Virus record (IMG/VR): IMGVR_UViG_3300036715_001196
Location: 1 to 64,000 of that record
Length of the DNA stretch: 64,000 nt
Direction: 5' to 3' (one strand)
DNA from: a virus
Lineage: Duplodnaviria > Heunggongvirae > Uroviricota > Caudoviricetes
The notes under the pieces are model-generated. The model did not search any database and was not told where the DNA came from. It was given only the letters and a program-made list of their open reading frames with translations. Below are positions 1-64,000 of the stretch, in pieces; the first letter of the stretch is position 1, and every line of letters starts with the position of its first letter. A program made the translations under genes and the position numbers.

Positions 1-139
1 CAATACCATACACAGATTTTGTATTATTCTCCTGCAAGATTAGATAGCTGCGGTATGCCGTATCTACATGCGCTAGAAAACGAATTAGAAAATTTAAAAA
101 AAGAATTAAACTCGCTATCATGAGTTATGGATTAGATAA

Positions 140-1021
140 ATGAAAACTCCCTTAAAAACACTGAAACCAAATTTATTAGGAAAGGATTATGTTATTGGTG
201 ATCTTCACGGATCATATTCTGTCTTTGAAAATCTACTTGCTAATTTAAATTTTAATCCATTAGTTGATAGGCTCATATCTGTCGGTGATTTAATTGACCG
301 CGGCGCACAAAGTCTTAAATGCTTATCTTTGATACGCGAACCATGGTTTCATTCAGTATTTGCAAATCATGAACAACTAATGCTTGAAAAATTCAATGAT
401 CAATTTTACGGCCAATTCTGGTATCAGAACGGCGGATTTTGGGGTGCTGAAGCATACAATAGTTATAAAAACCCAAGCTTAATAATGGACGAAGCAAGTG
501 CTGAACTTATCGATTTATTGCCATTAGTTGAACAGTTGCCATGGCTTATAACTGTTGACACAAAGAGTGGCAATAAATTTCATATAATACATGCTGAGCT
601 GCCTGAGACTATTGAAATAATTACTGATAAAATGCTATCAGACCCTAACGAGGTACAACGGATAGGAACAATAATTCAAGGCGACGGTGAATCATTTCTT
701 TGGAATAGGTCTTTATACGGTGACTTTTATTCTGCTGATATTTCTAATAAAGATAAAGTAATTAGAACTATGGGGTATAAGAATTATGATGTTTTCAATA
801 AAGACTTGTCACATGTAATATCAGGTCACACAATTCTTAGAACTCCTATGACTATACTTGGACAGACATGTATTGATACAGGTGCATATAAATCTGGACA
901 TAGTACTAATGGGCTTACGTGTGTGGAATTAGATTCTTGGAAATTTTACAAAGCAACTAATGATACATTTGAAGAGGTAAATCCGATTACTATTACAGAA
1001 AAGGATATGTCTGGTGACTGA
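140..1021 (+). CDS. Ser/Thr protein phosphatase, PPP-family metallophosphoesterase (lambda PPase/ApaH-like)
   Basis: Metallophosphoesterase signature motifs in order: GDLHG (GDxHG), GDLIDRG (GDxxDRG), ANHE (GNHE). 293-aa ORF with ATG start. Confidence 0.8.
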   Translation: MKTPLKTLKPNLLGKDYVIGDLHGSYSVFENLLANLNFNPLVDRLISVGDLIDRGAQSLKCLSLIREPWFHSVFANHEQLMLEKFNDQFYGQFWYQNGGFWGAEAYNSYKNPSLIMDEASAELIDLLPLVEQLPWLITVDTKSGNKFHIIHAELPETIEIITDKMLSDPNEVQRIGTIIQGDGESFLWNRSLYGDFYSADISNKDKVIRTMGYKNYDVFNKDLSHVISGHTILRTPMTILGQTCIDTGAYKSGHSTNGLTCVELDSWKFYKATNDTFEEVNPITITEKDMSGD

Positions 1022-1227
1022 TGTCTGATAGAAAACGAGAAGAAGAAGAAATATTACTAGAATATGCTTACACAGGAAAGTATTCTGGTAATATATTCCA
1101 CCCAATATATTATAGAGGTTGTTGGTTCTTGGTTGGACGCCTACCTACCACTCTTAATACTATAAAACGTTATTGTAACCTTTCGGACGAAGATTATTTA
1201 TTTCTTAAATTAAGATATGGCGAATGA
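1021..1227 (+). CDS. small hypothetical protein, LKLRYG-family (C-term DEDYLFLKLRYGE)
   Basis: 68-aa ORF overlapping the upstream stop (ATGA). C-terminus shared with the next ORF and with small ORFs near 14.7 kb. Confidence 0.4.
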   Translation: MSDRKREEEEILLEYAYTGKYSGNIFHPIYYRGCWFLVGRLPTTLNTIKRYCNLSDEDYLFLKLRYGE

Positions 1228-1405
1228 GATAATATTATATGAATACAAATTTATTGGGATTTCGGGGTACGTCTATTATCCTAAATATCGAAACGGTAAA
1301 TGGTGTCCTGATATACACAACGAATGCACCTTAGTCGAGATTGCCTCCATTTTTGACATACCTGAAGACGACTTAATAATTCTAAAATTAAGGTATGGCG
1401 GTTGA
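1217..1405 (+). CDS. small hypothetical protein, LKLRYG-family paralog (C-term EDDLIILKLRYGG)
   Basis: 62-aa ORF overlapping its paralog. Conserved Cys/aromatic positions (RGCWFL vs NGKWCP) and identical C-terminal motif. Confidence 0.4.
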   Translation: MANEIILYEYKFIGISGYVYYPKYRNGKWCPDIHNECTLVEIASIFDIPEDDLIILKLRYGG

Positions 1406-1539
1406 CATTTATGATTGGAAAAATCTTATATGGCGTAATACAAACATTGCAAAATTAGAAGCCTTGTATAATGCGGGATATACTGTTATACTTGTCCTCG
1501 ACGGTGTTAAATATAACTGGAAATCATATAGGATAAGAT

Positions 1540-2496
1540 ATGGATTATTGGACAGATGTTAAGAAAATTGATAGTTCTGAAGGTAATGTGAGTAAATTTA
1601 TATTTACCTCAGCTGATAGCGTAGCAGAGGCAGTTTTATATAAGCACCCTACTTACCAGGATAGAACAGTAGTTTGTTTCTCAGTAATGTCGGGTTGCCC
1701 GATGGGTTGCCGTTTCTGTGGCACCGGCGAATTTTTTATTAGAAACTTAACAGTAGGCGAAATCGTTGAACAGGTAACATATGTATTATCTACTACTGGA
1801 TTGAAGGCACACGAATTTAATAAGATACAGTTAATGTCAATGAGTATGGGCGAGCCTTTATTAAATAAGAACGGATTGACAGATGCATTTCGTACATTGT
1901 ATGCATTATACCCGAATGCTGCATTGCTTATTAGTACATCAGCACCAGCAGTTGATTATAGTTGGGTACGTGATTTATCAATAGAAATTCCTACTATAGG
2001 TTTACAATTTTCTGTACACGAAAGCACTGACGAAGCACGTAACAAACTAATTCCGTTCAAAGCAAAATTGACATTGGCACAAATTGCTGAAGAAGGTGAA
2101 AAGTGGTATAGAGCAACCGGGCGACAGCCATTCTTTAATTATTGCGCACACGATGCAAATGATAAACAAGAAGATGCAGATCGTTTAGAAACATTATTTA
2201 ATCCAACAATTTGGCAATCTACTGTTTCTGTTATCTGTGAACAAGATGAATCTGTTGCAGCGGCTAACGAGCGTCAGCGCAGGTTAGCAACAGATTTTAT
2301 GGAATTACTTATGTTACGTGGATATTCCACTCGTTGCTTTGATCCTGCTGGGCAAGATGACATAGGTGGTGGATGTGGGCAACTTTTTCATGTGCAGATT
2401 TGGGTTAAGTCCCATCCCGAAAATACAAGAAGTTCATGCGGAGCTGGATTACCAAAAGTTCATATGCCCCGTGTTATTGAAATTGTGAAAGTATAA
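1540..2496 (+). CDS. radical SAM methyltransferase, RlmN/Cfr-like (rRNA/tRNA adenine C2/C8 methyltransferase family)
   Basis: VVCFSVMSGCPMGCRFCGTG matches the RlmN/Cfr Cys + CxxxCxFCxTG radical SAM cluster. MSMGEPLLN matches the RlmN MGMGEPL motif. C-terminal GGGCGQL matches the second catalytic Cys (CGQL). 318 aa, lacks the usual N-terminal extension. Confidence 0.7.
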   Translation: MDYWTDVKKIDSSEGNVSKFIFTSADSVAEAVLYKHPTYQDRTVVCFSVMSGCPMGCRFCGTGEFFIRNLTVGEIVEQVTYVLSTTGLKAHEFNKIQLMSMSMGEPLLNKNGLTDAFRTLYALYPNAALLISTSAPAVDYSWVRDLSIEIPTIGLQFSVHESTDEARNKLIPFKAKLTLAQIAEEGEKWYRATGRQPFFNYCAHDANDKQEDADRLETLFNPTIWQSTVSVICEQDESVAAANERQRRLATDFMELLMLRGYSTRCFDPAGQDDIGGGCGQLFHVQIWVKSHPENTRSSCGAGLPKVHMPRVIEIVKV

Positions 2497-2497
2497 T

Positions 2498-2713
2498 ATG
2501 GCAGTAGATATGCTAGATCGTGAAATTAATATTAGTGACTTCGTAATCATGTACAATAACATATACGAAGTGACTAAGATTGATGGACAAAATGCACAGA
2601 TAATTCTTGTTAGTAAATCAAAGACAACGAAAAGTGCATGGCATCGTGGTAGCAAATTATGCTTGTTACATAAAGAAGATATTTTAATGTGGAAACTGAA
2701 GGGTGGATTTTAA
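2498..2713 (+). CDS. hypothetical protein
   Basis: 71-aa ORF, ATG 1 nt after the upstream stop, same strand in an operon-like context. Confidence 0.35.
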   Translation: MAVDMLDREINISDFVIMYNNIYEVTKIDGQNAQIILVSKSKTTKSAWHRGSKLCLLHKEDILMWKLKGGF

Positions 2714-3071
2714 CCTGGGTAAAGAATTAAACCCATTTCTGGCAGGCTTTCAACTTGCTGGTCAACGTAGAGCTAATGGATTATTATATCCGTTTGGCCA
2801 TGGCGGGAATCCGATATCCGAATGACCAAAAGTAGTTAAATTGTATCACAACACTTATACACTCGAATACGTTACTAAAGGTAATAACGGGTATGAATGC
2901 GGGGCATATGTATGAACTCAATACCTTTATTAGATAAAATTTATGACGGCGAGTCAATCTGCGATATATCACGAGATGTACACGAAGCCTTCATTGCGGA
3001 TTTTACACCAAATATTAAAAATATTCCTGTAAACGAAGATTATATTCAGAAGGGCAGTTTTCGTGTACTAA

Positions 3072-3305
3072 TTGTTTGGAATTCAGATGAATAAAAATTT
3101 AAAAAGATTAAAAGACCAGTCAATAGAAACACACACATATTCTGATATTGACGGGGATAATAACAAAGGCCTACGGCTGAACGAAGAAAAATTTGCTGAA
3201 CTCGTGATACAAGAATGTATGAAACTTAATAACATGTATGTAGGGAGCAGAGTCGGCGAAATAGATCTTAACTTAATATATAAAGAGCATTTTGGGCTAA
3301 AATGA
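3072..3305 (+). CDS. hypothetical protein
   Basis: 77-aa ORF. Stop overlaps the next start (ATGA). Confidence 0.35.
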   Translation: MFGIQMNKNLKRLKDQSIETHTYSDIDGDNNKGLRLNEEKFAELVIQECMKLNNMYVGSRVGEIDLNLIYKEHFGLK

Positions 3306-3568
3306 AAGATGGTTTAATCACACTTAGGCTATACCTAGAAGCATATGTAGCAGATCTCGTATTTTGGTTTAGTGAGTATAGAAAAGCCTTAGTTGATCCG
3401 ATGTATCTTCGCGAACGTTTATATAATAATGAATTGTCCCTTATACTAGTTCATATTCTATTAGGGTTTCTTCTTCCTTTTCTTTTACCATTTGCTATTT
3501 TGTTTACAGCATATGGAAGGTACAAGGATGACCAAGATAAAATTTTAAGACGATTACGTGGAACATGA
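3302..3568 (+). CDS. small membrane protein, tandem paralog 1 of 3
   Basis: 88 aa. Hydrophobic segment LILVHILLGFLLPFLLPFAILF. Related N-term (MKDGLITLRLYLEAY) and C-term (ILRRLRGT) to the next two ORFs. ATGA coupling. Confidence 0.45.
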   Translation: MKDGLITLRLYLEAYVADLVFWFSEYRKALVDPMYLRERLYNNELSLILVHILLGFLLPFLLPFAILFTAYGRYKDDQDKILRRLRGT

Positions 3569-3804
3569 GATACCTTAGATATTTTAAACAATCAGTACTA
3601 TTATACCTTTCAAATTTAGTTGGCATAATAACCCTTAAAGGATTATACATTGATCTTCCATTAGTTATTTTCTATATTCTTGTAATTGTGCCGTTTATTA
3701 TTCCAGTGTTTTTAGTATGCTCTATTATTATTGTTCCTATTAATACTTACTATTTTTATAGACACGAACAGGAAGAAATTATAAAAAGGCTACAAGGATT
3801 ATGA
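3565..3804 (+). CDS. small membrane protein, tandem paralog 2 of 3
   Basis: 79 aa with TM segment. C-term IIKRLQGL parallels the neighbours. Translational coupling. Confidence 0.45.
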   Translation: MRYLRYFKQSVLLYLSNLVGIITLKGLYIDLPLVIFYILVIVPFIIPVFLVCSIIIVPINTYYFYRHEQEEIIKRLQGL

Positions 3805-4112
3805 AAGATTATTTAGTAACATGTAAATTATACATTAAGCAAATACCACACTCAACACTTCTAATTATAAAATTAATTGATTCTCTTATATCAATTAAAG
3901 ATAGAGAAAGCACTTCGTCTTGGTTGTTAATATCACTACCAATGGCATCATTGCTCTTTTTATGCTCGCCTGCTATAATTGCCATTACAGCATACAAGTA
4001 TATGCAACGAGACAAAATTAGGATTTGGAATAAATTAAAAACTGGTAGTGATGCAATCTCAGATGTAACATCAAACGGAGAAGAGAATGAACCAAAATTT
4101 AAAAAAGTATAA
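3801..4112 (+). CDS. small membrane protein, tandem paralog 3 of 3
   Basis: 103 aa. N-term MKDYLVTCKLYIKQ similar to paralog 1. TM segment LLISLPMASLLFLCSPAIIAI. Confidence 0.45.
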   Translation: MKDYLVTCKLYIKQIPHSTLLIIKLIDSLISIKDRESTSSWLLISLPMASLLFLCSPAIIAITAYKYMQRDKIRIWNKLKTGSDAISDVTSNGEENEPKFKKV

Positions 4113-4275
4113 ATTTAAGATACAACTGTGGTTTCATAGAAATCGCTTGCAAATCACATGGTTCTTAATCGGCTGGTTAGTAACATCTGGTATCAGTGCA
4201 TTGTTTGCAGGTCAATATCTTAGTGCATTAATTTCTTTCTTGTTTGCAGGTCTTAATTACGTATTGTCTGAATAA
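4087..4275 (+). CDS. small membrane protein
   Basis: 62-aa ORF with two hydrophobic segments. Overlaps the upstream gene end. Confidence 0.35.
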   Translation: MNQNLKKYKFKIQLWFHRNRLQITWFLIGWLVTSGISALFAGQYLSALISFLFAGLNYVLSE

Positions 4276-4282
4276 TAGTCAT

Positions 4283-4702
4283 ATGCCTAATCCATGGGAT
4301 CACTTACCAAATGCTAAACACATTGATGCTATAATTGCATCAGTTAAAGCACACCTAAAAGAATGGGGTGCGGCAAGGGGTGCGGCAAGGGGTGCGGAGC
4401 GGGGTGAGGTGTGGGATGCGGTAAGGGATGCGGCGTGGGATGCGGCGTGGGATGCGGCATGGGATGCGGCGAGGGATGCGGCGAGGGATGGGGCGTGGGA
4501 AGCGGCCTGTAGTGCGGCATATTATGCGGCAAGGGATGCAATCATTGCCCTTATTGCATATGATGATTGCGCATATATGCTCGACTCAGATCCAAGCGAG
4601 TTAGAAATAATTGCTAAATTCGGTGACGAGAGAGCAATACTTTTATTAGCTGCATGTAAGGTATTTGCAGATATTAAGATACATAAACCAGTTATTGCTT
4701 GA
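4283..4702 (+). CDS. HEAT-like repeat protein, hypervariable family A member 1
   Basis: Internal ATG ([28 protein letters not shown]). Centre made of AARGAA/AAWDAA/AARDAA hexapeptide repeats. C-term [47 protein letters not shown]. Stop TGA lies inside the -35 of the next promoter. Confidence 0.75.
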   Translation: MPNPWDHLPNAKHIDAIIASVKAHLKEWGAARGAARGAERGEVWDAVRDAAWDAAWDAAWDAARDAARDGAWEAACSAAYYAARDAIIALIAYDDCAYMLDSDPSELEIIAKFGDERAILLLAACKVFADIKIHKPVIA

Positions 4703-4724
4703 CAAATGATTCCAGCTATCATAT

Positions 4725-4727
<3 letters not shown>
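4699..4727 (+). promoter_or_regulatory. sigma70-type promoter of the family-A cassette (TTGACA-N17-TATTAT), followed by an (ATA)n microsatellite
   Basis: TTGACAAATGATTCCAGCTATCATATTAT. The -35 overlaps the stop of the upstream family-A gene. The -10 is followed by about 19 ATA/TAA repeats before the conserved UTR and RBS. Confidence 0.6.
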
Positions 4728-4787
<60 letters not shown>

Positions 4788-4810
4788 AACAAACACCGTA
4801 GGAGTACAAA

Positions 4811-5200
4811 ATGTCTAATCCATGGGATCACTTACCAAATGCGAAACACATTGATGCATTAATTGCATCAGTTAAAGCACACCCAGAAGAATGGGTTGCG
4901 GCAAGGTATGCGGAGCGGGGTGAGGCGTGGGATGAGGCGTGGGGTGCGGCGTGGGATGCGGCGTGGAATGCGGCGGGGGATGCAGCATATTATGCGGCAA
5001 GGTGTGCGGCGTGGGGTGCAGCCTGGGATGCGGCGTGGGATGCAATCATTGCCCTTATCGCGTATGATGATTGCGCATATATGCTCGACTCAGATCCAAG
5101 CGAGTTAGAAATAATTGCTAAATTCGGTAATGAGAGAGCAATACTTTTATTAGCTGCATGTAATGCATTTTCGATCATTAAGGAAAAAGAACATGTCTAA
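4811..5200 (+). CDS. HEAT-like repeat protein, family A member 2
   Basis: [34 protein letters not shown] repeats, conserved C-term. RBS AGGAGTACAAAATG. Confidence 0.8.
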   Translation: MSNPWDHLPNAKHIDALIASVKAHPEEWVAARYAERGEAWDEAWGAAWDAAWNAAGDAAYYAARCAAWGAAWDAAWDAIIALIAYDDCAYMLDSDPSELEIIAKFGNERAILLLAACNAFSIIKEKEHV

Positions 5201-5723
5201 TAATATAATCACAATTAAAGATTTTATGGCCTGTGTTAATTATTGTATTACTGATAGTTCAGAATACTGTTGGTCATGTTATGGCAATAATGCAAGGTAT
5301 ATGGATTATTGGAACGAAAAACACGGTGACGATAGTGTATCAATGTCTATAATTTTTGATACAAATACTCAAATTGTATATCAGATGGAAGTATGGGATA
5401 GTTCAAGTCATCGAGAATATCGTTGGCTTAATCCTGATTATAAAAAGGTATTTCTAGATGAAGCAAATTCTCGTAACATTAAGCCTAACGAAACAATTGA
5501 TGGGCGAAAGTTTATTGACTTAGATGTTAGGGTTGATATGTTAGAAAAGGCTTCTGCAATCTTTGCCGGTAGAGAATATGATACTCGTGTATCTGTTGAT
5601 ATAGAATTAGACGACAACACTATGTTAGCATTAATGACAATGGCACACGAAGCTGATATGACATTAAATAATTTTGTTACTTACATCATCGAACAGGAAA
5701 TAATAAAACAACCAACGAAATAG
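5193..5723 (+). CDS. hypothetical protein
   Basis: ATG with RBS AAGGAAAAAGAAC. Overlaps the family-A stop. 176 aa. Confidence 0.5.
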   Translation: MSNNIITIKDFMACVNYCITDSSEYCWSCYGNNARYMDYWNEKHGDDSVSMSIIFDTNTQIVYQMEVWDSSSHREYRWLNPDYKKVFLDEANSRNIKPNETIDGRKFIDLDVRVDMLEKASAIFAGREYDTRVSVDIELDDNTMLALMTMAHEADMTLNNFVTYIIEQEIIKQPTK

Positions 5724-5810
5724 CAAACGAACTACCATATAATATTATCAAAGGCGCTATAATAACGCTGTGGTACAAAATTTTTATTAACATTACTAAA
5801 AGGAAATACA

Positions 5811-6173
5811 ATGTCTTCACATCAAACGATTAATACCAAGGTTGCTGAACAACTTGCAGCAATTGCACCGCAGGTAGCGGAAAATATTATTAACCATTTG
5901 GTTACTAAAGAATTGACCCGCCGTTCGGACGCGATTATTCAGGCAATAGCTACGTCTGAAAAACTTTCCAAAGATCTAGCCAAATTGAAACCTGATAATG
6001 TATTGTACAATGAAGATGGCACAGTAGCATCTTCGACATACACTAAGGCAAAGTTGGACGAAAAATCTAAGATTACAACCCAGATCAAAAAAATTGAAGA
6101 CGCAATCGAAAAAGCACTAGCGAACAACGACTATAGCTTGTTGTTCAACTTAGCAAAACCGCAAGAAGCGTAA
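5811..6173 (+). CDS. hypothetical protein (coiled-coil rich)
   Basis: 120-aa ORF preceded by AAAGGAAATACAATG. Confidence 0.5.
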   Translation: MSSHQTINTKVAEQLAAIAPQVAENIINHLVTKELTRRSDAIIQAIATSEKLSKDLAKLKPDNVLYNEDGTVASSTYTKAKLDEKSKITTQIKKIEDAIEKALANNDYSLLFNLAKPQEA

Positions 6174-6174
6174 T

Positions 6175-6426
6175 ATGAACTTAACTTACATCCGTGCTGA
6201 AGTTGATCGGCGCGTAGCAGAACAAATGCCTGTTGTCTTGTTCGAACGAAGCATTTTACTTCATAAAAAAGTCGGCTCAACAAATGGGTGTAAGTGTTCG
6301 TATTGTTGTTTAAAACGTGCATCAACGTCTGCGATCGCAAATGCAGGTTATCACAGACGTGATTCTGTAAAAAGAACATATATGTTTCTGTTGTCTCAAG
6401 AAATGAAAAAGTATCAAGGGGAATAA
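6175..6426 (+). CDS. hypothetical protein
   Basis: 83-aa ORF immediately after the upstream stop. Confidence 0.4.
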   Translation: MNLTYIRAEVDRRVAEQMPVVLFERSILLHKKVGSTNGCKCSYCCLKRASTSAIANAGYHRRDSVKRTYMFLLSQEMKKYQGE

Positions 6427-6498
6427 AATGTTTATGCTATTATTGATTATTTGTGCAATAATCGTTTGCTATAATATTTCCGAAGGCAGAGGTCCAAA

Positions 6499-6753
6499 AT
6501 GATTTTAGAACTATTTACAATCATTGTTGTTGCTGTAGTGGCATACTACATAATATCACAAATTGTTATTCCGACGATTAGTGATACACCGATTCTTCCG
6601 ATGTTTCGGAAGAATGATGTAAACAAGAAAATTAGTCGCTTAAAGCAGGAATTAGAAAAGGTAGCAAATCAAGGGCAGTTAGATGCTTTAAACAATGAAG
6701 TTCAACGCCGAAAGGCAGAATTGGAGAAAAGAAATGCTAAATCTAAACCTTAA
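6499..6753 (+). CDS. small membrane protein with coiled-coil tail
   Basis: N-terminal TM helix ILELFTIIVVAVVAYYIISQIVI. Stop overlaps the downstream SPFH gene start. Confidence 0.45.
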   Translation: MILELFTIIVVAVVAYYIISQIVIPTISDTPILPMFRKNDVNKKISRLKQELEKVANQGQLDALNNEVQRRKAELEKRNAKSKP

Positions 6754-7960
6754 GAAAATAGGTTTACTCGTACTTAGTGCTATTACGTTTTTGATTGCAC
6801 TGATTATTGTTCCACAACTATTCACTAATGTGGATGCGAAACAGATTGTTGTATTGCAAACAATTACAGGTAAGTTGGAATGTTTAACTGCACCTGGGTG
6901 GACTTGGCAAGGTATAGGTAAATTAACACATTACCCACGACGAGATCAGTTTTCGTTTAGTTCTGCTATAGACCAAGGTAAGGCAGTCGACGAGTCAATC
7001 CAAACACGATTCAACGATGGCGGCCATGCGAATATCAGCGGTACTATTAACTGGGCAATGCCATTGTCGTGCGAAAAGATTATTTCATTACATAAAGATT
7101 TTGGCAGCGTAAATGCTATTGAGCAGCAATTGATGCGTACAGCCGTTCAGAAAGTTATTTATAATGTTGGACCTACAATGAGCTCTACTGAAAGTTCAGC
7201 TGAAAAACGGCCCGATATTCCAAAATACATCGATGACCAATTAGTGAACGGTACATACTTAACAAAGACTGTTCAACACACTGAAAAAGACGCAATTACT
7301 GGCCAAGACAAAATTGTAAATGTTGTCACTATTGCAATGGATGAATCCGGTAAAGCTGCTCGTGAAAGTAAGAGCCAATTAACTGAATACGGGTTAGTGT
7401 TGCAACCTGTTGCAATTAATACAATCAAATACAGTGATGATGTTGAAAAACAAATCACTGAACGACAAAAGGCTACCACAGCGGTGCAAATCAGCAAGGC
7501 TAATGCAATTAAGGCAGAGCAAGAAAAATTGACCACAATTAGTCAAGGTGAAGCTAATGCAGCAAAAGCAAAGTGGGAACAGGAAGTTGAAAATGCTAAA
7601 ACTATTGCAACTGCACAGGCTAAAGTTACAATTGCTGATGCAAGTGTGAAAGAAGCAGAAGCATTTAAGAAAGCTGAGATCTTACGTGGTGAAGGTGAAG
7701 CAACTCGCAAGAAATTAGTTATGGAAGCTGATGGCGCCCTTTCTCCTAAACTGGATGCATTAGTAAAGATTAACGAAATGTATGCTAATGCTATTAAAAA
7801 CGCAGCACCTGGTGCTTGGTCTCCGAGTATAGTAATGGGTGGATCTGGTAGTAATGCAGGTCAGGGTGCAAACGCTTTAATCGAAATGATGACCGCTAAA
7901 ACTGCAAAAGATCTTGGTATTGATATGTCAGTAACACGCGGGGCAACTACTAAGAAGTAA
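6734..7960 (+). CDS. SPFH/band-7 (prohibitin/flotillin/HflK-like) membrane protein
   Basis: N-terminal TM helix, then a band-7-like core. C-terminal A/E/K-rich coiled coil (AKAEQEKL...AEILRGEGEATRKKL) typical of HflK/C and YqiK-type SPFH proteins. RBS GGAGAAAAGAAATG. Confidence 0.65.
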   Translation: MLNLNLKKIGLLVLSAITFLIALIIVPQLFTNVDAKQIVVLQTITGKLECLTAPGWTWQGIGKLTHYPRRDQFSFSSAIDQGKAVDESIQTRFNDGGHANISGTINWAMPLSCEKIISLHKDFGSVNAIEQQLMRTAVQKVIYNVGPTMSSTESSAEKRPDIPKYIDDQLVNGTYLTKTVQHTEKDAITGQDKIVNVVTIAMDESGKAARESKSQLTEYGLVLQPVAINTIKYSDDVEKQITERQKATTAVQISKANAIKAEQEKLTTISQGEANAAKAKWEQEVENAKTIATAQAKVTIADASVKEAEAFKKAEILRGEGEATRKKLVMEADGALSPKLDALVKINEMYANAIKNAAPGAWSPSIVMGGSGSNAGQGANALIEMMTAKTAKDLGIDMSVTRGATTKK

Positions 7961-7986
7961 GTAGTAATATCGCTTGCAATTAAGAT

Positions 7987-8020
7987 CCCTACATGTTATA
8001 TTATGCATGTAGGGTTTTTA
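7987..8020 (+). terminator. rho-independent terminator
   Basis: CCCTACATG...CATGTAGGG hairpin followed by TTTTTATT. Confidence 0.6.
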
Positions 8021-8043
8021 TTATCTAAACGAAAGGAGATAAA

Positions 8044-8682
8044 GTGGACGTATTAACAGGGTTTTTAGTTGGTTTTGCTGCGACACAATGGTTCTGGGCG
8101 GTATTAGTTATAGTAATACTCTTGTTGACTACAAGTGCTATCAATGAAGAAGGTTTTTGGGCAGCTACAATGTCATTTATGCTCTTAGCATTAGCATTTA
8201 GTAAATGGCCTGCTATTTGCGCATTTCTAAGCTCGCCAGTCATAGCAGTTACAGCAATCATTGCATATTTTACAATTGGTGCAATGTGGGGTGTATTCAA
8301 ATGGAAATTGTATGTCGATATGGTGTATAATATCTGTGTATCTAATCGTGAAAATTTTCTACGGTACAGAAAATTGCCAAATGATTATTTACAAAATAAT
8401 CCTAAGGCGGATGTAATCGGTTATTACATTGAATATATGCGTAATAATATACCCGGGAAATATGTACCACATGATATAAACACTATCGAAGAATTAAATA
8501 ATTCATTAGTTCCGATTGCATCAAACAATTCGTATTCGATTATTATGTGGATAACTTACTGGCCAATTTCTGCAATATGGTTTGTTGTAAGTGATTTGTT
8601 TACTGAAATTGGAAAAGCAATTTATCGCAATCTTGCACAAATATTTCAATCAGTATCTGATAGCAAATTTAAAAAGTTTTAA
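8044..8682 (+). CDS. integral membrane protein (multi-TM)
   Basis: GTG start after AAAGGAGATAAA. Several hydrophobic helices. Confidence 0.5.
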   Translation: MDVLTGFLVGFAATQWFWAVLVIVILLLTTSAINEEGFWAATMSFMLLALAFSKWPAICAFLSSPVIAVTAIIAYFTIGAMWGVFKWKLYVDMVYNICVSNRENFLRYRKLPNDYLQNNPKADVIGYYIEYMRNNIPGKYVPHDINTIEELNNSLVPIASNNSYSIIMWITYWPISAIWFVVSDLFTEIGKAIYRNLAQIFQSVSDSKFKKF

Positions 8683-8766
8683 TTGAAGTTTTAGTAAGGC
8701 GTCACTTGCAAAAAATCCCTTATATGCTATAATGTGTATAAGGGATTTTTAATTTACAGAGAATAT

Positions 8767-9105
8767 ATGAATAAAAAGATCATAGCAGCACAAATTACTA
8801 CAATATCTCCTTATGATTTTGATAAATCTTTAAAAGATATTAGAACATATATTAACGGGTTAATTGCAGAACACGGAGAAGATGCAGAGATAGATTACGA
8901 TTCTAGTTTCCATCATCCGTATGATCCAAATCCGTCGCCGCAGTATTCATTGGTTATTCGCCGTCAAGAAACTGATGAAGAATATGCGGAAAGAATAAAT
9001 CGTGAAGATCAGAGTAAGCTAAACATCGAAGAGCGAGATAGAAAAGAATTTGCACGTTTGAAAAGTTGTTCGGAGATAAGAAATGACTACCGACACCTTA
9101 AATAA
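8767..9105 (+). CDS. hypothetical protein
   Basis: Preferred ATG (MNKKIIAAQ) downstream of a TTGCAA-N17-TATAAT promoter at 8700-8732. Confidence 0.45.
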   Translation: MNKKIIAAQITTISPYDFDKSLKDIRTYINGLIAEHGEDAEIDYDSSFHHPYDPNPSPQYSLVIRRQETDEEYAERINREDQSKLNIEERDRKEFARLKSCSEIRNDYRHLK

Positions 9106-9153
9106 ATTTAGAATTTTATCAGTTGCTGAAAGTGGTGGAAATGTCGATAGTAT

Positions 9154-9402
9154 GTGTGCGTTGAGCATACAGCATATTACAACCAATCAGCAAGACACTT
9201 AACACAAGTTAAACGAATACCGAATCAGGTTATTACGACACGTATAAGCATAGACATAGCGAGGTCTATGACTGTTACAAGTAACAACTGTAGAATCTTA
9301 GTGCCTAAGATAGACATCGACGGGCTTATACAGTATTTGCAAGAAGTGAAGGTCTTTTTATCAGAAAACGATTTATGCGAAAAATTAGTAGGAAAGGCAT
9401 AA
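9154..9402 (+). CDS. hypothetical protein
   Basis: 82-aa ORF. Weak signals. Confidence 0.3.
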   Translation: MCVEHTAYYNQSARHLTQVKRIPNQVITTRISIDIARSMTVTSNNCRILVPKIDIDGLIQYLQEVKVFLSENDLCEKLVGKA

Positions 9403-9501
9403 GTTATGAACAGCAGCTTCTTTAATTATACAAATTATGTAATGATAAAGATACAGAATTTCTAAATTCTATAATTTTAAAAGCTTAATAAGGAAAGAAA
9501 A

Positions 9502-9969
9502 ATGGAAATTATTAAAGGTAATTTAATTGATCTTGCACAACAAGGCCGATTTAATGTAATCATACATGGTGCGAATTGTTTTAATACCATGTCAAGCGGA
9601 ATTGCGAAAGAAATCAGAGCTCGCTATCCAAAAGCATACGAAGTTGATTGTGAAACAGTGGCCGGCGATCGTGCCAAATTAGGCACATATACAACTATGT
9701 TTGGTTTACGATTTAATATTATAAATGCATATACACAATACGGCTACGGTCGCAAGACTGAAGATGATGACTTATTCGAATACGAAGCATTTGCATTGAT
9801 TCTAGAAAGATTACAAAAGCAATATAAGGGCGTTGGTCGGTTTGGTTTCCCTTTGATAGGTTGCGGATTGGCAGGCGGGGATAAAACTCGCATCGTCGGA
9901 ATGATCGAAGATTTTGCTAAGGCAGTTGAAGCAGATGGCAGTACTGTAACAATAGTAGAATTCGGTTAA
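9502..9969 (+). CDS. macro-domain protein (ADP-ribose binding/processing, Appr-1''-p family)
   Basis: VIIHGANCFNTMSSGIAKEI matches the macro-domain VNAAN...GGGVA signature. GCGLAGGD glycine-rich loop. RBS AAGGAAAGAAAAATG. Confidence 0.75.
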   Translation: MEIIKGNLIDLAQQGRFNVIIHGANCFNTMSSGIAKEIRARYPKAYEVDCETVAGDRAKLGTYTTMFGLRFNIINAYTQYGYGRKTEDDDLFEYEAFALILERLQKQYKGVGRFGFPLIGCGLAGGDKTRIVGMIEDFAKAVEADGSTVTIVEFG

Positions 9970-9973
9970 CTGA

Positions 9974-10002
9974 TTGACACAATCTAACACAAGCAATATA
10001 AT
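9974..10002 (+). promoter_or_regulatory. sigma70-type promoter (TTGACA-N17-TATAAT)
   Basis: TTGACACAATCTAACACAAGCAATATAAT upstream of the AAA+ gene. Confidence 0.55.
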
Positions 10003-10031
10003 ACATACACAACAATATAGGGAGAGTAAAT

Positions 10032-11111
10032 ATGTCGTTTTATTTAAAAGATAGTGATCAATTATGGCCAACTGAAGCCGGTGTTTATGATGTACGTTCT
10101 TCATTGCCAGTCGGTACCTATACTGTAGGTAATCATCCTTTAAAGGGGTGGTATCTGAAAACAATTACTGACTTTGATATCTCAGGTAAAATTTACGGGA
10201 AAACTACGCGGCAGGCCGAGCGTATCTTAAATACATTCAACGTTCGCCCAGAAGCGACTGGTGTATTATTAAGCGGCGAAAAAGGCAGTGGTAAAACAAT
10301 GCTTGCTAAACTAGTATCACAATTGGCTGCAAAGCAAGGCATTCCTACGTTAGTTATTAATACACCGTTTACAGGTGACAGCTTCAATAACTTTATTCAA
10401 AGTATCGACGAAGCCTGCATTATTGTGTTTGATGAATTTGAAAAAGTGTTTGACAGTGAACAACAAGAAGAAATTCTTACATTGCTCGATGGTGTGTATC
10501 CAACAAAGAAATTATTTATCTTGACAGTAAACGATACATATCGGGTTAACAGTCATTTAAAAAATCGACCTGGTCGTATTTTTTATTCTGTCGAATATCA
10601 CGGGGTAGATGCTGATTTTATCAGAGAATATTGTAATGATAATCTCAACGATAAATCGCATATTACCCAACTAGTAAGGGTGGCAATGTTGTTTGAAACA
10701 TTCAACTTCGATATGCTAAAAGCATTAATTGAAGAAATGAATCGGTACAACGAATCTCCAATCGAAGCATTAGATATGTTAAATGCTAAACCGTTATCTG
10801 AAAGTCATTTAAAACACCGTGTTGAAGTAACATATAACGGTGAAAAGATTAATCCAGAAAACATTTGGCCGAACGTGATCCGTGGTAATCCTATGGTGGG
10901 TTCTGAGTTATCTATTGGATTTAATCCGAATCCAACCGACGATAGTGAATCTGTATCATTCTATATGGATCGTAAGTTTTTGAAGAAAGTAGACCCAGAA
11001 CAAGGCACATTTACATATGTCGTAAATGAAGGTAGCACAAATTCAGCCGTGATTGTGTTTACACGCGAAAAAAATTCACGAAGTGACGAAGATTGGATTA
11101 AAGCGTTCTAA
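10032..11111 (+). CDS. AAA+ ATPase
   Basis: Walker A GEKGSGKT, Walker B IIVFDEFEK, sensor NRPGRI. RBS GGGAGAGTAAATATG. Confidence 0.7.
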   Translation: MSFYLKDSDQLWPTEAGVYDVRSSLPVGTYTVGNHPLKGWYLKTITDFDISGKIYGKTTRQAERILNTFNVRPEATGVLLSGEKGSGKTMLAKLVSQLAAKQGIPTLVINTPFTGDSFNNFIQSIDEACIIVFDEFEKVFDSEQQEEILTLLDGVYPTKKLFILTVNDTYRVNSHLKNRPGRIFYSVEYHGVDADFIREYCNDNLNDKSHITQLVRVAMLFETFNFDMLKALIEEMNRYNESPIEALDMLNAKPLSESHLKHRVEVTYNGEKINPENIWPNVIRGNPMVGSELSIGFNPNPTDDSESVSFYMDRKFLKKVDPEQGTFTYVVNEGSTNSAVIVFTREKNSRSDEDWIKAF

Positions 11112-11170
11112 TTAGGTTGACTTATAGGGCAATAATGCCCTATAATTACGGTATGCATAAGGAAAACGTT

Positions 11171-11389
11171 ATGGAAAAATATGAACAGAAATACCCGTCC
11201 GCTTATTATCTATACAGATTTAAAGATGGCGAGAAATTTCATTATGTTACCCATAACGGAATTCGGACACGGCATGCCAGTATGGATAAAGCGTTAGGCG
11301 TCTGTGAGCGTATTAATAAAGAAGCAGGTTTGCCCGACATTAATGTATATAAAAGTAATAAATTTACGCTAAGGAGAACTGATGTTTAA
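11171..11389 (+). CDS. hypothetical protein
   Basis: ATG after AAGGAAAACGTT. Upstream TTGACT-N17-TATAAT promoter. Confidence 0.4.
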   Translation: MEKYEQKYPSAYYLYRFKDGEKFHYVTHNGIRTRHASMDKALGVCERINKEAGLPDINVYKSNKFTLRRTDV

Positions 11390-12623
11390 ACGACTTATCA
11401 TGCTATTTGCACTATTATTATCAATTAGTGCTTTTGCATTTGATTTACCAAAACCGTCTGAAGTGAAGGCAGTATATGCTTCGGGAGATTATGCTCGAGC
11501 AGAAATGTTGTTAAAGCAGGTTATGGTTGAACGACCAACCGCACCAGTACATTATCAATTAGGTCAAGTTTATTCAAAACAAGGTAAACATAAAGATGCT
11601 CTAAACGAGTTTAGGCAGGCACAGGCACTAGATCCTAGCTTAAAATTTGCGTCAAGTGCAGCAGCATTTACACGAGCACTAGCTGATGAGCAGACTATTG
11701 TCGCACCACAGCCAATAACAACTTCACAGCCGCAACACTCGCAGCGACAAGCTAATTCTCCAAATTCTGGCGAAGCCGGACAATTCTTTGTAATTCTATT
11801 TTTGTTACTTATTGCAGGTGCAGCTATTTATGGTATCTACTATCTTGTAACTACTATTAGGCATAAGAAAGCCATAGCACAGCAAGCTGATGACGAGCTT
11901 TCTAAGAAAAATTCTAATTTATTAGATTTATCAAAGCAACTCGACGATGCCTTACTCATTGCAAAAACTGCAAACTATAGCGAAGCAGATAAATTACAAA
12001 TTACACAACGTATTACGAGTCTCCAAGGCCAAGTTCGTAGTATATTAGCTGACCTAAAGGACGGTGAAGATATTTCGGCATATCGTATCTATACAGTTGA
12101 AGCGAATGTGCGTGAAGTTATAGAGCAGGCCACAAACGGTTTACCGGTGCCTGTTAGAGAAGACTCTATTTATAGTCCCAAAGCCCGCCGGAAAAATTCG
12201 AGTAAGAACAGAATGCTACCACCTGCTCCACCGCCCCCACCAGCTCCATGTCAGGTACGTGAAGGTGATAGAGTTGTTCGTCCGGACGCTGCACCAGCAT
12301 ACCAGTCAACACCTGCTCCTGCTTCTGCTCCTGTTATTGTAAATAATACTAGTTCTGGAAGTTCAGATTTATTAACAGGTATGATGATTGGTGAAATGAT
12401 GCACTCACATCGTGACAATGAACGTACAGTATATGTCGAACGTGAAGTATATTTGCCGCCAACAAGGACATCGCGCATTGATACAAACGATGATGACGAT
12501 ACATACACTGCACCAAGTCGGTCGTCAACACTTGATACAGACAATGACCGTAGTGATAGTTATACAACAGATTCATCAAGTATCGATTCGAGCTCTACTA
12601 GTGGCAACGACGATAGCTATTAA
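11382..12623 (+). CDS. membrane protein with N-terminal TPR-like region, central TM helix and Pro/Ser/Asp-rich tail
   Basis: Signal/TM N-terminus. TPR-like HYQLGQVYSKQGKHKDALNEFRQAQALDP. TM FFVILFLLLIAGAAIYGIYYLV. PPAPPPPPAP and S/D/T-rich C-terminus. Confidence 0.5.
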   Translation: MFKRLIMLFALLLSISAFAFDLPKPSEVKAVYASGDYARAEMLLKQVMVERPTAPVHYQLGQVYSKQGKHKDALNEFRQAQALDPSLKFASSAAAFTRALADEQTIVAPQPITTSQPQHSQRQANSPNSGEAGQFFVILFLLLIAGAAIYGIYYLVTTIRHKKAIAQQADDELSKKNSNLLDLSKQLDDALLIAKTANYSEADKLQITQRITSLQGQVRSILADLKDGEDISAYRIYTVEANVREVIEQATNGLPVPVREDSIYSPKARRKNSSKNRMLPPAPPPPPAPCQVREGDRVVRPDAAPAYQSTPAPASAPVIVNNTSSGSSDLLTGMMIGEMMHSHRDNERTVYVEREVYLPPTRTSRIDTNDDDDTYTAPSRSSTLDTDNDRSDSYTTDSSSIDSSSTSGNDDSY

Positions 12624-12654
12624 TTCACAACTCAACTCAACTGAAGGGAATATC

Positions 12655-13308
12655 ATGTCTTTATTACAAAAAATTATGCACACACTTAAAGGTTCTGCAA
12701 ACGACTTAGTCGATGCTCACCAAGACCTAGGTGCAAATGCACGCCAAAGTGTTCGTGATCTAGACGAACAACTTCAAGCAGCAGATAAGGCGTTAATTGA
12801 TGTACGTGCTGAAGCAGAAGTATTGAAGGGTAAAAAGCAAAAAGCAGAAACTGAAGTTGCAAAATGGTTACAGGCTGCATCAAATGCAGCAGGTAAAGAT
12901 GATAACTTAGCTCGCGAATGTTTGGCTAAGAAAGCATCAGCAAAAGCAAACCTAGATGCTCTTACACAATCATTGGATAAATTCCAACCTACTGTGACCG
13001 CATTAGAAACACGCATTACACAATTACGTTCACAGCGTGACGGTTTGTCTAATCAAGCTGACTTGATCGGTGTTCGTAGCGAAGTAGCAGATGTTGAATT
13101 ACGTACAGCTGAAATTCTAGGCAGTACAAACTTAGAAACAAGTTTAGTTGCACAAGAAGATGCACTTGCACGCAAAGAAGCCAGGGCGCATGCATCTAGT
13201 GCGATTTTGCAAGAACGTACCGGTCAAGCTTTGGAAAGCCGTGTTGCTGCATTAACTGCAGGTCCAAGTATTGAAGACGAACTTGCTGCCTTAAAGGCGT
13301 CTAAATAA
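12655..13308 (+). CDS. PspA/IM30 (phage shock protein A / Vipp1) family protein
   Basis: 217-aa all-coiled-coil protein. ATG at 12655 with RBS GAAGGGAATATC. LARECLAKK resembles the PspA LAREAL..K segment. Overall heptad architecture matches PspA. Confidence 0.5.
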   Translation: MSLLQKIMHTLKGSANDLVDAHQDLGANARQSVRDLDEQLQAADKALIDVRAEAEVLKGKKQKAETEVAKWLQAASNAAGKDDNLARECLAKKASAKANLDALTQSLDKFQPTVTALETRITQLRSQRDGLSNQADLIGVRSEVADVELRTAEILGSTNLETSLVAQEDALARKEARAHASSAILQERTGQALESRVAALTAGPSIEDELAALKASK

Positions 13309-13340
13309 TAAATATTGGCTTTGCAGTATTTTAATACCAG

Positions 13341-13369
13341 TTGACAGATAATTACTGTCATTTTATAAT
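13341..13369 (+). promoter_or_regulatory. sigma70-type promoter (TTGACA-N17-TATAAT)
   Basis: TTGACAGATAATTACTGTCATTTTATAAT immediately upstream of a hairpin and ORF 13400. Confidence 0.5.
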
Positions 13370-13399
13370 AAGGCATATTAAACATATGCCTTATTTTAT

Positions 13400-14041
13400 T
13401 TGCGAGTAATAATGAAAATACAAGTTAGAAAATGTCGCTTTACAGGAAAATTGTTTGAGGAGAAAAACCTTAACAAATATAAAAAGCACCTAGAACAGCT
13501 TAGGAATAAAATGGCCTACGAAAGACATCTTGCTCGTACAAAACGCGAATTTAAAGCATGGTTAGAAAAAGAAAAAGAACAAATTATACATGTCTCTGAA
13601 ATTGCGCCATGGTTCTTAAAAAACCAAAGATATATAATGGATGCATTTAATAGCGGTTGCAGGTCAGTCAACAGCTATTACGACAAAGACAAAATATTTA
13701 TGGAAGGTGATAAATTTACTGAATTAGACATAGAAGTGAGATATATTGACAAAGTCTCAAATACACATGTTTGTCCAGATACCGGTGTTACTAATTGGCA
13801 ATGGACCTTGGATTTACCTAGGGGATATGCAGGATTTTCTGGAAGAGTTACAGGATCTATAGTATGTGATAAAAGGCAGAGACATTATCTAAGTACTACA
13901 GATCTACTTAAATTAGTAGGAATAAAAACAGGTAGCGGTAGTGGTGGTGATAGTTCTTGGGGGTATAATGTTAGTATATTCTTAGATGATTGGGCAGGTC
14001 TAAAACACCAAGCTATTGTAAATAAATTAAAAGGGGAATAA
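13400..14041 (+). CDS. hypothetical protein
   Basis: 213-aa ORF. Possible alternative start at 13412. Confidence 0.45.
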   Translation: MRVIMKIQVRKCRFTGKLFEEKNLNKYKKHLEQLRNKMAYERHLARTKREFKAWLEKEKEQIIHVSEIAPWFLKNQRYIMDAFNSGCRSVNSYYDKDKIFMEGDKFTELDIEVRYIDKVSNTHVCPDTGVTNWQWTLDLPRGYAGFSGRVTGSIVCDKRQRHYLSTTDLLKLVGIKTGSGSGGDSSWGYNVSIFLDDWAGLKHQAIVNKLKGE

Positions 14042-14042
14042 A

Positions 14043-14390
14043 ATGACTACTAAATTTGAGTTTGGCTATATCGGCTGGTGCAAAGAAGGCAGCCATGATA
14101 AAATTTGGGGTTATTTTTATCGACCAAGCCCGGAGTATGAAGCAGCGAAAAACACACCGGTTTGGTCTATACCAGTGCGTAATGTATGCGTGTTCTGGGG
14201 AAGGCGCGGCAAAGCCTTACAATTTAAAGCTAATACAACAGGATACGACTTATATAGATTAGAAGAATCGAAGTCCAAAAAAGGTTATACAGAAATTAAT
14301 GAAAAAATCCTTACTGAAATTTGGACCACATTTGCAAGTGAGGCTGAGTTAAAACTCTCGTTTGAAGTTTTGGCAGGGAATGTAAAGTAG
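14043..14390 (+). CDS. WGR-domain protein
   Basis: HDKIWGYFY ... VCVFWGRRGKALQFK matches the W-G-R signature of the WGR domain (PARP/MolR-associated). ATG 1 nt after the upstream stop. Confidence 0.5.
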   Translation: MTTKFEFGYIGWCKEGSHDKIWGYFYRPSPEYEAAKNTPVWSIPVRNVCVFWGRRGKALQFKANTTGYDLYRLEESKSKKGYTEINEKILTEIWTTFASEAELKLSFEVLAGNVK

Positions 14391-14732
14391 TTAAGCCATC
14401 AATGAATAATACACAAACCTATGTAAAAATGAATATAGCCATCAAACGTTTTGACAACTGGTTAAAAATAAACAGAGACATTAATGCATGACATAAAGAA
14501 AATCAACTAAGTTTTCAAATTATGATGCAGGCAATGGACAATTTATTGTATTTCTTAACGTAATTTATACAAAGCCCGGCTCAATAAAGGTATGATAGTT
14601 GAAGTATGTACCTGGGCTGCAGACAATAACATTAACTTCTATCATATGTGGTCATGGAAAGATATAGTTATAGTGTTATTTTTTATAATAGCGAAGATGT
14701 ACTGCTATTTAAATTAAGATTTAACGGATACT

Positions 14733-14933
14733 ATGAAATCACTAATTTTTGAATATAACAGTGCAAATAATCGGAACAACTATTATGATATCAGACATTT
14801 AATGATTCAATGGTGTAAAGAAAATGATATGAGTGTCGATACTAGAGGTACTATCTTTGGTACTATATTTGTATTTAATTTAGATCACGAAGGCTTATTA
14901 TTTAAATTAAATTTTAGTGAATACATATCATGA
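14733..14933 (+). CDS. small hypothetical protein, LKLRYG-family relative (C-term EGLLFKLNFSEYIS)
   Basis: 66-aa ORF. A degenerate paralog fragment (…EDVLLFKLRFNGY…) lies just upstream at about 14654-14752. Confidence 0.3.
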   Translation: MKSLIFEYNSANNRNNYYDIRHLMIQWCKENDMSVDTRGTIFGTIFVFNLDHEGLLFKLNFSEYIS

Positions 14934-15044
14934 CATACTGCTATCAACTTACTTAAACTGTTTGTTTGCCTGACAGACAGGAATTGCGAATTTTCTTTGA
15001 TCTTCCAGTGTTACCAACATTTTTTTCTTCTTCAAATAAGTTGC

Positions 15045-15581
15045 TTATTCAGGCACTGCAAGCAATCGCACTAACATCCTGACACTCTCGGATATGGAAT
15101 GACAATTGGTATCAATTTCTAAATCTGCATTTACAGGTATTTCATATGGCGATGTAATACCCGTGAAATGTTCTATCTGCAGCGCACGCGCTTTTTTATA
15201 CATACCTTTCGGGTCTCGCTGTTCGCAAATCTCAAGAGGCGTTTTAATGTACACCAGGCGAAAATTTTCTTCGCCAATGATGATCTTGGCTATTTGGCGA
15301 TCTGCCTCAAACGGCGCAATTACGGGCACTATCACGACTAAACCTGCATCATTCATCAGACGCGACACTTCCGCAACACGCCGAACGTTTTCTGCGCGAT
15401 CTTCAACACTGAACCCCAGATCTTTATTGAGTCCTCGGCGTAGATGATCGCCATCTAACACGCAACATGGAATTTGCTGGTCGAGTAAACACTTTTCAAA
15501 ATGCTGTGCCAAGGTTGACTTGCCGGATCCACTCAGACCAGTCAGCCAAATTGTCACGGCGGCGTTCTTTCGAAAAATCAT
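15045..15581 (-). CDS. cysC: adenylyl-sulfate (APS) kinase
   Basis: P-loop LTGLSGSGKSTLA and overall length/architecture of CysC-type APS kinase. Confidence 0.8.
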   Translation of the reverse strand: MIFRKNAAVTIWLTGLSGSGKSTLAQHFEKCLLDQQIPCCVLDGDHLRRGLNKDLGFSVEDRAENVRRVAEVSRLMNDAGLVVIVPVIAPFEADRQIAKIIIGEENFRLVYIKTPLEICEQRDPKGMYKKARALQIEHFTGITSPYEIPVNADLEIDTNCHSISESVRMLVRLLAVPE

Positions 15582-15676
15582 GCATCATTCCCCAATCTAT
15601 ATTTAACTATGCTTTAGCATTTACACTTATGCTCGATGATATAACAACTAGGAGATTATTAGGTCTGTGCATATAA

Positions 15677-17227
15677 TTATCCCTTTGTCCAGACATAAAC
15701 AGCATTACCCGAATTCCAATATCTATCAAACCCGTTATTTCGCATATTTTCCCAGGCTGACAAACTACTATCAAATATATTAAGCACATTTTTTAATTTA
15801 TATTTTTGATATTTTATTCTAGATTCTAATGTTTTATAGTTATGTGTATATACATAGGAAGCAGGATTATTTCGTATGTGCTTAAATCCTAATTTTTCAT
15901 AAACCTTTCCGGTTCCCCATCGTAAATCACAAAACGAGACTACATCTGATGCATTTAAACATTGAGTTGCAAAATTAAATAATTTTGAAGCTCCACCTAT
16001 TACATTAATATTTAATTCATTACAAAACCTAATTAATTCATATTGGTGCCTGTTATATCTAGATTTGCCTAAACTTATCGCAGCAACTAATCTTCCTTCA
16101 TAATGCAGGCCTGCATAAAAAGACGCACCGGTGTGGCCTTGTATATGGTTTTCATTAAAAAATCTTGCTGCAATTTTCTTATCGATTATATTAACTGTAG
16201 TCTTCCTTGCATATATTCGAGAGCTAACACCTACAAATGATGCTATCCTAGATTTTACTAAATCTCGCTTATTGTTCCACTCTATATCTATAATATGATA
16301 TAATTTTATACCTACAGATTTTGCAACTGAATCTTTTTCGGTGTGATAATTAATTTTATTTGCCGACTCTTCTGAATGCCAAAAAATACCGTCATATTCA
16401 AAACCAATTCCTAATTCGGGTAAATAGATATCTATTTCTTTACCCGAAAGTGCTTTCCTATCATTGAAGATAATAGGACCACTATATATAGATGTTATGT
16501 AATCAAACATTTGTTGTTGGCCAACTGTTTGATGAATTTCAATACCTAAATTTTTAAATTGTACACAAAGTTGAGTATGCCCTACTTCTAATTTATCGGC
16601 TATCTCTTTTATGGATAATCCGCCGTCATACAATTCACTAAGCTTCTGTTTATCGTATTTGATATTGAACGATTCGTTACTAAGATGTTCTTGATTCTTT
16701 CTTATACGACCGTACCGTTCAATGCATGTATTTGTAATCTTTTCTTTGGTTGAACCAAGCATAGCGATATTAGTTACACCGTGTTCTTCAAACAGTCGGT
16801 CTTTTATTTCTTTTTGAACATTTGCTGACTTAAATGGATTATCGACGCCGAATTTTTCTATCATCTTTTTAGAATAATTTAATTTTGCAGCCTCTGTCAT
16901 TAATATAGTTTTTGAACCATATTTTTTTAAACACGTAGTTTCTATTCTATCTCTAATAGCTGTATCTGATTGTACACATTTAGGTGAACAGAAAATCCTG
17001 TATGAATTATTCTTATAATTCCAGTTAAGTGTATTACCACACTTACAGAATTTTTCTGTAAATTGATCATTTATAACATGCCATAACCGTTGCTTTGTTT
17101 TAGAATCAGGTGGTAGAAATGCAGTTTTTTCCTGAAGTGTTGCCATAAAGGTTTCGTTTGACATGAACGACTTTAATGCCTTAAAATTGCTATCTGCAAC
17201 ACAATAATCTTGTTTTGTAGGTCTCAT
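15677..17227 (-). CDS. large endonuclease-like protein with N-terminal Cys cluster, KYG repeats and a Vsr/PD-(D/E)xK-like core (paralog 1)
   Basis: KFCKCGNT...CSPKC zinc-finger-like N-terminus. Repeated KYG...DNP...K units. Core DIYLPELGIGFEYDGIFWHSE. C-terminal domain IYARK...HIQG...GGASKLF shared with ORF 22377-23864. Confidence 0.55.
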   Translation of the reverse strand: MRPTKQDYCVADSNFKALKSFMSNETFMATLQEKTAFLPPDSKTKQRLWHVINDQFTEKFCKCGNTLNWNYKNNSYRIFCSPKCVQSDTAIRDRIETTCLKKYGSKTILMTEAAKLNYSKKMIEKFGVDNPFKSANVQKEIKDRLFEEHGVTNIAMLGSTKEKITNTCIERYGRIRKNQEHLSNESFNIKYDKQKLSELYDGGLSIKEIADKLEVGHTQLCVQFKNLGIEIHQTVGQQQMFDYITSIYSGPIIFNDRKALSGKEIDIYLPELGIGFEYDGIFWHSEESANKINYHTEKDSVAKSVGIKLYHIIDIEWNNKRDLVKSRIASFVGVSSRIYARKTTVNIIDKKIAARFFNENHIQGHTGASFYAGLHYEGRLVAAISLGKSRYNRHQYELIRFCNELNINVIGGASKLFNFATQCLNASDVVSFCDLRWGTGKVYEKLGFKHIRNNPASYVYTHNYKTLESRIKYQKYKLKNVLNIFDSSLSAWENMRNNGFDRYWNSGNAVYVWTKG

Positions 17228-17374
17228 GTAATATTTATCTTTATTGCCGACGCCGGGTGTTAAAACAGATTATACCACTTGACGCAATAACAGAACTAGT
17301 ACATAATAGACACATACAAGATTTAAACACAAACTAAGTTTTTTCACAGTAGTACTTAAACAGGAGAGTTATAA

Positions 17375-18478
17375 ATGGCAGCTTCAGATGATACAGGTAT
17401 TCGCGCAGAACGCGCTCGTGACGTTCGCACACTTTTGATCCGTTGCATGGAAGTTGGTCGACCTGCAATGATATGGGGTGCACCTGGCGTCGGTAAATCA
17501 GATCTAATTGCTAGCATTGGTAAAGAGATGAATCGCCCAGTGATTGACATGCGTTTGCTCTTGCTGGAACCAACTGACATCAAAGGTATTCCGTATTTTG
17601 ATCCAGACACAAAAACAATGAAGTGGGCGCAACCAAGCGATTTACCAACTGAAACATTTTTGAGCAATGCAATTTTGTTCTTAGATGAAATCAATGCTGC
17701 TCCGCCAAGTGTTCAGGCCGCTGCATATCAGTTGATTTTGAATCGTCGCGTTGGCGAATATCATTTGCCAAAAAATGTGTCAATGTTGTGTGCAGGTAAT
17801 CGCGATAGCGACAAAGGTGTTACATATCGTATGCCGAGTCCGCTGGCAAATCGTCTGGTACACATTGAGATGCGTGCTGACTTCGAAGATTGGCAACAAT
17901 GGGCAATTATGTCCAAAGTTCATCCAGATGTTGTTGGTTTCTTGTCACACCACAAACAACACTTGTTCAACTTTAACCCAAGGTCGCCTGATAAGGCATT
18001 TGCTACACCACGTTCATGGGCGTTTGTATCACAGTTGATCTCCGACAATTTGCCAGAATCAATGAACACTACTTTGGTATCAGGTACGGTCGGGTCAGGC
18101 TTGGCAACTGAATTTACAGCACACCGCAAAGTGTCTGCTAAAATGCCAAAGGCTGAAGATGTGTTGTTGGGCAAAGAAAAATCATTGAACGTCAAAGAAC
18201 TGAGTGCTATGTACTCATTGACAATTTCATTGTGCTACACATTGCAAGAATGGTACCACCGAGCAGCAGATGTGCAAGAAACAGAATTTAGTATTGCTGA
18301 CTGGCACAAATGCGTTGACAACTTCTTTACATTCATGATGGATAATTTCCAAACTGAAATGACTGTATTGGGCGCGAAGGTTGCATTGCGTGATTACAAG
18401 TTGAAGATCAATCACCGTGATTTGAAAACGTTCAAGACATTTCATGACAAATTTGGATCTTATATCTTAGAGGACTAA
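17375..18478 (+). CDS. MoxR-like AAA+ ATPase
   Basis: Walker A GAPGVGKS, Walker B ILFLDEINAAPP, sensor-2-like LCAGNRD. MoxR/RavA-type architecture. Confidence 0.75.
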   Translation: MAASDDTGIRAERARDVRTLLIRCMEVGRPAMIWGAPGVGKSDLIASIGKEMNRPVIDMRLLLLEPTDIKGIPYFDPDTKTMKWAQPSDLPTETFLSNAILFLDEINAAPPSVQAAAYQLILNRRVGEYHLPKNVSMLCAGNRDSDKGVTYRMPSPLANRLVHIEMRADFEDWQQWAIMSKVHPDVVGFLSHHKQHLFNFNPRSPDKAFATPRSWAFVSQLISDNLPESMNTTLVSGTVGSGLATEFTAHRKVSAKMPKAEDVLLGKEKSLNVKELSAMYSLTISLCYTLQEWYHRAADVQETEFSIADWHKCVDNFFTFMMDNFQTEMTVLGAKVALRDYKLKINHRDLKTFKTFHDKFGSYILED

Positions 18479-18510
18479 GTTTCCGTCCAATGAATTTTCT
18501 TTAATTTAAA

Positions 18511-18540
18511 ATAAGCCCGCATAATGCGGGCTTATTTTAT
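18511..18540 (+). terminator. rho-independent terminator
   Basis: AAGCCCGC-ATAAT-GCGGGCTT followed by ATTTTATT. Confidence 0.7.
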
Positions 18541-18960
18541 TCATAATTGTTTAATTTTTGAGACGGATTCTCTACGCTAAATCTTTCTAAACAAGTCTCT
18601 TTATATTTTTCACGATTATTATAATTCTCGGTATCATACCTATCCTCTTTAGTTTTAGCTGCTTTAGCTAATCGAGGTTTTGCATTAGCTGTGTTCTTCT
18701 CTGAAACTGATTTTGCTACCGCTGGTATTTATAATTGATGACTGACTCCATATTTAGTTTGAAATGTTTCTTTCTTTGTATCTTTAACTGATTGGAGAGA
18801 ATTAGTTGCCTCTACTCCGTAATTAACTAAGTTACTTGTCTTTATTTTTGCCTGCACACTAACTGCATTTTTAGCTGATTGTATGCCTATTACATCCTTT
18901 ATAGTTTGTAGTTTAGAGACATTGTCAACCCCGTATAATAACATATTGGTCTCTTTTCTT
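18536..18960 (-). pseudogene. decayed remnant of a third KYG-repeat endonuclease-like paralog
   Basis: Minus-strand ORF 18729-18944 contains KYG-repeat units (YGVDNVSKLQTIKD, NYGVEATNSLQSVKD, KYGVSHQ). A further unit (KYKETCLERFSVENPSQKLNNYE) continues in a different frame below 18728. Frameshifted and truncated. Confidence 0.4.
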
Positions 18961-19245
18961 TTTGCTGTTATAGCAGCAATATCTTTATTTTATATGTATC
19001 TTTATACTTGAGTTTGGTTGAACTAGTTTTACATTCATCGCAGCAATATCTTTTATAATTTCCGTATTTGTCTTTCAAGGATGTGTTTGTGCATGTTCGG
19101 TTTTCGGTTTTCGCATTTGTGTGTTTTTATAATTCTAGACATTATTTCTCCATAATAGAATGTCTTAGTTTATAACATCATTTCTACCTAAGACCAATTA
19201 TTCATCACCTATTGACATATGTTTATAAACATGTAATAATACTAT

Positions 19246-19500
19246 ATGCAAGTTAAAAAGACAGAATTTAGGTTAGTGTTACTAAATGCAGGGACTACTA
19301 GTTCTGTGTGGCGAAACTTTAACACTGATATAATTAATAGTTATGGTAGTTCTTACAATCATTATACATGGAAGAAAACATTAGGATATGAACTTTCAAA
19401 ATATAATGCCGAATACACGTTTATGGATGATGATGCAAAGTTATGTGCATATTTCGAAACTGAAGAAGATATGGCTTTCTTTGTTCTTAAATGGAGTTAG
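19246..19500 (+). CDS. FETEED-family small protein, tandem copy 1 of 6
   Basis: 84 aa ending FETEEDMAFFVLKWS. Confidence 0.5.
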   Translation: MQVKKTEFRLVLLNAGTTSSVWRNFNTDIINSYGSSYNHYTWKKTLGYELSKYNAEYTFMDDDAKLCAYFETEEDMAFFVLKWS

Positions 19501-19501
19501 G

Positions 19502-19723
19502 ATGTATAAACTATTGATAGATATTAGTAACCTTAATGACTGGCGTACTCCGTTATTTGCTAAATTTGTTAATTCAGTCGGTTTAGAATTTGGTGGGCAC
19601 TGTAATTGGGATGATGTGCGTACTGCGCTATCTAGATACCATGCAATACTCGACGATTTTAAATGTAATCTTTTATTTGAAACTGAAGAAGACATGTCTT
19701 TCTTTGTACTCACTTATTCATAA
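19502..19723 (+). CDS. FETEED-family small protein, copy 2
   Basis: MYKLLIDIS..., ends LFETEEDMSFFVLTYS. ATG 1 nt after the upstream stop. Confidence 0.5.
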   Translation: MYKLLIDISNLNDWRTPLFAKFVNSVGLEFGGHCNWDDVRTALSRYHAILDDFKCNLLFETEEDMSFFVLTYS

Positions 19724-19938
19724 TGAAATATATCTTAGATGTTACTGGTATTCACAAAGATGTATGGTATAATTTTATAGGCCATGTAATTGAATTATTT
19801 GTGGACATACACCGACTACCTGATCTTAATACTGTGTTAATTACCGAATTATCAAAATATAAAGGATTAATTAGCAACAAAGGATTAAGCTTTGAAACTG
19901 AAGAGGACGCAACTTATTTTGTACTTAAATGGAATTAA
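19723..19938 (+). CDS. FETEED-family small protein, copy 3
   Basis: Ends FETEEDATYFVLKWN. Confidence 0.5.
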   Translation: MKYILDVTGIHKDVWYNFIGHVIELFVDIHRLPDLNTVLITELSKYKGLISNKGLSFETEEDATYFVLKWN

Positions 19939-19940
19939 TA

Positions 19941-20180
19941 ATGGTTATATTACTTATAGATGACCCGAACAATAAAGACCACTCAGGATGTTGGTGTACT
20001 CCATTATGGTTAAATTTTACAGACTCTATTACAGGAAAACATAGGTCTTTCGATAATAACGACTGGACCAAGATACTTAGAGAATTAAACAGATTAGATA
20101 TATGTGTAGATAACGGTTTAAATTATCTCATATTTAAATCCGAAGTAGACAAATTAGCATTTGCACTTAAGTGGGGTTAG
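19941..20180 (+). CDS. FETEED-family small protein, copy 4 (divergent)
   Basis: Ends FKSEVDKLAFALKWG. Same length class and position in the array. Confidence 0.45.
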   Translation: MVILLIDDPNNKDHSGCWCTPLWLNFTDSITGKHRSFDNNDWTKILRELNRLDICVDNGLNYLIFKSEVDKLAFALKWG

Positions 20181-20181
20181 G

Positions 20182-20406
20182 ATGTATAAATTACTAATAT
20201 TTGATGCTAACGATAATGCCTGTTATACTAAAGTATTTAAGAATTTTCATAAAGAATTATTAGAAGAGTTTGGTTGCAACGTAACATGGACTGATGCAGA
20301 GTCAATACTTAAACCAAGGTACGATGCCTTACTTGATGAATTCTATGATAATATTTTATTTAATTCTGAAGAAGACATGACTTTCTTTGTACTTACTTAT
20401 TCATAA
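20182..20406 (+). CDS. FETEED-family small protein, copy 5
   Basis: MYKLLIFDAN..., ends FNSEEDMTFFVLTYS. Confidence 0.5.
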   Translation: MYKLLIFDANDNACYTKVFKNFHKELLEEFGCNVTWTDAESILKPRYDALLDEFYDNILFNSEEDMTFFVLTYS

Positions 20407-20663
20407 TGGCTCATATTTTAAAAAGTGCAGTTAATAAGGCATATATCTTAAAAACACGACCATTGTCTAACCAGACATCTAATATATGGCGAAATTTTTA
20501 TAATGATACATTTTTTGGCCGGAACTTAGCAGAAGTTGTAAATATAGATGGTTGTCTTGAAATAGAACTTTTAAAATATAATGCTACTATTGATAATTCA
20601 TGGCACGAAATTCTATTTGAAACTGAAGAAGATATGACATTCTTTGTACTTAAGTGGTCTTGA
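20406..20663 (+). CDS. FETEED-family small protein, copy 6
   Basis: Ends FETEEDMTFFVLKWS. Confidence 0.5.
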   Translation: MAHILKSAVNKAYILKTRPLSNQTSNIWRNFYNDTFFGRNLAEVVNIDGCLEIELLKYNATIDNSWHEILFETEEDMTFFVLKWS

Positions 20664-20687
20664 CATCTTACACTGTTATGCTATAAT
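20660..20687 (+). promoter_or_regulatory. sigma70-type promoter (TTGACA-N16-TATAAT)
   Basis: TTGACATCTTACACTGTTATGCTATAAT upstream of ORF 20741. Confidence 0.5.
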
Positions 20688-20740
20688 ATAACTATATACA
20701 GATTAGAAGAATCTGTAGTATTAAAATTAAGAGGCGAATA

Positions 20741-20983
20741 ATGGCACGATATACATTAAAGACATTTTATGGTTCTAAACCAGTTGAAAGATTTGACCAC
20801 AGAAAGCCTGAAAAATTAAGAAGCATTATATCACATCCGCGGTTTTCTAAATTAACAGAAACAGATGCATACGGGGTAGTTGACGAGGTTCCTGATCTTT
20901 TCGAAGTATATGATTCATACATGGAAAAAGTCCATTCTGGTAATTTAACTGATACATGCACATTTATTAAGACATTAAAATAA
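20741..20983 (+). CDS. hypothetical protein
   Basis: 80-aa ORF with GAGGCGAATAATG RBS. Confidence 0.4.
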   Translation: MARYTLKTFYGSKPVERFDHRKPEKLRSIISHPRFSKLTETDAYGVVDEVPDLFEVYDSYMEKVHSGNLTDTCTFIKTLK

Positions 20984-20986
20984 AAT

Positions 20987-21454
20987 ATGTCTAATCTATG
21001 GGATCACTTACCAAATGCAAAACATATTGATGCAATACTTGCATCAGTTAAAGCACACCCGGAAGAATGGAGTGCGGCGTGGGATGCGACAAGTGGTGCG
21101 GCGTGGGGTGCGGCAAGGAATGCGGCAAGGCGCGCGGCGTGGGAGGCGGCAAGGGATGCCGCCTCGGATGCGGCAGGTGGTGCGGCAAGGGTTGCGGCAT
21201 ATTATGCGGCAAGGGATGCGGCGTGGGATGCGGCAAGGGATGCGGCAAGTAGTGCGGCAAGTGGTGCGGCAAGTAGTGCGGCGTGTGATGCAATACTTGC
21301 CCTTATTGCATATGATGATTGCGCATATATGCTCGACTCACATCCGGGTGAACTTGAAATCCTTGCTAAGTTTGGTGATGAAAGAGCAATACTTTTATTA
21401 CCTGCATGTAAGGCATTTGCAGCTATTAAGATACATAAACCAGTTATTGCTTAA
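20987..21454 (+). CDS. HEAT-like repeat protein, family A member 3
   Basis: [28 protein letters not shown]. Long A/R/D/W/S repeat core. Conserved C-term. Stop overlaps the TTAACA -35. Confidence 0.8.
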   Translation: MSNLWDHLPNAKHIDAILASVKAHPEEWSAAWDATSGAAWGAARNAARRAAWEAARDAASDAAGGAARVAAYYAARDAAWDAARDAASSAASGAASSAACDAILALIAYDDCAYMLDSHPGELEILAKFGDERAILLLPACKAFAAIKIHKPVIA

Positions 21455-21479
21455 CAAATGATTCCAAGTATCATATAAT
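21451..21479 (+). promoter_or_regulatory. family-A cassette promoter (TTAACA-N17-TATAAT)
   Basis: TTAACAAATGATTCCAAGTATCATATAAT followed by the conserved UTR ACTACACATTAAACAAGCAGGAGCATAAAATG. Confidence 0.6.
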
Positions 21480-21509
21480 TACTACACATTAAACAAGCAG
21501 GAGCATAAA

Positions 21510-21929
21510 ATGCCTAATCTATGGGATCACTTACCAAATGCGAAACATATTGATGCAATACTTGCATCAGTTAAAGCACACCCAAAAGAATGGGGTGCGG
21601 AGTGGAATGCGGAGTGGGATGCGGCGTGGGATCGGGCAAGGGGTGCGGCGTGGGATGCGGCAAGGGAAGCGGCAAGGGAAGCGGCTAGGGATGCGGCGTG
21701 GGGTGAAGCAAGGGATGCGACATGGGATGCGGCATATTATGCGGCAAGGGTTGCGGCATGGGATGCAATCATTGCCCTTATTGCATATGACGATTGTGCA
21801 TATATGCTTGATTCAGATCTAGGTGAACTTGAAATACTTGCTAAATTCGGTGATGAGAGAGCAATTTTATTATTACCTGCATGTAAGGCATTTGCAGCTA
21901 TTAAGGAAAAAACATATGTCAATAGTTGA
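21510..21929 (+). CDS. HEAT-like repeat protein, family A member 4
   Basis: [28 protein letters not shown]. Repeats. Conserved C-term. Confidence 0.8.
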
Positions 21930-22359
21930 AAATAAAAAAGCATTTTACGATTATGGCATAGAAGAACAATTTGAAGCTGGCCTAATTCTACAAGGTTGGG
22001 AAGTAAAAGCAATTCGTGCGGGTCAGGTACAATTAAAAGAAGCCTATATAATTATCAAAGGCGAAGAATTGTATTTATTTGGGGCACATATAAGGTCACT
22101 TATAACGACCTCAACAACTGTTAATACTGATCCTATACGCTCACGCAAATTACTGTTAAAATCTGCAGAAATTAGTAAGCTCATAGGTAAGGTTACACGA
22201 GCCGGATATACTCTCGTACCGCTCAACCTACATTTTCAAAATGGTAAAATTAAATGTCAAGTTGGATTAGCTAAAGGTAAGAGATTGTATGATAAGCGCC
22301 AAACAGAAAAAGAACGTGATTGGCAACGTGAACAACAAAAAATTTTAAAACAGAGATAA
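21916..22359 (+). CDS. smpB: SsrA-binding protein SmpB
   Basis: Near-collinear match to bacterial SmpB: KKAxxDY.IEE..EAG..L.G.EVK..R.G...L...Y, then DP.R.RKLLL...EI.KL.GKV...GYTLVPL.L.F.NG..K...LAKGK.L.DKR...K.RDWQRE. Start overlaps the end of the family-A gene. Confidence 0.8.
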
Positions 22360-22376
22360 TAACACACAAATAATGT

Positions 22377-23864
22377 ATGATAGGCATATTAAGAAACCTA
22401 TATAACACTACATCTGCAAATATCCTTGCAATTACATTAAAGCATAAACATAAAGAAATTTATGATTGGGTGATCTCTTCTACTGACGATAATTTTTTAA
22501 CATTCAACGAACGTGTTTTTTGGTTATTAAACCCATCTAATATTATCTGTGAAAATAATAAAAGACTAAAATATGTAGCAAAAAGAAAAGAATACGGTTT
22601 TTGTGGCGGACCGAATACATGTGAATGTCACAAGGCAGAAATTAAAGATCGAACCAGTAAAACCACTGTATTCGGCACCGAGGATTTTCTTGAGAAGAGA
22701 AAAGAAACCTGGACTGAAAAATACGGAACTGATAATCCGCAAAAATTACAAGAATACAAAGATTCGGCTACAGAAAGAAATACAGGTAAAGTGCATACTA
22801 AAGGTAAAAGACTCGAATATGTCGCAGATGGATATAATAAAGTCATAGCAAGGTTAAAGGACGAGTTCATACCCTTATTCACTGTAGACGAATACTTAGG
22901 CTCCGATCGTAAAAACGTATATAAATGGCAATGTGTTAAATGCTCTAAGATTGTTGATTCGCACATAGACTACGAAACTGTTCCAAGATGTACAATCTGT
23001 AATCCAAAAGAAGTGTCGACACCCGAACACGAATTAAGAGAGTATCTTGATTCATTTAATATCGCATATGAATGCAATGTTACAAACATTATTCCACCGC
23101 TTGAATTAGACATTTTTGTACCTACATTAAATGTTGCTATAGAGCACAACGGAACCTACTGGCATTCTTCAAAGAAAAAAGATAAAAATTATCATATTAA
23201 CAAATACAATATATGTAAAGAAAAAGGCATACACCTTATTCAGATATTCGGCGACCAATGGAAAAATAAACAAGATATTGTTAAAGCTAGATTAAAAAAT
23301 GTACTAGGTGTTGATACTAAAATTTATGCACGTAAATGCGATATAAAAGTTATAACAGGTAAAGAAAGTAAATTATTTTTAGATGAGCACCACATTCAAG
23401 GATGGGTATCGTCTAGTATAAAGTTAGGATTATTCTTTAACGATAATCTAGTTGCAGTAATGACATTTGGTAAACCTCGGTACGGAAATTTACAATCTTA
23501 CGAACTTTTACGATTTTGTTCTATCAATACCATTGTTGGTGGTGCTGATAAACTTTTCAAATACTTTTTAAGAAACTATAAACCTGATACTGTTGTCTCG
23601 TATGCCGATCGTTGCTGGTCGGCAGGTAATTTATATAAAAAATTAGGATTTAAAGATGTAACTGAGGATAAAAATAATATTGGGTACTTTTATATAAAAA
23701 ACGATACACGGATTAATAGGCTAGCATATACTAAGAAAAAATTAGTTAGTTTAGGTTTTGATTCAGAAAAAACCGCAGAAGAAATATTAGAATCTGAAGG
23801 ATTTCTATTAATCCATACCTGCGGCAATTATAAATTTATCTACGACAATAATCGCTTGACGTAA
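22377..23864 (+). CDS. large endonuclease-like protein with KYG repeats and a Vsr/PD-(D/E)xK-like core (paralog 2)
   Basis: Cys cluster CGGPNTCECH. KYG-type repeats (TEKYGTDNPQKLQEYKD). C-terminal IYARKCDIKVI...HHIQGW...GGADKLF collinear with the minus-strand paralog at 15677-17227. Confidence 0.55.
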   Translation: MIGILRNLYNTTSANILAITLKHKHKEIYDWVISSTDDNFLTFNERVFWLLNPSNIICENNKRLKYVAKRKEYGFCGGPNTCECHKAEIKDRTSKTTVFGTEDFLEKRKETWTEKYGTDNPQKLQEYKDSATERNTGKVHTKGKRLEYVADGYNKVIARLKDEFIPLFTVDEYLGSDRKNVYKWQCVKCSKIVDSHIDYETVPRCTICNPKEVSTPEHELREYLDSFNIAYECNVTNIIPPLELDIFVPTLNVAIEHNGTYWHSSKKKDKNYHINKYNICKEKGIHLIQIFGDQWKNKQDIVKARLKNVLGVDTKIYARKCDIKVITGKESKLFLDEHHIQGWVSSSIKLGLFFNDNLVAVMTFGKPRYGNLQSYELLRFCSINTIVGGADKLFKYFLRNYKPDTVVSYADRCWSAGNLYKKLGFKDVTEDKNNIGYFYIKNDTRINRLAYTKKKLVSLGFDSEKTAEEILESEGFLLIHTCGNYKFIYDNNRLT

Positions 23865-23915
23865 AAACACATATACCGTATAATTTACACACCTACTTAC
23901 TTAACAAGGAAAATC

Positions 23916-25097
23916 ATGGCAAACAACAACTCAAAAGAAGCTGTTTTAGACCAGTTGACACGAGCACGCATCTCCCTTTTATTAAAACAGCCGTTTTGGG
24001 GAACTCTTGCAACTCGGTTGATCTTAAAAGATGCAACCGACGAAGAGTGGTGCAACACTGCTGCTACAGACGGTCGATATTTCTACTACAACCGGGATTT
24101 TATTAGCAAATTAACTAAACCGGAAACAGTGTTTTTGGTAGCTCATGAAGTAGAACATTGCGTCTACGACCACATGAGTCGTCGTGGTAGTCGTAGACCG
24201 CAGATGTGGAATGCTGCTGCTGACTATGTAATTAATTATGAGCTGCACGAATTTGGTGTAGGTGAATTACCTAATCCAAAGACATCTGGTGTTCAGGCAT
24301 GTTTTGATGCAAAATATAAAGGCATGTTTGCTGAAGAAGTTTACGAATTGTTGTTAAAAGCCCCCGATGCAAAATTTCCAGAATTTGACATTCACTTGGA
24401 ACCAGGTGATAGCAAAGGTGAGCCGATGACTGAAGAAGAACGTCGAGTATTAGGTGACGAAATTCGTGGTGCTGTTATGCAAGCTGCTAAGGCTGCTGGT
24501 GCAGGTAATGTTCCTGCAGGTGTGAAACGCATGTTGAAAGACTTAACAAATCCACAAATGGATTGGCGCGAATTACTGAATATGCAGATTCGGTCAATGA
24601 TTAAAAATGATTTTACTTGGCAACGTTGTTCACGTAAGAGCCAAGCAAGTGGTATTTACTTGCCCGGTACAAAAGAAGACACTCGCATCGAAGCAGCAAT
24701 TGCAATCGACACATCTGGTTCAATGAGTGAAGATATGCTTCGTGATTTGTTAAGCGAAACAAAGGGCATTATGGAGCAATTTACAGACTTTAAATTGCGA
24801 GTATGGTGCTTTGATACAAAAGTTTATAATGAAGTTATGTTTACACCAGATAATATCGACGACATCGATACATACGAAATTAAGGGAGGTGGTGGCACAG
24901 ATTTTATTTGTAATTGGAAATACATGAAAGAAAACGACATCATGCCAGAACGCTTCGTTATGTTCACTGATGGTTATAATTGTCAAACATCATGGGGTGA
25001 TCCAGATTATTGTGATACTTTGTTTATTGTACACGGTGATCCGCACCACAAATTGCAAGGTGATTTTGGTACTACTGCCTGGTATCACAACGAGTAA
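23916..25097 (+). CDS. metallopeptidase-domain + VWA-domain protein (DUF2201-type partner of MoxR ATPases)
   Basis: HExxH zinc motif (VAHEVEHCVYDH) in the N-terminal half. MIDAS-type DTSGSMS motif in the C-terminal VWA half. Architecture typical of MoxR-associated VWA proteins. Confidence 0.7.
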   Translation: MANNNSKEAVLDQLTRARISLLLKQPFWGTLATRLILKDATDEEWCNTAATDGRYFYYNRDFISKLTKPETVFLVAHEVEHCVYDHMSRRGSRRPQMWNAAADYVINYELHEFGVGELPNPKTSGVQACFDAKYKGMFAEEVYELLLKAPDAKFPEFDIHLEPGDSKGEPMTEEERRVLGDEIRGAVMQAAKAAGAGNVPAGVKRMLKDLTNPQMDWRELLNMQIRSMIKNDFTWQRCSRKSQASGIYLPGTKEDTRIEAAIAIDTSGSMSEDMLRDLLSETKGIMEQFTDFKLRVWCFDTKVYNEVMFTPDNIDDIDTYEIKGGGGTDFICNWKYMKENDIMPERFVMFTDGYNCQTSWGDPDYCDTLFIVHGDPHHKLQGDFGTTAWYHNE

Positions 25098-25164
25098 CAA
25101 GCAAATGGTCGGTGGATATAGCATTGTCCCACCGACCATAAGTTTAACCCTTAAAGGAATAAAG

Positions 25165-25437
25165 ATGGTAACAGACTACATGATCCCGTGCAACGATGAA
25201 TTTATCGAAGATGTTGCAAAATCCCTTGCAAGGACGCGATTAGAAGAAGATGCAAGTTTGATTGATATGAAAAATTCTATGCCGACTAGTATGTTATCTC
25301 AGGCGTTGGACGATGCTATCGAGAAAATTTGGGCAGGTCTTGCTCCGCAGGACGATGTGTTTCGGCGACTATATAGAAGTGAAGCACAGGCAGCAATTAG
25401 GACGATAAACCTAAAGCTGCTAACACTTATCGAGTAA
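25165..25437 (+). CDS. hypothetical protein
   Basis: ATG with RBS AAAGGAATAAAG. 90 aa. Confidence 0.4.
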   Translation: MVTDYMIPCNDEFIEDVAKSLARTRLEEDASLIDMKNSMPTSMLSQALDDAIEKIWAGLAPQDDVFRRLYRSEAQAAIRTINLKLLTLIE

Positions 25438-25471
25438 GGCGATAAATATCATCAATAAGGTTATAAAACTA

Positions 25472-25747
25472 TTGATGACAAACTCGTTATATTATAAAAT
25501 CAAAGACACTGTAGGTGCTGAAAAACATTATTTGTTAGAGTTATTCTTTAAAGATTGGGTAGACGAATCTTGTAATAATCAAGTTAATTACAAATTCGAA
25601 AGCAGAAGACAAAAGAATGGATCTACATTAGATGAAGAAGTTCTACGTGTCGATTTCGAAACACAAGAAGATGCTGTAATACTTACTTTAAAAGGTATTC
25701 CGGTAGAATTTCAAGATTATTTAGAAATAGTAAAATCCTCTACCTAA
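25472..25747 (+). CDS. hypothetical protein
   Basis: 91-aa ORF. Confidence 0.4.
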   Translation: MMTNSLYYKIKDTVGAEKHYLLELFFKDWVDESCNNQVNYKFESRRQKNGSTLDEEVLRVDFETQEDAVILTLKGIPVEFQDYLEIVKSST

Positions 25748-25779
25748 TCAACTTATGTATTTAACTAAATTGGTGCAAA

Positions 25780-26370
25780 ATGTCCGACGTACTTATACTC
25801 AACGCAAGTGGGGAACCTAAGTCACTAATACCGCTTTCAGTAGTGCCGTGGCAAGATGCTGTACGTCTAGTTTTTCTTGATAAAGCAAGAGTGCTAAAGA
25901 ATTATGACAATTGGGTAGTTAGATCACAATATCTTGATATGCCAGTGCCGTCGATCATTATTATGACAGAGCAAGTTAAGTGGAATAAAACGCTTAAATA
26001 CAGCAGGCAAAACGTGTACTTAAGGGACGACTTTACATGCCAATTGCAAAGTACTCGCAGGTGTAAAGAAGTAAAAGGTAAGGTAAAAATTACCGAATTA
26101 ACAATTGATCACGTATTGCCAAAAAGTTTGGGCGGTAAAACAAACTGGACAAATGTTTGCACATCATGTAAGGATTGCAACAGCGACAAAGGTGCAGATA
26201 AATCAATTGTACCGAAGAAAATCCCGCATCGGCCATCTTACTATGAAATGCTAGCAAAAAGGAAACATTTGCCTATAACTATACGTGATGTTGAATGGAA
26301 GTGCTACATCGACTGGCCTGATGAGTTGATAAAGGTTTTACCACAACCAACAGGATCACCAAATGGCTAA
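25780..26370 (+). CDS. HNH endonuclease
   Basis: C..C ... DHVLPKSLGG..NWTN...CKDCNSDKG: HNH-type His/Asn and Cys-pair arrangement. Confidence 0.6.
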   Translation: MSDVLILNASGEPKSLIPLSVVPWQDAVRLVFLDKARVLKNYDNWVVRSQYLDMPVPSIIIMTEQVKWNKTLKYSRQNVYLRDDFTCQLQSTRRCKEVKGKVKITELTIDHVLPKSLGGKTNWTNVCTSCKDCNSDKGADKSIVPKKIPHRPSYYEMLAKRKHLPITIRDVEWKCYIDWPDELIKVLPQPTGSPNG

Positions 26371-26373
26371 CAG

Positions 26374-26406
26374 TATTACATAAGAAAAGGGGCTCTTAAA
26401 GCCCCT
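26374..26406 (+). terminator. rho-independent terminator
   Basis: AAAAGGGGCTCTTAAAGCCCCTTTTCTT hairpin + T run. Confidence 0.7.
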
Positions 26407-26522
26407 TTTCTTATGTAATACATTAATTTCTACCAATAAAATAGTATTTTCCTGTACGAAAAAGATAAATAAACATAGCATATAATATAATGCTTCATTT
26501 TAAAATTACAGGAGAACATAAA

Positions 26523-26798
26523 ATGGCAAAGAAAAACAACAAAACAGTAGAAACACCACAGGTAGAAACACCACAAGTAACAACACCACCTGTTGCGCCT
26601 ACCGAGCCCCCTCAAATATCTATTCCAGACCTTCAATTATTAGCAAGAGTAGTTGACTTAGCATCTCGCCGCGGAGCTTTCCAGGCGAATGAACTATCAC
26701 AAGTAGGTGACGTTTATAATAAACTTTCAAGCTTCTTAACGTTTATAGAAGATTCTAAGAAAGCCGAAGATGAGGCAAGTAAACAGGCAGCTGCCTAA
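26523..26798 (+). CDS. hypothetical protein (Thr/Pro/Val-rich N-terminus)
   Basis: ATG after CAGGAGAACATAAA. TETPQVETPQVTTPPVAPTEPPQ low-complexity segment. Confidence 0.45.
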   Translation: MAKKNNKTVETPQVETPQVTTPPVAPTEPPQISIPDLQLLARVVDLASRRGAFQANELSQVGDVYNKLSSFLTFIEDSKKAEDEASKQAAA

Positions 26799-26812
26799 TA
26801 AGGAGAAATAAT

Positions 26813-27562
26813 ATGGCTATCGAGAACCTTCGTAAACATGTAGGGCAATTAGTAAATACAGGTATTAGAATCGCAGTTGTATTTAGGAAAATACCAAATG
26901 ATGCAAATAGTTGTTTAATTGTAGAAACAGAGAGATTGCCTGATAGTTATCATGACTATATGCAACAATTACTAAACAGTAAAGAAGCAAAAGAAACAAA
27001 CGACTTCTACGAAGTTCTAAATCGTAGATCATTCCCTGATGGAACAAATTGTCTAACATCTTTACATCAGCGTAATTTTTTAAGAAAGGAACCTGTTTCT
27101 AATGTTACAATGCTTCCTTTACCAGGACAATCAGTGCCGCTTGCACTTATTAACGCAACTATTGACAAAACAGTTGAACAATATAAGGCAGATCAATCAA
27201 AAGAAGCTGTAGTTGAAGAGGTAATACCTGTATCTGACAATGTAATGATTGACCCCATTGCTGTAGCTAAAGGGCTTATTGTACAGGCACAAATGTTAGA
27301 AAAAGAAGCAGCGATTAAACGTGAAGAAGCATATACACTAGATCCTGCGTCTAGACCAGGCAAAGGCCGACCAACACTTGCAGCTGATATCAAGGCGCAG
27401 AAACTTGTAGAACGTAAAATTAAACGCCGTGAAAGAGATCGTGCTAAGGCAGCTGAAGCAAAAGTAGAAAAGAAAGAAGCTGTTCTTGATGCAAAAGTTG
27501 CAGCAAAATTGAAACGAGATGCTAAACGTATTAACACTCCTTCGCTTATTATTCAGGACTAA
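26813..27562 (+). CDS. hypothetical protein with basic K/R/A/E-rich C-terminus
   Basis: 249-aa ORF with RBS AAGGAGAAATAATATG. Confidence 0.45.
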   Translation: MAIENLRKHVGQLVNTGIRIAVVFRKIPNDANSCLIVETERLPDSYHDYMQQLLNSKEAKETNDFYEVLNRRSFPDGTNCLTSLHQRNFLRKEPVSNVTMLPLPGQSVPLALINATIDKTVEQYKADQSKEAVVEEVIPVSDNVMIDPIAVAKGLIVQAQMLEKEAAIKREEAYTLDPASRPGKGRPTLAADIKAQKLVERKIKRRERDRAKAAEAKVEKKEAVLDAKVAAKLKRDAKRINTPSLIIQD

Positions 27563-27633
27563 TTAATTAATAACTGGTCGGTTTACTCTGACCTTTTTTT
27601 AATAAATAATATAGGTACCTGGAGAATGAGTTA

Positions 27634-27966
27634 ATGACTAAGAAAACCACAACGACATTTGATATAGATAGACCTATAGGAAAGATTTCTAAATCAACTA
27701 TTTTTGATAAAATAATTAAAGAAATAGATGCTAAAGAAATTCCATCTAAATATATAGACCATATGTTTGTTAAATATTACGACGGAAATGTAGTAGAATT
27801 AAAAGGCAACGATTTAATTCATCCTGTGTCGTTAATAAAAGAACCCGGCAATAACAAAGGAAGTTCTTTTAACAAAATGAAAGATATAAAAGTTTTTATT
27901 TCTATAGATAAATTAGAAACTGATATAAACTCAATGGTAGAGAAATATCTAGGTAAGCATTGCTAA
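27634..27966 (+). CDS. hypothetical protein
   Basis: 110-aa ORF with RBS GGAGAATGAGTTAATG. Confidence 0.4.
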   Translation: MTKKTTTTFDIDRPIGKISKSTIFDKIIKEIDAKEIPSKYIDHMFVKYYDGNVVELKGNDLIHPVSLIKEPGNNKGSSFNKMKDIKVFISIDKLETDINSMVEKYLGKHC

Positions 27967-27997
27967 TAATAAGGTTGCTATATAGCAACCTTATTCA
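27966..27997. terminator. bidirectional hairpin terminator between convergent genes
   Basis: AATAAGGTTGCTATATAGCAACCTTATT perfect palindrome between + gene 27634-27966 and - gene 27991-29055. Confidence 0.6.
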
Positions 27998-29055
27998 TTA
28001 TTAAACTTAGTTTCTAACCAAGTAAAATCATTAATACACCCGATGTTTTCTGGGTGTGAGATACATTCTCTTCCAAAATCTGTACCGGCTAATGCACCCA
28101 TTATAACAAATTCCCCGAAATCTCTTTCAGCACCTTTATTACACCAATCATATAATCTTATTTCAGTTTCTGAATTAACTTGATTATCTATAACCTTTGA
28201 TGCTAATTTGGCACATTCTCTAAAACCGCTTCTCCATGCTGAAAACGGATCTGTATTAAATCTTGTGATATTGCTCACCGTCGGTATCACTTTAAAACTT
28301 TTTGATACAGATGTAGAGAAGTCAACGGGCGAACCATTATATTCTTGCAATAGTTTAGTAGGAAATAATTTTATGCCACCATATCCATATTCTAAGTCAT
28401 TAACTGGATTTTTAGAATGCCATACATGCACTGATTCTCTATCTAAAGAAATAGGTTGATAATCAAACTCAAACGTAGGTAATATATCTGCGTCTGCATC
28501 AACTACATAAAACATATCAGTTGTTACTATATTTGCAGCTTTCTTATGAGCATTAAAAATACCCCTTTCTCCGTGTACTCTTAAAACCTTTCCGAATCGT
28601 TTTTGTAAATTAGAAAAATTCTCATCTGCATATTCCTCGTCGTAGCTAAGAAACACTATGTCGAATTTAGGATATTGATATATTTTATCTGCAATGTTTT
28701 TTAATTCTACATTACCGTTTGATAGCATTTTATCAGTATAGTTTGCAGGATTAACTGAAACAGATGCTGTGTTATACATCCTTACTGATAAGTCGTTATT
28801 CCATATATGTACATAATCCCTGTTCCATTGCTCAGATACATAACGAAAATCAAAATTTGGAAATAACAACTCTTTATCTGTTTTAATTATATAGAATACA
28901 TCACTTAAACATTTCTTAGATATAGTAAGTAGAATATCTTCAGTTAATTCTTTACCAACCGAATAAAATATTTCATCTACCTTAATGTTATCGCACATCT
29001 TATCTACGACAAACTTATTACTTTCGTCGTATAACATATAAACTTTTTGTCTCAT
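27991..29055 (-). CDS. hypothetical protein, possible GT-A-like glycosyltransferase (DxD-like VVDADADIL)
   Basis: 354-aa minus-strand ORF convergent with neighbours. Acidic DAD motif and alternating beta/alpha composition. Assignment tentative. Confidence 0.4.
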   Translation of the reverse strand: MRQKVYMLYDESNKFVVDKMCDNIKVDEIFYSVGKELTEDILLTISKKCLSDVFYIIKTDKELLFPNFDFRYVSEQWNRDYVHIWNNDLSVRMYNTASVSVNPANYTDKMLSNGNVELKNIADKIYQYPKFDIVFLSYDEEYADENFSNLQKRFGKVLRVHGERGIFNAHKKAANIVTTDMFYVVDADADILPTFEFDYQPISLDRESVHVWHSKNPVNDLEYGYGGIKLFPTKLLQEYNGSPVDFSTSVSKSFKVIPTVSNITRFNTDPFSAWRSGFRECAKLASKVIDNQVNSETEIRLYDWCNKGAERDFGEFVIMGALAGTDFGRECISHPENIGCINDFTWLETKFNNE

Positions 29056-29150
29056 CTTTAACTCATTAAATATATACTTATTTACTTATATACAACCGTT
29101 GACCTACTGTAATTATAACTATATAATACATATAAATACAGGAGAGTTCA

Positions 29151-29675
29151 ATGAAAAACGTGTTTGCATGCCTAATTTTATTTTTTGTCAGTCTTTCAGC
29201 AATGTCTCAAACAACAGAATGGAAGATTAAAGAAGTAAAAGATAGAGACAATTCGACAGTAGGTTATATATATCACACATCAGCTGTTGGTACATTAATT
29301 GGTACTAGAATTGAAAAATATGCAACTGGATTACGACTTGTTTGCTCTACTAAGAATTCTCCAAACTTTGTTGCTGATCCACTTATTGCTATTTATTGGA
29401 ATACAATGAACGGCATATATATGCGTGATGTTGAAGTCTCAGTGGATAATAAAATCCCTGATACGAAATTATCAGGGCAGTGGGAGGCAGATGGTGCCCT
29501 ATTGCTAAGGACTATTCCCGACTCTAAGAATTTAATGCAAGCTTTGAAAACATCACATACTATCAGACTTAGTTGGGTGGGTGAGGATTCATTTAAAAGA
29601 ATTACAGTTTTTGATTTGAAAAGTTTTAATCTTCGGGCGGCTGAATTTAGTTCTCTTTGCAAAACGGAGTTATAA
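29151..29675 (+). CDS. secreted protein (signal peptide)
   Basis: N-terminal MKNVFACLILFFVSLSAMSQ signal peptide. RBS CAGGAGAGTTCAATG. Confidence 0.5.
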   Translation: MKNVFACLILFFVSLSAMSQTTEWKIKEVKDRDNSTVGYIYHTSAVGTLIGTRIEKYATGLRLVCSTKNSPNFVADPLIAIYWNTMNGIYMRDVEVSVDNKIPDTKLSGQWEADGALLLRTIPDSKNLMQALKTSHTIRLSWVGEDSFKRITVFDLKSFNLRAAEFSSLCKTEL

Positions 29676-29683
29676 TAACTACT

Positions 29684-30028
29684 ATGCAAACAATGAAACC
29701 AAATAATGCAATGATCCTACTTGTAACTATTGCAATCAGCCTAGCTGCATTCATGTTTTGGGCAGCAAATACAGAAACATTAACGTCTTACCTTAATACA
29801 AGTAATTTATCTATAAGTAATAGTTCTATCGAAAGTGCAGAATTATTATTTAAAGGCGATGAAATATTCTTAACTGTATATTTAAAAGAAAAAACGGAAT
29901 GTAACGATATAATTAACATGCTAGGTGTTAGAAATTTAGTAATAATGGGCAAGTTATATAATTCTAGTTGCATAGAAACTAAAAGTGAGTTTGTTAGAAT
30001 TGTTTACAGAACACCGGCTAAAATATGA
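29684..30028 (+). CDS. membrane-anchored hypothetical protein
   Basis: N-terminal hydrophobic helix AMILLVTIAISLAAFMFWAA. Confidence 0.4.
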   Translation: MQTMKPNNAMILLVTIAISLAAFMFWAANTETLTSYLNTSNLSISNSSIESAELLFKGDEIFLTVYLKEKTECNDIINMLGVRNLVIMGKLYNSSCIETKSEFVRIVYRTPAKI

Positions 30029-30285
30029 GAGAAAAAGTCTTTGTACAATTTATATTTGAACCGGTATATTCCCAGTCAGCACCGATGTGGTTAGCTGAAT
30101 TAGGCTCAGATTTTAAGGTCATACACTCGAGTAATCATTACAAAAATTATGAGACACATTTCATCATAGAAGGTATTATTGATTCGGTTGCTGCTACCGC
30201 TCTCAAGTTAAGCAACCCTTTCCTAGGTGAAAGAATGAGAATGTCTACTATATCTAACGAGTTAAAGAACAAGTATAGAAAGTAA
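30025..30285 (+). CDS. hypothetical protein
   Basis: 86-aa ORF, ATGA-coupled. Confidence 0.35.
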   Translation: MREKVFVQFIFEPVYSQSAPMWLAELGSDFKVIHSSNHYKNYETHFIIEGIIDSVAATALKLSNPFLGERMRMSTISNELKNKYRK

Positions 30286-30304
30286 TTATCTTCTCGATAA
30301 ATAG

Positions 30305-30691
30305 TTGATGACAACTATTCTTAAAATACAAGCTTTACCTACTAGCCCGTTTGAAGGTAGTGGTTTGGCACCTATTGTGATAACAAACAACATTCCTAGT
30401 TATTTTAAGATAACAGGTGTAGACCTTGATCAAATTAAATCGTTTAACTGGTATCCAGAGCAGGCAGCGAGCGTATCCTTTGAAACTAGGCAATTAATTC
30501 TTTTGAGTAAAACTGAAGGTACATTTATGGTTAAGGTACTAAATAATTATTTAGACACTGACGACAGAGGTGGCCGATTAAGTTTTCAATTAGAAAATGG
30601 AACAACTCTTTGTGTGCCCGTTATTACATATGGGCCAGTGTCAGTAGGTCCGTTGCAGCAATCACCTAATTCAGGGCTTATAACAGGATAA
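30305..30691 (+). CDS. hypothetical protein
   Basis: 128-aa ORF. Confidence 0.4.
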   Translation: MMTTILKIQALPTSPFEGSGLAPIVITNNIPSYFKITGVDLDQIKSFNWYPEQAASVSFETRQLILLSKTEGTFMVKVLNNYLDTDDRGGRLSFQLENGTTLCVPVITYGPVSVGPLQQSPNSGLITG

Positions 30692-30731
30692 ACCTGTTGA
30701 CGTTACTGCACATATGTAGTAAAATGTGTGC

Positions 30732-31508
30732 ATGAAGACTCTAATTATAGCGATGTGTTTATTAGGTTCTGTTAGTTCTCCTACAGAAGCTAAAATACGA
30801 CACCATCACAAAACACACCAAGTACCTGCTTTTAGCGCAAAGAGTTTTGTTGTTGCAGACGAAACAGGCGTTGTTATAAAAGAAAAGGGTGGCGATACTA
30901 TAAGGCCCATTGCCTCTATCTCTAAATTAATGATCGGTTTGATAGCGGCAGACCAAAATCTCAATGAAATACTGAACATACCTCAGATAAGGTTAGTACA
31001 AAGTAAAATACCAAAAGAAACAAAAACAATGACACGCCGTGAATTATTAACATTAGCACTTGTTAAGTCTGATAATTTCGCAGCACAAATCCTGTGCTTA
31101 AATTTAGATAACTGTGTTATGCAAATGAATACAAAGGCTACAGAATTAGGTATGTCTAATACCAAGTATGTAGAACCCACTGGCTTAGATGTTAGAAATG
31201 TTAGTACAGCGAAAGATTTAGTAAAATTAGTGGTGGTTGCTGCATCAAACCCGACAATTACCGAAATATCAAGTATGCCTGATGCCGAAATATACACATC
31301 AAACAAAACAATCAAAATAAGAAATACTAACCCACTTACAGCAAAATTAGATATATTGCTATCTAAAACAGGATTTACTGATCCGGCCGGTGGATGTCTA
31401 GTTATGGTACTTAAATTAAAAATCGGGCATAAGATATTTGTATTATTAGGCAGTAAGAATGCACATACGAGAATACCTGATATGCTTAAATTAATAAAGG
31501 AAGTATGA
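30732..31508 (+). CDS. D-alanyl-D-alanine carboxypeptidase/endopeptidase, peptidase S11 (PBP fold) with signal peptide
   Basis: SxxK (ASISK), SxN (SDN) and KTG (KTGFT) active-site motifs in canonical order and spacing. N-terminal signal peptide. Confidence 0.75.
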   Translation: MKTLIIAMCLLGSVSSPTEAKIRHHHKTHQVPAFSAKSFVVADETGVVIKEKGGDTIRPIASISKLMIGLIAADQNLNEILNIPQIRLVQSKIPKETKTMTRRELLTLALVKSDNFAAQILCLNLDNCVMQMNTKATELGMSNTKYVEPTGLDVRNVSTAKDLVKLVVVAASNPTITEISSMPDAEIYTSNKTIKIRNTNPLTAKLDILLSKTGFTDPAGGCLVMVLKLKIGHKIFVLLGSKNAHTRIPDMLKLIKEV

Positions 31509-31797
31509 GAGCACAAAAACATCGTAAGAAACGCAAAATAATTCGATGTATGTATATATGTTTTGAATACAATGATTATATGGAATGTCGTGCCTTATTT
31601 CGTAAACAATTTAAAGTTGTTAGGGAACATGCTCAAACATACTCTTCTGGACTTAGATTTGTGTTCGTATGTATTAAGTATAGAACAGATGAAGACATGT
31701 GTGCATTAACTTTGGCATACAGCGACCAAAAGATGAGTACATTTGTTATTTTAACTTCTTATAACTTACAACATAAACATAGAATATCAATATACAA

Positions 31798-32016
31798 ATG
31801 AAAAAATACTTTGTAAGAATAGCAGACAATAAAGTAATAGAATTTGAAAATTATGCTAATTCTAAAAATTTAAACTATCTTGCGATGTCATACGACTATT
31901 GCGACGGTGTCGCTACTGTAGCATATAGTATAACGATGGATATATATTCTGCATTAGAATTAAAACTTTCTATGCCGTTAATAGGTTGTATGACATTTAA
32001 AAAAATCAGCGTATAA
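31798..32016 (+). CDS. hypothetical protein
   Basis: 72-aa ORF. Confidence 0.3.
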   Translation: MKKYFVRIADNKVIEFENYANSKNLNYLAMSYDYCDGVATVAYSITMDIYSALELKLSMPLIGCMTFKKISV

Positions 32017-32048
32017 TACAGTATTATAAACACTAACAGGAGCGTAAC

Positions 32049-32375
32049 ATGCCACGATATACATTCACATTCCCATATACAGAAGAAAGAACTTTTCGCG
32101 ATGTAATGAGCCGCTTGGACCCGAGTGAATTTAAGATTATTGAAGATATTAAAATTCTTGATCTAGAACACCCTCGGCTTAGCGATCGCCAAGCAATATT
32201 AGAAATGGACCCTGAAGCAGCACTCACCTTTCGTTTAGGTACAAAGAATGTAAAAATTCGGCGAGATCGTTCTGAAGAAGAACTTGCCGAAGAAAAGCGC
32301 ATTAATGATCAACATACAATTAAGGTAACTATTAAGGTTGATGGATTAGAATTGCCGCCTGTTGGTACACCGTGA
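32049..32375 (+). CDS. hypothetical protein
   Basis: RBS CAGGAGCGTAACATG. 108 aa. Confidence 0.45.
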   Translation: MPRYTFTFPYTEERTFRDVMSRLDPSEFKIIEDIKILDLEHPRLSDRQAILEMDPEAALTFRLGTKNVKIRRDRSEEELAEEKRINDQHTIKVTIKVDGLELPPVGTP

Positions 32376-32617
32376 TGTTGAAAAAGTCGTACCGTATTTT
32401 CATCGCACCAGATGATATAGAAAATATAGAGAATTCATTAAAAATTATGGGCATCAGTGAATTCTCTATAGCTAGACACTTTATCACAAATACAACTTAT
32501 CGACTTAGATACGATATTTCTTTATCTAAATATGAATTGTTATTCTTACGCCTATCTTGCAGTAGTGGGGAATTTAAACAGATAAGTAATGAGAACCCTT
32601 GTACTACTAAGGTATAA
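32372..32617 (+). CDS. hypothetical protein
   Basis: ATGA-coupled 81-aa ORF. Confidence 0.35.
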   Translation: MMLKKSYRIFIAPDDIENIENSLKIMGISEFSIARHFITNTTYRLRYDISLSKYELLFLRLSCSSGEFKQISNENPCTTKV

Positions 32618-32647
32618 GTAAGGAGGGTTTCAACTAGGAGTTATTCT

Positions 32648-33100
32648 ATGTTTTACAAAACCCTTCTACTAATCGGCATTATTTTCATTGCTACTGTTGC
32701 TCTAGGTGCAGATTCAAAATCCTCGTCTATTGTCTGGAAAGAAATCTTCAAATCTAAAAATGATATTTTCAGAGTTTACACAGATGAAAATTCATTCGAT
32801 AATGCTATGGTTGAAAATAATAAGATTTCAACAGGTACTGTATTAGCTGTTCCCACTGATTACATATTATTAGACATCAATGGTAAGAAAACTATAGTTA
32901 AGAGTGTTGCAAGGTTTATGGCTGTTGATTGTGATAACGGCATATCTTTCCCAATGATGGATTTGTATTTCTCTGTTGAAAAGCCTACCACAAGTGATAA
33001 ACCGATAAAGACTATAGAATATAAAGATTATGAAAAGGTTGCTGAACAATTAAAGAAATCATCATATCTTTATACTACTTTTTGTCCTGTATATATCTAA
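32648..33100 (+). CDS. secreted protein, paralog pair member 1
   Basis: Signal peptide MFYKTLLLIGIIFIATVALGA. RBS AGGAGTTATTCTATG. Related to ORF 33203 (MFYK N-terminus, VLAVPTDYILLDINGKKT vs ILIVPTNPITGTNMSG, Cys near the C-terminus). Confidence 0.45.
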   Translation: MFYKTLLLIGIIFIATVALGADSKSSSIVWKEIFKSKNDIFRVYTDENSFDNAMVENNKISTGTVLAVPTDYILLDINGKKTIVKSVARFMAVDCDNGISFPMMDLYFSVEKPTTSDKPIKTIEYKDYEKVAEQLKKSSYLYTTFCPVYI

Positions 33101-33202
33101 ATTTTTACTGATTTTAAAATAGCTCGATAAGTAAAATTATAAGGCTGTAGTACATAGCAATAAGTGCATGTATAACCTAGCCTAATTTTTAGGTATATTA
33201 CT

Positions 33203-33634
33203 ATGTTTTATAAAATCATACTCTCGTTATTTCTCCTATGCACTAGCATTATTTCATTTGCTAATGAAAAATCTAATATGGATTGGCAATTAATCCCGAA
33301 TGTTGTTACAAACGAATACAATGGATTCTTTAGTAGTAATCATACGAGGATTCAGAAGTCCAGTGATATCACGCTTATAAATACCATAATACTAATTGTC
33401 CCGACAAACCCTATCACTGGTACTAACATGTCGGGCACACCTTTTGAAGTAAAGGGCATTGTTAAATTTACTGCAATTGTGTGTAGTAGTCGTTCTATAG
33501 CAACATCTAAAACATTTTACTTTAATATTGCTCAACCTAGTTCAACTGATAAACCTATTTTTGATTCAGACTCGCCTGAAGTAACGGAACTTGATGAGAC
33601 TGACCCTGTTTACCTTATGTTCTGTACTAAATAA
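33203..33634 (+). CDS. secreted protein, paralog pair member 2
   Basis: Signal peptide MFYKIILSLFLLCTSIISFA. Collinear similarity to 32648-33100. Confidence 0.45.
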   Translation: MFYKIILSLFLLCTSIISFANEKSNMDWQLIPNVVTNEYNGFFSSNHTRIQKSSDITLINTIILIVPTNPITGTNMSGTPFEVKGIVKFTAIVCSSRSIATSKTFYFNIAQPSSTDKPIFDSDSPEVTELDETDPVYLMFCTK

Positions 33635-33643
33635 TTATCCTTA

Positions 33644-33672
33644 ATTGACAAAGAGACTGCATTTATGTATAA
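33644..33672 (+). promoter_or_regulatory. sigma70-type promoter (TTGACA-N17-TATAAT)
   Basis: TTGACAAAGAGACTGCATTTATGTATAAT upstream of ORF 33705. Confidence 0.55.
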
Positions 33673-33704
33673 TTACAATATAAATGCAGGTTTAAGCGGA
33701 ATAT

Positions 33705-33932
33705 ATGAGAACTTACAACGAAGCATTAGATGAATTTTTAGACATTAACAAGCCTAATAGGTATAATGATTCTGGTTGCTTGTTTTCTATCTCTTGTACA
33801 TTATTCTCGTCAATTTATAAAAAAGATATAAATGTAGTTGCAGATGAAATGCATGCTATCCTAGCCGCTGAGGAGAAGGCAGATAAGGCTAAGCAGAAAG
33901 AAACAGGGTCTCTAACGAAGAACGATAATTAG
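33705..33932 (+). CDS. hypothetical protein
   Basis: 75-aa ORF. Confidence 0.35.
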   Translation: MRTYNEALDEFLDINKPNRYNDSGCLFSISCTLFSSIYKKDINVVADEMHAILAAEEKADKAKQKETGSLTKNDN

Positions 33933-33956
33933 CAAATATTGCTGCACGGAAATTAA

Positions 33957-34325
33957 ATGAAAAAAATACTACCAACATATAGTGAATTGCAAGAATTTGT
34001 TGACAAACTTGCATTGGATGAAAATTCGACAATATTGATTGTTGAATTACCAGATAATACCGGGTATAGTGTTGAATGGACACAACATAAATTATATACT
34101 AACGAAGAATGCCGACAAGTCCCCGACGAGTTATATATTGGTAACGATAAGATACAATTTGTACAAGACTTATCAGCCGACGAATGTAAAACTATATTAC
34201 GCGAATTGCTAAGAGAAGAACGGTTACGACATACAGCAGGCAGTAAAGAATATAATAACTTCAATGATTTTGATGATTTTGACGGCGAAATAGACAATCT
34301 TTCACCTAAAAGGACATTGCATTAA
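33957..34325 (+). CDS. hypothetical protein
   Basis: 122-aa ORF. Confidence 0.45.
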   Translation: MKKILPTYSELQEFVDKLALDENSTILIVELPDNTGYSVEWTQHKLYTNEECRQVPDELYIGNDKIQFVQDLSADECKTILRELLREERLRHTAGSKEYNNFNDFDDFDGEIDNLSPKRTLH

Positions 34326-34327
34326 TT

Positions 34328-34579
34328 ATGGTCACATTACCGGCAGAATTTGTTGCTATTAAGTATCCTGGTTATTTTTGGAATACAAAAGAATTAACAT
34401 TGTATTCTATAAAGATGTTAGGTGTATTACGCCCAGTGAAAAGGCAAAATGCCACTTTCTTTAATAAATTTAGAGTAGGATATCAAGTGTCACATCATGG
34501 ACGAACGCGATTTATAGATTTTGGCGAATTAATGCATTTACCGTTAAAAAACTCTATAATTCCTGTAAAACAAAACTGA
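34328..34579 (+). CDS. hypothetical protein
   Basis: 83-aa ORF. Confidence 0.4.
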   Translation: MVTLPAEFVAIKYPGYFWNTKELTLYSIKMLGVLRPVKRQNATFFNKFRVGYQVSHHGRTRFIDFGELMHLPLKNSIIPVKQN

Positions 34580-35028
34580 AAGTCTATATAGCATTATTAA
34601 AAATAGATGTAAAGAAGGTTATTGCTGTTATATTAACTAGTAATTATAAATATAATGGCCAACTTGTATCATGCACTAAAACATATTGATCAGTTGCCAC
34701 CGCGGCAAGGTGGCAGCTAAAGACCATTGCAGCTGGTAGATCCCATAAGAAATATACAGGGCCGTTACACTTCGTGAAAATACAGAAAAAATTATACAGA
34801 AGATCTTTACCAATATTTAAGAAACTTTTCGAAGATAAATAAAATATATAGAAAATTGACAAACATAATACATTTATGTACAATAACAAGTAACAACACT
34901 AAGGAATACAATGAAAGAGCTTTTAACAATACTCTATTACGAATTTTATTGCAATTTTGTATTTTCTTTGTTATCTCCTCAATACATACAGGTATATTAT
35001 CCTGTATTACTTAGTTAACTAACATCTC

Positions 35029-35104
35029 CGGCGTTCGTATAGTGGATAATACAGCGTTCTTCTAAAGCGTGAACAGGGATTCGATTTCTCTACGCCGGAC
35101 CACA
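35029..35104 (+). pseudogene. tRNA-like remnant (intact acceptor and D arms, candidate UCU anticodon, broken T arm)
   Basis: CCGGCGT...ACGCCGG-A-CCA: a perfect 7-bp acceptor stem with 3' ACCA. D arm GTAT-AGTGGATA-ATAC. Anticodon loop CTTCTAA. No canonical T stem can be formed. Followed directly by a terminator. Confidence 0.25.
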
Positions 35105-35106
35105 TA

Positions 35107-35140
35107 TAAAAAGCTACTTCTACGAAGTAGCTTTTTTATT
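35107..35140 (+). terminator. rho-independent terminator
   Basis: AAAAAGCTACTTC-TAC-GAAGTAGCTTTTTT. Confidence 0.7.
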
Positions 35141-35617
35141 TCCTATAGGCAATATGTCTATTTGCCTATATTATGCACATACGGTAGAGAAGATATTAGA
35201 AATAAATTTATTACATACGGGGCTATATAATGAGTTATTACCGCACTTTACCATACGGAAATATAGGTATGTTTCATCGTATAGATTTTGCATTAGTTCA
35301 ACGTGGCGTTAATGCAAAAGTGTCGATTTATGGTCGCGGTGGGAGAATTTATTATGTTCCCGATAACGAAATTCATAAACTACCAAAATCAGATGATTAT
35401 CGACCATAGCTGCCTGATGAAAATGGAGAGAATGTAACTGGATATATTTTAAACATAACACGGGATATTGAAACTATACGAGATTCAATGCAAAGTAATG
35501 AGTGGGTAGAAATAAAAGACTTGCCGCTTACTGCTTATTATCTAAAAGCAGATAGTTGACAATTTATTATAATTACCATATAATGCTTATATTAAGATTA
35601 CGCAGAAAGGAAATAAA

Positions 35618-35884
35618 ATGTTACGCACACCTGATACAGTTAAATTTGATGCATCCAACAAAACACACCGCGCTGCTGTTCGCTCATTTTTAAAACGTCG
35701 AGCATGGGGAGATTCTCCTATCCGTTTTTCACATGATCCAGAATACGGCAGTGTTGCTGATCAAGTACAGGCTAAAATGCTGCAATGGTATATGGCACAA
35801 GATGAAGCAAAAGATTCAAAAGCAGCGGCGAAACTGGTTAAGGTTGTTAATAAAACAACAATTCGACAATTAAAAACTGCTTAG
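35618..35884 (+). CDS. hypothetical protein
   Basis: RBS AAAGGAAATAAAATG. Upstream TTGACA...CCATATAAT promoter-like sequence. Confidence 0.45.
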   Translation: MLRTPDTVKFDASNKTHRAAVRSFLKRRAWGDSPIRFSHDPEYGSVADQVQAKMLQWYMAQDEAKDSKAAAKLVKVVNKTTIRQLKTA

Positions 35885-35892
35885 TAAGGTAA

Positions 35893-35921
35893 TTGTAAAT
35901 TTGCTGTAAATGTAGTATAAT
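35893..35921 (+). promoter_or_regulatory. sigma70-type promoter driving the tRNA (TTGTAA-N17-TATAAT)
   Basis: TTGTAAATTTGCTGTAAATGTAGTATAAT, about 25 nt upstream of the tRNA 5' end. Confidence 0.55.
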
Positions 35922-35946
35922 GTTTTATGTTGTAAGAATGTATAGC

Positions 35947-36034
35947 GGGTCAGACGCACTATTGGAGGGATGCCCTGAACTCATAATTCAGTCGCGAAAG
36001 CGCCATGTCGGTTCGAACCCGACCTGACCTACCA
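35947..36034 (+). tRNA. tRNA, anticodon CAU (Met/Ile2-type) with an unusually long variable arm, encoded CCA
   Basis: Acceptor GGGTCAG/CTGACCT (G1-U72). D arm GCA-CTATTGGAGGGA-TGC. Anticodon arm CTGAA-CTCATAA-TTCAG (U33, CAU, A37). Extra arm CGCG-AAA-GCGC. T arm GTCGG-TTCGAAC-CCGAC. Discriminator A + CCA. 88 nt. Confidence 0.6.
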
Positions 36035-36106
36035 CTATACACTCTTTAATTTTTCGTACTCATCTACTATTTTACTAGGTCTTCATATTGTTAAAGAAAA
36101 CAATTT

Positions 36107-36328
36107 ATGATCAATAATATTAAACCAAAATTGCCATTCTGTGTACATATAGTAGAATACGAACGCAGTTGGGGTAATAAAGTTGACGAAATATTAGATT
36201 TTAGTACATATGCTGAAGCGGAAACCTATGTCAAAGAATATAACGATAAACATAATCCGCCATTACTACTAAATGCTGTACCTGATTGGTGCATGGTTGC
36301 ACAAGACCCGTATACTAGAAAAACATAA
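36107..36328 (+). CDS. hypothetical protein
   Basis: 73-aa ORF. Confidence 0.4.
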   Translation: MINNIKPKLPFCVHIVEYERSWGNKVDEILDFSTYAEAETYVKEYNDKHNPPLLLNAVPDWCMVAQDPYTRKT

Positions 36329-36330
36329 TT

Positions 36331-36561
36331 ATGTCTACTAACATATCAAGAGAAGAATGGAACAAACTTTTCAAAATCTTTAAAGTCAAAATGTTAGTAA
36401 GAATAAAAGGTTCGGGTGTTGGGGCAGGTAAAATAGCATATGGTTCAACAAGACCAAACGGAAGGATATATCTGTCTGCCACTGCAAATGAAGACTTAAC
36501 AGCTATGGGTAAAGTGTTTTCCACTGATGCAATCGAAGGAATAGACTTTATAATTTTATAA
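36331..36561 (+). CDS. hypothetical protein
   Basis: 76-aa ORF starting 3 nt after the upstream stop. Confidence 0.4.
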   Translation: MSTNISREEWNKLFKIFKVKMLVRIKGSGVGAGKIAYGSTRPNGRIYLSATANEDLTAMGKVFSTDAIEGIDFIIL

Positions 36562-36731
36562 TAGTTTAAAATTGTTTCGGAGATCTGCAAAAAAGATTCC
36601 ATTCTTACTATTTAAGTATATACCTAGAAAGGTAAGCAGAATTATGATATATGTCCGGAACAAAGGTGATGCAATTGTCAAGAGCATTACAGGCAATGGA
36701 TGTATATTGGGTTAGATAAAGAACTACTACT

Positions 36732-36971
36732 TTGCGATTGCCGATAATTATGAGCCTATTTGATGTAATCAGATATCCGATAAGTATGCCACCTACCGAG
36801 GCAGAAATACTTGCATTACCTAATAGCCTTTTTAAAAGATGGACAGAATCTTCCAAAGAATGGTCTGATAGCCCGACACAATCATTCGTAGCATATTGGT
36901 ACAGCGCAGTACGAAACGAGACGCAAATCCAAGACATTAAACTATTAAGACAAATGATTAAAGATTATTAA
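36732..36971 (+). CDS. SLFD-family small protein (isolated copy)
   Basis: MSLFDVIRYPISMPPTEAEILALP...LLRQMIKDY: same family as the tandem array at 55561-58612. Confidence 0.5.
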   Translation: MRLPIIMSLFDVIRYPISMPPTEAEILALPNSLFKRWTESSKEWSDSPTQSFVAYWYSAVRNETQIQDIKLLRQMIKDY

Positions 36972-37029
36972 TTTCCACGTCTTTAAATTTCCTATTGACT
37001 AATATTCCTGTTAGTAATATAATTAAGTC

Positions 37030-37575
37030 ATGAGATACTTAATTATATTACTTGCTCTAATTCCTACGTTAATGCACACAGAGACTGTGCCATTACAGCA
37101 ACCAATCAAAAAACAAATCCTAGTCAATACAAAAGAAGAAAAGTGTTTAGCAGTAATGATATACGGTGAAGCCAGGGGAGAACCTATTAAAGGTAAAATC
37201 GCAGTTGCATATACTGCCTTAAACAGGGCAGTAAAAAAGACTGTATGTAAAGTAGTATTAGCAAGGAGGCAGTATAGCATATTCGATAATAATCCGTCTC
37301 TTAGAGCTGCTGCATTAAGTTCTGACCTAGAACCACATAAAAAAGATAACCTAGTAGATATTAAAAGTTGGGAAGAATCTATAAAGGTTGCTCAATTAGT
37401 TATGCGCAAAGTGGTTGAAGACCCTACAATGGGCTCAACGAATTATCTGGCTCCGAAACTTATGAAAACAAGGGGTTATCGATACCCTAAGTGGTCAAAG
37501 GTTTATAAATTAATGGTCACTATTGAACATCATAAATTTTATAAACTCGTTGACAAGAAGGTAGCAAAGTTATAA
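37030..37575 (+). CDS. SleB-like cell-wall hydrolase (Hydrolase_2 family) with signal peptide
   Basis: CLAVMIYGEARGEPIKGKIAVAYTALNR matches the SleB/CwlJ core motif (A..IYGEARGE...A.V..NR). N-terminal signal peptide. Confidence 0.7.
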   Translation: MRYLIILLALIPTLMHTETVPLQQPIKKQILVNTKEEKCLAVMIYGEARGEPIKGKIAVAYTALNRAVKKTVCKVVLARRQYSIFDNNPSLRAAALSSDLEPHKKDNLVDIKSWEESIKVAQLVMRKVVEDPTMGSTNYLAPKLMKTRGYRYPKWSKVYKLMVTIEHHKFYKLVDKKVAKL

Positions 37576-37622
37576 AATTACAGTGTGACAAATTTTAAAC
37601 ACAACCAAAGAAAGGCAATACA

Positions 37623-37976
37623 ATGAACACAATTAAAACTCAATACATGCACTATCGCGCAACTTCTGCTGCTTTGGCAGTCCTATCTACACCACGCAAC
37701 CACAATGATGCACCAATGTATCGTGGTGCAACTATTGCGATTGCACCGACTAATGAAAATACCGTTGCGGTAACTGTTGCCTTTTGTGGCCAGAAAGATA
37801 TTTTCAGCAAGAAATTGGGTCGCACAATTGCGGAAGGTCGTATGCAGGCATATTTAAACGGTAACCGCAAACTGAAAACTCTAGTTCGTTTGGTTACTGT
37901 AACTGATATGAACAACCTGAAAGACGAAGTTGCCGTAGCAATTGCAGGCGATATGTCGGCGGTAGGTCTGGAATAA
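37623..37976 (+). CDS. hypothetical protein
   Basis: RBS AAAGGCAATACAATG. 117 aa. Confidence 0.4.
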   Translation: MNTIKTQYMHYRATSAALAVLSTPRNHNDAPMYRGATIAIAPTNENTVAVTVAFCGQKDIFSKKLGRTIAEGRMQAYLNGNRKLKTLVRLVTVTDMNNLKDEVAVAIAGDMSAVGLE

Positions 37977-38022
37977 CAACTAGCAGGTAATGATTGGGCG
38001 AATATTCGCCCAATCAACTTTT

Positions 38023-38214
38023 ATGAAAAAAATAAAAATCAAAGTAGGCGAACCAGTTCCTAGCCCGTGTGTTGATATATGTACAATCAACAATAAGAAC
38101 GGCATGTGTGACGGTTGTTATCGAACAATACACGAAATTACAGATTGGTCTGTAATGTCAGATAATGAAAAGATTATAGTTTTAGATCAATTAGAAGATA
38201 GGATGTTTAAATAA
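38023..38214 (+). CDS. DUF1289-type Fe-S/zinc-binding protein (YdhL-like)
   Basis: SPCVDICTINNKNGMCDGCYRTIHEITDWSVMSDNEK matches the DUF1289 pattern SPC.G.C.....G.C.GC.RT..EI..W..M. Confidence 0.55.
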   Translation: MKKIKIKVGEPVPSPCVDICTINNKNGMCDGCYRTIHEITDWSVMSDNEKIIVLDQLEDRMFK

Positions 38215-38694
38215 ATGTCTAATGCATGGGCTCACTTACCAAATTCTAAACATATTGATGCTATAATTGCATCAATTAAAGCACACCCAAAAGAATGGGG
38301 TGCGGTCTGGGAAGCGGCAGGGAATGCGGCAGGGAATGCGGCAAGGGTTGCGGCGCGGGATGCGGCATATTATACGGCAAGGGATGCGGCAAGTAGTGCG
38401 GCATATTATGTGGCAAGGGTTGCGGCGTGGGTTGCGGCAAGGGAAGCGGCGTGGGATGCGGCAAGGGAAGCGGCGTGGGATGCGGCAAGGGGCGCGGCAA
38501 GGGATGCAGCATATTATACGGCAAGGGATGCAATCATTGCCCTTATTGCATATGATGATTGCGCATATATGCTCGACTCAAATCCAGGTGAGCTTGAAAT
38601 CCTTGCTAAGTTCGGTGACGAAAGAGCAATACTTTTATTATCTGCATGTGATGCATTTGCAGCTATTAAGGAAAAAGAACAATGCAAAAATTGA
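38215..38694 (+). CDS. HEAT-like repeat protein, family A member 5
   Basis: MSNAWAHLPNSKHIDAIIASIKAHPKEW. Repeats. Conserved C-term. ATG 1 nt after the upstream stop. Confidence 0.8.
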   Translation: MSNAWAHLPNSKHIDAIIASIKAHPKEWGAVWEAAGNAAGNAARVAARDAAYYTARDAASSAAYYVARVAAWVAAREAAWDAAREAAWDAARGAARDAAYYTARDAIIALIAYDDCAYMLDSNPGELEILAKFGDERAILLLSACDAFAAIKEKEQCKN

Positions 38695-38885
38695 TGACAA
38701 AATTTGACTTTTCAATTAGTAACGACAAAGGGTGCTATATTACAGTAACAAGATTAATCGATAATGCTATTAAGGTTTTTTATTTGGTTGGTAGTCGTGA
38801 TAAAATTGTAATGACAGACTTCATGAATAATATTACAGATGAGCAAGCAGACGGCTATTTTCCAAAAGAAAGAAAAAAGAAATGA
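38682..38885 (+). CDS. hypothetical protein
   Basis: 67-aa ORF overlapping the family-A gene end. Confidence 0.35.
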   Translation: MQKLMTKFDFSISNDKGCYITVTRLIDNAIKVFYLVGSRDKIVMTDFMNNITDEQADGYFPKERKKK

Positions 38886-39265
38886 GTAATGAATGGGACG
38901 ATCTGCCAAATGCAAGATATATTGATGCTATATTAAAATGTTGTGCTGCATTTCCTGTTAAATGGAAAAACATGAAACAACATACAGAGTCTGATAGCAC
39001 ATTTAACAGGCTGCATGATGTTATAAGTAAGAACGATGATGTTAAATATAATCTTGCACTAAGTAGGATAACACACGGTACTCAAGGTGTGCCAATCTGG
39101 GACGTTAGTCTTGCACTTTTAATTTTTGATGATTCAGCGCATTTGTTGCATTCTCCAGTAGACGAAGTAGAAATGCTTGCTGCCTTAGGCGACGAACGTG
39201 CTATACTTATGATAGGAGCATGCAAAATATTAGATGCCACATGCCCTATTGACTTATATCTATAA
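38882..39265 (+). CDS. divergent family A member 6 (no AAWDAA repeats)
   Basis: MSNEWDDLPNARYIDAILKC... and C-term LLIFDDSAHLLHSPVDEVEMLAALGDERAILMIGACKILDA retain the family frame. Confidence 0.6.
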   Translation: MSNEWDDLPNARYIDAILKCCAAFPVKWKNMKQHTESDSTFNRLHDVISKNDDVKYNLALSRITHGTQGVPIWDVSLALLIFDDSAHLLHSPVDEVEMLAALGDERAILMIGACKILDATCPIDLYL

Positions 39266-39283
39266 CTAACATATAATACAAAT

Positions 39284-39727
39284 ATGGCTACTTTAACTAA
39301 TGAACAGAAAGAACAACGTGCGGCAACAAGAAAGCTCAATCGCGAAATTGCAAAAGCTGCATATGAAAAACAACTCGAAGAACAAGCAAAACAAGAAGAA
39401 GAGTTTCGTAAGTCAGTTCCTGCTAAACTAACTGAACTTAAGGAATTAGCGAAGACTCTTGGAGTAGCTACAGTTATAGATTTAACACCTACTGGCCCTG
39501 AGATTTCTTTTGAGTACGAAAGTACTGTAGAAGACATCTATATTAATGATACATTGACCTATGATTCAGACGAATACTGGATTAGACAGATGGAGTCAAA
39601 CTTAAATAATATCAATGTTAAGCGAGAAGCACTTGAGATAAGAAAGGCACTTGCTAGAGAAGCATGGAATAAATTGTCTAAGGAAGAGCAAGACGCAATA
39701 AAAGAATTTAGATGGTCAATTTTATAG
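39284..39727 (+). CDS. hypothetical coiled-coil protein
   Basis: 147-aa ORF. Confidence 0.45.
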   Translation: MATLTNEQKEQRAATRKLNREIAKAAYEKQLEEQAKQEEEFRKSVPAKLTELKELAKTLGVATVIDLTPTGPEISFEYESTVEDIYINDTLTYDSDEYWIRQMESNLNNINVKREALEIRKALAREAWNKLSKEEQDAIKEFRWSIL

Positions 39728-39988
39728 TACACAACTGATGATAGAAACTTAATTCTTGAAACGACAAGGCTAGGGGCCTGCTTGTGTTTACAGCAATTTT
39801 CGCCTTGTACGTATTGTGTTAAATTAAAAAGCGGGTTTGCCTGCCTAAGGAGATATATCCAAAGATCACTAACCTACCCCAATATAGAGAAATTAGTAGG
39901 GTTCGAAACCCAAGCCACTTTTGTTCTGACTATAAGGATAAAATGCAATAGATAGTAGTAATTGCGATTATACGCAATGTAGCATAAA

Positions 39989-40020
39989 AGAGCTCGCATA
40001 GTCAGCGAGCCTTTTTATTT
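39989..40020 (+). terminator. rho-independent terminator
   Basis: GCTCGC-ATAGTCA-GCGAGC followed by CTTTTTATTT. Confidence 0.7.
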
Positions 40021-40027
40021 GTGCCTA

Positions 40028-40056
40028 TTGACAATATTTTAAAATAAGTCTATAAT
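40028..40056 (+). promoter_or_regulatory. sigma70-type promoter (TTGACA-N17-TATAAT)
   Basis: TTGACAATATTTTAAAATAAGTCTATAAT then AAGGAGCATAATATG. Confidence 0.6.
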
Positions 40057-40081
40057 GTTATTAATTAATAAGGAGCATAAT

Positions 40082-40282
40082 ATGGCTGGTAAATTAATTT
40101 CGAACAAAACAACATACGAATTTTCATTAGCTGATATAAAAACACTTATTGCTGACGAATTAGGTGTTATTGCAGTAAAAGTTCATGTAGAATATGTCAT
40201 AGAAGAATGTGGTGGCGATCCGATGGACCGTTTTCCAGGTGTTGACACTGTAACTAAAATTCGTGTAATCGTAGATCAATGA
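40082..40282 (+). CDS. hypothetical protein
   Basis: ATG after AAGGAGCATAAT. 66 aa. Confidence 0.45.
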   Translation: MAGKLISNKTTYEFSLADIKTLIADELGVIAVKVHVEYVIEECGGDPMDRFPGVDTVTKIRVIVDQ

Positions 40283-40498
40283 TATGTACTCTTACAGAAA
40301 AGTCGTAACATCAAAAAAATGCTTGTGGTTTAGCATTAATACTGTCTTTTTCGAATTACTCTTTGAAGATACAGTAGTTAAGACATTTCGTAATTACGCC
40401 TTATCTGACATACAAAATCTAACCCATTTATTAAATGTAGCCAGGACATTAGGATATAGTACCGGCTACATTCGTGGCTCACAACAAAGAAGGAATCC

Positions 40499-40888
40499 AT
40501 GAAAACAAATATTATAACTCATACAGACGGCAAAGGTAAGTCAACTGAAGAAATTGCAACAGTTATTATCGGTCGACTTGCAATAGGGTTTTCTAGCCTA
40601 ATATACTATCCCGAAGATCCTTTTAACGGTGAACTACGTGCCTATTTCGACGGAAGTGGTTTCGGCGACGGTGCGTGGTGTGTAGAAGCATACGACCATG
40701 TCTGTGGTGATAGACTCTGGTTGAGAGAATTTAAACAAGGTCTTCTCGAACTCGGCCTTAGTATCAAAGCAGTTCAGAATATTAAATACAACGAACTAAG
40801 TAAACAAGGTAAGGACTATGTATCTTTAATAATTGGTCCTACATTTTATGCATCGTGGAAACGAGTTAATAACAAAAAGGGTCTATAA
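40499..40888 (+). CDS. hypothetical protein
   Basis: 129-aa ORF. Confidence 0.45.
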   Translation: MKTNIITHTDGKGKSTEEIATVIIGRLAIGFSSLIYYPEDPFNGELRAYFDGSGFGDGAWCVEAYDHVCGDRLWLREFKQGLLELGLSIKAVQNIKYNELSKQGKDYVSLIIGPTFYASWKRVNNKKGL

Positions 40889-41157
40889 TGAAAAAACTTA
40901 CATTAATGCTGTTGATAGCGTCTAGCTTAATGCTATCTGGTTGCAAACAAGAAAAAGTAATCAATGGCACAAAATATGAAGCATACGGATTGGCTAATGA
41001 AGATGCAAAGAAAGACCCAAATGTTGTCTACGAAATTAGTGCGGAATCCGTAATCGTTGCTATTATACTATCCGAGACAATTGTTGTACCAATTTATGTT
41101 CTAGGTTGGGATCTGTACAAACCGGTTAAACTTAAAGTACTACCAGCTAAAGGGTAA
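40888..41157 (+). CDS. lipoprotein
   Basis: MKKLTLMLLIASSLMLSGC: signal peptide with an LSGC lipobox. Confidence 0.5.
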   Translation: MKKLTLMLLIASSLMLSGCKQEKVINGTKYEAYGLANEDAKKDPNVVYEISAESVIVAIILSETIVVPIYVLGWDLYKPVKLKVLPAKG

Positions 41158-41201
41158 TCATAGGTATTCCTACACACTTTACCATTAAATGTCAGCAACC
41201 A

Positions 41202-41531
41202 TTGCCACAACATGCTAGAATACCAGTCATAAAGGCAATTCGGTATCTGACTGGGATTGGTTTACGTGAAGCTAAAGAAGCATCAGAAAGTGATAAGAAA
41301 ACCACATATGCAATATCCCCGTGCTATATATCAAACCATTTATCACCAATGACAGAAATATTATCAAATTTTGCTATCTTAAAACAAAACAATGTAGAAG
41401 TGTTCTGTGTTGCAGATTTGTTAGATAAAATGCGCAGTTTTGCAAAAGATGCATTAGATTTAGGTGAGGATGAATTAGGTAATGAAATACTACAACTAAT
41501 CCTAGCTGAAAAATTGCGAAGAGGTATTTGA
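41202..41531 (+). CDS. hypothetical protein with ribosomal L7/L12 C-terminal-domain-like segment
   Basis: ARIPVIKAIRYLTGIGLREAKEASE resembles the L7/L12 CTD core (K.AVIKAVR..TGLGLKEAKDLVE). TTG start in the ORF track, so uncertain. Confidence 0.3.
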   Translation: MPQHARIPVIKAIRYLTGIGLREAKEASESDKKTTYAISPCYISNHLSPMTEILSNFAILKQNNVEVFCVADLLDKMRSFAKDALDLGEDELGNEILQLILAEKLRRGI

Positions 41532-41542
41532 TATTTTTGTCG

Positions 41543-41571
41543 ATTGACAAAAATGTTTATCATTGTTATAA
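41543..41571 (+). promoter_or_regulatory. sigma70-type promoter (TTGACA-N17-TATAAT)
   Basis: TTGACAAAAATGTTTATCATTGTTATAAT then AGAGAGGCAAAAATG. Confidence 0.6.
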
Positions 41572-41596
41572 TCTTATATACATAAGAGAGGCAAAA

Positions 41597-41797
41597 ATGA
41601 GTCGCACTAAAGCTATAAATGATAAATGTCGTGACTGTATTTACGACCCAAAGTCCGTCGGTACCTGGAGAGAACAGGTGCAGGCGTGTCCTAGTGAAAA
41701 ATCGTGTGCCCTGTGGCCATATCGACCAGTTGCTATTGCAACAGTAAATGCTAACCGCAAACCCAGAGCCGAAAAAGACGAACAAGTAGATGAATGA
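41597..41797 (+). CDS. small Cys-rich (zinc-ribbon-like) protein
   Basis: CRDC...ACPSEKSC: four Cys in two pairs. 66 aa. Confidence 0.45.
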   Translation: MSRTKAINDKCRDCIYDPKSVGTWREQVQACPSEKSCALWPYRPVAIATVNANRKPRAEKDEQVDE

Positions 41798-42021
41798 CAT
41801 CAAGGCATCTAAGTAACACAATATTAGCTGAGAACCTAATGCATAAGATTAAAATTGGTAGTAAAGTAAAGATTTTACGCAAAGATATATTTCATTTACA
41901 GCACAGAGAGAACCGAAACGGTACTGTAACTCGCATAAATGGTGCATATGTTACTATTCGCCCAACCTGGGTGGTATGGGAAATTGAATTATTAATAAAT
42001 GAAATTGCATTTAGGAAATAA
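41794..42021 (+). CDS. hypothetical protein
   Basis: 75-aa ORF, ATGA-coupled. Confidence 0.35.
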   Translation: MTSRHLSNTILAENLMHKIKIGSKVKILRKDIFHLQHRENRNGTVTRINGAYVTIRPTWVVWEIELLINEIAFRK

Positions 42022-42022
42022 C

Positions 42023-42256
42023 ATGTCAATGTTAGGTAAACAGATATTTTTAAAAGGTATTTCTCAGAAAGGCAAGAACAGAATACGAGAACTCGGTGAT
42101 CGTTGGATAGTCCTTGCTGAAACCGATTATGTTTTATTTCAACCTAATGTTAAAGGCCCTTGGCTTTTCATTTCTCCGATCGGGTGTGACCAAAACCATA
42201 AAGGCTCGAGATGGATTAAATCATCCGGCGACACCGATTTTTCAATAACCGACTAG
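42023..42256 (+). CDS. hypothetical protein
   Basis: Internal ATG (MSMLGKQIFL) preferred over the ORF-track start. Confidence 0.35.
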   Translation: MSMLGKQIFLKGISQKGKNRIRELGDRWIVLAETDYVLFQPNVKGPWLFISPIGCDQNHKGSRWIKSSGDTDFSITD

Positions 42257-42351
42257 GGTGGTTGACTTCTAATACAAAGTACTTTACAATGTAAATAAGG
42301 TGGGAGGAATAATCCGTCCATCTTTTACATACACACTTACAGGAGCATACC

Positions 42352-42723
42352 ATGTCAAAAATTGAAAATACAGCAGTAACAGAAACTATATCTGTCGCAA
42401 AAGCACCAAGCAAAAAATCCTTAGCACAAGCAATCTTCGCTACAAAAGTTGCCGAATTTGCTCAAAAGTTGTACGGCTCAAACAAAGACTTCCGCAATGC
42501 TGTATTGACTACTATCGAAACTGATCTCAGCGTATCGCGTGCATCTGCTGCGACATTGTACAATAGCTTCAAGAAAGATGCTGAGCAAGCTGGCACAGTA
42601 AAATTGGGTCGCGATCCAAAAAAAGTTAAAGCACAATCAACCGGTGTTCGCGGTCGCCCAGTCGGCAGCGGCAAGAAAAAAGTTATTGAAACAACAGAAA
42701 CTGTTGCAGAAGCTACAGTTTAA
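42352..42723 (+). CDS. small basic protein, family C (FRxAV...AATxYN), AT-hook-like GRPVGSGKK tail
   Basis: FRNAVLTTIETDLSVSRASAATLYNSFKK shared with ORFs 51054 and 52391. RBS CAGGAGCATACCATG. Confidence 0.5.
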   Translation: MSKIENTAVTETISVAKAPSKKSLAQAIFATKVAEFAQKLYGSNKDFRNAVLTTIETDLSVSRASAATLYNSFKKDAEQAGTVKLGRDPKKVKAQSTGVRGRPVGSGKKKVIETTETVAEATV

Positions 42724-42744
42724 TCCAGCGCGTAATATGCGACA

Positions 42745-42776
42745 AAAGAAAGGGGTATATTAACCCCTTTCTTTTT
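42745..42776 (+). terminator. rho-independent terminator
   Basis: AAAGAAAGGGGTATATTAACCCCTTTCTTTTT. Confidence 0.7.
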
Positions 42777-42837
42777 GGCTCATTAAGCCTGTTGACGACT
42801 AGTCTATCTATTGCTATAATGTATGTAAGGAGTTGCT

Positions 42838-42981
42838 ATGATTGAAAATACGCCACAATATCGAATAGTTATAAAAACTGACTACACTGGAAAAATAGTT
42901 TCTACTGAAGTAATTAATATGCAAAAAGAAGATTTAACATTAGCAAGAGAAGCAATAAAGAAAATTATGGATATGAAATGA
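42838..42981 (+). CDS. very small hypothetical protein (47 aa)
   Basis: TTGACG-N17-TATAAT promoter and AAGGAGTTGCTATG RBS directly upstream. Below the ORF-track cutoff. Confidence 0.3.
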   Translation: MIENTPQYRIVIKTDYTGKIVSTEVINMQKEDLTLAREAIKKIMDMK

Positions 42982-43043
42982 GAAATGAATAGTAATTGCT
43001 AGTTATTTGTTAATTCTAAGTATATTATTAATAAGGAAAGAAA

Positions 43044-43487
43044 ATGTCTAATGCATGGGCTCACTTACCAAATGCGAAACACATTGATGCAATAATTGCA
43101 TCAGTTGAAGCACACCCAAAAGAATGGGGTGCGGGGCGGGATGCGGCGGGGGATGCAGCATATTATGCGGCAAGGTGTGCGGCGTGGGGTGCAGCCTGGG
43201 ATGCGGCAAGGGGTGCGGCAAGTAGTGCGGCAAGTAGTGCAGCATATAATGCGGCGCGGGTTGCGGCAGGGGGTACGGCGTGGGATGCAGCCTGTAGTGC
43301 GGCAAGTGGTGCGGCATGGGATGCAATACTTGCCCTTATTGCATATGATGATTGCGCATATATGCTCAACTCAAATCCAGGTGAGTTAGAAATACTTGCT
43401 AAATTCGGTAATGAAAAAGCAATTTTATTATTACCTGCATGTAATGCATTTGCAGCTATTAGGATACATACACCAGTTATTGCTTGA
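43044..43487 (+). CDS. HEAT-like repeat protein, family A member 7
   Basis: [28 protein letters not shown]. Repeats. Conserved C-term. Stop inside the next -35. Confidence 0.8.
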   Translation: MSNAWAHLPNAKHIDAIIASVEAHPKEWGAGRDAAGDAAYYAARCAAWGAAWDAARGAASSAASSAAYNAARVAAGGTAWDAACSAASGAAWDAILALIAYDDCAYMLNSNPGELEILAKFGNEKAILLLPACNAFAAIRIHTPVIA

Positions 43488-43511
43488 CAAATAATTCCGT
43501 TTGTCATATAA
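43483..43511 (+). promoter_or_regulatory. family-A cassette promoter (TTGACA-N17-TATAAT)
   Basis: TTGACAAATAATTCCGTTTGTCATATAAT + ACTACACATTAAACAAACAGGAGTACAAAATG. Confidence 0.65.
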
Positions 43512-43542
43512 TTACTACACATTAAACAAACAGGAGTACAAA

Positions 43543-44013
43543 ATGTCTAATACGTGGGATTACTTACCAAATGCGAAACATATTGATGCGATACTTGCAT
43601 CATTTAAAGCACACCCAAAAGAATGGAGTGCGGCAAGGTATGCGGCAAGGGATGCGGCGTGGGATGCGGCAAGGGATGCGGCATGGAGTGCGGCCTGTAG
43701 TGCGGCATATTATGCGGCAAGGGATGCGGCATATTATGCGGCAAGGGATGAGGTAAGGGATGCGGCATGGAGTGTGGCATATTATGCGGCAAGGGATGCG
43801 GCATATTATGCGGCGTGTGATGCGGCAAGTAGTGCGGCATGGGATGCAATACTTGCCCTTATTGCGTATGATGATTGCGCATATATGCTCGACTCAGATC
43901 CAGGTGAACTTGAAATACTTGCTAAATTAGGCGATGAAAGAGCAATACTTTTATTACCTGCATGTAAGGCATTTGCAGCTATTAATAAGATACATAAACC
44001 AGTTATTGCTTGA
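43543..44013 (+). CDS. HEAT-like repeat protein, family A member 8
   Basis: [65 protein letters not shown]... repeats. Conserved C-term. Confidence 0.8.
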   Translation: MSNTWDYLPNAKHIDAILASFKAHPKEWSAARYAARDAAWDAARDAAWSAACSAAYYAARDAAYYAARDEVRDAAWSVAYYAARDAAYYAACDAASSAAWDAILALIAYDDCAYMLDSDPGELEILAKLGDERAILLLPACKAFAAINKIHKPVIA

Positions 44014-44038
44014 CAAATGATTCCAGCTGTCATATAAT
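44010..44038 (+). promoter_or_regulatory. family-A cassette promoter (TTGACA-N17-TATAAT)
   Basis: TTGACAAATGATTCCAGCTGTCATATAAT. Confidence 0.65.
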
Positions 44039-44068
44039 TACTACATACAAACACCGCAGGAGTACAAA

Positions 44069-44464
44069 ATGTCTAATACGTGGGATTACTTACCAAATGC
44101 GAAACATATTGATGATATAATTGCATCAATTAAAGCACACCCAAAAGAATGGAGTGCGGCAAGGGATGCGGCGTGGGATGCGGCGTGGCAGACGGCGGGG
44201 GATCGGGCAAGTGGTGCGGCAAGGGATGCGGCGTGGGGTGCGGCAAGGGATGCGGTCTGGGATGCGGCGCGGGGTGCGGCATATTATGCGGCGTGGGTTG
44301 CAATCATTGCCCTTATCGCGTATGATGATTGCGCATATATGCTCAACTCCGATCCGGGCGAGTTAGAAATACTTGCTAAATTCGGTGATGAAAGAGCAAT
44401 TTTATTATTATCTGCATGTAAGGCATTTGCAGCTATTAAGACACATACACCAGTTATTGCTTGA
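44069..44464 (+). CDS. HEAT-like repeat protein, family A member 9
   Basis: [28 protein letters not shown]. Repeats. Conserved C-term. Confidence 0.8.
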   Translation: MSNTWDYLPNAKHIDDIIASIKAHPKEWSAARDAAWDAAWQTAGDRASGAARDAAWGAARDAVWDAARGAAYYAAWVAIIALIAYDDCAYMLNSDPGELEILAKFGDERAILLLSACKAFAAIKTHTPVIA

Positions 44465-44489
44465 CAAATGATTCCGGCTATCATATAAT
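44461..44489 (+). promoter_or_regulatory. family-A cassette promoter (TTGACA-N17-TATAAT)
   Basis: TTGACAAATGATTCCGGCTATCATATAAT. Confidence 0.65.
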
Positions 44490-44525
44490 AATAATTACTA
44501 CATACAAACACAACAGGAGCATAAA

Positions 44526-45014
44526 ATGCCTAATCCATGGGATTGCTTACCAAATGCTAAACATGTTGATGCAATACTTGTATCAATTAAAGCACACCCA
44601 AAAGAATGGGGTGCGGCCTGGTATGCGGTGTGGGATGCGGCAAGGGATGTGGCAAGGGATGCAGCATATTATGCGGCAAGGGATGCAGCATATTATGCGG
44701 CAAGGGATGCGGCATATTATGCGGCAAGGGATGAGGTAAGGGATGCGGCGTGGGTTGCGGTAAGGGATGCGGCGTGGGATGCGGCGTGGGAAGCGGCATG
44801 GGAAGCGGCATGGGATGCGGCAAGGAATGCGGCGTGGGGTGCAACCATTGCCCTTATTGCATATGACGATTGTGCATATATGCTCGACTCCGATCTAGGT
44901 GAATTAGAAATAATTGCTAAATTCGGCGATGAGAGAGCAATTTTATTATTGTCTGCATGTAAGGCATTTGCAGATATTAAGGAAAAAGAACATGAAGAAA
45001 GTTACAGTAAATAA
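44526..45014 (+). CDS. HEAT-like repeat protein, family A member 10
   Basis: MPNPWDCLPNAKHVDAILVSIKAHPKEW. Long repeat core. Conserved C-term. Confidence 0.8.
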   Translation: MPNPWDCLPNAKHVDAILVSIKAHPKEWGAAWYAVWDAARDVARDAAYYAARDAAYYAARDAAYYAARDEVRDAAWVAVRDAAWDAAWEAAWEAAWDAARNAAWGATIALIAYDDCAYMLDSDLGELEIIAKFGDERAILLLSACKAFADIKEKEHEESYSK

Positions 45015-45462
45015 TAGACGCAATGATTCTAGGTTTGTAGTAGACAAAGTTGAAGCAAAATATAATGCTACCTTTGTTGGACAACTACCTATACTGTTAC
45101 CTAAAGGGGTTTGGTCCTGCGGGTTTGCTGATATATTTTACCAAGCAATTCCCACTGTGGACGGCTATTCTAATTATTTTGTACTGTATATGGATGTAGA
45201 CGATCTTATAAAAATCATGTCTGGCGAAAGTGCAGTGCAAGGTATTATTAGAGCTGTTAGGGCCAATGACGGTGAAATAATATATTCTCGTGGTCGACAT
45301 GATTTTGTATATAGTAGCGATAACTCTTGTTTCATAGGCGGTGATCGAGATTATATAAAGTCTGATAGGCAAATAATTGGATTAAAAATAATTGATGGTG
45401 AATTTTACGAACTTGAAGGTGAAGACTACGTCTTTATGAAATTAAAAGGTGAGATAGAATAG
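44992..45462 (+). CDS. hypothetical protein
   Basis: ATG (MKKVTVNNRR) with RBS GGAAAAAGAACATG overlapping the family-A gene end. Confidence 0.45.
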   Translation: MKKVTVNNRRNDSRFVVDKVEAKYNATFVGQLPILLPKGVWSCGFADIFYQAIPTVDGYSNYFVLYMDVDDLIKIMSGESAVQGIIRAVRANDGEIIYSRGRHDFVYSSDNSCFIGGDRDYIKSDRQIIGLKIIDGEFYELEGEDYVFMKLKGEIE

Positions 45463-45509
45463 CTCACACTAAATGGCACCAATTACCAAATTCAGGTTAT
45501 ATTAAAAAG

Positions 45510-45845
45510 TTGCGTTCTATAGATACATCAGTATATAGCGAAGATGCATTTTGCTATCATAGAAATGATGAATATTATCTTCAATGGAATGCTGCATGGG
45601 ATACAGCAAGGGATTCTTGTCTGGGTAAGTACCCGTATCTCGGGATACAAGACGCAATGACATATAGTCATTGGGCGATTAAGAGTGCAATACTTGCACT
45701 TGTAGCATACCCCGATTGTGCATATATGCTTGATTCAGACCCAAGTGAATTAGAATTACTTGTTAAACTTAGCAACGACGATACAATATTATTGATGTTG
45801 CCGGCTTGTAGATTACTAAACGATATTAAAAAAGAAGAAAAATGA
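45510..45845 (+). CDS. divergent family A member 11 (C-terminal module only)
   Basis: ...[53 protein letters not shown]-terminus unrelated. Start codon uncertain. Confidence 0.5.
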   Translation: MRSIDTSVYSEDAFCYHRNDEYYLQWNAAWDTARDSCLGKYPYLGIQDAMTYSHWAIKSAILALVAYPDCAYMLDSDPSELELLVKLSNDDTILLMLPACRLLNDIKKEEK

Positions 45846-46105
45846 AAAAGACAGAATACAAAATATATTGGACACTAAGTAACGAAATATTCAGTGTAAC
45901 AGAAACTGACCTCACTGTAGCATTAGGTGTAACAGAAACATTACGTACACGCAGAAGAAGCGGAGAGGATATTTCTTTTGTTACAATGGTTAGCGAAAAT
46001 GTAGATCATATCGGTGAAACAGGTGTGAACTCAGTTAAAAACGGAGAGTTACCTGACGGTGGAAAATATACATGGGTAAAACGCAGACCTCCTACTACCA
46101 CTTGA
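45842..46105 (+). CDS. hypothetical protein
   Basis: 87-aa ORF, ATGA-coupled. Confidence 0.4.
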   Translation: MKKTEYKIYWTLSNEIFSVTETDLTVALGVTETLRTRRRSGEDISFVTMVSENVDHIGETGVNSVKNGELPDGGKYTWVKRRPPTTT

Positions 46106-46469
46106 CACAATTAATTTTAACATGTAGTATATGTTAAGACTAAATTTTAAGGAATTATAATGAAAGAACATAATGTTGATTGATTTGAAGTCACAGCACT
46201 AGATAGTAGCGGAACTAATGATACTCGTGTTGCCTATGTTTCAACTGAAGCATTAGCAACACGAGTATCATTACCGCATTGGCTTGCAATTGATATTTTT
46301 ATTATGTATGTGTATTTTAGCAGGGCTTTTAGCCTGTAACATAGCCGATAGATTTTCAGATCATTGAATTTAGTCAGGATGTTAAATCAGATTTGGGATT
46401 TAAAATCCAAATCTTAGATTTAGAAGTTGGATTTATAATCTAAAATAAGATTTTAAATTAGGAAACATA

Positions 46470-46778
46470 ATGCATAGCATAACAGCAGATCTATCAACAC
46501 CTATCCAATCGTTAGATATTTATATTATATCGTTTAGTGTAAATGAAGTAAACCAATTCTCCTCTGTTTTGTTCGGTGTGTTTGGTACTAGAGATATACC
46601 AAAAGATAGACAAATAACCCACAATGAGACAGCTATCACGTCTCGTAAATCAGTTGCATGTGTGATGTTTTTAAGGCAAGATGAATTAGTGCTTATGAAA
46701 CTTTCCCTAAATGCTCGATTCGACAAATATAAAGGGGAGTTAAGATATATATGGTTTACAATGAACGGATTATTATGA
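46470..46778 (+). CDS. hypothetical protein
   Basis: 102-aa ORF with RBS TTAGGAAACATAATG. Confidence 0.3.
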   Translation: MHSITADLSTPIQSLDIYIISFSVNEVNQFSSVLFGVFGTRDIPKDRQITHNETAITSRKSVACVMFLRQDELVLMKLSLNARFDKYKGELRYIWFTMNGLL

Positions 46779-46976
46779 AAAACATTTAATAAGTTTTAAT
46801 CCTATACCTCTGTCTGAACCTACACTCAGCTAACAAAGAAATATCATCATTGTTAGACATGTAGTATCACTAAAAGCCGTAAACATATTATATGTGAAAA
46901 ATCGAGTATATAACTGCGGATACAAACCGGCTAGTATGATTTCTTCTGTTGAAGTAATAAATTTAAAAGAAGAAGA

Positions 46977-47135
46977 TATAACTTATATCAAATTAAAATA
47001 TGCAGCCGACATAACAGGCATGACAAATTTATGAATAATTGAAAATGAAGGTATGACTTATATCAAATTAAAATATGAACTCGATATAACAAGCATGACA
47101 AATTTACGAATAATTGAAAATGAAGGTATAACAAA
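46977..47135. repeat. about 62-bp tandem direct repeat (2 copies + partial)
   Basis: CTTATATCAAATTAAAATATG[C/A]A...ATAACA[G/A]GCATGACAAATTTA[T/C]GAATAATTGAAAATGAAGGTAT occurs twice in tandem. AATTGAAAATGAAGGTATAACA recurs a third time. Confidence 0.7.
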
Positions 47136-47296
47136 GTGAAATTGTTTAATTTAAGAATTTCTAAGAATTTCAAGATGCATTGGTCAAAAATATTTGGTCG
47201 GGCGGAGAAATCCTGGATTTCACTTAAAATGAAATATACATTGAAAGTATTACTTCGACCAGGGAGTTGGACAAGAAGCCGTGCAACTAACCACGA

Positions 47297-47578
47297 GTGG
47301 ATAAGCTATTGTGGGGAATGTTAGAGAATAGTGAAATAGAATATCTAAATTCATATAAAGCATTCATAGGCGGGTATGTTGTTTGGATTGAAAACCTCCC
47401 GTATGCTAGCGGGTCTCTAGAAACTAAAGGATTACATAGTGAGTCTACATTACTATCCTGTAGTAGGAAAACTGCATTATTCTTAAATGATAGCCTAGAA
47501 TCGGTACGCCTGGTGCAAGAACTTCGTGATCCACATAATAGGCACGAAGTTTATGAAAAAACGGGCTTCTATTTATAA
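47297..47578 (+). CDS. hypothetical protein
   Basis: 93-aa ORF. Confidence 0.3.
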   Translation: MDKLLWGMLENSEIEYLNSYKAFIGGYVVWIENLPYASGSLETKGLHSESTLLSCSRKTALFLNDSLESVRLVQELRDPHNRHEVYEKTGFYL

Positions 47579-47643
47579 TTGACAAATTTCCTAATCTGTA
47601 ATACACTCTTTACATCATAGACAAAAAGATGTAGGAGTACAAA

Positions 47644-48048
47644 ATGTCTAATACGTGGGATTACTTACCAAATGCGAAACATATTGATGCGATACTTGCA
47701 TCATTTAAAGCACACCCAAAAGAATGGGTTGCGGCAAGGGAAGCGGCGTGGGAAGCGGAGTGGAATGCGGCGTGGAATGCGGCGGGGGATGCAGCATATT
47801 ATGCGGCAAGGTGTGCGGCGTGGGGTGCAGCCTGTAGTGCGGCGTGGGTTGCGGCAAGGGATGCGGCGTGGGATGCGGCAAGGGATGCAATACTTGCCCT
47901 TATTGCATATGATGATTGTGCATATATGCTCGACTCAGATCCAAGTGAACTTGAAATACTTGCTAAATTAGGCGATGAAAGAGCAATACTTTTATTACCT
48001 GCATGTAAAGCATTTGCAGCTATTAAGGAAAAAGGAAATAATCTATGA
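47644..48048 (+). CDS. HEAT-like repeat protein, family A member 12
   Basis: [28 protein letters not shown]. Repeats. Conserved C-term. Divergent upstream promoter (TTGACAAATTTCC...). Confidence 0.8.
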   Translation: MSNTWDYLPNAKHIDAILASFKAHPKEWVAAREAAWEAEWNAAWNAAGDAAYYAARCAAWGAACSAAWVAARDAAWDAARDAILALIAYDDCAYMLDSDPSELEILAKLGDERAILLLPACKAFAAIKEKGNNL

Positions 48049-48296
48049 AAACAATAACACAGACAACGCTAATGTCTTTTCACGAAGCATTGACAAAATT
48101 AGTAAATGGAGAATGTGTAGGCATTCAACCCGAAGGTGTCCACGGATATCTAGAATTATTCAATCCGTTTTGGATGACTAAAGTCAATGCACCTAAAGAA
48201 ATGTTACGATGGGCAGGTACTTCTAACCTCGCACATATTCGTACCAATGAATACCTAGGTAAATGGTTTATTGTAACTGAAGATGTAACTACCTAA
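48045..48296 (+). CDS. hypothetical protein
   Basis: 83-aa ORF, ATGA-coupled. Confidence 0.4.
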   Translation: MKTITQTTLMSFHEALTKLVNGECVGIQPEGVHGYLELFNPFWMTKVNAPKEMLRWAGTSNLAHIRTNEYLGKWFIVTEDVTT

Positions 48297-48522
48297 TTTC
48301 AGCACAGGTTGCTAAAGGCACCATTAGGATATATACTCTTTATACACATTAACAAATAGGGGTATAAAATGAATGATAACGCAGCAGCTAAGGCAGGTCA
48401 GCCATTGGTAGATTTACTTAACCTTAAGAAAGATACGGTTACTAATCGCTATAAAACACAATGGGGAGAAAAGACTGTCGTTGGTTTAGGTCGTGTCATT
48501 GCCCGAATTGTTCGTGAGAGCA

Positions 48523-48936
48523 ATGATGTCTAACCAGTGGGATCACTTACCAAATGCTAAACATATTGATACAATACTTGCATCAATTAAAGCACACCCA
48601 AAAGAATGGGGTGCGGTATATTATACGGCAATTCGTGCGGCAAAGGGTGCGGCAAGGGAAGCGGCAAAGGGTGCGGCAAGGGAAGCGGCAAAGGGTGCGG
48701 CAAGAGATGCGGAGTGGAGTGCGGCATATTATGCGGTAAAGGGTGCGGCATATTATGCGGCAAGGGGTGCAGCGTGGTATTCAATCATTGCCCTTATTGC
48801 ATATGACGATTGCGCATATATGATTGGCTCAGAACCAAGTGAATTAGAAATAATTGCTAAATTCGGTGATGAGAGAGCAATTTTATTATTGCCTGCATGT
48901 AAAGCATTTGCAGCTATATTCAACAGAAAGGTGTAA
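48523..48936 (+). CDS. HEAT-like repeat protein, family A member 13 (AAKGAAREAA repeat variant)
   Basis: [29 protein letters not shown]. Centre uses AAKGAA/AAREAA units. Conserved C-term. Confidence 0.75.
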   Translation: MMSNQWDHLPNAKHIDTILASIKAHPKEWGAVYYTAIRAAKGAAREAAKGAAREAAKGAARDAEWSAAYYAVKGAAYYAARGAAWYSIIALIAYDDCAYMIGSEPSELEIIAKFGDERAILLLPACKAFAAIFNRKV

Positions 48937-49289
48937 TCATGAAATATCTAAAAGAAACTATAGTTTTTTATTTCAAAAAAATTAAAAAATATTTATTAGG
49001 CGCGGTAGAAAACTATCTGACTTAGAAAAAACCTGCAACTTATTACGTGAAATTGGTGTAAAGTATTATACACAAAGTACACTAGTCAATGATTACAATA
49101 AAACTACTCAAAATACAATGAATACTATGTAATAGAATTACATATATTGTTGTTCGGCGGTATATTAATTTTTAACAAAGACGGCAAAATAACAGATACT
49201 TGACCAAATGTTCGGTCTTATTAAGACCCTGCAGTTGACCAAAACTAAGTTTGGCCGTATAATTACTACATACAAACAGAAAGGACAAT

Positions 49290-50432
49290 ATGTCACTCCA
49301 GGTTAAAATTATCAAAGGTTTTTATCGTAACGAAGTTGTTATAGGTACATTCGAACTTATCAAAAACTATCAAGAAGGTGCGCGGGGCGGGTTTGTTACA
49401 ATCAGAAACCCTAATCCTGCAAAAATTGCACCACCGATTCAACGTATTATAGTCCAAAAAGGAGACTTTGTTATTTTGAATGAACAAGGTGTTGAGCTTG
49501 ATGATCACGAAACTGTTACTGTTTGTGACAAAACAGGTAAAACTGAAGTCGGGACAAATTACGAAGAAGCATTTATTTCTACAGAGACAGAAGAAGATGC
49601 GTTACTCAGAATTTCCAAAACTTTTGCAATGCTTGATCGCATTACGGCAGGCTGTGCCAACGGTAATATTCGCGGGCTTGTTGTATCAGGCCCACCAGGT
49701 ATTGGTAAATCGTGTGGAGTAGAAAAACAGCTAGCCGCTGAAAATATGTTCCTTACTATTGCCGGCAAAGATCCAAAGTACGAAATTGTTAGTGGTGCTG
49801 TATCGAGCATTGGTCTATACCAAAAATTATACCATAACCGGGCTGCGAAACAAGTTATTGTATTTGATGATTCTGATAGTGTATTTTTCGATGAAGAAGC
49901 ACTTTCTCTGTTAAAGGCAGCGTTGAACAGTGGTGACCGCAGACGTATTTGTTGGAACAAGGAAAGTCGTGTATTAATAGCCGACAACATTCCAGAAGCA
50001 TTTGATTTTGAAGGTAGTGTGATCTTTCTTTCAAACATCGACTTTGAAAAAACGATTGAACGTGGATCACGTATATCAGATCATTTAGCTGCAATTATGT
50101 CACGTTGCCATTATCTGGATCTTGAAATAAATTCAACTCGTGATAAGCTTTTGCGTATCAAACAAGTTGTTAGAGACGGTATGCTTACGCCATATACATT
50201 CGACGAACAACAGATTACTGATTTGCTAAATTTTATCAATAACAATGCCGACTACTTACGTGAAATATCATTGCGCATGGTAAAGAAAATTGCTGACTTT
50301 GTTCAATCAGATCCGCTTTGTTGGCAAGAATTGGCAGAAGCCACTTGTTTGCAGAAAGAAGCACGGTTCCGTAGATTGTTAGCAAAGAAAAAAGAAGATG
50401 AAAAGAGTGGATTAGTTCTTATTGAAGGCTAA
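49290..50432 (+). CDS. AAA+ ATPase
   Basis: Walker A GPPGIGKS, Walker B VIVFDDSDSVFFDE. TTGACC-N17-TATAAT promoter and AAAGGACAATATG RBS upstream. Confidence 0.65.
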   Translation: MSLQVKIIKGFYRNEVVIGTFELIKNYQEGARGGFVTIRNPNPAKIAPPIQRIIVQKGDFVILNEQGVELDDHETVTVCDKTGKTEVGTNYEEAFISTETEEDALLRISKTFAMLDRITAGCANGNIRGLVVSGPPGIGKSCGVEKQLAAENMFLTIAGKDPKYEIVSGAVSSIGLYQKLYHNRAAKQVIVFDDSDSVFFDEEALSLLKAALNSGDRRRICWNKESRVLIADNIPEAFDFEGSVIFLSNIDFEKTIERGSRISDHLAAIMSRCHYLDLEINSTRDKLLRIKQVVRDGMLTPYTFDEQQITDLLNFINNNADYLREISLRMVKKIADFVQSDPLCWQELAEATCLQKEARFRRLLAKKKEDEKSGLVLIEG

Positions 50433-50583
50433 TTCACTAAAAAAAATAAGTAATCATAGAAACTACTTTGTTATTACCCTGTGTGTACTAAGTTTACTGT
50501 ACATAAGGCTTAGTTTACTTTCCGCACTAGGACAAAAAGGTTACAACTACTTAACCGAATATTTAAAAGATGTTCGGTTTTTC

Positions 50584-50612
50584 TTGACAAATAGAAAAAC
50601 TTCTGTTATAAT
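50584..50612 (+). promoter_or_regulatory. sigma70-type promoter (TTGACA-N17-TATAAT)
   Basis: TTGACAAATAGAAAAACTTCTGTTATAAT + ACAGGAGATTAAAGATTATG. Confidence 0.6.
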
Positions 50613-50643
50613 TCACACATTAACTAACAGGAGATTAAAGATT

Positions 50644-50892
50644 ATGTCTTTTACCAAATTAACAAAAACACAAAACAATTTCTTAGAAACATACCTACGC
50701 GGCACTAACAAATCTTTGACAGAAGCTCAAGCAAAATCTTTGTTTGGAATAAAAAATTTGTCTGCACGTCTTAGCGAGTTACGTGCTATGGGTTTAAATG
50801 TATCCCGTGTACCTACTAAAACTACAGGCAAGTCTGCATACAAGATTTCTCGTAGAGATATGGCGGGCAATCAATTTAAATATCACGTTTAA
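50644..50892 (+). CDS. small basic protein, possible winged-helix DNA-binding
   Basis: 82-aa ORF. LSELRAMGLNV segment helix-turn-helix-like. Confidence 0.45.
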   Translation: MSFTKLTKTQNNFLETYLRGTNKSLTEAQAKSLFGIKNLSARLSELRAMGLNVSRVPTKTTGKSAYKISRRDMAGNQFKYHV

Positions 50893-50910
50893 TAAAGTTT
50901 CTACAATTAC

Positions 50911-50937
50911 AAACCCGCTTCGGCGGGTTTTCTTTTG
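50911..50937 (+). terminator. rho-independent terminator
   Basis: AAACCCGC-TTCG-GCGGGTTT followed by TCTTTTG. Confidence 0.75.
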
Positions 50938-51053
50938 ATAAAATAGTTTAAAATCCTATTGACAGCTTTCCTTCCTGACTACATAATACTTACATGGATT
51001 GCAGCACTGCACCATAAAGTTAGTTTACTTTCAATCAACTTAAAGGAAATATC

Positions 51054-51449
51054 ATGTCAAAAGGAATCCGCCCATTCGTAAATGCCTCATTTGCTAAACA
51101 TTTAGTAAATTTAGCAGAACTTGGTAATACAGGTTTTCGTCGTGCAGTTATGCAAGAAACTATGCAAGAATTTAATATCTCTGCATTAACTGCTGCAACC
51201 CACTATAACTTTTCATTGAAGCAACAACGCGCCAATAACCCTGCATCAGTTATTGGCGTAGGCCGGCCTGAAAACAAAAAAGGTGGACGAAAAGTAATTC
51301 ACGGTGTTACTGTTGTGAAGGCAAAAACTGGTGAAGTTGTTGCAGAAGGTGTTTCGTCTGCAACAGCCCAAACAATGATTGCCACCGCAGTTTCTAAGAA
51401 GAAAGCTAAATTGATGATCTTGACTGCCGTTTCAGAAGAAGTTGCATAA
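51054..51449 (+). CDS. small basic protein, family C (FRxAV...AATxYN)
   Basis: FRRAVMQETMQEFNISALTAATHYNFSLKQ. RBS AAAGGAAATATCATG. Confidence 0.5.
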   Translation: MSKGIRPFVNASFAKHLVNLAELGNTGFRRAVMQETMQEFNISALTAATHYNFSLKQQRANNPASVIGVGRPENKKGGRKVIHGVTVVKAKTGEVVAEGVSSATAQTMIATAVSKKKAKLMILTAVSEEVA

Positions 51450-51515
51450 GATTTAAAAAGATCCTATAATGAGCTTAATAGCTTAATAGCTAAACTCATT
51501 ATAGGAGAACTTTAA

Positions 51516-51668
51516 ATGTCAACAGCATTAATAGCCTTAATAGTACTCTCAATACCTGTAGCAATTGTAGAATGTGTTATTATACTTGTAATTGGCTCTG
51601 CCATTGCATTCACAATACAGCATCGTCGAAAAAACAAACAAGCTGCAGAAGCAACGAAGCGTGGATAA
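51516..51668 (+). CDS. very small membrane protein (50 aa)
   Basis: RBS GGAGAACTTTAAATG. Single TM LIALIVLSIPVAIVECVIILVIGSAIAF. The ORF-track minus ORF here is the likely artefact. Confidence 0.3.
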   Translation: MSTALIALIVLSIPVAIVECVIILVIGSAIAFTIQHRRKNKQAAEATKRG

Positions 51669-51702
51669 CAATACACAGCACAGCAATATCTCTGAAGAGG
51701 AG

Positions 51703-51894
51703 ATGGGTCAATTACATAGCTTGCATTTATCAATGAATGCTATTGCTGCGGTTCGTCGTAATATGCCTGTAGGCGATAGCCGCTTAGATTGTGCAGATTG
51801 TGGCGAATCTATACCCTTAGCACGTAGAATCGCTGCTAAGGGTTGTATAAGATGCATGACCTGCCAAACACTATATGAGGTTACCAATGCCTAA
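51703..51894 (+). CDS. TraR/DksA-family C4 zinc-finger protein
   Basis: CADCGESIPLARRIAAKGCIRCMTC = Cx2C-x17-Cx2C. RBS GAGGAGATG. Confidence 0.5.
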   Translation: MGQLHSLHLSMNAIAAVRRNMPVGDSRLDCADCGESIPLARRIAAKGCIRCMTCQTLYEVTNA

Positions 51895-52297
51895 TGCCTG
51901 GGATCACTTACCAAATGCTAAACATATTGACTTAGTATTACATATATTAAAACAATACCGAAAGTATTGGCGTACGAAAAATAAAGATATAAGCTCTACT
52001 TCACTAGATAAGGCATGGAAAATTACATACGATTGTATGACTATTAAAAACAGAATACCCGAATGGAATTACCTATACAATGCAACATATGGCACAGATA
52101 GCAGGGCATGGCAGGCGGATTGTAGGACAAGTGCTGCATGGCTTGCCATAATGGCACTTATTGTATATGATGATTGCGCATACATGCTCGATTCAGATCC
52201 ATGTGAACTTGAAATACTTGCTAAATTCGGTGATGAAAGAGCAATACTTTTATTACCTGCATGTAAGGCATTTGCAGCTATAAAGGAAAATGTATAA
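51887..52297 (+). CDS. divergent family A member 14 (no repeat core)
   Basis: [23 protein letters not shown]... and C-term [50 protein letters not shown]. Confidence 0.65.
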   Translation: MPNAWDHLPNAKHIDLVLHILKQYRKYWRTKNKDISSTSLDKAWKITYDCMTIKNRIPEWNYLYNATYGTDSRAWQADCRTSAAWLAIMALIVYDDCAYMLDSDPCELEILAKFGDERAILLLPACKAFAAIKENV

Positions 52298-52390
52298 GTT
52301 TACAGATAAGCCAGCAACCCAATAAGTCATTGACAAGTAGGCTTCATTACTGCATAATATATACATCGTAAACAAACAAAGGAGCAAAAA

Positions 52391-52876
52391 ATGAGCAGCA
52401 TGAAAGATCGATCTATGGAAATCTATCAACAATATATTGCACTAGCACCTGTCGATGGACGATTATTTCGCCGTAAGGTTCTTGATCAATTGATGGAAGA
52501 ATTCAAGTGCTCAGTTGCATCTGCTGCAACCTATTACAATAATTGCAAAAAATCGCTGCCGCCTGTGGAAGGGCTTGGACGAGTACCGGCGCCTAAAGGT
52601 CTTCGTAAACCTAATAGTAAAGGTAAGGTGATTGAAGATTTACAGGAAGACAATGATTGTTTCTCTGTCATTGAACTCAACGGAAATAATTCCGTTGGTC
52701 GATACCATTCATTTTTAATGCAGGGCGATGCAAGTGAATACTTTGATGAAAAGATTGCAGCATGGCCAAACAGTGTGTGGGTATTGATACGCGGCCTGGG
52801 GCCTAATCCAGGGGACGATTTCAAGCTCGAGCAAGGTGAAGAAGAAATAAAACGTTACTCCTTGGCAAAAGAATAG
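52391..52876 (+). CDS. small protein, family C (FRxKV...AATYYN)
   Basis: FRRKVLDQLMEEFKCSVASAATYYNNCKKS. RBS AAAGGAGCAAAAAATG. Confidence 0.5.
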   Translation: MSSMKDRSMEIYQQYIALAPVDGRLFRRKVLDQLMEEFKCSVASAATYYNNCKKSLPPVEGLGRVPAPKGLRKPNSKGKVIEDLQEDNDCFSVIELNGNNSVGRYHSFLMQGDASEYFDEKIAAWPNSVWVLIRGLGPNPGDDFKLEQGEEEIKRYSLAKE

Positions 52877-52885
52877 GAGAGGAGA

Positions 52886-53257
52886 GTGTCTAATGCGTGG
52901 GATCACTTACCAAATGCGAAACATATTGATGCTACAATTGCATCGGCTAAGGCACACCCAAAAGAATGGAGTGCGGCATATTATGCGGTAAGGAACGCGT
53001 CAAGTGATGCGGGGTGGGTTGCGGCAAGGTGTGCGGCGTGGGATGCGGCAGTGGGTGCGGCGCGGGATGCGGCAGTGGGTGCGACATATTATGCGGCGTG
53101 GGATGCGGTATCAGCTTTAGTGGCATATGATGATTGCGCATATATGCTCGACTCAGCCCCAAGTGAACTTGAAATACTTGCTAAATTCGGTGACGAGAGA
53201 GCAATACTTTTATTATCTGCATGTAAGGCATTTGCAGCTATTAAGGAAACTACTTGA
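52886..53257 (+). CDS. HEAT-like repeat protein, family A member 15
   Basis: GTG start after [38 protein letters not shown]. Short repeat core. Conserved C-term. Confidence 0.7.
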   Translation: MSNAWDHLPNAKHIDATIASAKAHPKEWSAAYYAVRNASSDAGWVAARCAAWDAAVGAARDAAVGATYYAAWDAVSALVAYDDCAYMLDSAPSELEILAKFGDERAILLLSACKAFAAIKETT

Positions 53258-53339
53258 CAGATTGTTATTTATTATATATAATAAAATACTCTGGTCAAGC
53301 AGACACCAGTTTAAGTCTGCTAATTTAAAAAGGAATATT

Positions 53340-53594
53340 ATGGAAAGCCGAGCATTTATACGCCAATCCTCCACGTTAGTAAGAAAAATTTATGAATCGC
53401 AAAATACAATCGGTACAGCCGAACAATTACGAATTCAGCGTGAAAACCTGCAAACAGAAATACGCCAATTGTTCGCAGGTTTACAAAACCCTACACTGCC
53501 ATCAGCATATCGCCTGCGTGACACAGCTATGCGATACGGTTTCGTAGTTGATGCAAAAATCCTACACCGACTTGCACAATTAGAAAGCGTGTAA
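53340..53594 (+). CDS. hypothetical protein
   Basis: ATG after AAAAAGGAATATT. 84 aa. Confidence 0.4.
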   Translation: MESRAFIRQSSTLVRKIYESQNTIGTAEQLRIQRENLQTEIRQLFAGLQNPTLPSAYRLRDTAMRYGFVVDAKILHRLAQLESV

Positions 53595-53595
53595 T

Positions 53596-53781
53596 ATGTT
53601 TTCGATAATCTTTCTTATTGTTTTTATGTATTTCAGTATTAAGATCTTTGACAAGATGTTTGACTGGATGATAGGCGTAATGGACAGACACCCGTCTATT
53701 CGTAACATATTAGGTATGTTTGTTGCGTATTCAGCCTACAAAGGTATAAAGCGATATTTCGAAGATCTTAAAAACAAATAA
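53596..53781 (+). CDS. small membrane protein
   Basis: 61 aa with N-terminal TM helix. Confidence 0.35.
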   Translation: MFSIIFLIVFMYFSIKIFDKMFDWMIGVMDRHPSIRNILGMFVAYSAYKGIKRYFEDLKNK

Positions 53782-53800
53782 AGTGATTACCTAGCAATTA

Positions 53801-53842
53801 AAAAAGCCCTACGTGCTATATGTTCGTAGGGCTTTTTATTTG
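53801..53842 (+). terminator. rho-independent terminator
   Basis: AAAAAGCCCTACG...CGTAGGGCTTTTTATTT. Confidence 0.7.
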
Positions 53843-53954
53843 TTGCTACAAGACATTATTACAATCGTAAACCTTAAACTTTCACATATGCATTGACACA
53901 TAAATTATCTTCCTATACAATAATTACATATTAAAAGAGTTTATAGGAAATATT

Positions 53955-54467
53955 ATGTACATAGTAAAACGTATAAAATCATTATGCAACAGCTTTGGTG
54001 ATAATAACATATATTATATCAATCAAGGCGGATGTTGTGTTTTTGCTAATTTACTCGTAAAAGCCTTAATGAAACATAACATTGAAGCCGGTGGCATTGT
54101 TCTTTCTTGGGAAGCTAAATATTTCAATGAAAATAATAACAGCTTTGATCAAATTCGAAATTCGTCTAGAAAAAATGATCCTACAGAATGGAATAGTAAC
54201 GGTGTTAGGTTTTGGCATGTGGCTGTTGAATTTAAACATAAAGGTAAAACGTATCGTGCAGATTCCGACGGCATCGAAGAAGTACGTATCAAGACTAAGA
54301 GCGAATTTAGAAATGCACCTGTGTACAATGGGTACCTAACACCCGAAGAATTGAATGATTTTTCATCTAACAAGCACAGGCATTGCTGGAATAGTATATT
54401 TGATCGCGATGATATTCCGAGGATACAGCGATTAGTCGAGCAGCACTTGTCGGTTGACCTTAACTAA
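53955..54467 (+). CDS. hypothetical protein
   Basis: 170-aa ORF. Upstream TTGACA...TACAAT promoter-like sequence. Confidence 0.45.
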   Translation: MYIVKRIKSLCNSFGDNNIYYINQGGCCVFANLLVKALMKHNIEAGGIVLSWEAKYFNENNNSFDQIRNSSRKNDPTEWNSNGVRFWHVAVEFKHKGKTYRADSDGIEEVRIKTKSEFRNAPVYNGYLTPEELNDFSSNKHRHCWNSIFDRDDIPRIQRLVEQHLSVDLN

Positions 54468-54667
54468 CATATGTATTAAAATTAATTACTTAAAGAGGAT
54501 TTATAACTGTTTCACTTGTTTGTATTCTACTTAACTTAATTTGTATTCCAGTTTGCCTCGATAAGTCTCGTTTAGCACGTATTGGTTTATTTTTTAATGT
54601 AATTGGAATATGTTTTAATACTTTTGCTATACTTGCAAATTTGCATTATATTTGAATTAAGGATAAT

Positions 54668-54970
54668 ATGTTTATCATTCTAGGTCTATTGTGGCAACTC
54701 GTGGTTCGTTCTTCTATTGTTGCATCTGCATTTGTAACTCAAGGATTGGTATTATCTAAATTATGGGATTGGTTTATTGTACCGTTAAATAAAAACATTC
54801 CCACACTAACAGTAGTTTCTGCAATAGGTGTTACCATTGTTATTGGCTATCTTACAAGTGGGCGCATTATTAGCCGTACTAACGACGAAGAGGACGACTT
54901 CTTTGATAGTGCGATTATGCACCCTTTAATAGTATTATTCGTAGGATGGTGTTTAAGGTTCTTTATGTAA
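54668..54970 (+). CDS. membrane protein
   Basis: 100 aa, several hydrophobic helices. Confidence 0.4.
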   Translation: MFIILGLLWQLVVRSSIVASAFVTQGLVLSKLWDWFIVPLNKNIPTLTVVSAIGVTIVIGYLTSGRIISRTNDEEDDFFDSAIMHPLIVLFVGWCLRFFM

Positions 54971-55045
54971 TTCAAATACTAGTTGACTTATATCCTAGAC
55001 TACAATATAATACATACATCGCAAACAAACATAGAAGGAACTATC

Positions 55046-55354
55046 ATGTATGTAGTCTACAATAAAGAAACAACACGTTATTTGAAAAATCACGTAGGTG
55101 TTAAATCTGATAAGACACATTTCGAAACCACAGGTGCTGCTAAGGCTGCATTGACGCGTGCTGTTAAACAAACCGCATTAAACCCACAGCCAATTAATGC
55201 TGATGATTTTGCAATTGCAGATTCATTAGATTTTCACAAAAATATCGAAAAACAAGTTCCTGTACAAAACTTAATGAGTGGCGGCACCGTTATGCAATCT
55301 GCGAACACTCCACGTTGCTGTGACGTCTCTTCCGAAGCATATTGGTCGATGTAG
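55046..55354 (+). CDS. hypothetical protein
   Basis: ATG after GAAGGAACTATC. TTGACT-N17-TATAAT upstream. Confidence 0.45.
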   Translation: MYVVYNKETTRYLKNHVGVKSDKTHFETTGAAKAALTRAVKQTALNPQPINADDFAIADSLDFHKNIEKQVPVQNLMSGGTVMQSANTPRCCDVSSEAYWSM

Positions 55355-55375
55355 TCCTAATAGAAAGGTAATATT

Positions 55376-55564
55376 ATGTCTTTACATTTATTTCTAATAT
55401 GTTGTATGGTAATATTACCTTTCTATGGTGCATTTCTCACTGTTGTGTTTTCTGTTGTAAAATTTTATAGACCGCACCTAAATAATGCTTTCTTTTTGAT
55501 TCCTGCAATATGTTTTATCCTAACATTAATTATACCATTATCGTGTCAATTTAAAGTATTATGA
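55376..55564 (+). CDS. small membrane protein
   Basis: 62 aa, two TM helices. Stop overlaps the first SLFD gene (ATGA). Confidence 0.35.
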   Translation: MSLHLFLICCMVILPFYGAFLTVVFSVVKFYRPHLNNAFFLIPAICFILTLIIPLSCQFKVL

Positions 55565-55839
55565 CTATTTTTGATACACTACGATATCCGATTAGCTGGC
55601 CGCCAACTGAGGCTGAGATTGCAAATATACCATATCCGCTGTTAGAAAAATGGGCAAGGTACACTCTTTGGAAAAGTGGTATGGATATATCCTCACATGA
55701 ATTTCCTACAGATATTATTTATAGTTTATGTAAATTTTATAAGTCTGCAAGCCTTGCTAGCGATAGTAACCTAGGTATCTGTCGTACCTCTATATACGAA
55801 GTCGAATTACTTAGAAAAATGATAAGAGATTTAGAATGA
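55561..55839 (+). CDS. SLFD-family small protein, tandem copy 1
   Basis: MTIFDTLRYPISWPPTEAEIANIP...LLRKMIRDLE. Confidence 0.5.
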   Translation: MTIFDTLRYPISWPPTEAEIANIPYPLLEKWARYTLWKSGMDISSHEFPTDIIYSLCKFYKSASLASDSNLGICRTSIYEVELLRKMIRDLE

Positions 55840-56132
55840 GCTTATTTGATGCGTTAAGATATGTAGTTAGCTATCCGCCACTTTCAGAAGAGTTATTAGT
55901 GCTGCCTCGAGATTTATTATCAAGATGGGCTAAAGAAACTAATTGGCAAATAGGCCCTGCACTTATTTCTACGTATTCTGAGACCGAGTATATTATTTTA
56001 ATTACAAATTTATGCAATTACTATGCCTCTTATAAGAATGAGGATAGCCAAAGTGACAAGCATAAAATAGCTCGACACAAAGAAGAAATTAGTATTCTTA
56101 GAAGATTAATTAAAGAATATGATAGTGATTAA
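55836..56132 (+). CDS. SLFD-family small protein, copy 2
   Basis: MSLFDALRYVVSYPPLSEELLVLP...ILRRLIKEYDSD. Confidence 0.5.
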   Translation: MSLFDALRYVVSYPPLSEELLVLPRDLLSRWAKETNWQIGPALISTYSETEYIILITNLCNYYASYKNEDSQSDKHKIARHKEEISILRRLIKEYDSD

Positions 56133-56205
56133 AAGTAGTCGATAACCAAACAAGCCTAATTTAAAGACTTACACAAAGCCCTACCTTTATAACAAGGAAT
56201 AACTT

Positions 56206-56376
56206 ATGATACCGCTGCTGCTGTTATATTATGTGTTGTTTAGTGTTTTGTTTGGCATAATAACATTATTTCTTTCTGTGATTAAACCAGGAATTGTAAA
56301 TGAATGTGTATATCAAATTGCAATTGTTTTGATATTATCAGTCCTTTTATTATTCTACATACTTATTATTAGGTAG
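56206..56376 (+). CDS. very small membrane protein (56 aa) inserted in the SLFD array
   Basis: ATG at 56206. Two hydrophobic helices. Ends 2 nt before the next SLFD start. Confidence 0.3.
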   Translation: MIPLLLLYYVLFSVLFGIITLFLSVIKPGIVNECVYQIAIVLILSVLLLFYILIIR

Positions 56377-56378
56377 AC

Positions 56379-56669
56379 ATGAGCCTATTTGATGTAATAA
56401 AATACCCGATTAGTACACCAGTAACTCTAGAGGAGTTGTATGCTATTCCAGAGCAGATTACGGTAGACTTATTAAACACTATATTAAAAATAGTATTTAA
56501 TACAGATAGACCAAAGAGGTGCTTCAGCAACCACACTGATTTATGTGAAGGTTTGCACTCGTGGTTTACCATACACGAAGGCAATGAATGGGAAGCCGCA
56601 GATGCTATGATACCAGAATTTTATATTTTACTTAGAAAAGCAATAAAGGATTACAATGAGCCTATTTGA
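56379..56669 (+). CDS. SLFD-family small protein, copy 3
   Basis: MSLFDVIKYPISTPVTLEELYAIP...LLRKAIKDYNEPI. Stop shares ATGAGCCTATTTGA with the next start. Confidence 0.55.
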   Translation: MSLFDVIKYPISTPVTLEELYAIPEQITVDLLNTILKIVFNTDRPKRCFSNHTDLCEGLHSWFTIHEGNEWEAADAMIPEFYILLRKAIKDYNEPI

Positions 56670-56895
56670 TGTGCTAAGATACCCGATTAGTGAACCACCA
56701 ACTAAGGAAGAACTTGAGGCACTACCTAACGATATATGGGATAAGTGGATAGCATATTCTCAGTGGCCAGAAAGTGCATCGAAGACACTAATAGTCGAAT
56801 GGTATGGGGGCATAGACTACATGAATTTACCGTCTGTTGAGAGGGAAATTATTAAATTAAAACAGATAATAAAGGATTACAATGGGCCTATTTGA
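56656..56895 (+). CDS. SLFD-family small protein, copy 4
   Basis: MSLFDVLRYPISEPPTKEELEALP...KQIIKDYNGPI. Confidence 0.55.
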   Translation: MSLFDVLRYPISEPPTKEELEALPNDIWDKWIAYSQWPESASKTLIVEWYGGIDYMNLPSVEREIIKLKQIIKDYNGPI

Positions 56896-57121
56896 TATGC
56901 TAAGATATCCGATAAGCGATAAGCCCACTAAAGAAGAAATAGAAGCAATTCCTGATGATATATTTAATAAATGGGTAGAAACGAGTTTTGTTTATCTGCG
57001 TAGTCGTGAAGAAGTTATTGTGTTTTTTAACAGCCACTGTAGTTTCATTAAATATATAGGTGCTCAGACCTGTATTGATGATTATCGTAAATTAATAAAG
57101 GAGTATGATGAACTTATTTGA
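56882..57121 (+). CDS. SLFD-family small protein, copy 5
   Basis: MGLFDMLRYPISDKPTKEEIEAIP...KLIKEYDELI. Confidence 0.55.
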   Translation: MGLFDMLRYPISDKPTKEEIEAIPDDIFNKWVETSFVYLRSREEVIVFFNSHCSFIKYIGAQTCIDDYRKLIKEYDELI

Positions 57122-57353
57122 TGTTCTTAAATACCCAATTAGTGTGCCTCCAACTATGGAAGAATTAGAAGCACTACCTGCTGATTTATTAATTAATTGG
57201 ATGCTAGCAGTAAATTTCGATGCTGACATGATTCGACTTAACAGTTCTGAACTTACTAATGCGGAATGGGCCTTTAGTGTTTACAATGGTGACCACGAGA
57301 GTGAAGACCTTATCATATTGGGACAAATGATAAAAGAATATGAGCCTATTTGA
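57108..57353 (+). CDS. SLFD-family small protein, copy 6
   Basis: MNLFDVLKYPISVPPTMEELEALP...GQMIKEYEPI. Confidence 0.55.
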   Translation: MNLFDVLKYPISVPPTMEELEALPADLLINWMLAVNFDADMIRLNSSELTNAEWAFSVYNGDHESEDLIILGQMIKEYEPI

Positions 57354-57597
57354 TGTTATTAAGTACCCAATAAGCGATATACCTACAGTAGAAGAATTAG
57401 AAGCCTTACCTAAAGATATATGGGATAAATGGATTGATGAATCATCGTGGGGAGGACCAGATTATAAAAACGGTAGATTAAAAATATTACTATGGTTTAA
57501 ACTTGTCGCATCAATTGTAGATCATAACATACCAGAATTGCAACAAGATGTGAGGTTATTAAGAAAGATAATAAAGGATTACAATGAGCCTATTTGA
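57340..57597 (+). CDS. SLFD-family small protein, copy 7
   Basis: MSLFDVIKYPISDIPTVEELEALP...LRKIIKDYNEPI. Confidence 0.55.
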   Translation: MSLFDVIKYPISDIPTVEELEALPKDIWDKWIDESSWGGPDYKNGRLKILLWFKLVASIVDHNIPELQQDVRLLRKIIKDYNEPI

Positions 57598-57848
57598 TGT
57601 GATTAGATATCCGATTAGTGACAGACCTACAGCAGAGGAGCTCGGGTCTCTACCGCACAACTTATTTGAGGAATGGCGAAATAAATCATTTTGGGGTTTA
57701 AAGTCCGGTCGCTTAAACAACACAACAACACAACAAGCATTGGTCAGTGGTACACAACTGCTGAACTAAACACCTGTATCCAGAACACCACATTAGCATT
57801 GATGTAAAACTACTAAGGCAACTGATTAAAGAATACCAACAGATATAG
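57584..57848 (+). pseudogene. SLFD-family copy 8, frameshifted
   Basis: N-terminal MSLFDVIRYPISDRPTAEELGSLP intact. The family C-terminus (…IDVKLLRQLIKEYQQI) reappears in a different frame at about 57790-57848. Confidence 0.5.
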
Positions 57849-57913
57849 ACAACGTGTATTAAGTATAGTATAATTAAGGCTTGTAATTAAAATTATTTTA
57901 AACATATAAACAT

Positions 57914-58162
57914 ATGAGTATATTTGATGTAATTAAGTATCCAATAAGTATTCCTCCGAAGCGTGAAGAACTCGAAGCACTCCCTGTTGATTTATTAGTA
58001 GAATGGATGTCAGCTGCTGGTTTCGCCGATCCCGACTATAGTGACCCTTCTTTATTAATATCTAGAGCATTAGCATATTATAACTGTTGGGTTAATTCAA
58101 AAAATACTATTCCTATAAATGGACCTATGTTATTAAGAAAAATGATACGAGACCTACCATGA
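57914..58162 (+). CDS. SLFD-family small protein, copy 9
   Basis: MSIFDVIKYPISIPPKREELEALP...LLRKMIRDLP. Confidence 0.55.
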   Translation: MSIFDVIKYPISIPPKREELEALPVDLLVEWMSAAGFADPDYSDPSLLISRALAYYNCWVNSKNTIPINGPMLLRKMIRDLP

Positions 58163-58383
58163 GTATCTTTGATGTAATTAAGTATCCAATAAGTGAACCA
58201 CCTACTAAGGAAGAGCTAGAAGCATTACCCGATGATTTATACAACTACTGGTGTGTGCGCGAATTCGGGTATTCCTATAGCAGAAATACTATCCATCGTT
58301 ATCTTTCTGGCTATAATCCTTCGAATGTTATTATGATAAAACAGTTAAGACAAATGATTGAGGATTACGATGAGCCTATTTGA
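58159..58383 (+). CDS. SLFD-family small protein, copy 10
   Basis: MSIFDVIKYPISEPPTKEELEALP...LRQMIEDYDEPI. Confidence 0.55.
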   Translation: MSIFDVIKYPISEPPTKEELEALPDDLYNYWCVREFGYSYSRNTIHRYLSGYNPSNVIMIKQLRQMIEDYDEPI

Positions 58384-58612
58384 TGTTATTAGGTATCCAA
58401 TTAGTGATCTTCCTACAATAAGTGAATTAGCTGCACTCCCTGAAGAAGTTTATAATATGCTACGCAAACACGATAATTATGTAAGTGTATTAAGTACATC
58501 AAGTACATCAAGTATCAAATATTTTCTTACTACACAATATGCTAGTAAACATATGCCTATCCACCAACTTAATACTCTAACAACCCTAAGAGAAGTTATA
58601 TACAATCTATAA
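58370..58612 (+). CDS. SLFD-family small protein, copy 11 (divergent C-term)
   Basis: MSLFDVIRYPISDLPTISELAALP... Confidence 0.5.
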   Translation: MSLFDVIRYPISDLPTISELAALPEEVYNMLRKHDNYVSVLSTSSTSSIKYFLTTQYASKHMPIHQLNTLTTLREVIYNL

Positions 58613-58699
58613 ATCATACCTCTTTTACTCTACACCCCCCATCAGATATTCGAACATATTATCGTACAAATAACTGCAATAGGTGTACGATAAGAAATG

Positions 58700-59040
58700 C
58701 AAAAAGAACTAAGACTTACCAAAAATACCAAAAATACACATAGAAGAATTCAAATTTAGAATATGAGAATGAGTACGAAATAAAAAAGATTATGAATATG
58801 TAATATAGAAATAGTAGTATAAAGTATAAGAAATATAAAAAGAAGAAGATAGAAACAAAGAGATTATGAATTGCTTTGTAGACTTAATAAACAAAGAGAT
58901 TATGAAGAATGAACTACGAGTGGAATATATAGTAGTATATAGTAGTATATAGAGTAGTATAGCATAATAAGAGAATATTCATAGAGAGTGTAGAAGAATA
59001 TAGATTTGTAAATTTTTGTGTACGTAGTGAAAATGAATGA
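58700..59040. other. non-coding purine-rich, cytosine-depleted tract with AGTAGTATATAG-type short repeats
   Basis: From about 58790 to 59040 the plus strand is almost entirely A/G/T (a handful of C in about 250 nt). No ORF. Multiple stops in all frames. Confidence 0.7.
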
Positions 59041-59160
59041 AGATGGATCCATCTCTCGAACGAATGGTCAAGGCCAAAAAAAGATCCCACCCTAGGTCCT
59101 AGAGCCAATTTTCCCACCTAGATTTCTAGACCAGATTTGGATTCTAAAATTGGAATCCTG

Positions 59161-59215
59161 TGTGCGTCTTTGGGTGCAGGTGCGCGAGCGCGCGTGCGTG
59201 TGCGTGCGTGCCCAC
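59161..59215. repeat. GC-rich alternating purine-pyrimidine (Z-DNA-prone) island
   Basis: GCGCGCGTGCGTGTGCGTGCGTGC: 24 nt of perfect RY alternation (59188-59211) inside a local GC spike in AT-rich DNA. Confidence 0.7.
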
Positions 59216-59227
59216 AGAAGACCACAG

Positions 59228-60290
59228 TAGAGAATCGATTGAAAAAATCACAGCAGAGAATCAATGAGAAAAGACCAAGACTTCCTATCGAAAAGACCTT
59301 GAGAAGACATTGAGTGCATTTTAGGGTCTTCAAACGCAATTCTCGATGTTCTACACCAATGCGATCGCCCACAGCAGCGAGATTTTCACAGTAGAGAATC
59401 AATGATCGAACTTCAATCTTGAAAATCCACAGTAGAGAATCAATGATTCGAAGATTTTCACAGTAGAGAATCAATGAGAAGACAATTACTGAGCACCTGT
59501 GATTCAATTTGATTCGATGTGATTCGATGTGATTCGACTGCGAATTGCATTTAAACGCCACTGCACGCCACTGTACCTAAGTAAATGAAATTCTAAGCAG
59601 CTTAGGCCTTAATAGAACATTACACTAAACAATACTCTATGTGCAATACCATGTGAAATTCTTGAAAATCCACAGTAGAGAACCAATGATTCTAAGATTT
59701 TCACAGTAGAGAACCAATGATTCTAAGATTTTCACAGTAGAGAACCAATGATTCTAAGATTTTCACAGTAGAGAATCAATGATTCGAAGATTTCCGCAGT
59801 AGAGAACCAATGATTGAAGCTCATTCTTGAAAATCCACAGTGTGCATTTCGATGATTCTTGAAAATCCACAGTGTACATTTCGATGATCGAAGCTCATTC
59901 TTGAAAATCCACAGTGTGCATTTCGATGATTCTTGAAAATCCACAGTAGAGAACCAATGATCGAAGCTCATTCTTGAAAATCCACAGTGTGCATTTCGAT
60001 GATTCTAAGATTTTCACAGTAGAGAATCAATGATTCTTGAAAATCCACAGTGTGCATTTCGATGATTCTTGAAAATCCACAGTGTACATTTCGATGATCG
60101 AAGCTCATTCTTGAAAATCCACAGTGTACATTTCGATGATTCTAAGATTTTCACAGTAGAGAATCAATGATTCTTGAAAATCCACAGTGTACATTTCGAT
60201 GATCGAAGCTCATTCTTGAAAATCCACAGTAGAGAATCAATGATTCTTGAAAATCCACAGTGTACATTTCGATGATCGAAACTCATTGTA
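59228..60290. repeat. modular iteron-like direct-repeat array (about 24 units of about 31 or 42 bp)
   Basis: Units built combinatorially: [CTTGAAAATCCACAG | CTAAGATTTTCACAG] + [TAGAGAA(C/T)CAATGAT | TGT(A/G)CATTTCGATGAT] + [T | CGAAGCTCATT]. The TGAAAATC and GATTTTCA half-sites are reverse complements. No unique spacers. Confidence 0.8.
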
Positions 60291-60427
60291 GGGTTTCATT
60301 ATTGAAATGTGTTGCTTTTATGTTAATGGGTTTCATTATTGAAATGTGTTGCTATTGTGTATAGCTATTATGTTAATGGTTTTCATTGTTGAAATGTGTT
60401 GCTATTGTGTATAGCTATTATGTTAAT
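60291..60427. repeat. about 50-bp direct repeat (2 full copies + 1 short copy)
   Basis: GG(G/T)TTTCATT(A/G)TTGAAATGTGTTGCTATTGTGTATAGCTATTATGTTAAT. Confidence 0.8.
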
Positions 60428-60476
60428 GGTTCTCGGAGTGCGAGGTTTCTATTAAGGTATCGAATTTAACTCTCGC

Positions 60477-60580
60477 GTGAGGTTAGAGCCTCGGTGGTTG
60501 ATTTGTCTACTGTGGTTTTTTACTGTGAGGTTAGAGCCTCGGTGGTTGATTTGTCTACTGTGGTTTTTTACTGTGAGGTG
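60477..60580. repeat. 48-bp direct repeat (2 copies + partial)
   Basis: GTGAGGTTAGAGCCTCGGTGGTTGATTTGTCTACTGTGGTTTTTTACT repeated twice, then GTGAGGTG. Confidence 0.85.
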
Positions 60581-60714
60581 CATTGATGCTCTGATACATT
60601 TGTTTTTGAGTACTTGGTGTAAAAGGATTCGGGTATTTGTTTGATCTTCACATAGTCATTGACAAAGAGTGGGATAACAGGTACACTGTAGGTAAGATAA
60701 CAAAGGAGTTTAAT

Positions 60715-61047
60715 ATGACAATTTCTCGTAAAGAATATGCAGAAGCGTTCAAAGCTGCTAAGAAGTATCTATCGTATGGTCAGCTGTATAATATCATTGA
60801 TTCTGATGATGCTAAAACAACATGTATCTGTTGGGCATTAGACGATAGTATTAGAGAGCATAATACTCCAAGGCATGTTGTTAGGGCAGCACAGGCACTT
60901 ATTAATGAACGCTTAGGTGGGCATCATAGTGTTTGTGACTACTTATCTTGTGGTCTAGGTATTTCACATACATCACTAACACTTAAAGCAGTACAAACAT
61001 TTCGACATGAATGGCTTGATCAGCTCATTAGTGAATTCTCGAAATGA
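60715..61047 (+). CDS. family D protein (variable body, conserved C-term TFRHEWLDQLISEFSK), module copy 1
   Basis: ATG after AAAGGAGTTTAAT. TTGACA-N17-TACACT upstream. Stop overlaps the next start (ATGA). Confidence 0.5.
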   Translation: MTISRKEYAEAFKAAKKYLSYGQLYNIIDSDDAKTTCICWALDDSIREHNTPRHVVRAAQALINERLGGHHSVCDYLSCGLGISHTSLTLKAVQTFRHEWLDQLISEFSK

Positions 61048-61424
61048 TTCTCCCTAATGGTCTGCGTAATCGAGAACACATTATTAGACTACTCGATCAT
61101 GCTAAAGCAAACCCCGAAGCTTGGTCAGCGATACGTAATGAACCCCCGACTATGTTGTTTAGTAGATTGCGGAGTGGGATCGGAATAACATTATCTCAAC
61201 TAATAAGCCGTATAGGTCAAGAATTGACAGGCATCAATGTAGTCCCAGATTGTATATTAGCACTTGTCTTATATGATTGTGCATATATGCTTGATTCACA
61301 TCCGGGTGAGCTTGAAATACTTGCTAAGTTCGGTAATGATGAAGCTTATTTGATGCTTAATGCATGTAGATTACTTCATGGTCTAGAACTTGCGTTTCAA
61401 TGTAGTGTTTCAGACAATGATTGA
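61044..61424 (+). CDS. divergent family A member 16, module copy 1
   Basis: MILPNGLRNREHIIRLLDHAKANPEAW parallels [21 protein letters not shown]-term [39 protein letters not shown]. Stop inside the next -35. Confidence 0.6.
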   Translation: MILPNGLRNREHIIRLLDHAKANPEAWSAIRNEPPTMLFSRLRSGIGITLSQLISRIGQELTGINVVPDCILALVLYDCAYMLDSHPGELEILAKFGNDEAYLMLNACRLLHGLELAFQCSVSDND

Positions 61425-61449
61425 CAAATGATTCCGTTTGTCATATAAT
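61421..61449 (+). promoter_or_regulatory. family-A-type promoter cassette upstream of a family D gene
   Basis: TTGACAAATGATTCCGTTTGTCATATAAT + ACTACACATTAAACAAACAGGAGTAGAAAATG. Confidence 0.65.
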
Positions 61450-61479
61450 TACTACACATTAAACAAACAGGAGTAGAAA

Positions 61480-61821
61480 ATGTCTTATACTAAACAAAAC
61501 CGCAAAACTATTCACTCACAGTTGGTTGCTGCAAAGAAACATTTGTGGACTGGTGTTGGTAAAAAGTATCTAACTGAATATATTTGTATAGCTGTAATTA
61601 AAGGGTTGGTCGCATCGCGTAGTGATCTGAACTGGAGCATAACTACGGATATGATTGAAAGTCGATTAAGAGAGCGCACCGGCAAATGTATTGATCTCAG
61701 AACTGTGAGGGACTGGCTCATTGAGTATGCTAAAATCCCAGTAGCTGACATAACAAATGAATCATTGCAAACATATCGACATGAATGGCTTGATCAGCTC
61801 ATTAGTGAATTCTCGGAATGA
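61480..61821 (+). CDS. family D protein, module copy 2
   Basis: MSYTKQNRKTIHSQLVAAKKHLW... ends LQTYRHEWLDQLISEFSE. Confidence 0.55.
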   Translation: MSYTKQNRKTIHSQLVAAKKHLWTGVGKKYLTEYICIAVIKGLVASRSDLNWSITTDMIESRLRERTGKCIDLRTVRDWLIEYAKIPVADITNESLQTYRHEWLDQLISEFSE

Positions 61822-61979
61822 TTCTCCCTAATGATTTGCGTAATGAACCCTCAACTATGTTGTTTAGTAGATTGTGGAGTGAGCTTGAAATACTTGCTAA
61901 GTTAGGTAATCTATATGCTTGCTTGTTATACAATGCATGTAAGGTAATTCACGGTATTCAACTAGAGTTTGACAAATGA
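61818..61979 (+). pseudogene. internally deleted remnant of a family-A gene (module copy 2)
   Basis: MILPNDLRNEPSTMLFSRLWSELEILAKLGNLYACLLYNACKVIHGIQLEFDK: N-terminus and C-terminus of copy 1 are fused, with two internal deletions. Stop lies inside the next -35. Confidence 0.55.
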
Positions 61980-61997
61980 TTCCATTTGTCATATAAT
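61969..61997 (+). promoter_or_regulatory. family-A-type promoter cassette
   Basis: TTGACAAATGATTCCATTTGTCATATAAT + ACTACACATTAAACAAACAGGAGTTGGTATG. Confidence 0.65.
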
Positions 61998-62026
61998 TAC
62001 TACACATTAAACAAACAGGAGTTGGT

Positions 62027-62368
62027 ATGTCTTATACTAAACAAAACCGCAAAACTATTCACTCACAGTTGGTTGCTGCAAAGAAACATTTGTGGGCTGG
62101 TGTTGGTAAAAGGTATCTAACTAGATATATTTGCGTGGCTGTAGTTGACGGGGTGCTTGCATCGCGTAGTGATCTGGACTGGAGCATGACTACGGGTATG
62201 ATTGAAAGTCGGTTAGGAAAGTGCATCGATGGACATATTAGTGCCAGAACTGTAAGAGGATGGCTCATTGAGTATGCTAAAATCCCAGTAGCTGACATAA
62301 CAGATGAATCATTGCAAACATTTCGACATGAATGGCTTGATGAATTGATTAAGGAGTTTTCAAAGTGA
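62027..62368 (+). CDS. family D protein, module copy 3
   Basis: Near-identical N-terminus to 61480. Ends LQTFRHEWLDELIKEFSK. Confidence 0.55.
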   Translation: MSYTKQNRKTIHSQLVAAKKHLWAGVGKRYLTRYICVAVVDGVLASRSDLDWSMTTGMIESRLGKCIDGHISARTVRGWLIEYAKIPVADITDESLQTFRHEWLDELIKEFSK

Positions 62369-62778
62369 CTATAGTAGTACCTAAATATGTTTGCAACCGT
62401 GAACATATCTTAAGGCTCATTGAGCATTCTCGCAAGAACCCATTGTTGTGGAAACAGCTATCAGACGAGCGCAGTCATACTCACTTCTTTGATGCTAGAG
62501 ATAAAACTATTCTTAGATACGAAGATCAACTATCTTGGGATGGAAAAATTCTACTAGACATAAGCAATATTATTACAACTAATGCATATACTGTTTTGGA
62601 TTGTATAGTATGCTTATTTGCATATGATGATTGTGCATATATGCTTGATTCACATCCGGGTGAGCTTGAAATACTTGCTAAGTTTGATAATCCATATGCT
62701 TGCTTGTTATACAATGCATGTAGAATACTTCATGGTCTAGAACCTATGTTTCAATGTAGTGTTTCAGACAATGATTGA
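62365..62778 (+). CDS. divergent family A member 17, module copy 3
   Basis: C-term [55 protein letters not shown]. Confidence 0.6.
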   Translation: MTIVVPKYVCNREHILRLIEHSRKNPLLWKQLSDERSHTHFFDARDKTILRYEDQLSWDGKILLDISNIITTNAYTVLDCIVCLFAYDDCAYMLDSHPGELEILAKFDNPYACLLYNACRILHGLEPMFQCSVSDND

Positions 62779-62803
62779 CATGTGATTCCATTTGTCGTAT
62801 AAT
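62775..62803 (+). promoter_or_regulatory. family-A-type promoter cassette variant
   Basis: TTGACATGTGATTCCATTTGTCGTATAAT + ACTACATACACAAACAAAACAGGAGTTGGATATG. Confidence 0.6.
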
Positions 62804-62829
62804 TACTACATACACAAACAAAACAGGAG

Positions 62830-63252
62830 TTGGATATGAGTACTTCCTCAACAATCGGTTACGCAGATAAGAGTGGTAATATCTTTTCAATACGCTGTAA
62901 CTGGGGTGGAAATATCTATGAAGCTAGTAAGTTGCTTAATACTCACTACACCCAACGTGATAAGGTCGTACAATTAGTTTCATTGGGTAACTTATGTGTA
63001 CTCAAAGCTCGTATAGAGGCGTACAACCCTACAAAGCATAGCTATACTACACCCGAGCAAGGGGTTTGCGTGTTCTATGGGCGTGATAGAGGTGAACCAT
63101 GCCATGAAACAAATATGCATCGTAATGTTGAAACTTTTCTTGAAGACTCCCCAGATGATACATACACGTTCTTATTCGATAGCGGGCACTGGTATGTATC
63201 AGACGGTGGTGCTTTTGTATTGTTGGCTGAATTACTTTTAACATACAACTAA
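62830..63252 (+). CDS. hypothetical protein
   Basis: 140-aa ORF driven by the cassette promoter. Confidence 0.45.
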   Translation: MDMSTSSTIGYADKSGNIFSIRCNWGGNIYEASKLLNTHYTQRDKVVQLVSLGNLCVLKARIEAYNPTKHSYTTPEQGVCVFYGRDRGEPCHETNMHRNVETFLEDSPDDTYTFLFDSGHWYVSDGGAFVLLAELLLTYN

Positions 63253-63253
63253 T

Positions 63254-63652
63254 ATGGATAAGATCAAAGACATTGCGAAAGCTACTCGCATTTGGGCTGA
63301 AGACTATGCTCATACACATAATATGGCAGCAGACTTATGCGGTATGTGTGCTATAGCCTCGGCAGAACTCTTTACTAATTTGATTTTTGCAGGATTTAAG
63401 CCCGAGATAAGAATTTCAAACAGTTTTAGTGGCAATCATGTTTACTGTGTGGTAGATGATCATGTTGTTGATGTTACTGCAACACAATTTCATCCTTTTG
63501 AAGAAGAAACAGTTGTTATACTTCATGAGTGTGAAGCTGCTGCATATAATTTCTATGTTGATGATATTCACTATATTGAAAGTATAAAGGCACTCGTTAA
63601 ATATCAAAAGAAGTATGATTGGCCGAAGAAACAACGGGTATCTATTGCTTGA
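63254..63652 (+). CDS. hypothetical protein
   Basis: 132-aa ORF, 1 nt after the upstream stop. Confidence 0.45.
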   Translation: MDKIKDIAKATRIWAEDYAHTHNMAADLCGMCAIASAELFTNLIFAGFKPEIRISNSFSGNHVYCVVDDHVVDVTATQFHPFEEETVVILHECEAAAYNFYVDDIHYIESIKALVKYQKKYDWPKKQRVSIA

Positions 63653-63677
63653 CAAATGATCCCATCTGTCATATAAT
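63649..63677 (+). promoter_or_regulatory. family-A cassette promoter
   Basis: TTGACAAATGATCCCATCTGTCATATAAT + ACTACACATTAAACAAACAGGGGTACAAAATG. Confidence 0.65.
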
Positions 63678-63707
63678 TACTACACATTAAACAAACAGGG
63701 GTACAAA

Positions 63708-64000
63708 ATGTCTAATGCATGGGATCACTTACCAAATGCGAAACACATTGATGCAATACTTGCATCAGTTAAAGCACACCCAAAAGAATGGGGTGCGGCG
63801 CGGGCTGCGGCGCGGATTGCGGTAAGTGATGCGGCATGGGGTGCAGCATGGGGTGCAGCACGAGGTGCAGCATGGGGTGCAGCACGGGGTGCATCGTGGG
63901 ATGCGGCAAGGGGTGCGGAATGGGATGCGGCAAGTAGTGCGGCATATTATACAGCAAAGGGCGCAGCGGGGGATGCAATCGTCGCCCTTATTGTATATGA
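63708..64000 (+). CDS. HEAT-like repeat protein, family A member 18 (3' end beyond the window)
   Basis: [28 protein letters not shown] followed by AARAAA/AAWGAA repeats. Truncated by the window edge. Confidence 0.7.
   Translation, partial: MSNAWDHLPNAKHIDAILASVKAHPKEWGAARAAARIAVSDAAWGAAWGAARGAAWGAARGASWDAARGAEWDAASSAAYYTAKGAAGDAIVALIVY

Follow-up and report, generated by a model that had tools for sequence, protein, structure and literature searches.

Six open reading frames follow one another on the plus strand between positions 60,715 and 62,778 of the window, by which we mean the whole 64,000-nt stretch of viral DNA analysed here. They form three head-to-tail pairs, D1/A1, D2/A2 and D3/A3, in agreement with an earlier note on this DNA that described a family D gene followed by a family A gene three times in tandem. 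The first pair consists of D1 (60715..61047, 110 aa), a type-I family D gene with a Shine-Dalgarno sequence (AAGGAG) 6 nt before its ATG, and A1 (61044..61424, 126 aa), which belongs to a divergent subfamily of family A that lacks the repeats (A-sub). The second consists of D2 (61480..61821, 113 aa), a hybrid gene that resembles D3 as far as position 61794 and D1 over its final 27 nt, and A2 (61818..61979), a 53-aa remnant of an A1-like gene. The third consists of D3 (62027..62368, 113 aa), a type-II family D gene, and A3 (62365..62778, 137 aa), another A-sub gene, which starts with GTG and has a Shine-Dalgarno sequence (AAGGAG) within the last codons of D3. Each A start overlaps the stop codon of its D gene by 4 nt; the overlap is ATGA for A1 and A2, as had been claimed for all units, but GTGA for A3. 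The paralogy of D2 and D3 and of A1 and A3 is far beyond chance, given the tblastn matches within the window (E = 2e-58 and 2e-35, respectively). The same gene order is found in L001 and L002, which are independent contigs from other samples, and an assembly artefact can be excluded because three independent contigs agree on the arrangement. Two antisense open reading frames (61512-61751 and 62059-62406) were discarded as shadows of the conserved plus-strand genes.

A common promoter cassette had been placed before all three units, but it is shared by units 2 and 3 only. Cassette 2 (61421..61479, plus strand) combines a perfect TTGACA-17-TATAAT promoter, a 9-bp hairpin, a leader, TACTACACATTAAACAAACAGGAG, and a Shine-Dalgarno sequence. 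Cassette 3 (61969..62026, plus strand) is nearly identical, and the sequence common to both is TTGACAAATGATTCC(G/A)TTTGTCATATAAT. A further cassette (62775..62838, plus strand), with a perfect consensus and a degraded hairpin, precedes an unrelated phrog_1987 gene (62830-63252). These cassettes, at 61421, 61969 and 62775, match the sigma-70 consensus at 12 of 12 positions, whereas the promoter-like site of unit 1 (60659..60687, plus strand, TTGACA-17-TACACT) is a different and weaker one with 10 matches out of 12. In these cassettes the -35 hexamer and the stop codon of the A gene before it overlap, e.g. the A1 stop lies inside the -35 of cassette 2, and an AGGAG stands 6-8 nt 5' of the ATG at the 3' end of the cassette. 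Situated between -35 and -10, the hairpin is A/T-rich, lacks a U-tract and folds with -9.6 kcal/mol in cassette 2 (z -2.9) and -10.6 kcal/mol in cassette 3 (z -4.0). Among relatives of the window phage, the promoter overlaps an A-sub stop codon in contigs L054 and L055, and does likewise behind a truncated A-sub gene in L059; the orthologous cassette carries a different, 5-bp hairpin in L054 and none in L055 and L059. We also considered the palindrome as a D-specific operator and rejected this idea, since canonical A genes and the phrog_1987 gene have the same predicted cassette, and the palindrome is therefore not specific to the module.

Family D is a widespread family of small helical phage proteins. 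D1, D2 and D3 belong to phrog_8421, with significant, near full-length profile matches (E = 9.4e-7 for D1, over profile positions 11-106 of 112; 8.6e-5 for D2; 4e-4 for D3), and 875 related clusters (E<=1e-3) have the same length and C-terminal signature. This signature, YIC.A ... RLG ... WL ... Q.YRH.WLD.LI.EFS, is present in all three copies, as are C36, R100, W103 and E110, which are invariant in 234 members of the family. The C-terminus had been called invariant; it is highly conserved, yet it varies (VQTFRHEWLDQLISEFSK, LQTYRHEWLDQLISEFSE, LQTFRHEWLDELIKEFSK). The proteins are basic (pI ~9) and the AlphaFold2 model of D3 has five helices (pLDDT 88.9). Its comparison with BFVD by Foldseek gave non-significant matches only, to uncharacterised phage proteins that include several of Burkholderia phage BcepSauron; the fold model thus weakly resembles several of the multi-copy small proteins of that phage. 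A tblastn search of INPHARED with a typical family D member matched only gene 174 (locus tag gp175) of Delftia phage PhiW-14. Genomes with phrog_8421 members tend to have several of them. The D profile had no match among PDB sequences, and neither D, including 44 members and 10 longer D-containing proteins, nor A corresponds to a family of Pfam, NCBIfam or PADLOC. Sequence and fold searches revealed no relative with known function for either protein.

Family A is unrelated to D (hhalign probability 0.4%). It is greatly expanded here, with 18 copies within the window, and has at least 480 metagenomic relatives, none with a Pfam domain. A1 and A3 have the C-terminal domain of the family, whose signature includes ....LLL.AC. 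They lack its N-terminal W.HLPNA.HID motif, with NREHI replacing NAKHID, and its central Ala-rich AA..AA.. repeats. Together with genes of L054, L055 and L059 they form the distinct subfamily A-sub, whose HMM scores 208 bits with A3 and at most 99 bits with canonical members. The A proteins of the pairs are acidic (pI ~5.2), and the AlphaFold2 model of A3 is all-helical (pLDDT 80.8).

The pairing of D with A had been described as strict and taken to suggest a two-component unit, and a search for the same pairing in related genomes had been proposed as a check. This expectation is supported in part. A D gene followed by an overlapping A gene of the same divergent subfamily recurs, with an ATGA junction, in the related metagenomic contigs L054 and L055, and all five A-sub genes whose upstream side is known are preceded by a D gene. 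One might thus propose that D and the downstream A are an obligate unit (modifier and substrate, a toxin-antitoxin-like pair or a heterodimer) that was duplicated as a functional whole. The overlapping adjacency is kept in two old and diverged copies of the window as well as in these two contigs, the two proteins have opposite charges, and A1 and A2, which have no Shine-Dalgarno sequence of their own, would depend on translational coupling to D. Besides, two small genes overlapping by 4 nt behind a promoter with an inverted repeat are reminiscent of type II toxin-antitoxin operons. Yet, about 35 more distant D loci have no adjacent A, and often show D-D tandem arrays or unrelated next genes: no A lies next to D in 22 IMG/VR D loci, in L003, L011, L012-L014 and L040, or in phage PhiW-14, and BcepSauron likewise does not show the pairing of the window. 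The close relatives L055 and L059 too have further D genes that precede unrelated small genes. Family A genes mostly stand without a D partner (15 of 18 in the window and 15 of 15 in L006), and A also uses 4-nt overlaps with unrelated upstream genes. Furthermore, D2 is intact while its partner A2 decays, and the cassette is predicted to drive canonical A genes and the phrog_1987 gene too. The likeness to type II toxin-antitoxin systems is also at odds with several observations: such systems have recognisable families and a conserved obligate pairing, whereas D and A match no toxin or antitoxin family, show no DNA-binding domain or fold in our searches, occur independently of each other and stand behind a promoter common to unrelated genes. 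An obligate partnership is therefore not supported and such a unit is, in our opinion, unlikely. The gene layout suggests instead that D and A-sub are neighbours in one phage clade that are likely co-expressed.

A more ambitious reading would have D, with its invariant Cys36, Arg100, Trp103 and Glu110, as a dedicated partner of family A, i.e. an adaptor, a chaperone or a modifying enzyme. The bicistron would then be the core of an early-infection system of a jumbo-phage clade, in which family A, drawn into an arms race against the defences of the host, would have been amplified to at least 20 genes per genome. We regard this as quite improbable; if true, the D-A-sub bicistron would represent a previously unrecognised early-infection system. 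It is compatible with the conservation of the D/A-sub junction among three or four related phages, with the oppositely charged proteins and with the coupling on which A1 and A2 would depend. Our preferred interpretation remains that of co-expressed neighbours.

The A gene of the middle unit had been described as collapsed by two internal deletions into an in-frame fusion of 53 aa, and as a case of ongoing pseudogenisation. The size and the frame are as claimed, but the alignment with A1 has three gaps, of 69, 132 and 18 nt, totalling 219 nt and all multiples of 3. A2 keeps only ELEILAK.G...NAC of the family A C-terminal domain. The sister contig L002 carries another allele, of 41 aa, with an additional 36-nt gap and a tract of ~30 nt that is A1-like where the window allele is A3-like. 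The two alleles differ at 15 of 108 nt, against 0-4 differences per flanking gene, so that A2 is a local polymorphism hot spot between strains that are otherwise ~99% identical. That all gaps in both alleles are in frame is mildly unexpected for a dead gene.

The in-frame gaps and the different allele support A2 as a decaying copy. One could argue that A2 is instead a selected mini-protein that retains the C-terminal helices (ELEILAKxG...NAC) and whose translation is coupled to that of D2. The three gaps of the window allele and the alternative one of L002 all preserve the frame, and both alleles have kept the ATGA start and an identical stop codon. However, even without selection two or three gaps would all be in frame with a probability of roughly 4-11%, which makes this pattern not compelling. 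A mini-protein is also at odds with the loss of the most conserved family A motif, with A2 being by far the most polymorphic stretch of the locus (the substitutions and indel given above) and with a dN/dS of 0.6 against both A1 and A3. We thus find a selected mini-protein doubtful, and favour decay. Among intact copies, dN/dS is 0.37-0.43 when D2 is compared with D3, A1 with A3 and D1 with D3, which indicates that they are real, constrained genes; the saturated comparison of D1 with D2 gives 0.72.

Unit 2 is chimeric. From the promoter to a 27-nt tract near the end of D2 it matches unit 3, and after that, until ~30 nt into A, it matches unit 1. In windows of 30 columns, units 2 and 3 are identical at 24-30 positions across the promoter and the first ~150 columns, and at 16-30 positions further along the D body, always more than with unit 1. 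The partner switches exactly after CGACATGAATGGCTTGAT, where unit 2 has 29 of 30 identities with unit 1 against 14-20 with unit 3. Consistently, 60994-61070 and 61768-61844 are 94.8% identical over 77 nt. The putative crossover tract (60994..61020, plus strand, 27 nt, CAAACATTTCGACATGAATGGCTTGAT) encodes QTFRHEWLD in D1 and is nearly identical in D2 (61768-61794) and D3 (62315-62341), where it specifies the conserved D tail QTxRHEWLD. Relatedness differs between the copies. D1 has 36% identity with D2 and D3 and its dS is saturated, A1 and A3 have 48% identity (dS ~1.1), D2 and D3 have 78% (tblastn; dS 0.27), and A2 versus A1 gives a dS of 0.34. Hence, the view that the units are three recent duplicates is not supported in this form: unit 2 is a recombinant of units 1 and 3, which are themselves ancient paralogues, and even the youngest comparison has a dS of ~0.3. 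A simple triplication in tandem of a single ancestral unit, after which the copies diverged independently and without recombination, would account for the identical gene order in all units and for the cassettes common to units 2 and 3, but it is highly improbable given the sharp switch within D2, the near-identity of segments of unit 2 to each of two units whose divergence is saturated, and the different promoter of unit 1.

The switch of partner at the 27-nt tract fits one unequal crossover. We propose that the ancestor carried a type-I D gene, an A-sub gene and then a type-II D gene, an order also found in the relatives L054, L055 and L059, and that D3 and D1 then recombined once, by an unequal homologous crossover within the conserved tract, which would have given rise to the hybrid D2 and duplicated A1. 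This redundant copy, A2, would then have lost 219 nt, and may still be remodelled in the population by deletion and by short gene-conversion tracts. The divergence of D2 and D3 is uneven, with no synonymous changes in the first 30 codons and a dS of 0.5-1.0 later, which means that there was probably more than one exchange. Furthermore, the 3' end of A2 (..HGIQLEFDK) is not A1-like and is reminiscent of the short C-termini found in relatives (HGIQVIID, HGIRAIVD). A simple crossover thus has to be combined with a later A1/A3 conversion, or else the events took place in another order; further conversion could have made the 3' halves of A1 and A3 alike.

The explanation that we find probable, when judged as a whole, places this locus in a hyperplastic block of early genes, in a large, uncultured phage of the jumbo type, with a chimeric unit 2, a decaying A2 and D and A as accessory proteins that are co-expressed without being obligate partners. 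Nearly all genes of the window are small and on the plus strand, two tRNAs are predicted by ARAGORN, and perfect TTGACA-N17-TATAAT sites number 15 (0.05 expected), every one of them on the plus strand. A DUF2201 metallopeptidase gene of the window shares 49% amino-acid identity with its best cultured relatives, which belong to PA5oct-like jumbo phages. INPHARED phages yielded no match in nucleotide and tblastn searches whose queries were the region, D3, A3 and a canonical A, viral-contig scans with the near-clade D and A-sub alignments gave no further relatives, and scans of metagenome and genome contigs gave pattern matches with zero confirmed relatives. A literature search on multigene families in jumbo phages returned nothing informative.

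How would such units work? The arrangement suggests that each cassette provides a sigma-70 promoter, with its -35 over the previous stop codon, followed by the leader and Shine-Dalgarno sequence and by a bicistron of D then A. The cassettes would be transcribed by the host RNA polymerase immediately after infection, and the overlap would allow D and A to be co-translated. D and A may be non-essential accessory proteins directed at the host, of the takeover or counter-defence type, whose copy number and sequence would change fast; their position behind predicted host-type consensus promoters makes both families candidates for such roles. The analysis also draws attention to two large families of phage proteins that have neither a Pfam model nor a known fold. 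The locus itself is ordinary accessory-gene turnover, as expected for a hyperplastic early region, and a new mechanism is not demonstrated. It would nevertheless offer a base-resolved example of a conserved coding motif used as a recombination site to duplicate a promoter-driven cassette, and of a redundant gene eroding by in-frame deletions and short conversion tracts while still polymorphic among co-occurring strains.

The closest known concept appears to be that of the PeSL (promoter-early stem-loop) cassettes, which accompany the shuffling of ORFans in the hyperplastic regions of T4-type phages (Arbiol et al. 2010, PMC2839356; Comeau et al. 2014, PMC4122927). Published PeSL contain the upstream stop codon, a sigma-70 promoter and, at their end, a Shine-Dalgarno sequence and start codon, with the stem-loop most often between -35 and -10 (PMC2839356). 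The window shares with them a strong predicted sigma-70-type promoter located immediately after, or across, the stop codon of the small gene before it, the position of the stem-loop, a conserved leader with a Shine-Dalgarno sequence, the repetition of the cassette before unrelated small accessory genes, and evolution through recombination with cassette gain and loss. There are also differences. The nearest cultured relatives of the window phage, judged by its best protein match, are PA5oct-like jumbo phages, the hairpin is A/T-rich, without a U-tract and absent from the orthologous cassettes of L055 and L059, and the crossover would lie here in the coding tract of D and not in the cassette. 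Gene-amplification 'accordions' and tandem paralogue arrays are known for viral host-interaction genes, e.g. poxvirus K3L. As proposed for the present locus, unequal recombination duplicates genes in tandem there, the copies diverge rapidly and redundant ones decay, but the copies in the window are old and diverged, not transient.

The region from 60600 to 62900 of the window contains six ORFs in succession on the + strand, forming three tandem cassettes in which a family-D gene precedes a family-A gene: D1 (60715-61047) and A1 (61044-61424), D2 (61480-61821) and A2 (61818-61979), D3 (62027-62368) and A3 (62365-62778). Comparison within the window makes the paralogy of the three units unambiguous. 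This threefold arrangement, described in an earlier note, is real and not an assembly artefact, because the same six-gene order is found in two sister contigs, L001 and L002, assembled independently from other samples. The D stop and the A start overlap by 4 nt in all three units, as ATGA in two of them, as previously described, and as GTGA in the remaining one. The locus is a real and well-resolved case in which recombination duplicated a cassette and decay followed, within the hyperplastic early region of a phage. Both duplicated families are uncharacterised.

The units are unequally related, which is at odds with the recent triplication proposed in the earlier note. D1 shares 36% amino-acid identity with D2 and D3, with saturated dS, and A1 and A3 are 48% identical (dS ~1.1); D2 and D3 are 78% identical (tblastn; dS 0.27). 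The intact pairs D2/D3, A1/A3 and D1/D3 have dN/dS values of 0.37-0.43; D1/D2, a saturated comparison, gives 0.72. In a sliding comparison, unit 2 tracks unit 3 over the promoter cassette and the body of D, matching 24-30 of 30 positions at the 5' end and 16-30 of 30 further along, always more than it matches unit 1. Right after a 27-nt tract common to D1, D2 and D3, CAAACATNTCGACATGAATGGCTTGAT, it turns unit 1-like (29/30), and this likeness extends ~30 nt into the A gene; concordantly, 60994-61070 shares 94.8% identity with 61768-61844.

These alignments are most simply explained if the hybrid unit 2 arose when D3 and D1 underwent a single unequal homologous crossover. An ancestor carrying D1-A1-P-D3, where P is the promoter cassette, would yield by this single event both the hybrid D2 and a second copy of A1. 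The proposed ancestral arrangement is seen in related contigs, with the orders D(I)-ATGA-A-sub-P-D(II) in L054, D(I)-ATGA-A-sub-67 aa-D(II) in L055 and A-sub-P-D(II) in L059, where D(I) and D(II) are D1-type and D3-type genes and A-sub is a repeat-less subfamily of A. Extra conversion events would be needed beyond the crossover, because the 3' end of A2 is closer to the relatives' short C-termini than to A1, while A1 and A3 share 85% identity over their 3' halves. The uneven divergence of D2 and D3 along the gene is a residual problem for the single-crossover reading.

The 53-aa A2 is indeed a collapsed copy, with three gaps relative to A1 (69, 132 and 18 nt) instead of the two internal deletions first reported. 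The direct repeat CGTAAT flanks the 69-nt gap. The gaps are consistently in frame, a pattern that is not statistically compelling. The L002 allele encodes 41 aa, having an additional in-frame gap of 36 nt; in the central tract it is closer to A1, and the window allele to A3. The two strains differ at 15 of 108 positions of the A2 remnant and at 0-4 in each flanking gene. This polymorphism supports the suggestion that decay is ongoing, by both erosion and conversion.

Perfect TTGACA-N17-TATAAT promoters occur on the + strand at 61421, 61969 and 62775, their -35 hexamers overlapping the stop codons of A1, A2 and A3, respectively, and each is followed by a conserved leader with AGGAG at its end. 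A promoter cassette had been ascribed to every unit; units 2 and 3 have the perfect consensus, but unit 1 has only a 10/12 match (60659, + strand). Across the whole window, 15 sites match the sigma-70 promoter consensus perfectly, where 0.05 would be expected, and every one of them is on the + strand. This suggests that the region is read by the host RNA polymerase, i.e. that it contains early genes. Seven of the 15 share the spacer ..AATGATTCC..TGTCA, upstream of genes of three different families. The PeSL, promoter/stem-loop cassettes of T4-type phage hyperplastic regions, comprise an upstream stop codon, a sigma-70 promoter with a stem-loop between -35 and -10, a Shine-Dalgarno site and a start codon (PMC2839356). 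The window cassettes share this anatomy, with a predicted stem-loop between -35 and -10. Yet their hairpin is weak and not kept in relatives, the mapped exchange falls in coding sequence, and PeSL phages are T4-type, the nearest cultured match here being to PA5oct-like jumbo phages.

Judging from the gene layout, D and A-sub are likely co-transcribed and co-translated at this locus. Their pairing had been regarded as strict and indicative of a two-component unit, which would make them obligate functional partners. In line with this, the D/A-sub junction is kept in the window's two old copies as well as in L054 and L055, A1 and A2 have no Shine-Dalgarno site of their own, and the proteins are oppositely charged (D basic, A acidic). 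However, D occurs without an adjacent A in 22 IMG/VR loci and in L003, L011 (a D-D-D array), L012-L014, L040 and PhiW-14, other D genes of L055 and L059 precede unrelated genes of 64-96 aa, the majority of A genes have no D partner, and the 4-nt overlap also joins A genes to unrelated upstream genes. Obligate partnership is not supported, and the association is only modestly above expectation, A genes being so dense in this clade. A toxin-antitoxin reading does not hold up against its defining tests.

Family D matches phrog_8421, which has no assigned function, and is unrelated to A in profile comparison. An exhaustive HMMER search gave 875 clusters. Almost all of these are stand-alone proteins with lengths of 97-125 aa, and D-D fusions (207-244 aa) account for a few database members. 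C36, R100, W103 and E110 are invariant across 234 members. The D C-terminus, called invariant in the earlier note, is strongly conserved, but mostly as the phrog_8421-wide signature Q.YRH.WLD.LI.EFS. This signature being kept across the family, the conservation reflects mainly family-wide constraint, locally sharpened by DNA-level homogenisation. Unrelated phage contigs carry D-D tandem arrays with 4-nt overlaps; tandem loci lie at L011 1176-3854, L022 3992-5087, L030 3791-4662 and in L015 (PhiW-14).

Family A has 18 copies within the window, more past its end, as seen in L001, and at least 480 metagenomic relatives; copies lie at 4244-53257 of the window, L001 2061-2982 and L006 3127-10390, and L006, an ENA contig, carries 15 as a tandem array. 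No matches to its conserved domains were found in Pfam, PHROG or cultured phages. Canonical members, i.e. those outside A-sub, have a conserved N-terminal motif, variable central Ala-rich AA..AA.. repeats and a C-terminal motif ending in ...AC; the repeats differ in length, with 12-nt periodicity at 63828-63945. A1 and A3 have no such repeats and form the distinct A-sub subfamily with genes in L054, L055 and L059. The predicted structure of A3 is all-helical (pLDDT 80.8), and, as for D, a structure search found no fold relative.

The DNA comes from a large uncultured phage. At ~36% GC the window is AT-rich; it is densely filled with small + strand genes and has no nucleotide-level matches in the INPHARED phage set. 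Its DUF2201 metallopeptidase gene is 49% identical to genes of PA5oct-like Pseudomonas jumbo phages, and genes for DNA ligase, homing endonucleases and the like are present on sister contigs. In L008, a sister contig from the same sample series, a gene for a Ribosomal_L12-domain protein (14191-14526) lies near those for DNA ligase and NUMOD3/HNH endonucleases. ARAGORN predicts two tRNAs in the window, including an 88-nt tRNA-Met at 35947-36034; the only tRNA from an Rfam gathering search is at 35028-35099. Another locally duplicated family lies at 57914-58612, where three small tandem paralogues (82, 74 and 80 aa) all start with MS(I/L)FDVI(K/R)YPIS, with an ATGA overlap between the first two. 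Downstream of the triplet, the next two genes (62830-63652) encode proteins of 140 aa (phrog_1987) and 132 aa (weakly YunG-like); the YunG-like gene is also syntenic in L055 (7192-7599). Immediately upstream of D1, ~1.4 kb of non-coding sequence (59200-60600) may be an origin or regulatory region; the iteron-like CACAGTAGAGAA(T/C)CAATGA occurs there at least 13 times, CCACAGTGTACATTTCGATGA recurs several times, and a perfect 48-nt repeat present twice (60477-60572) includes the iteron core in inverted copies.
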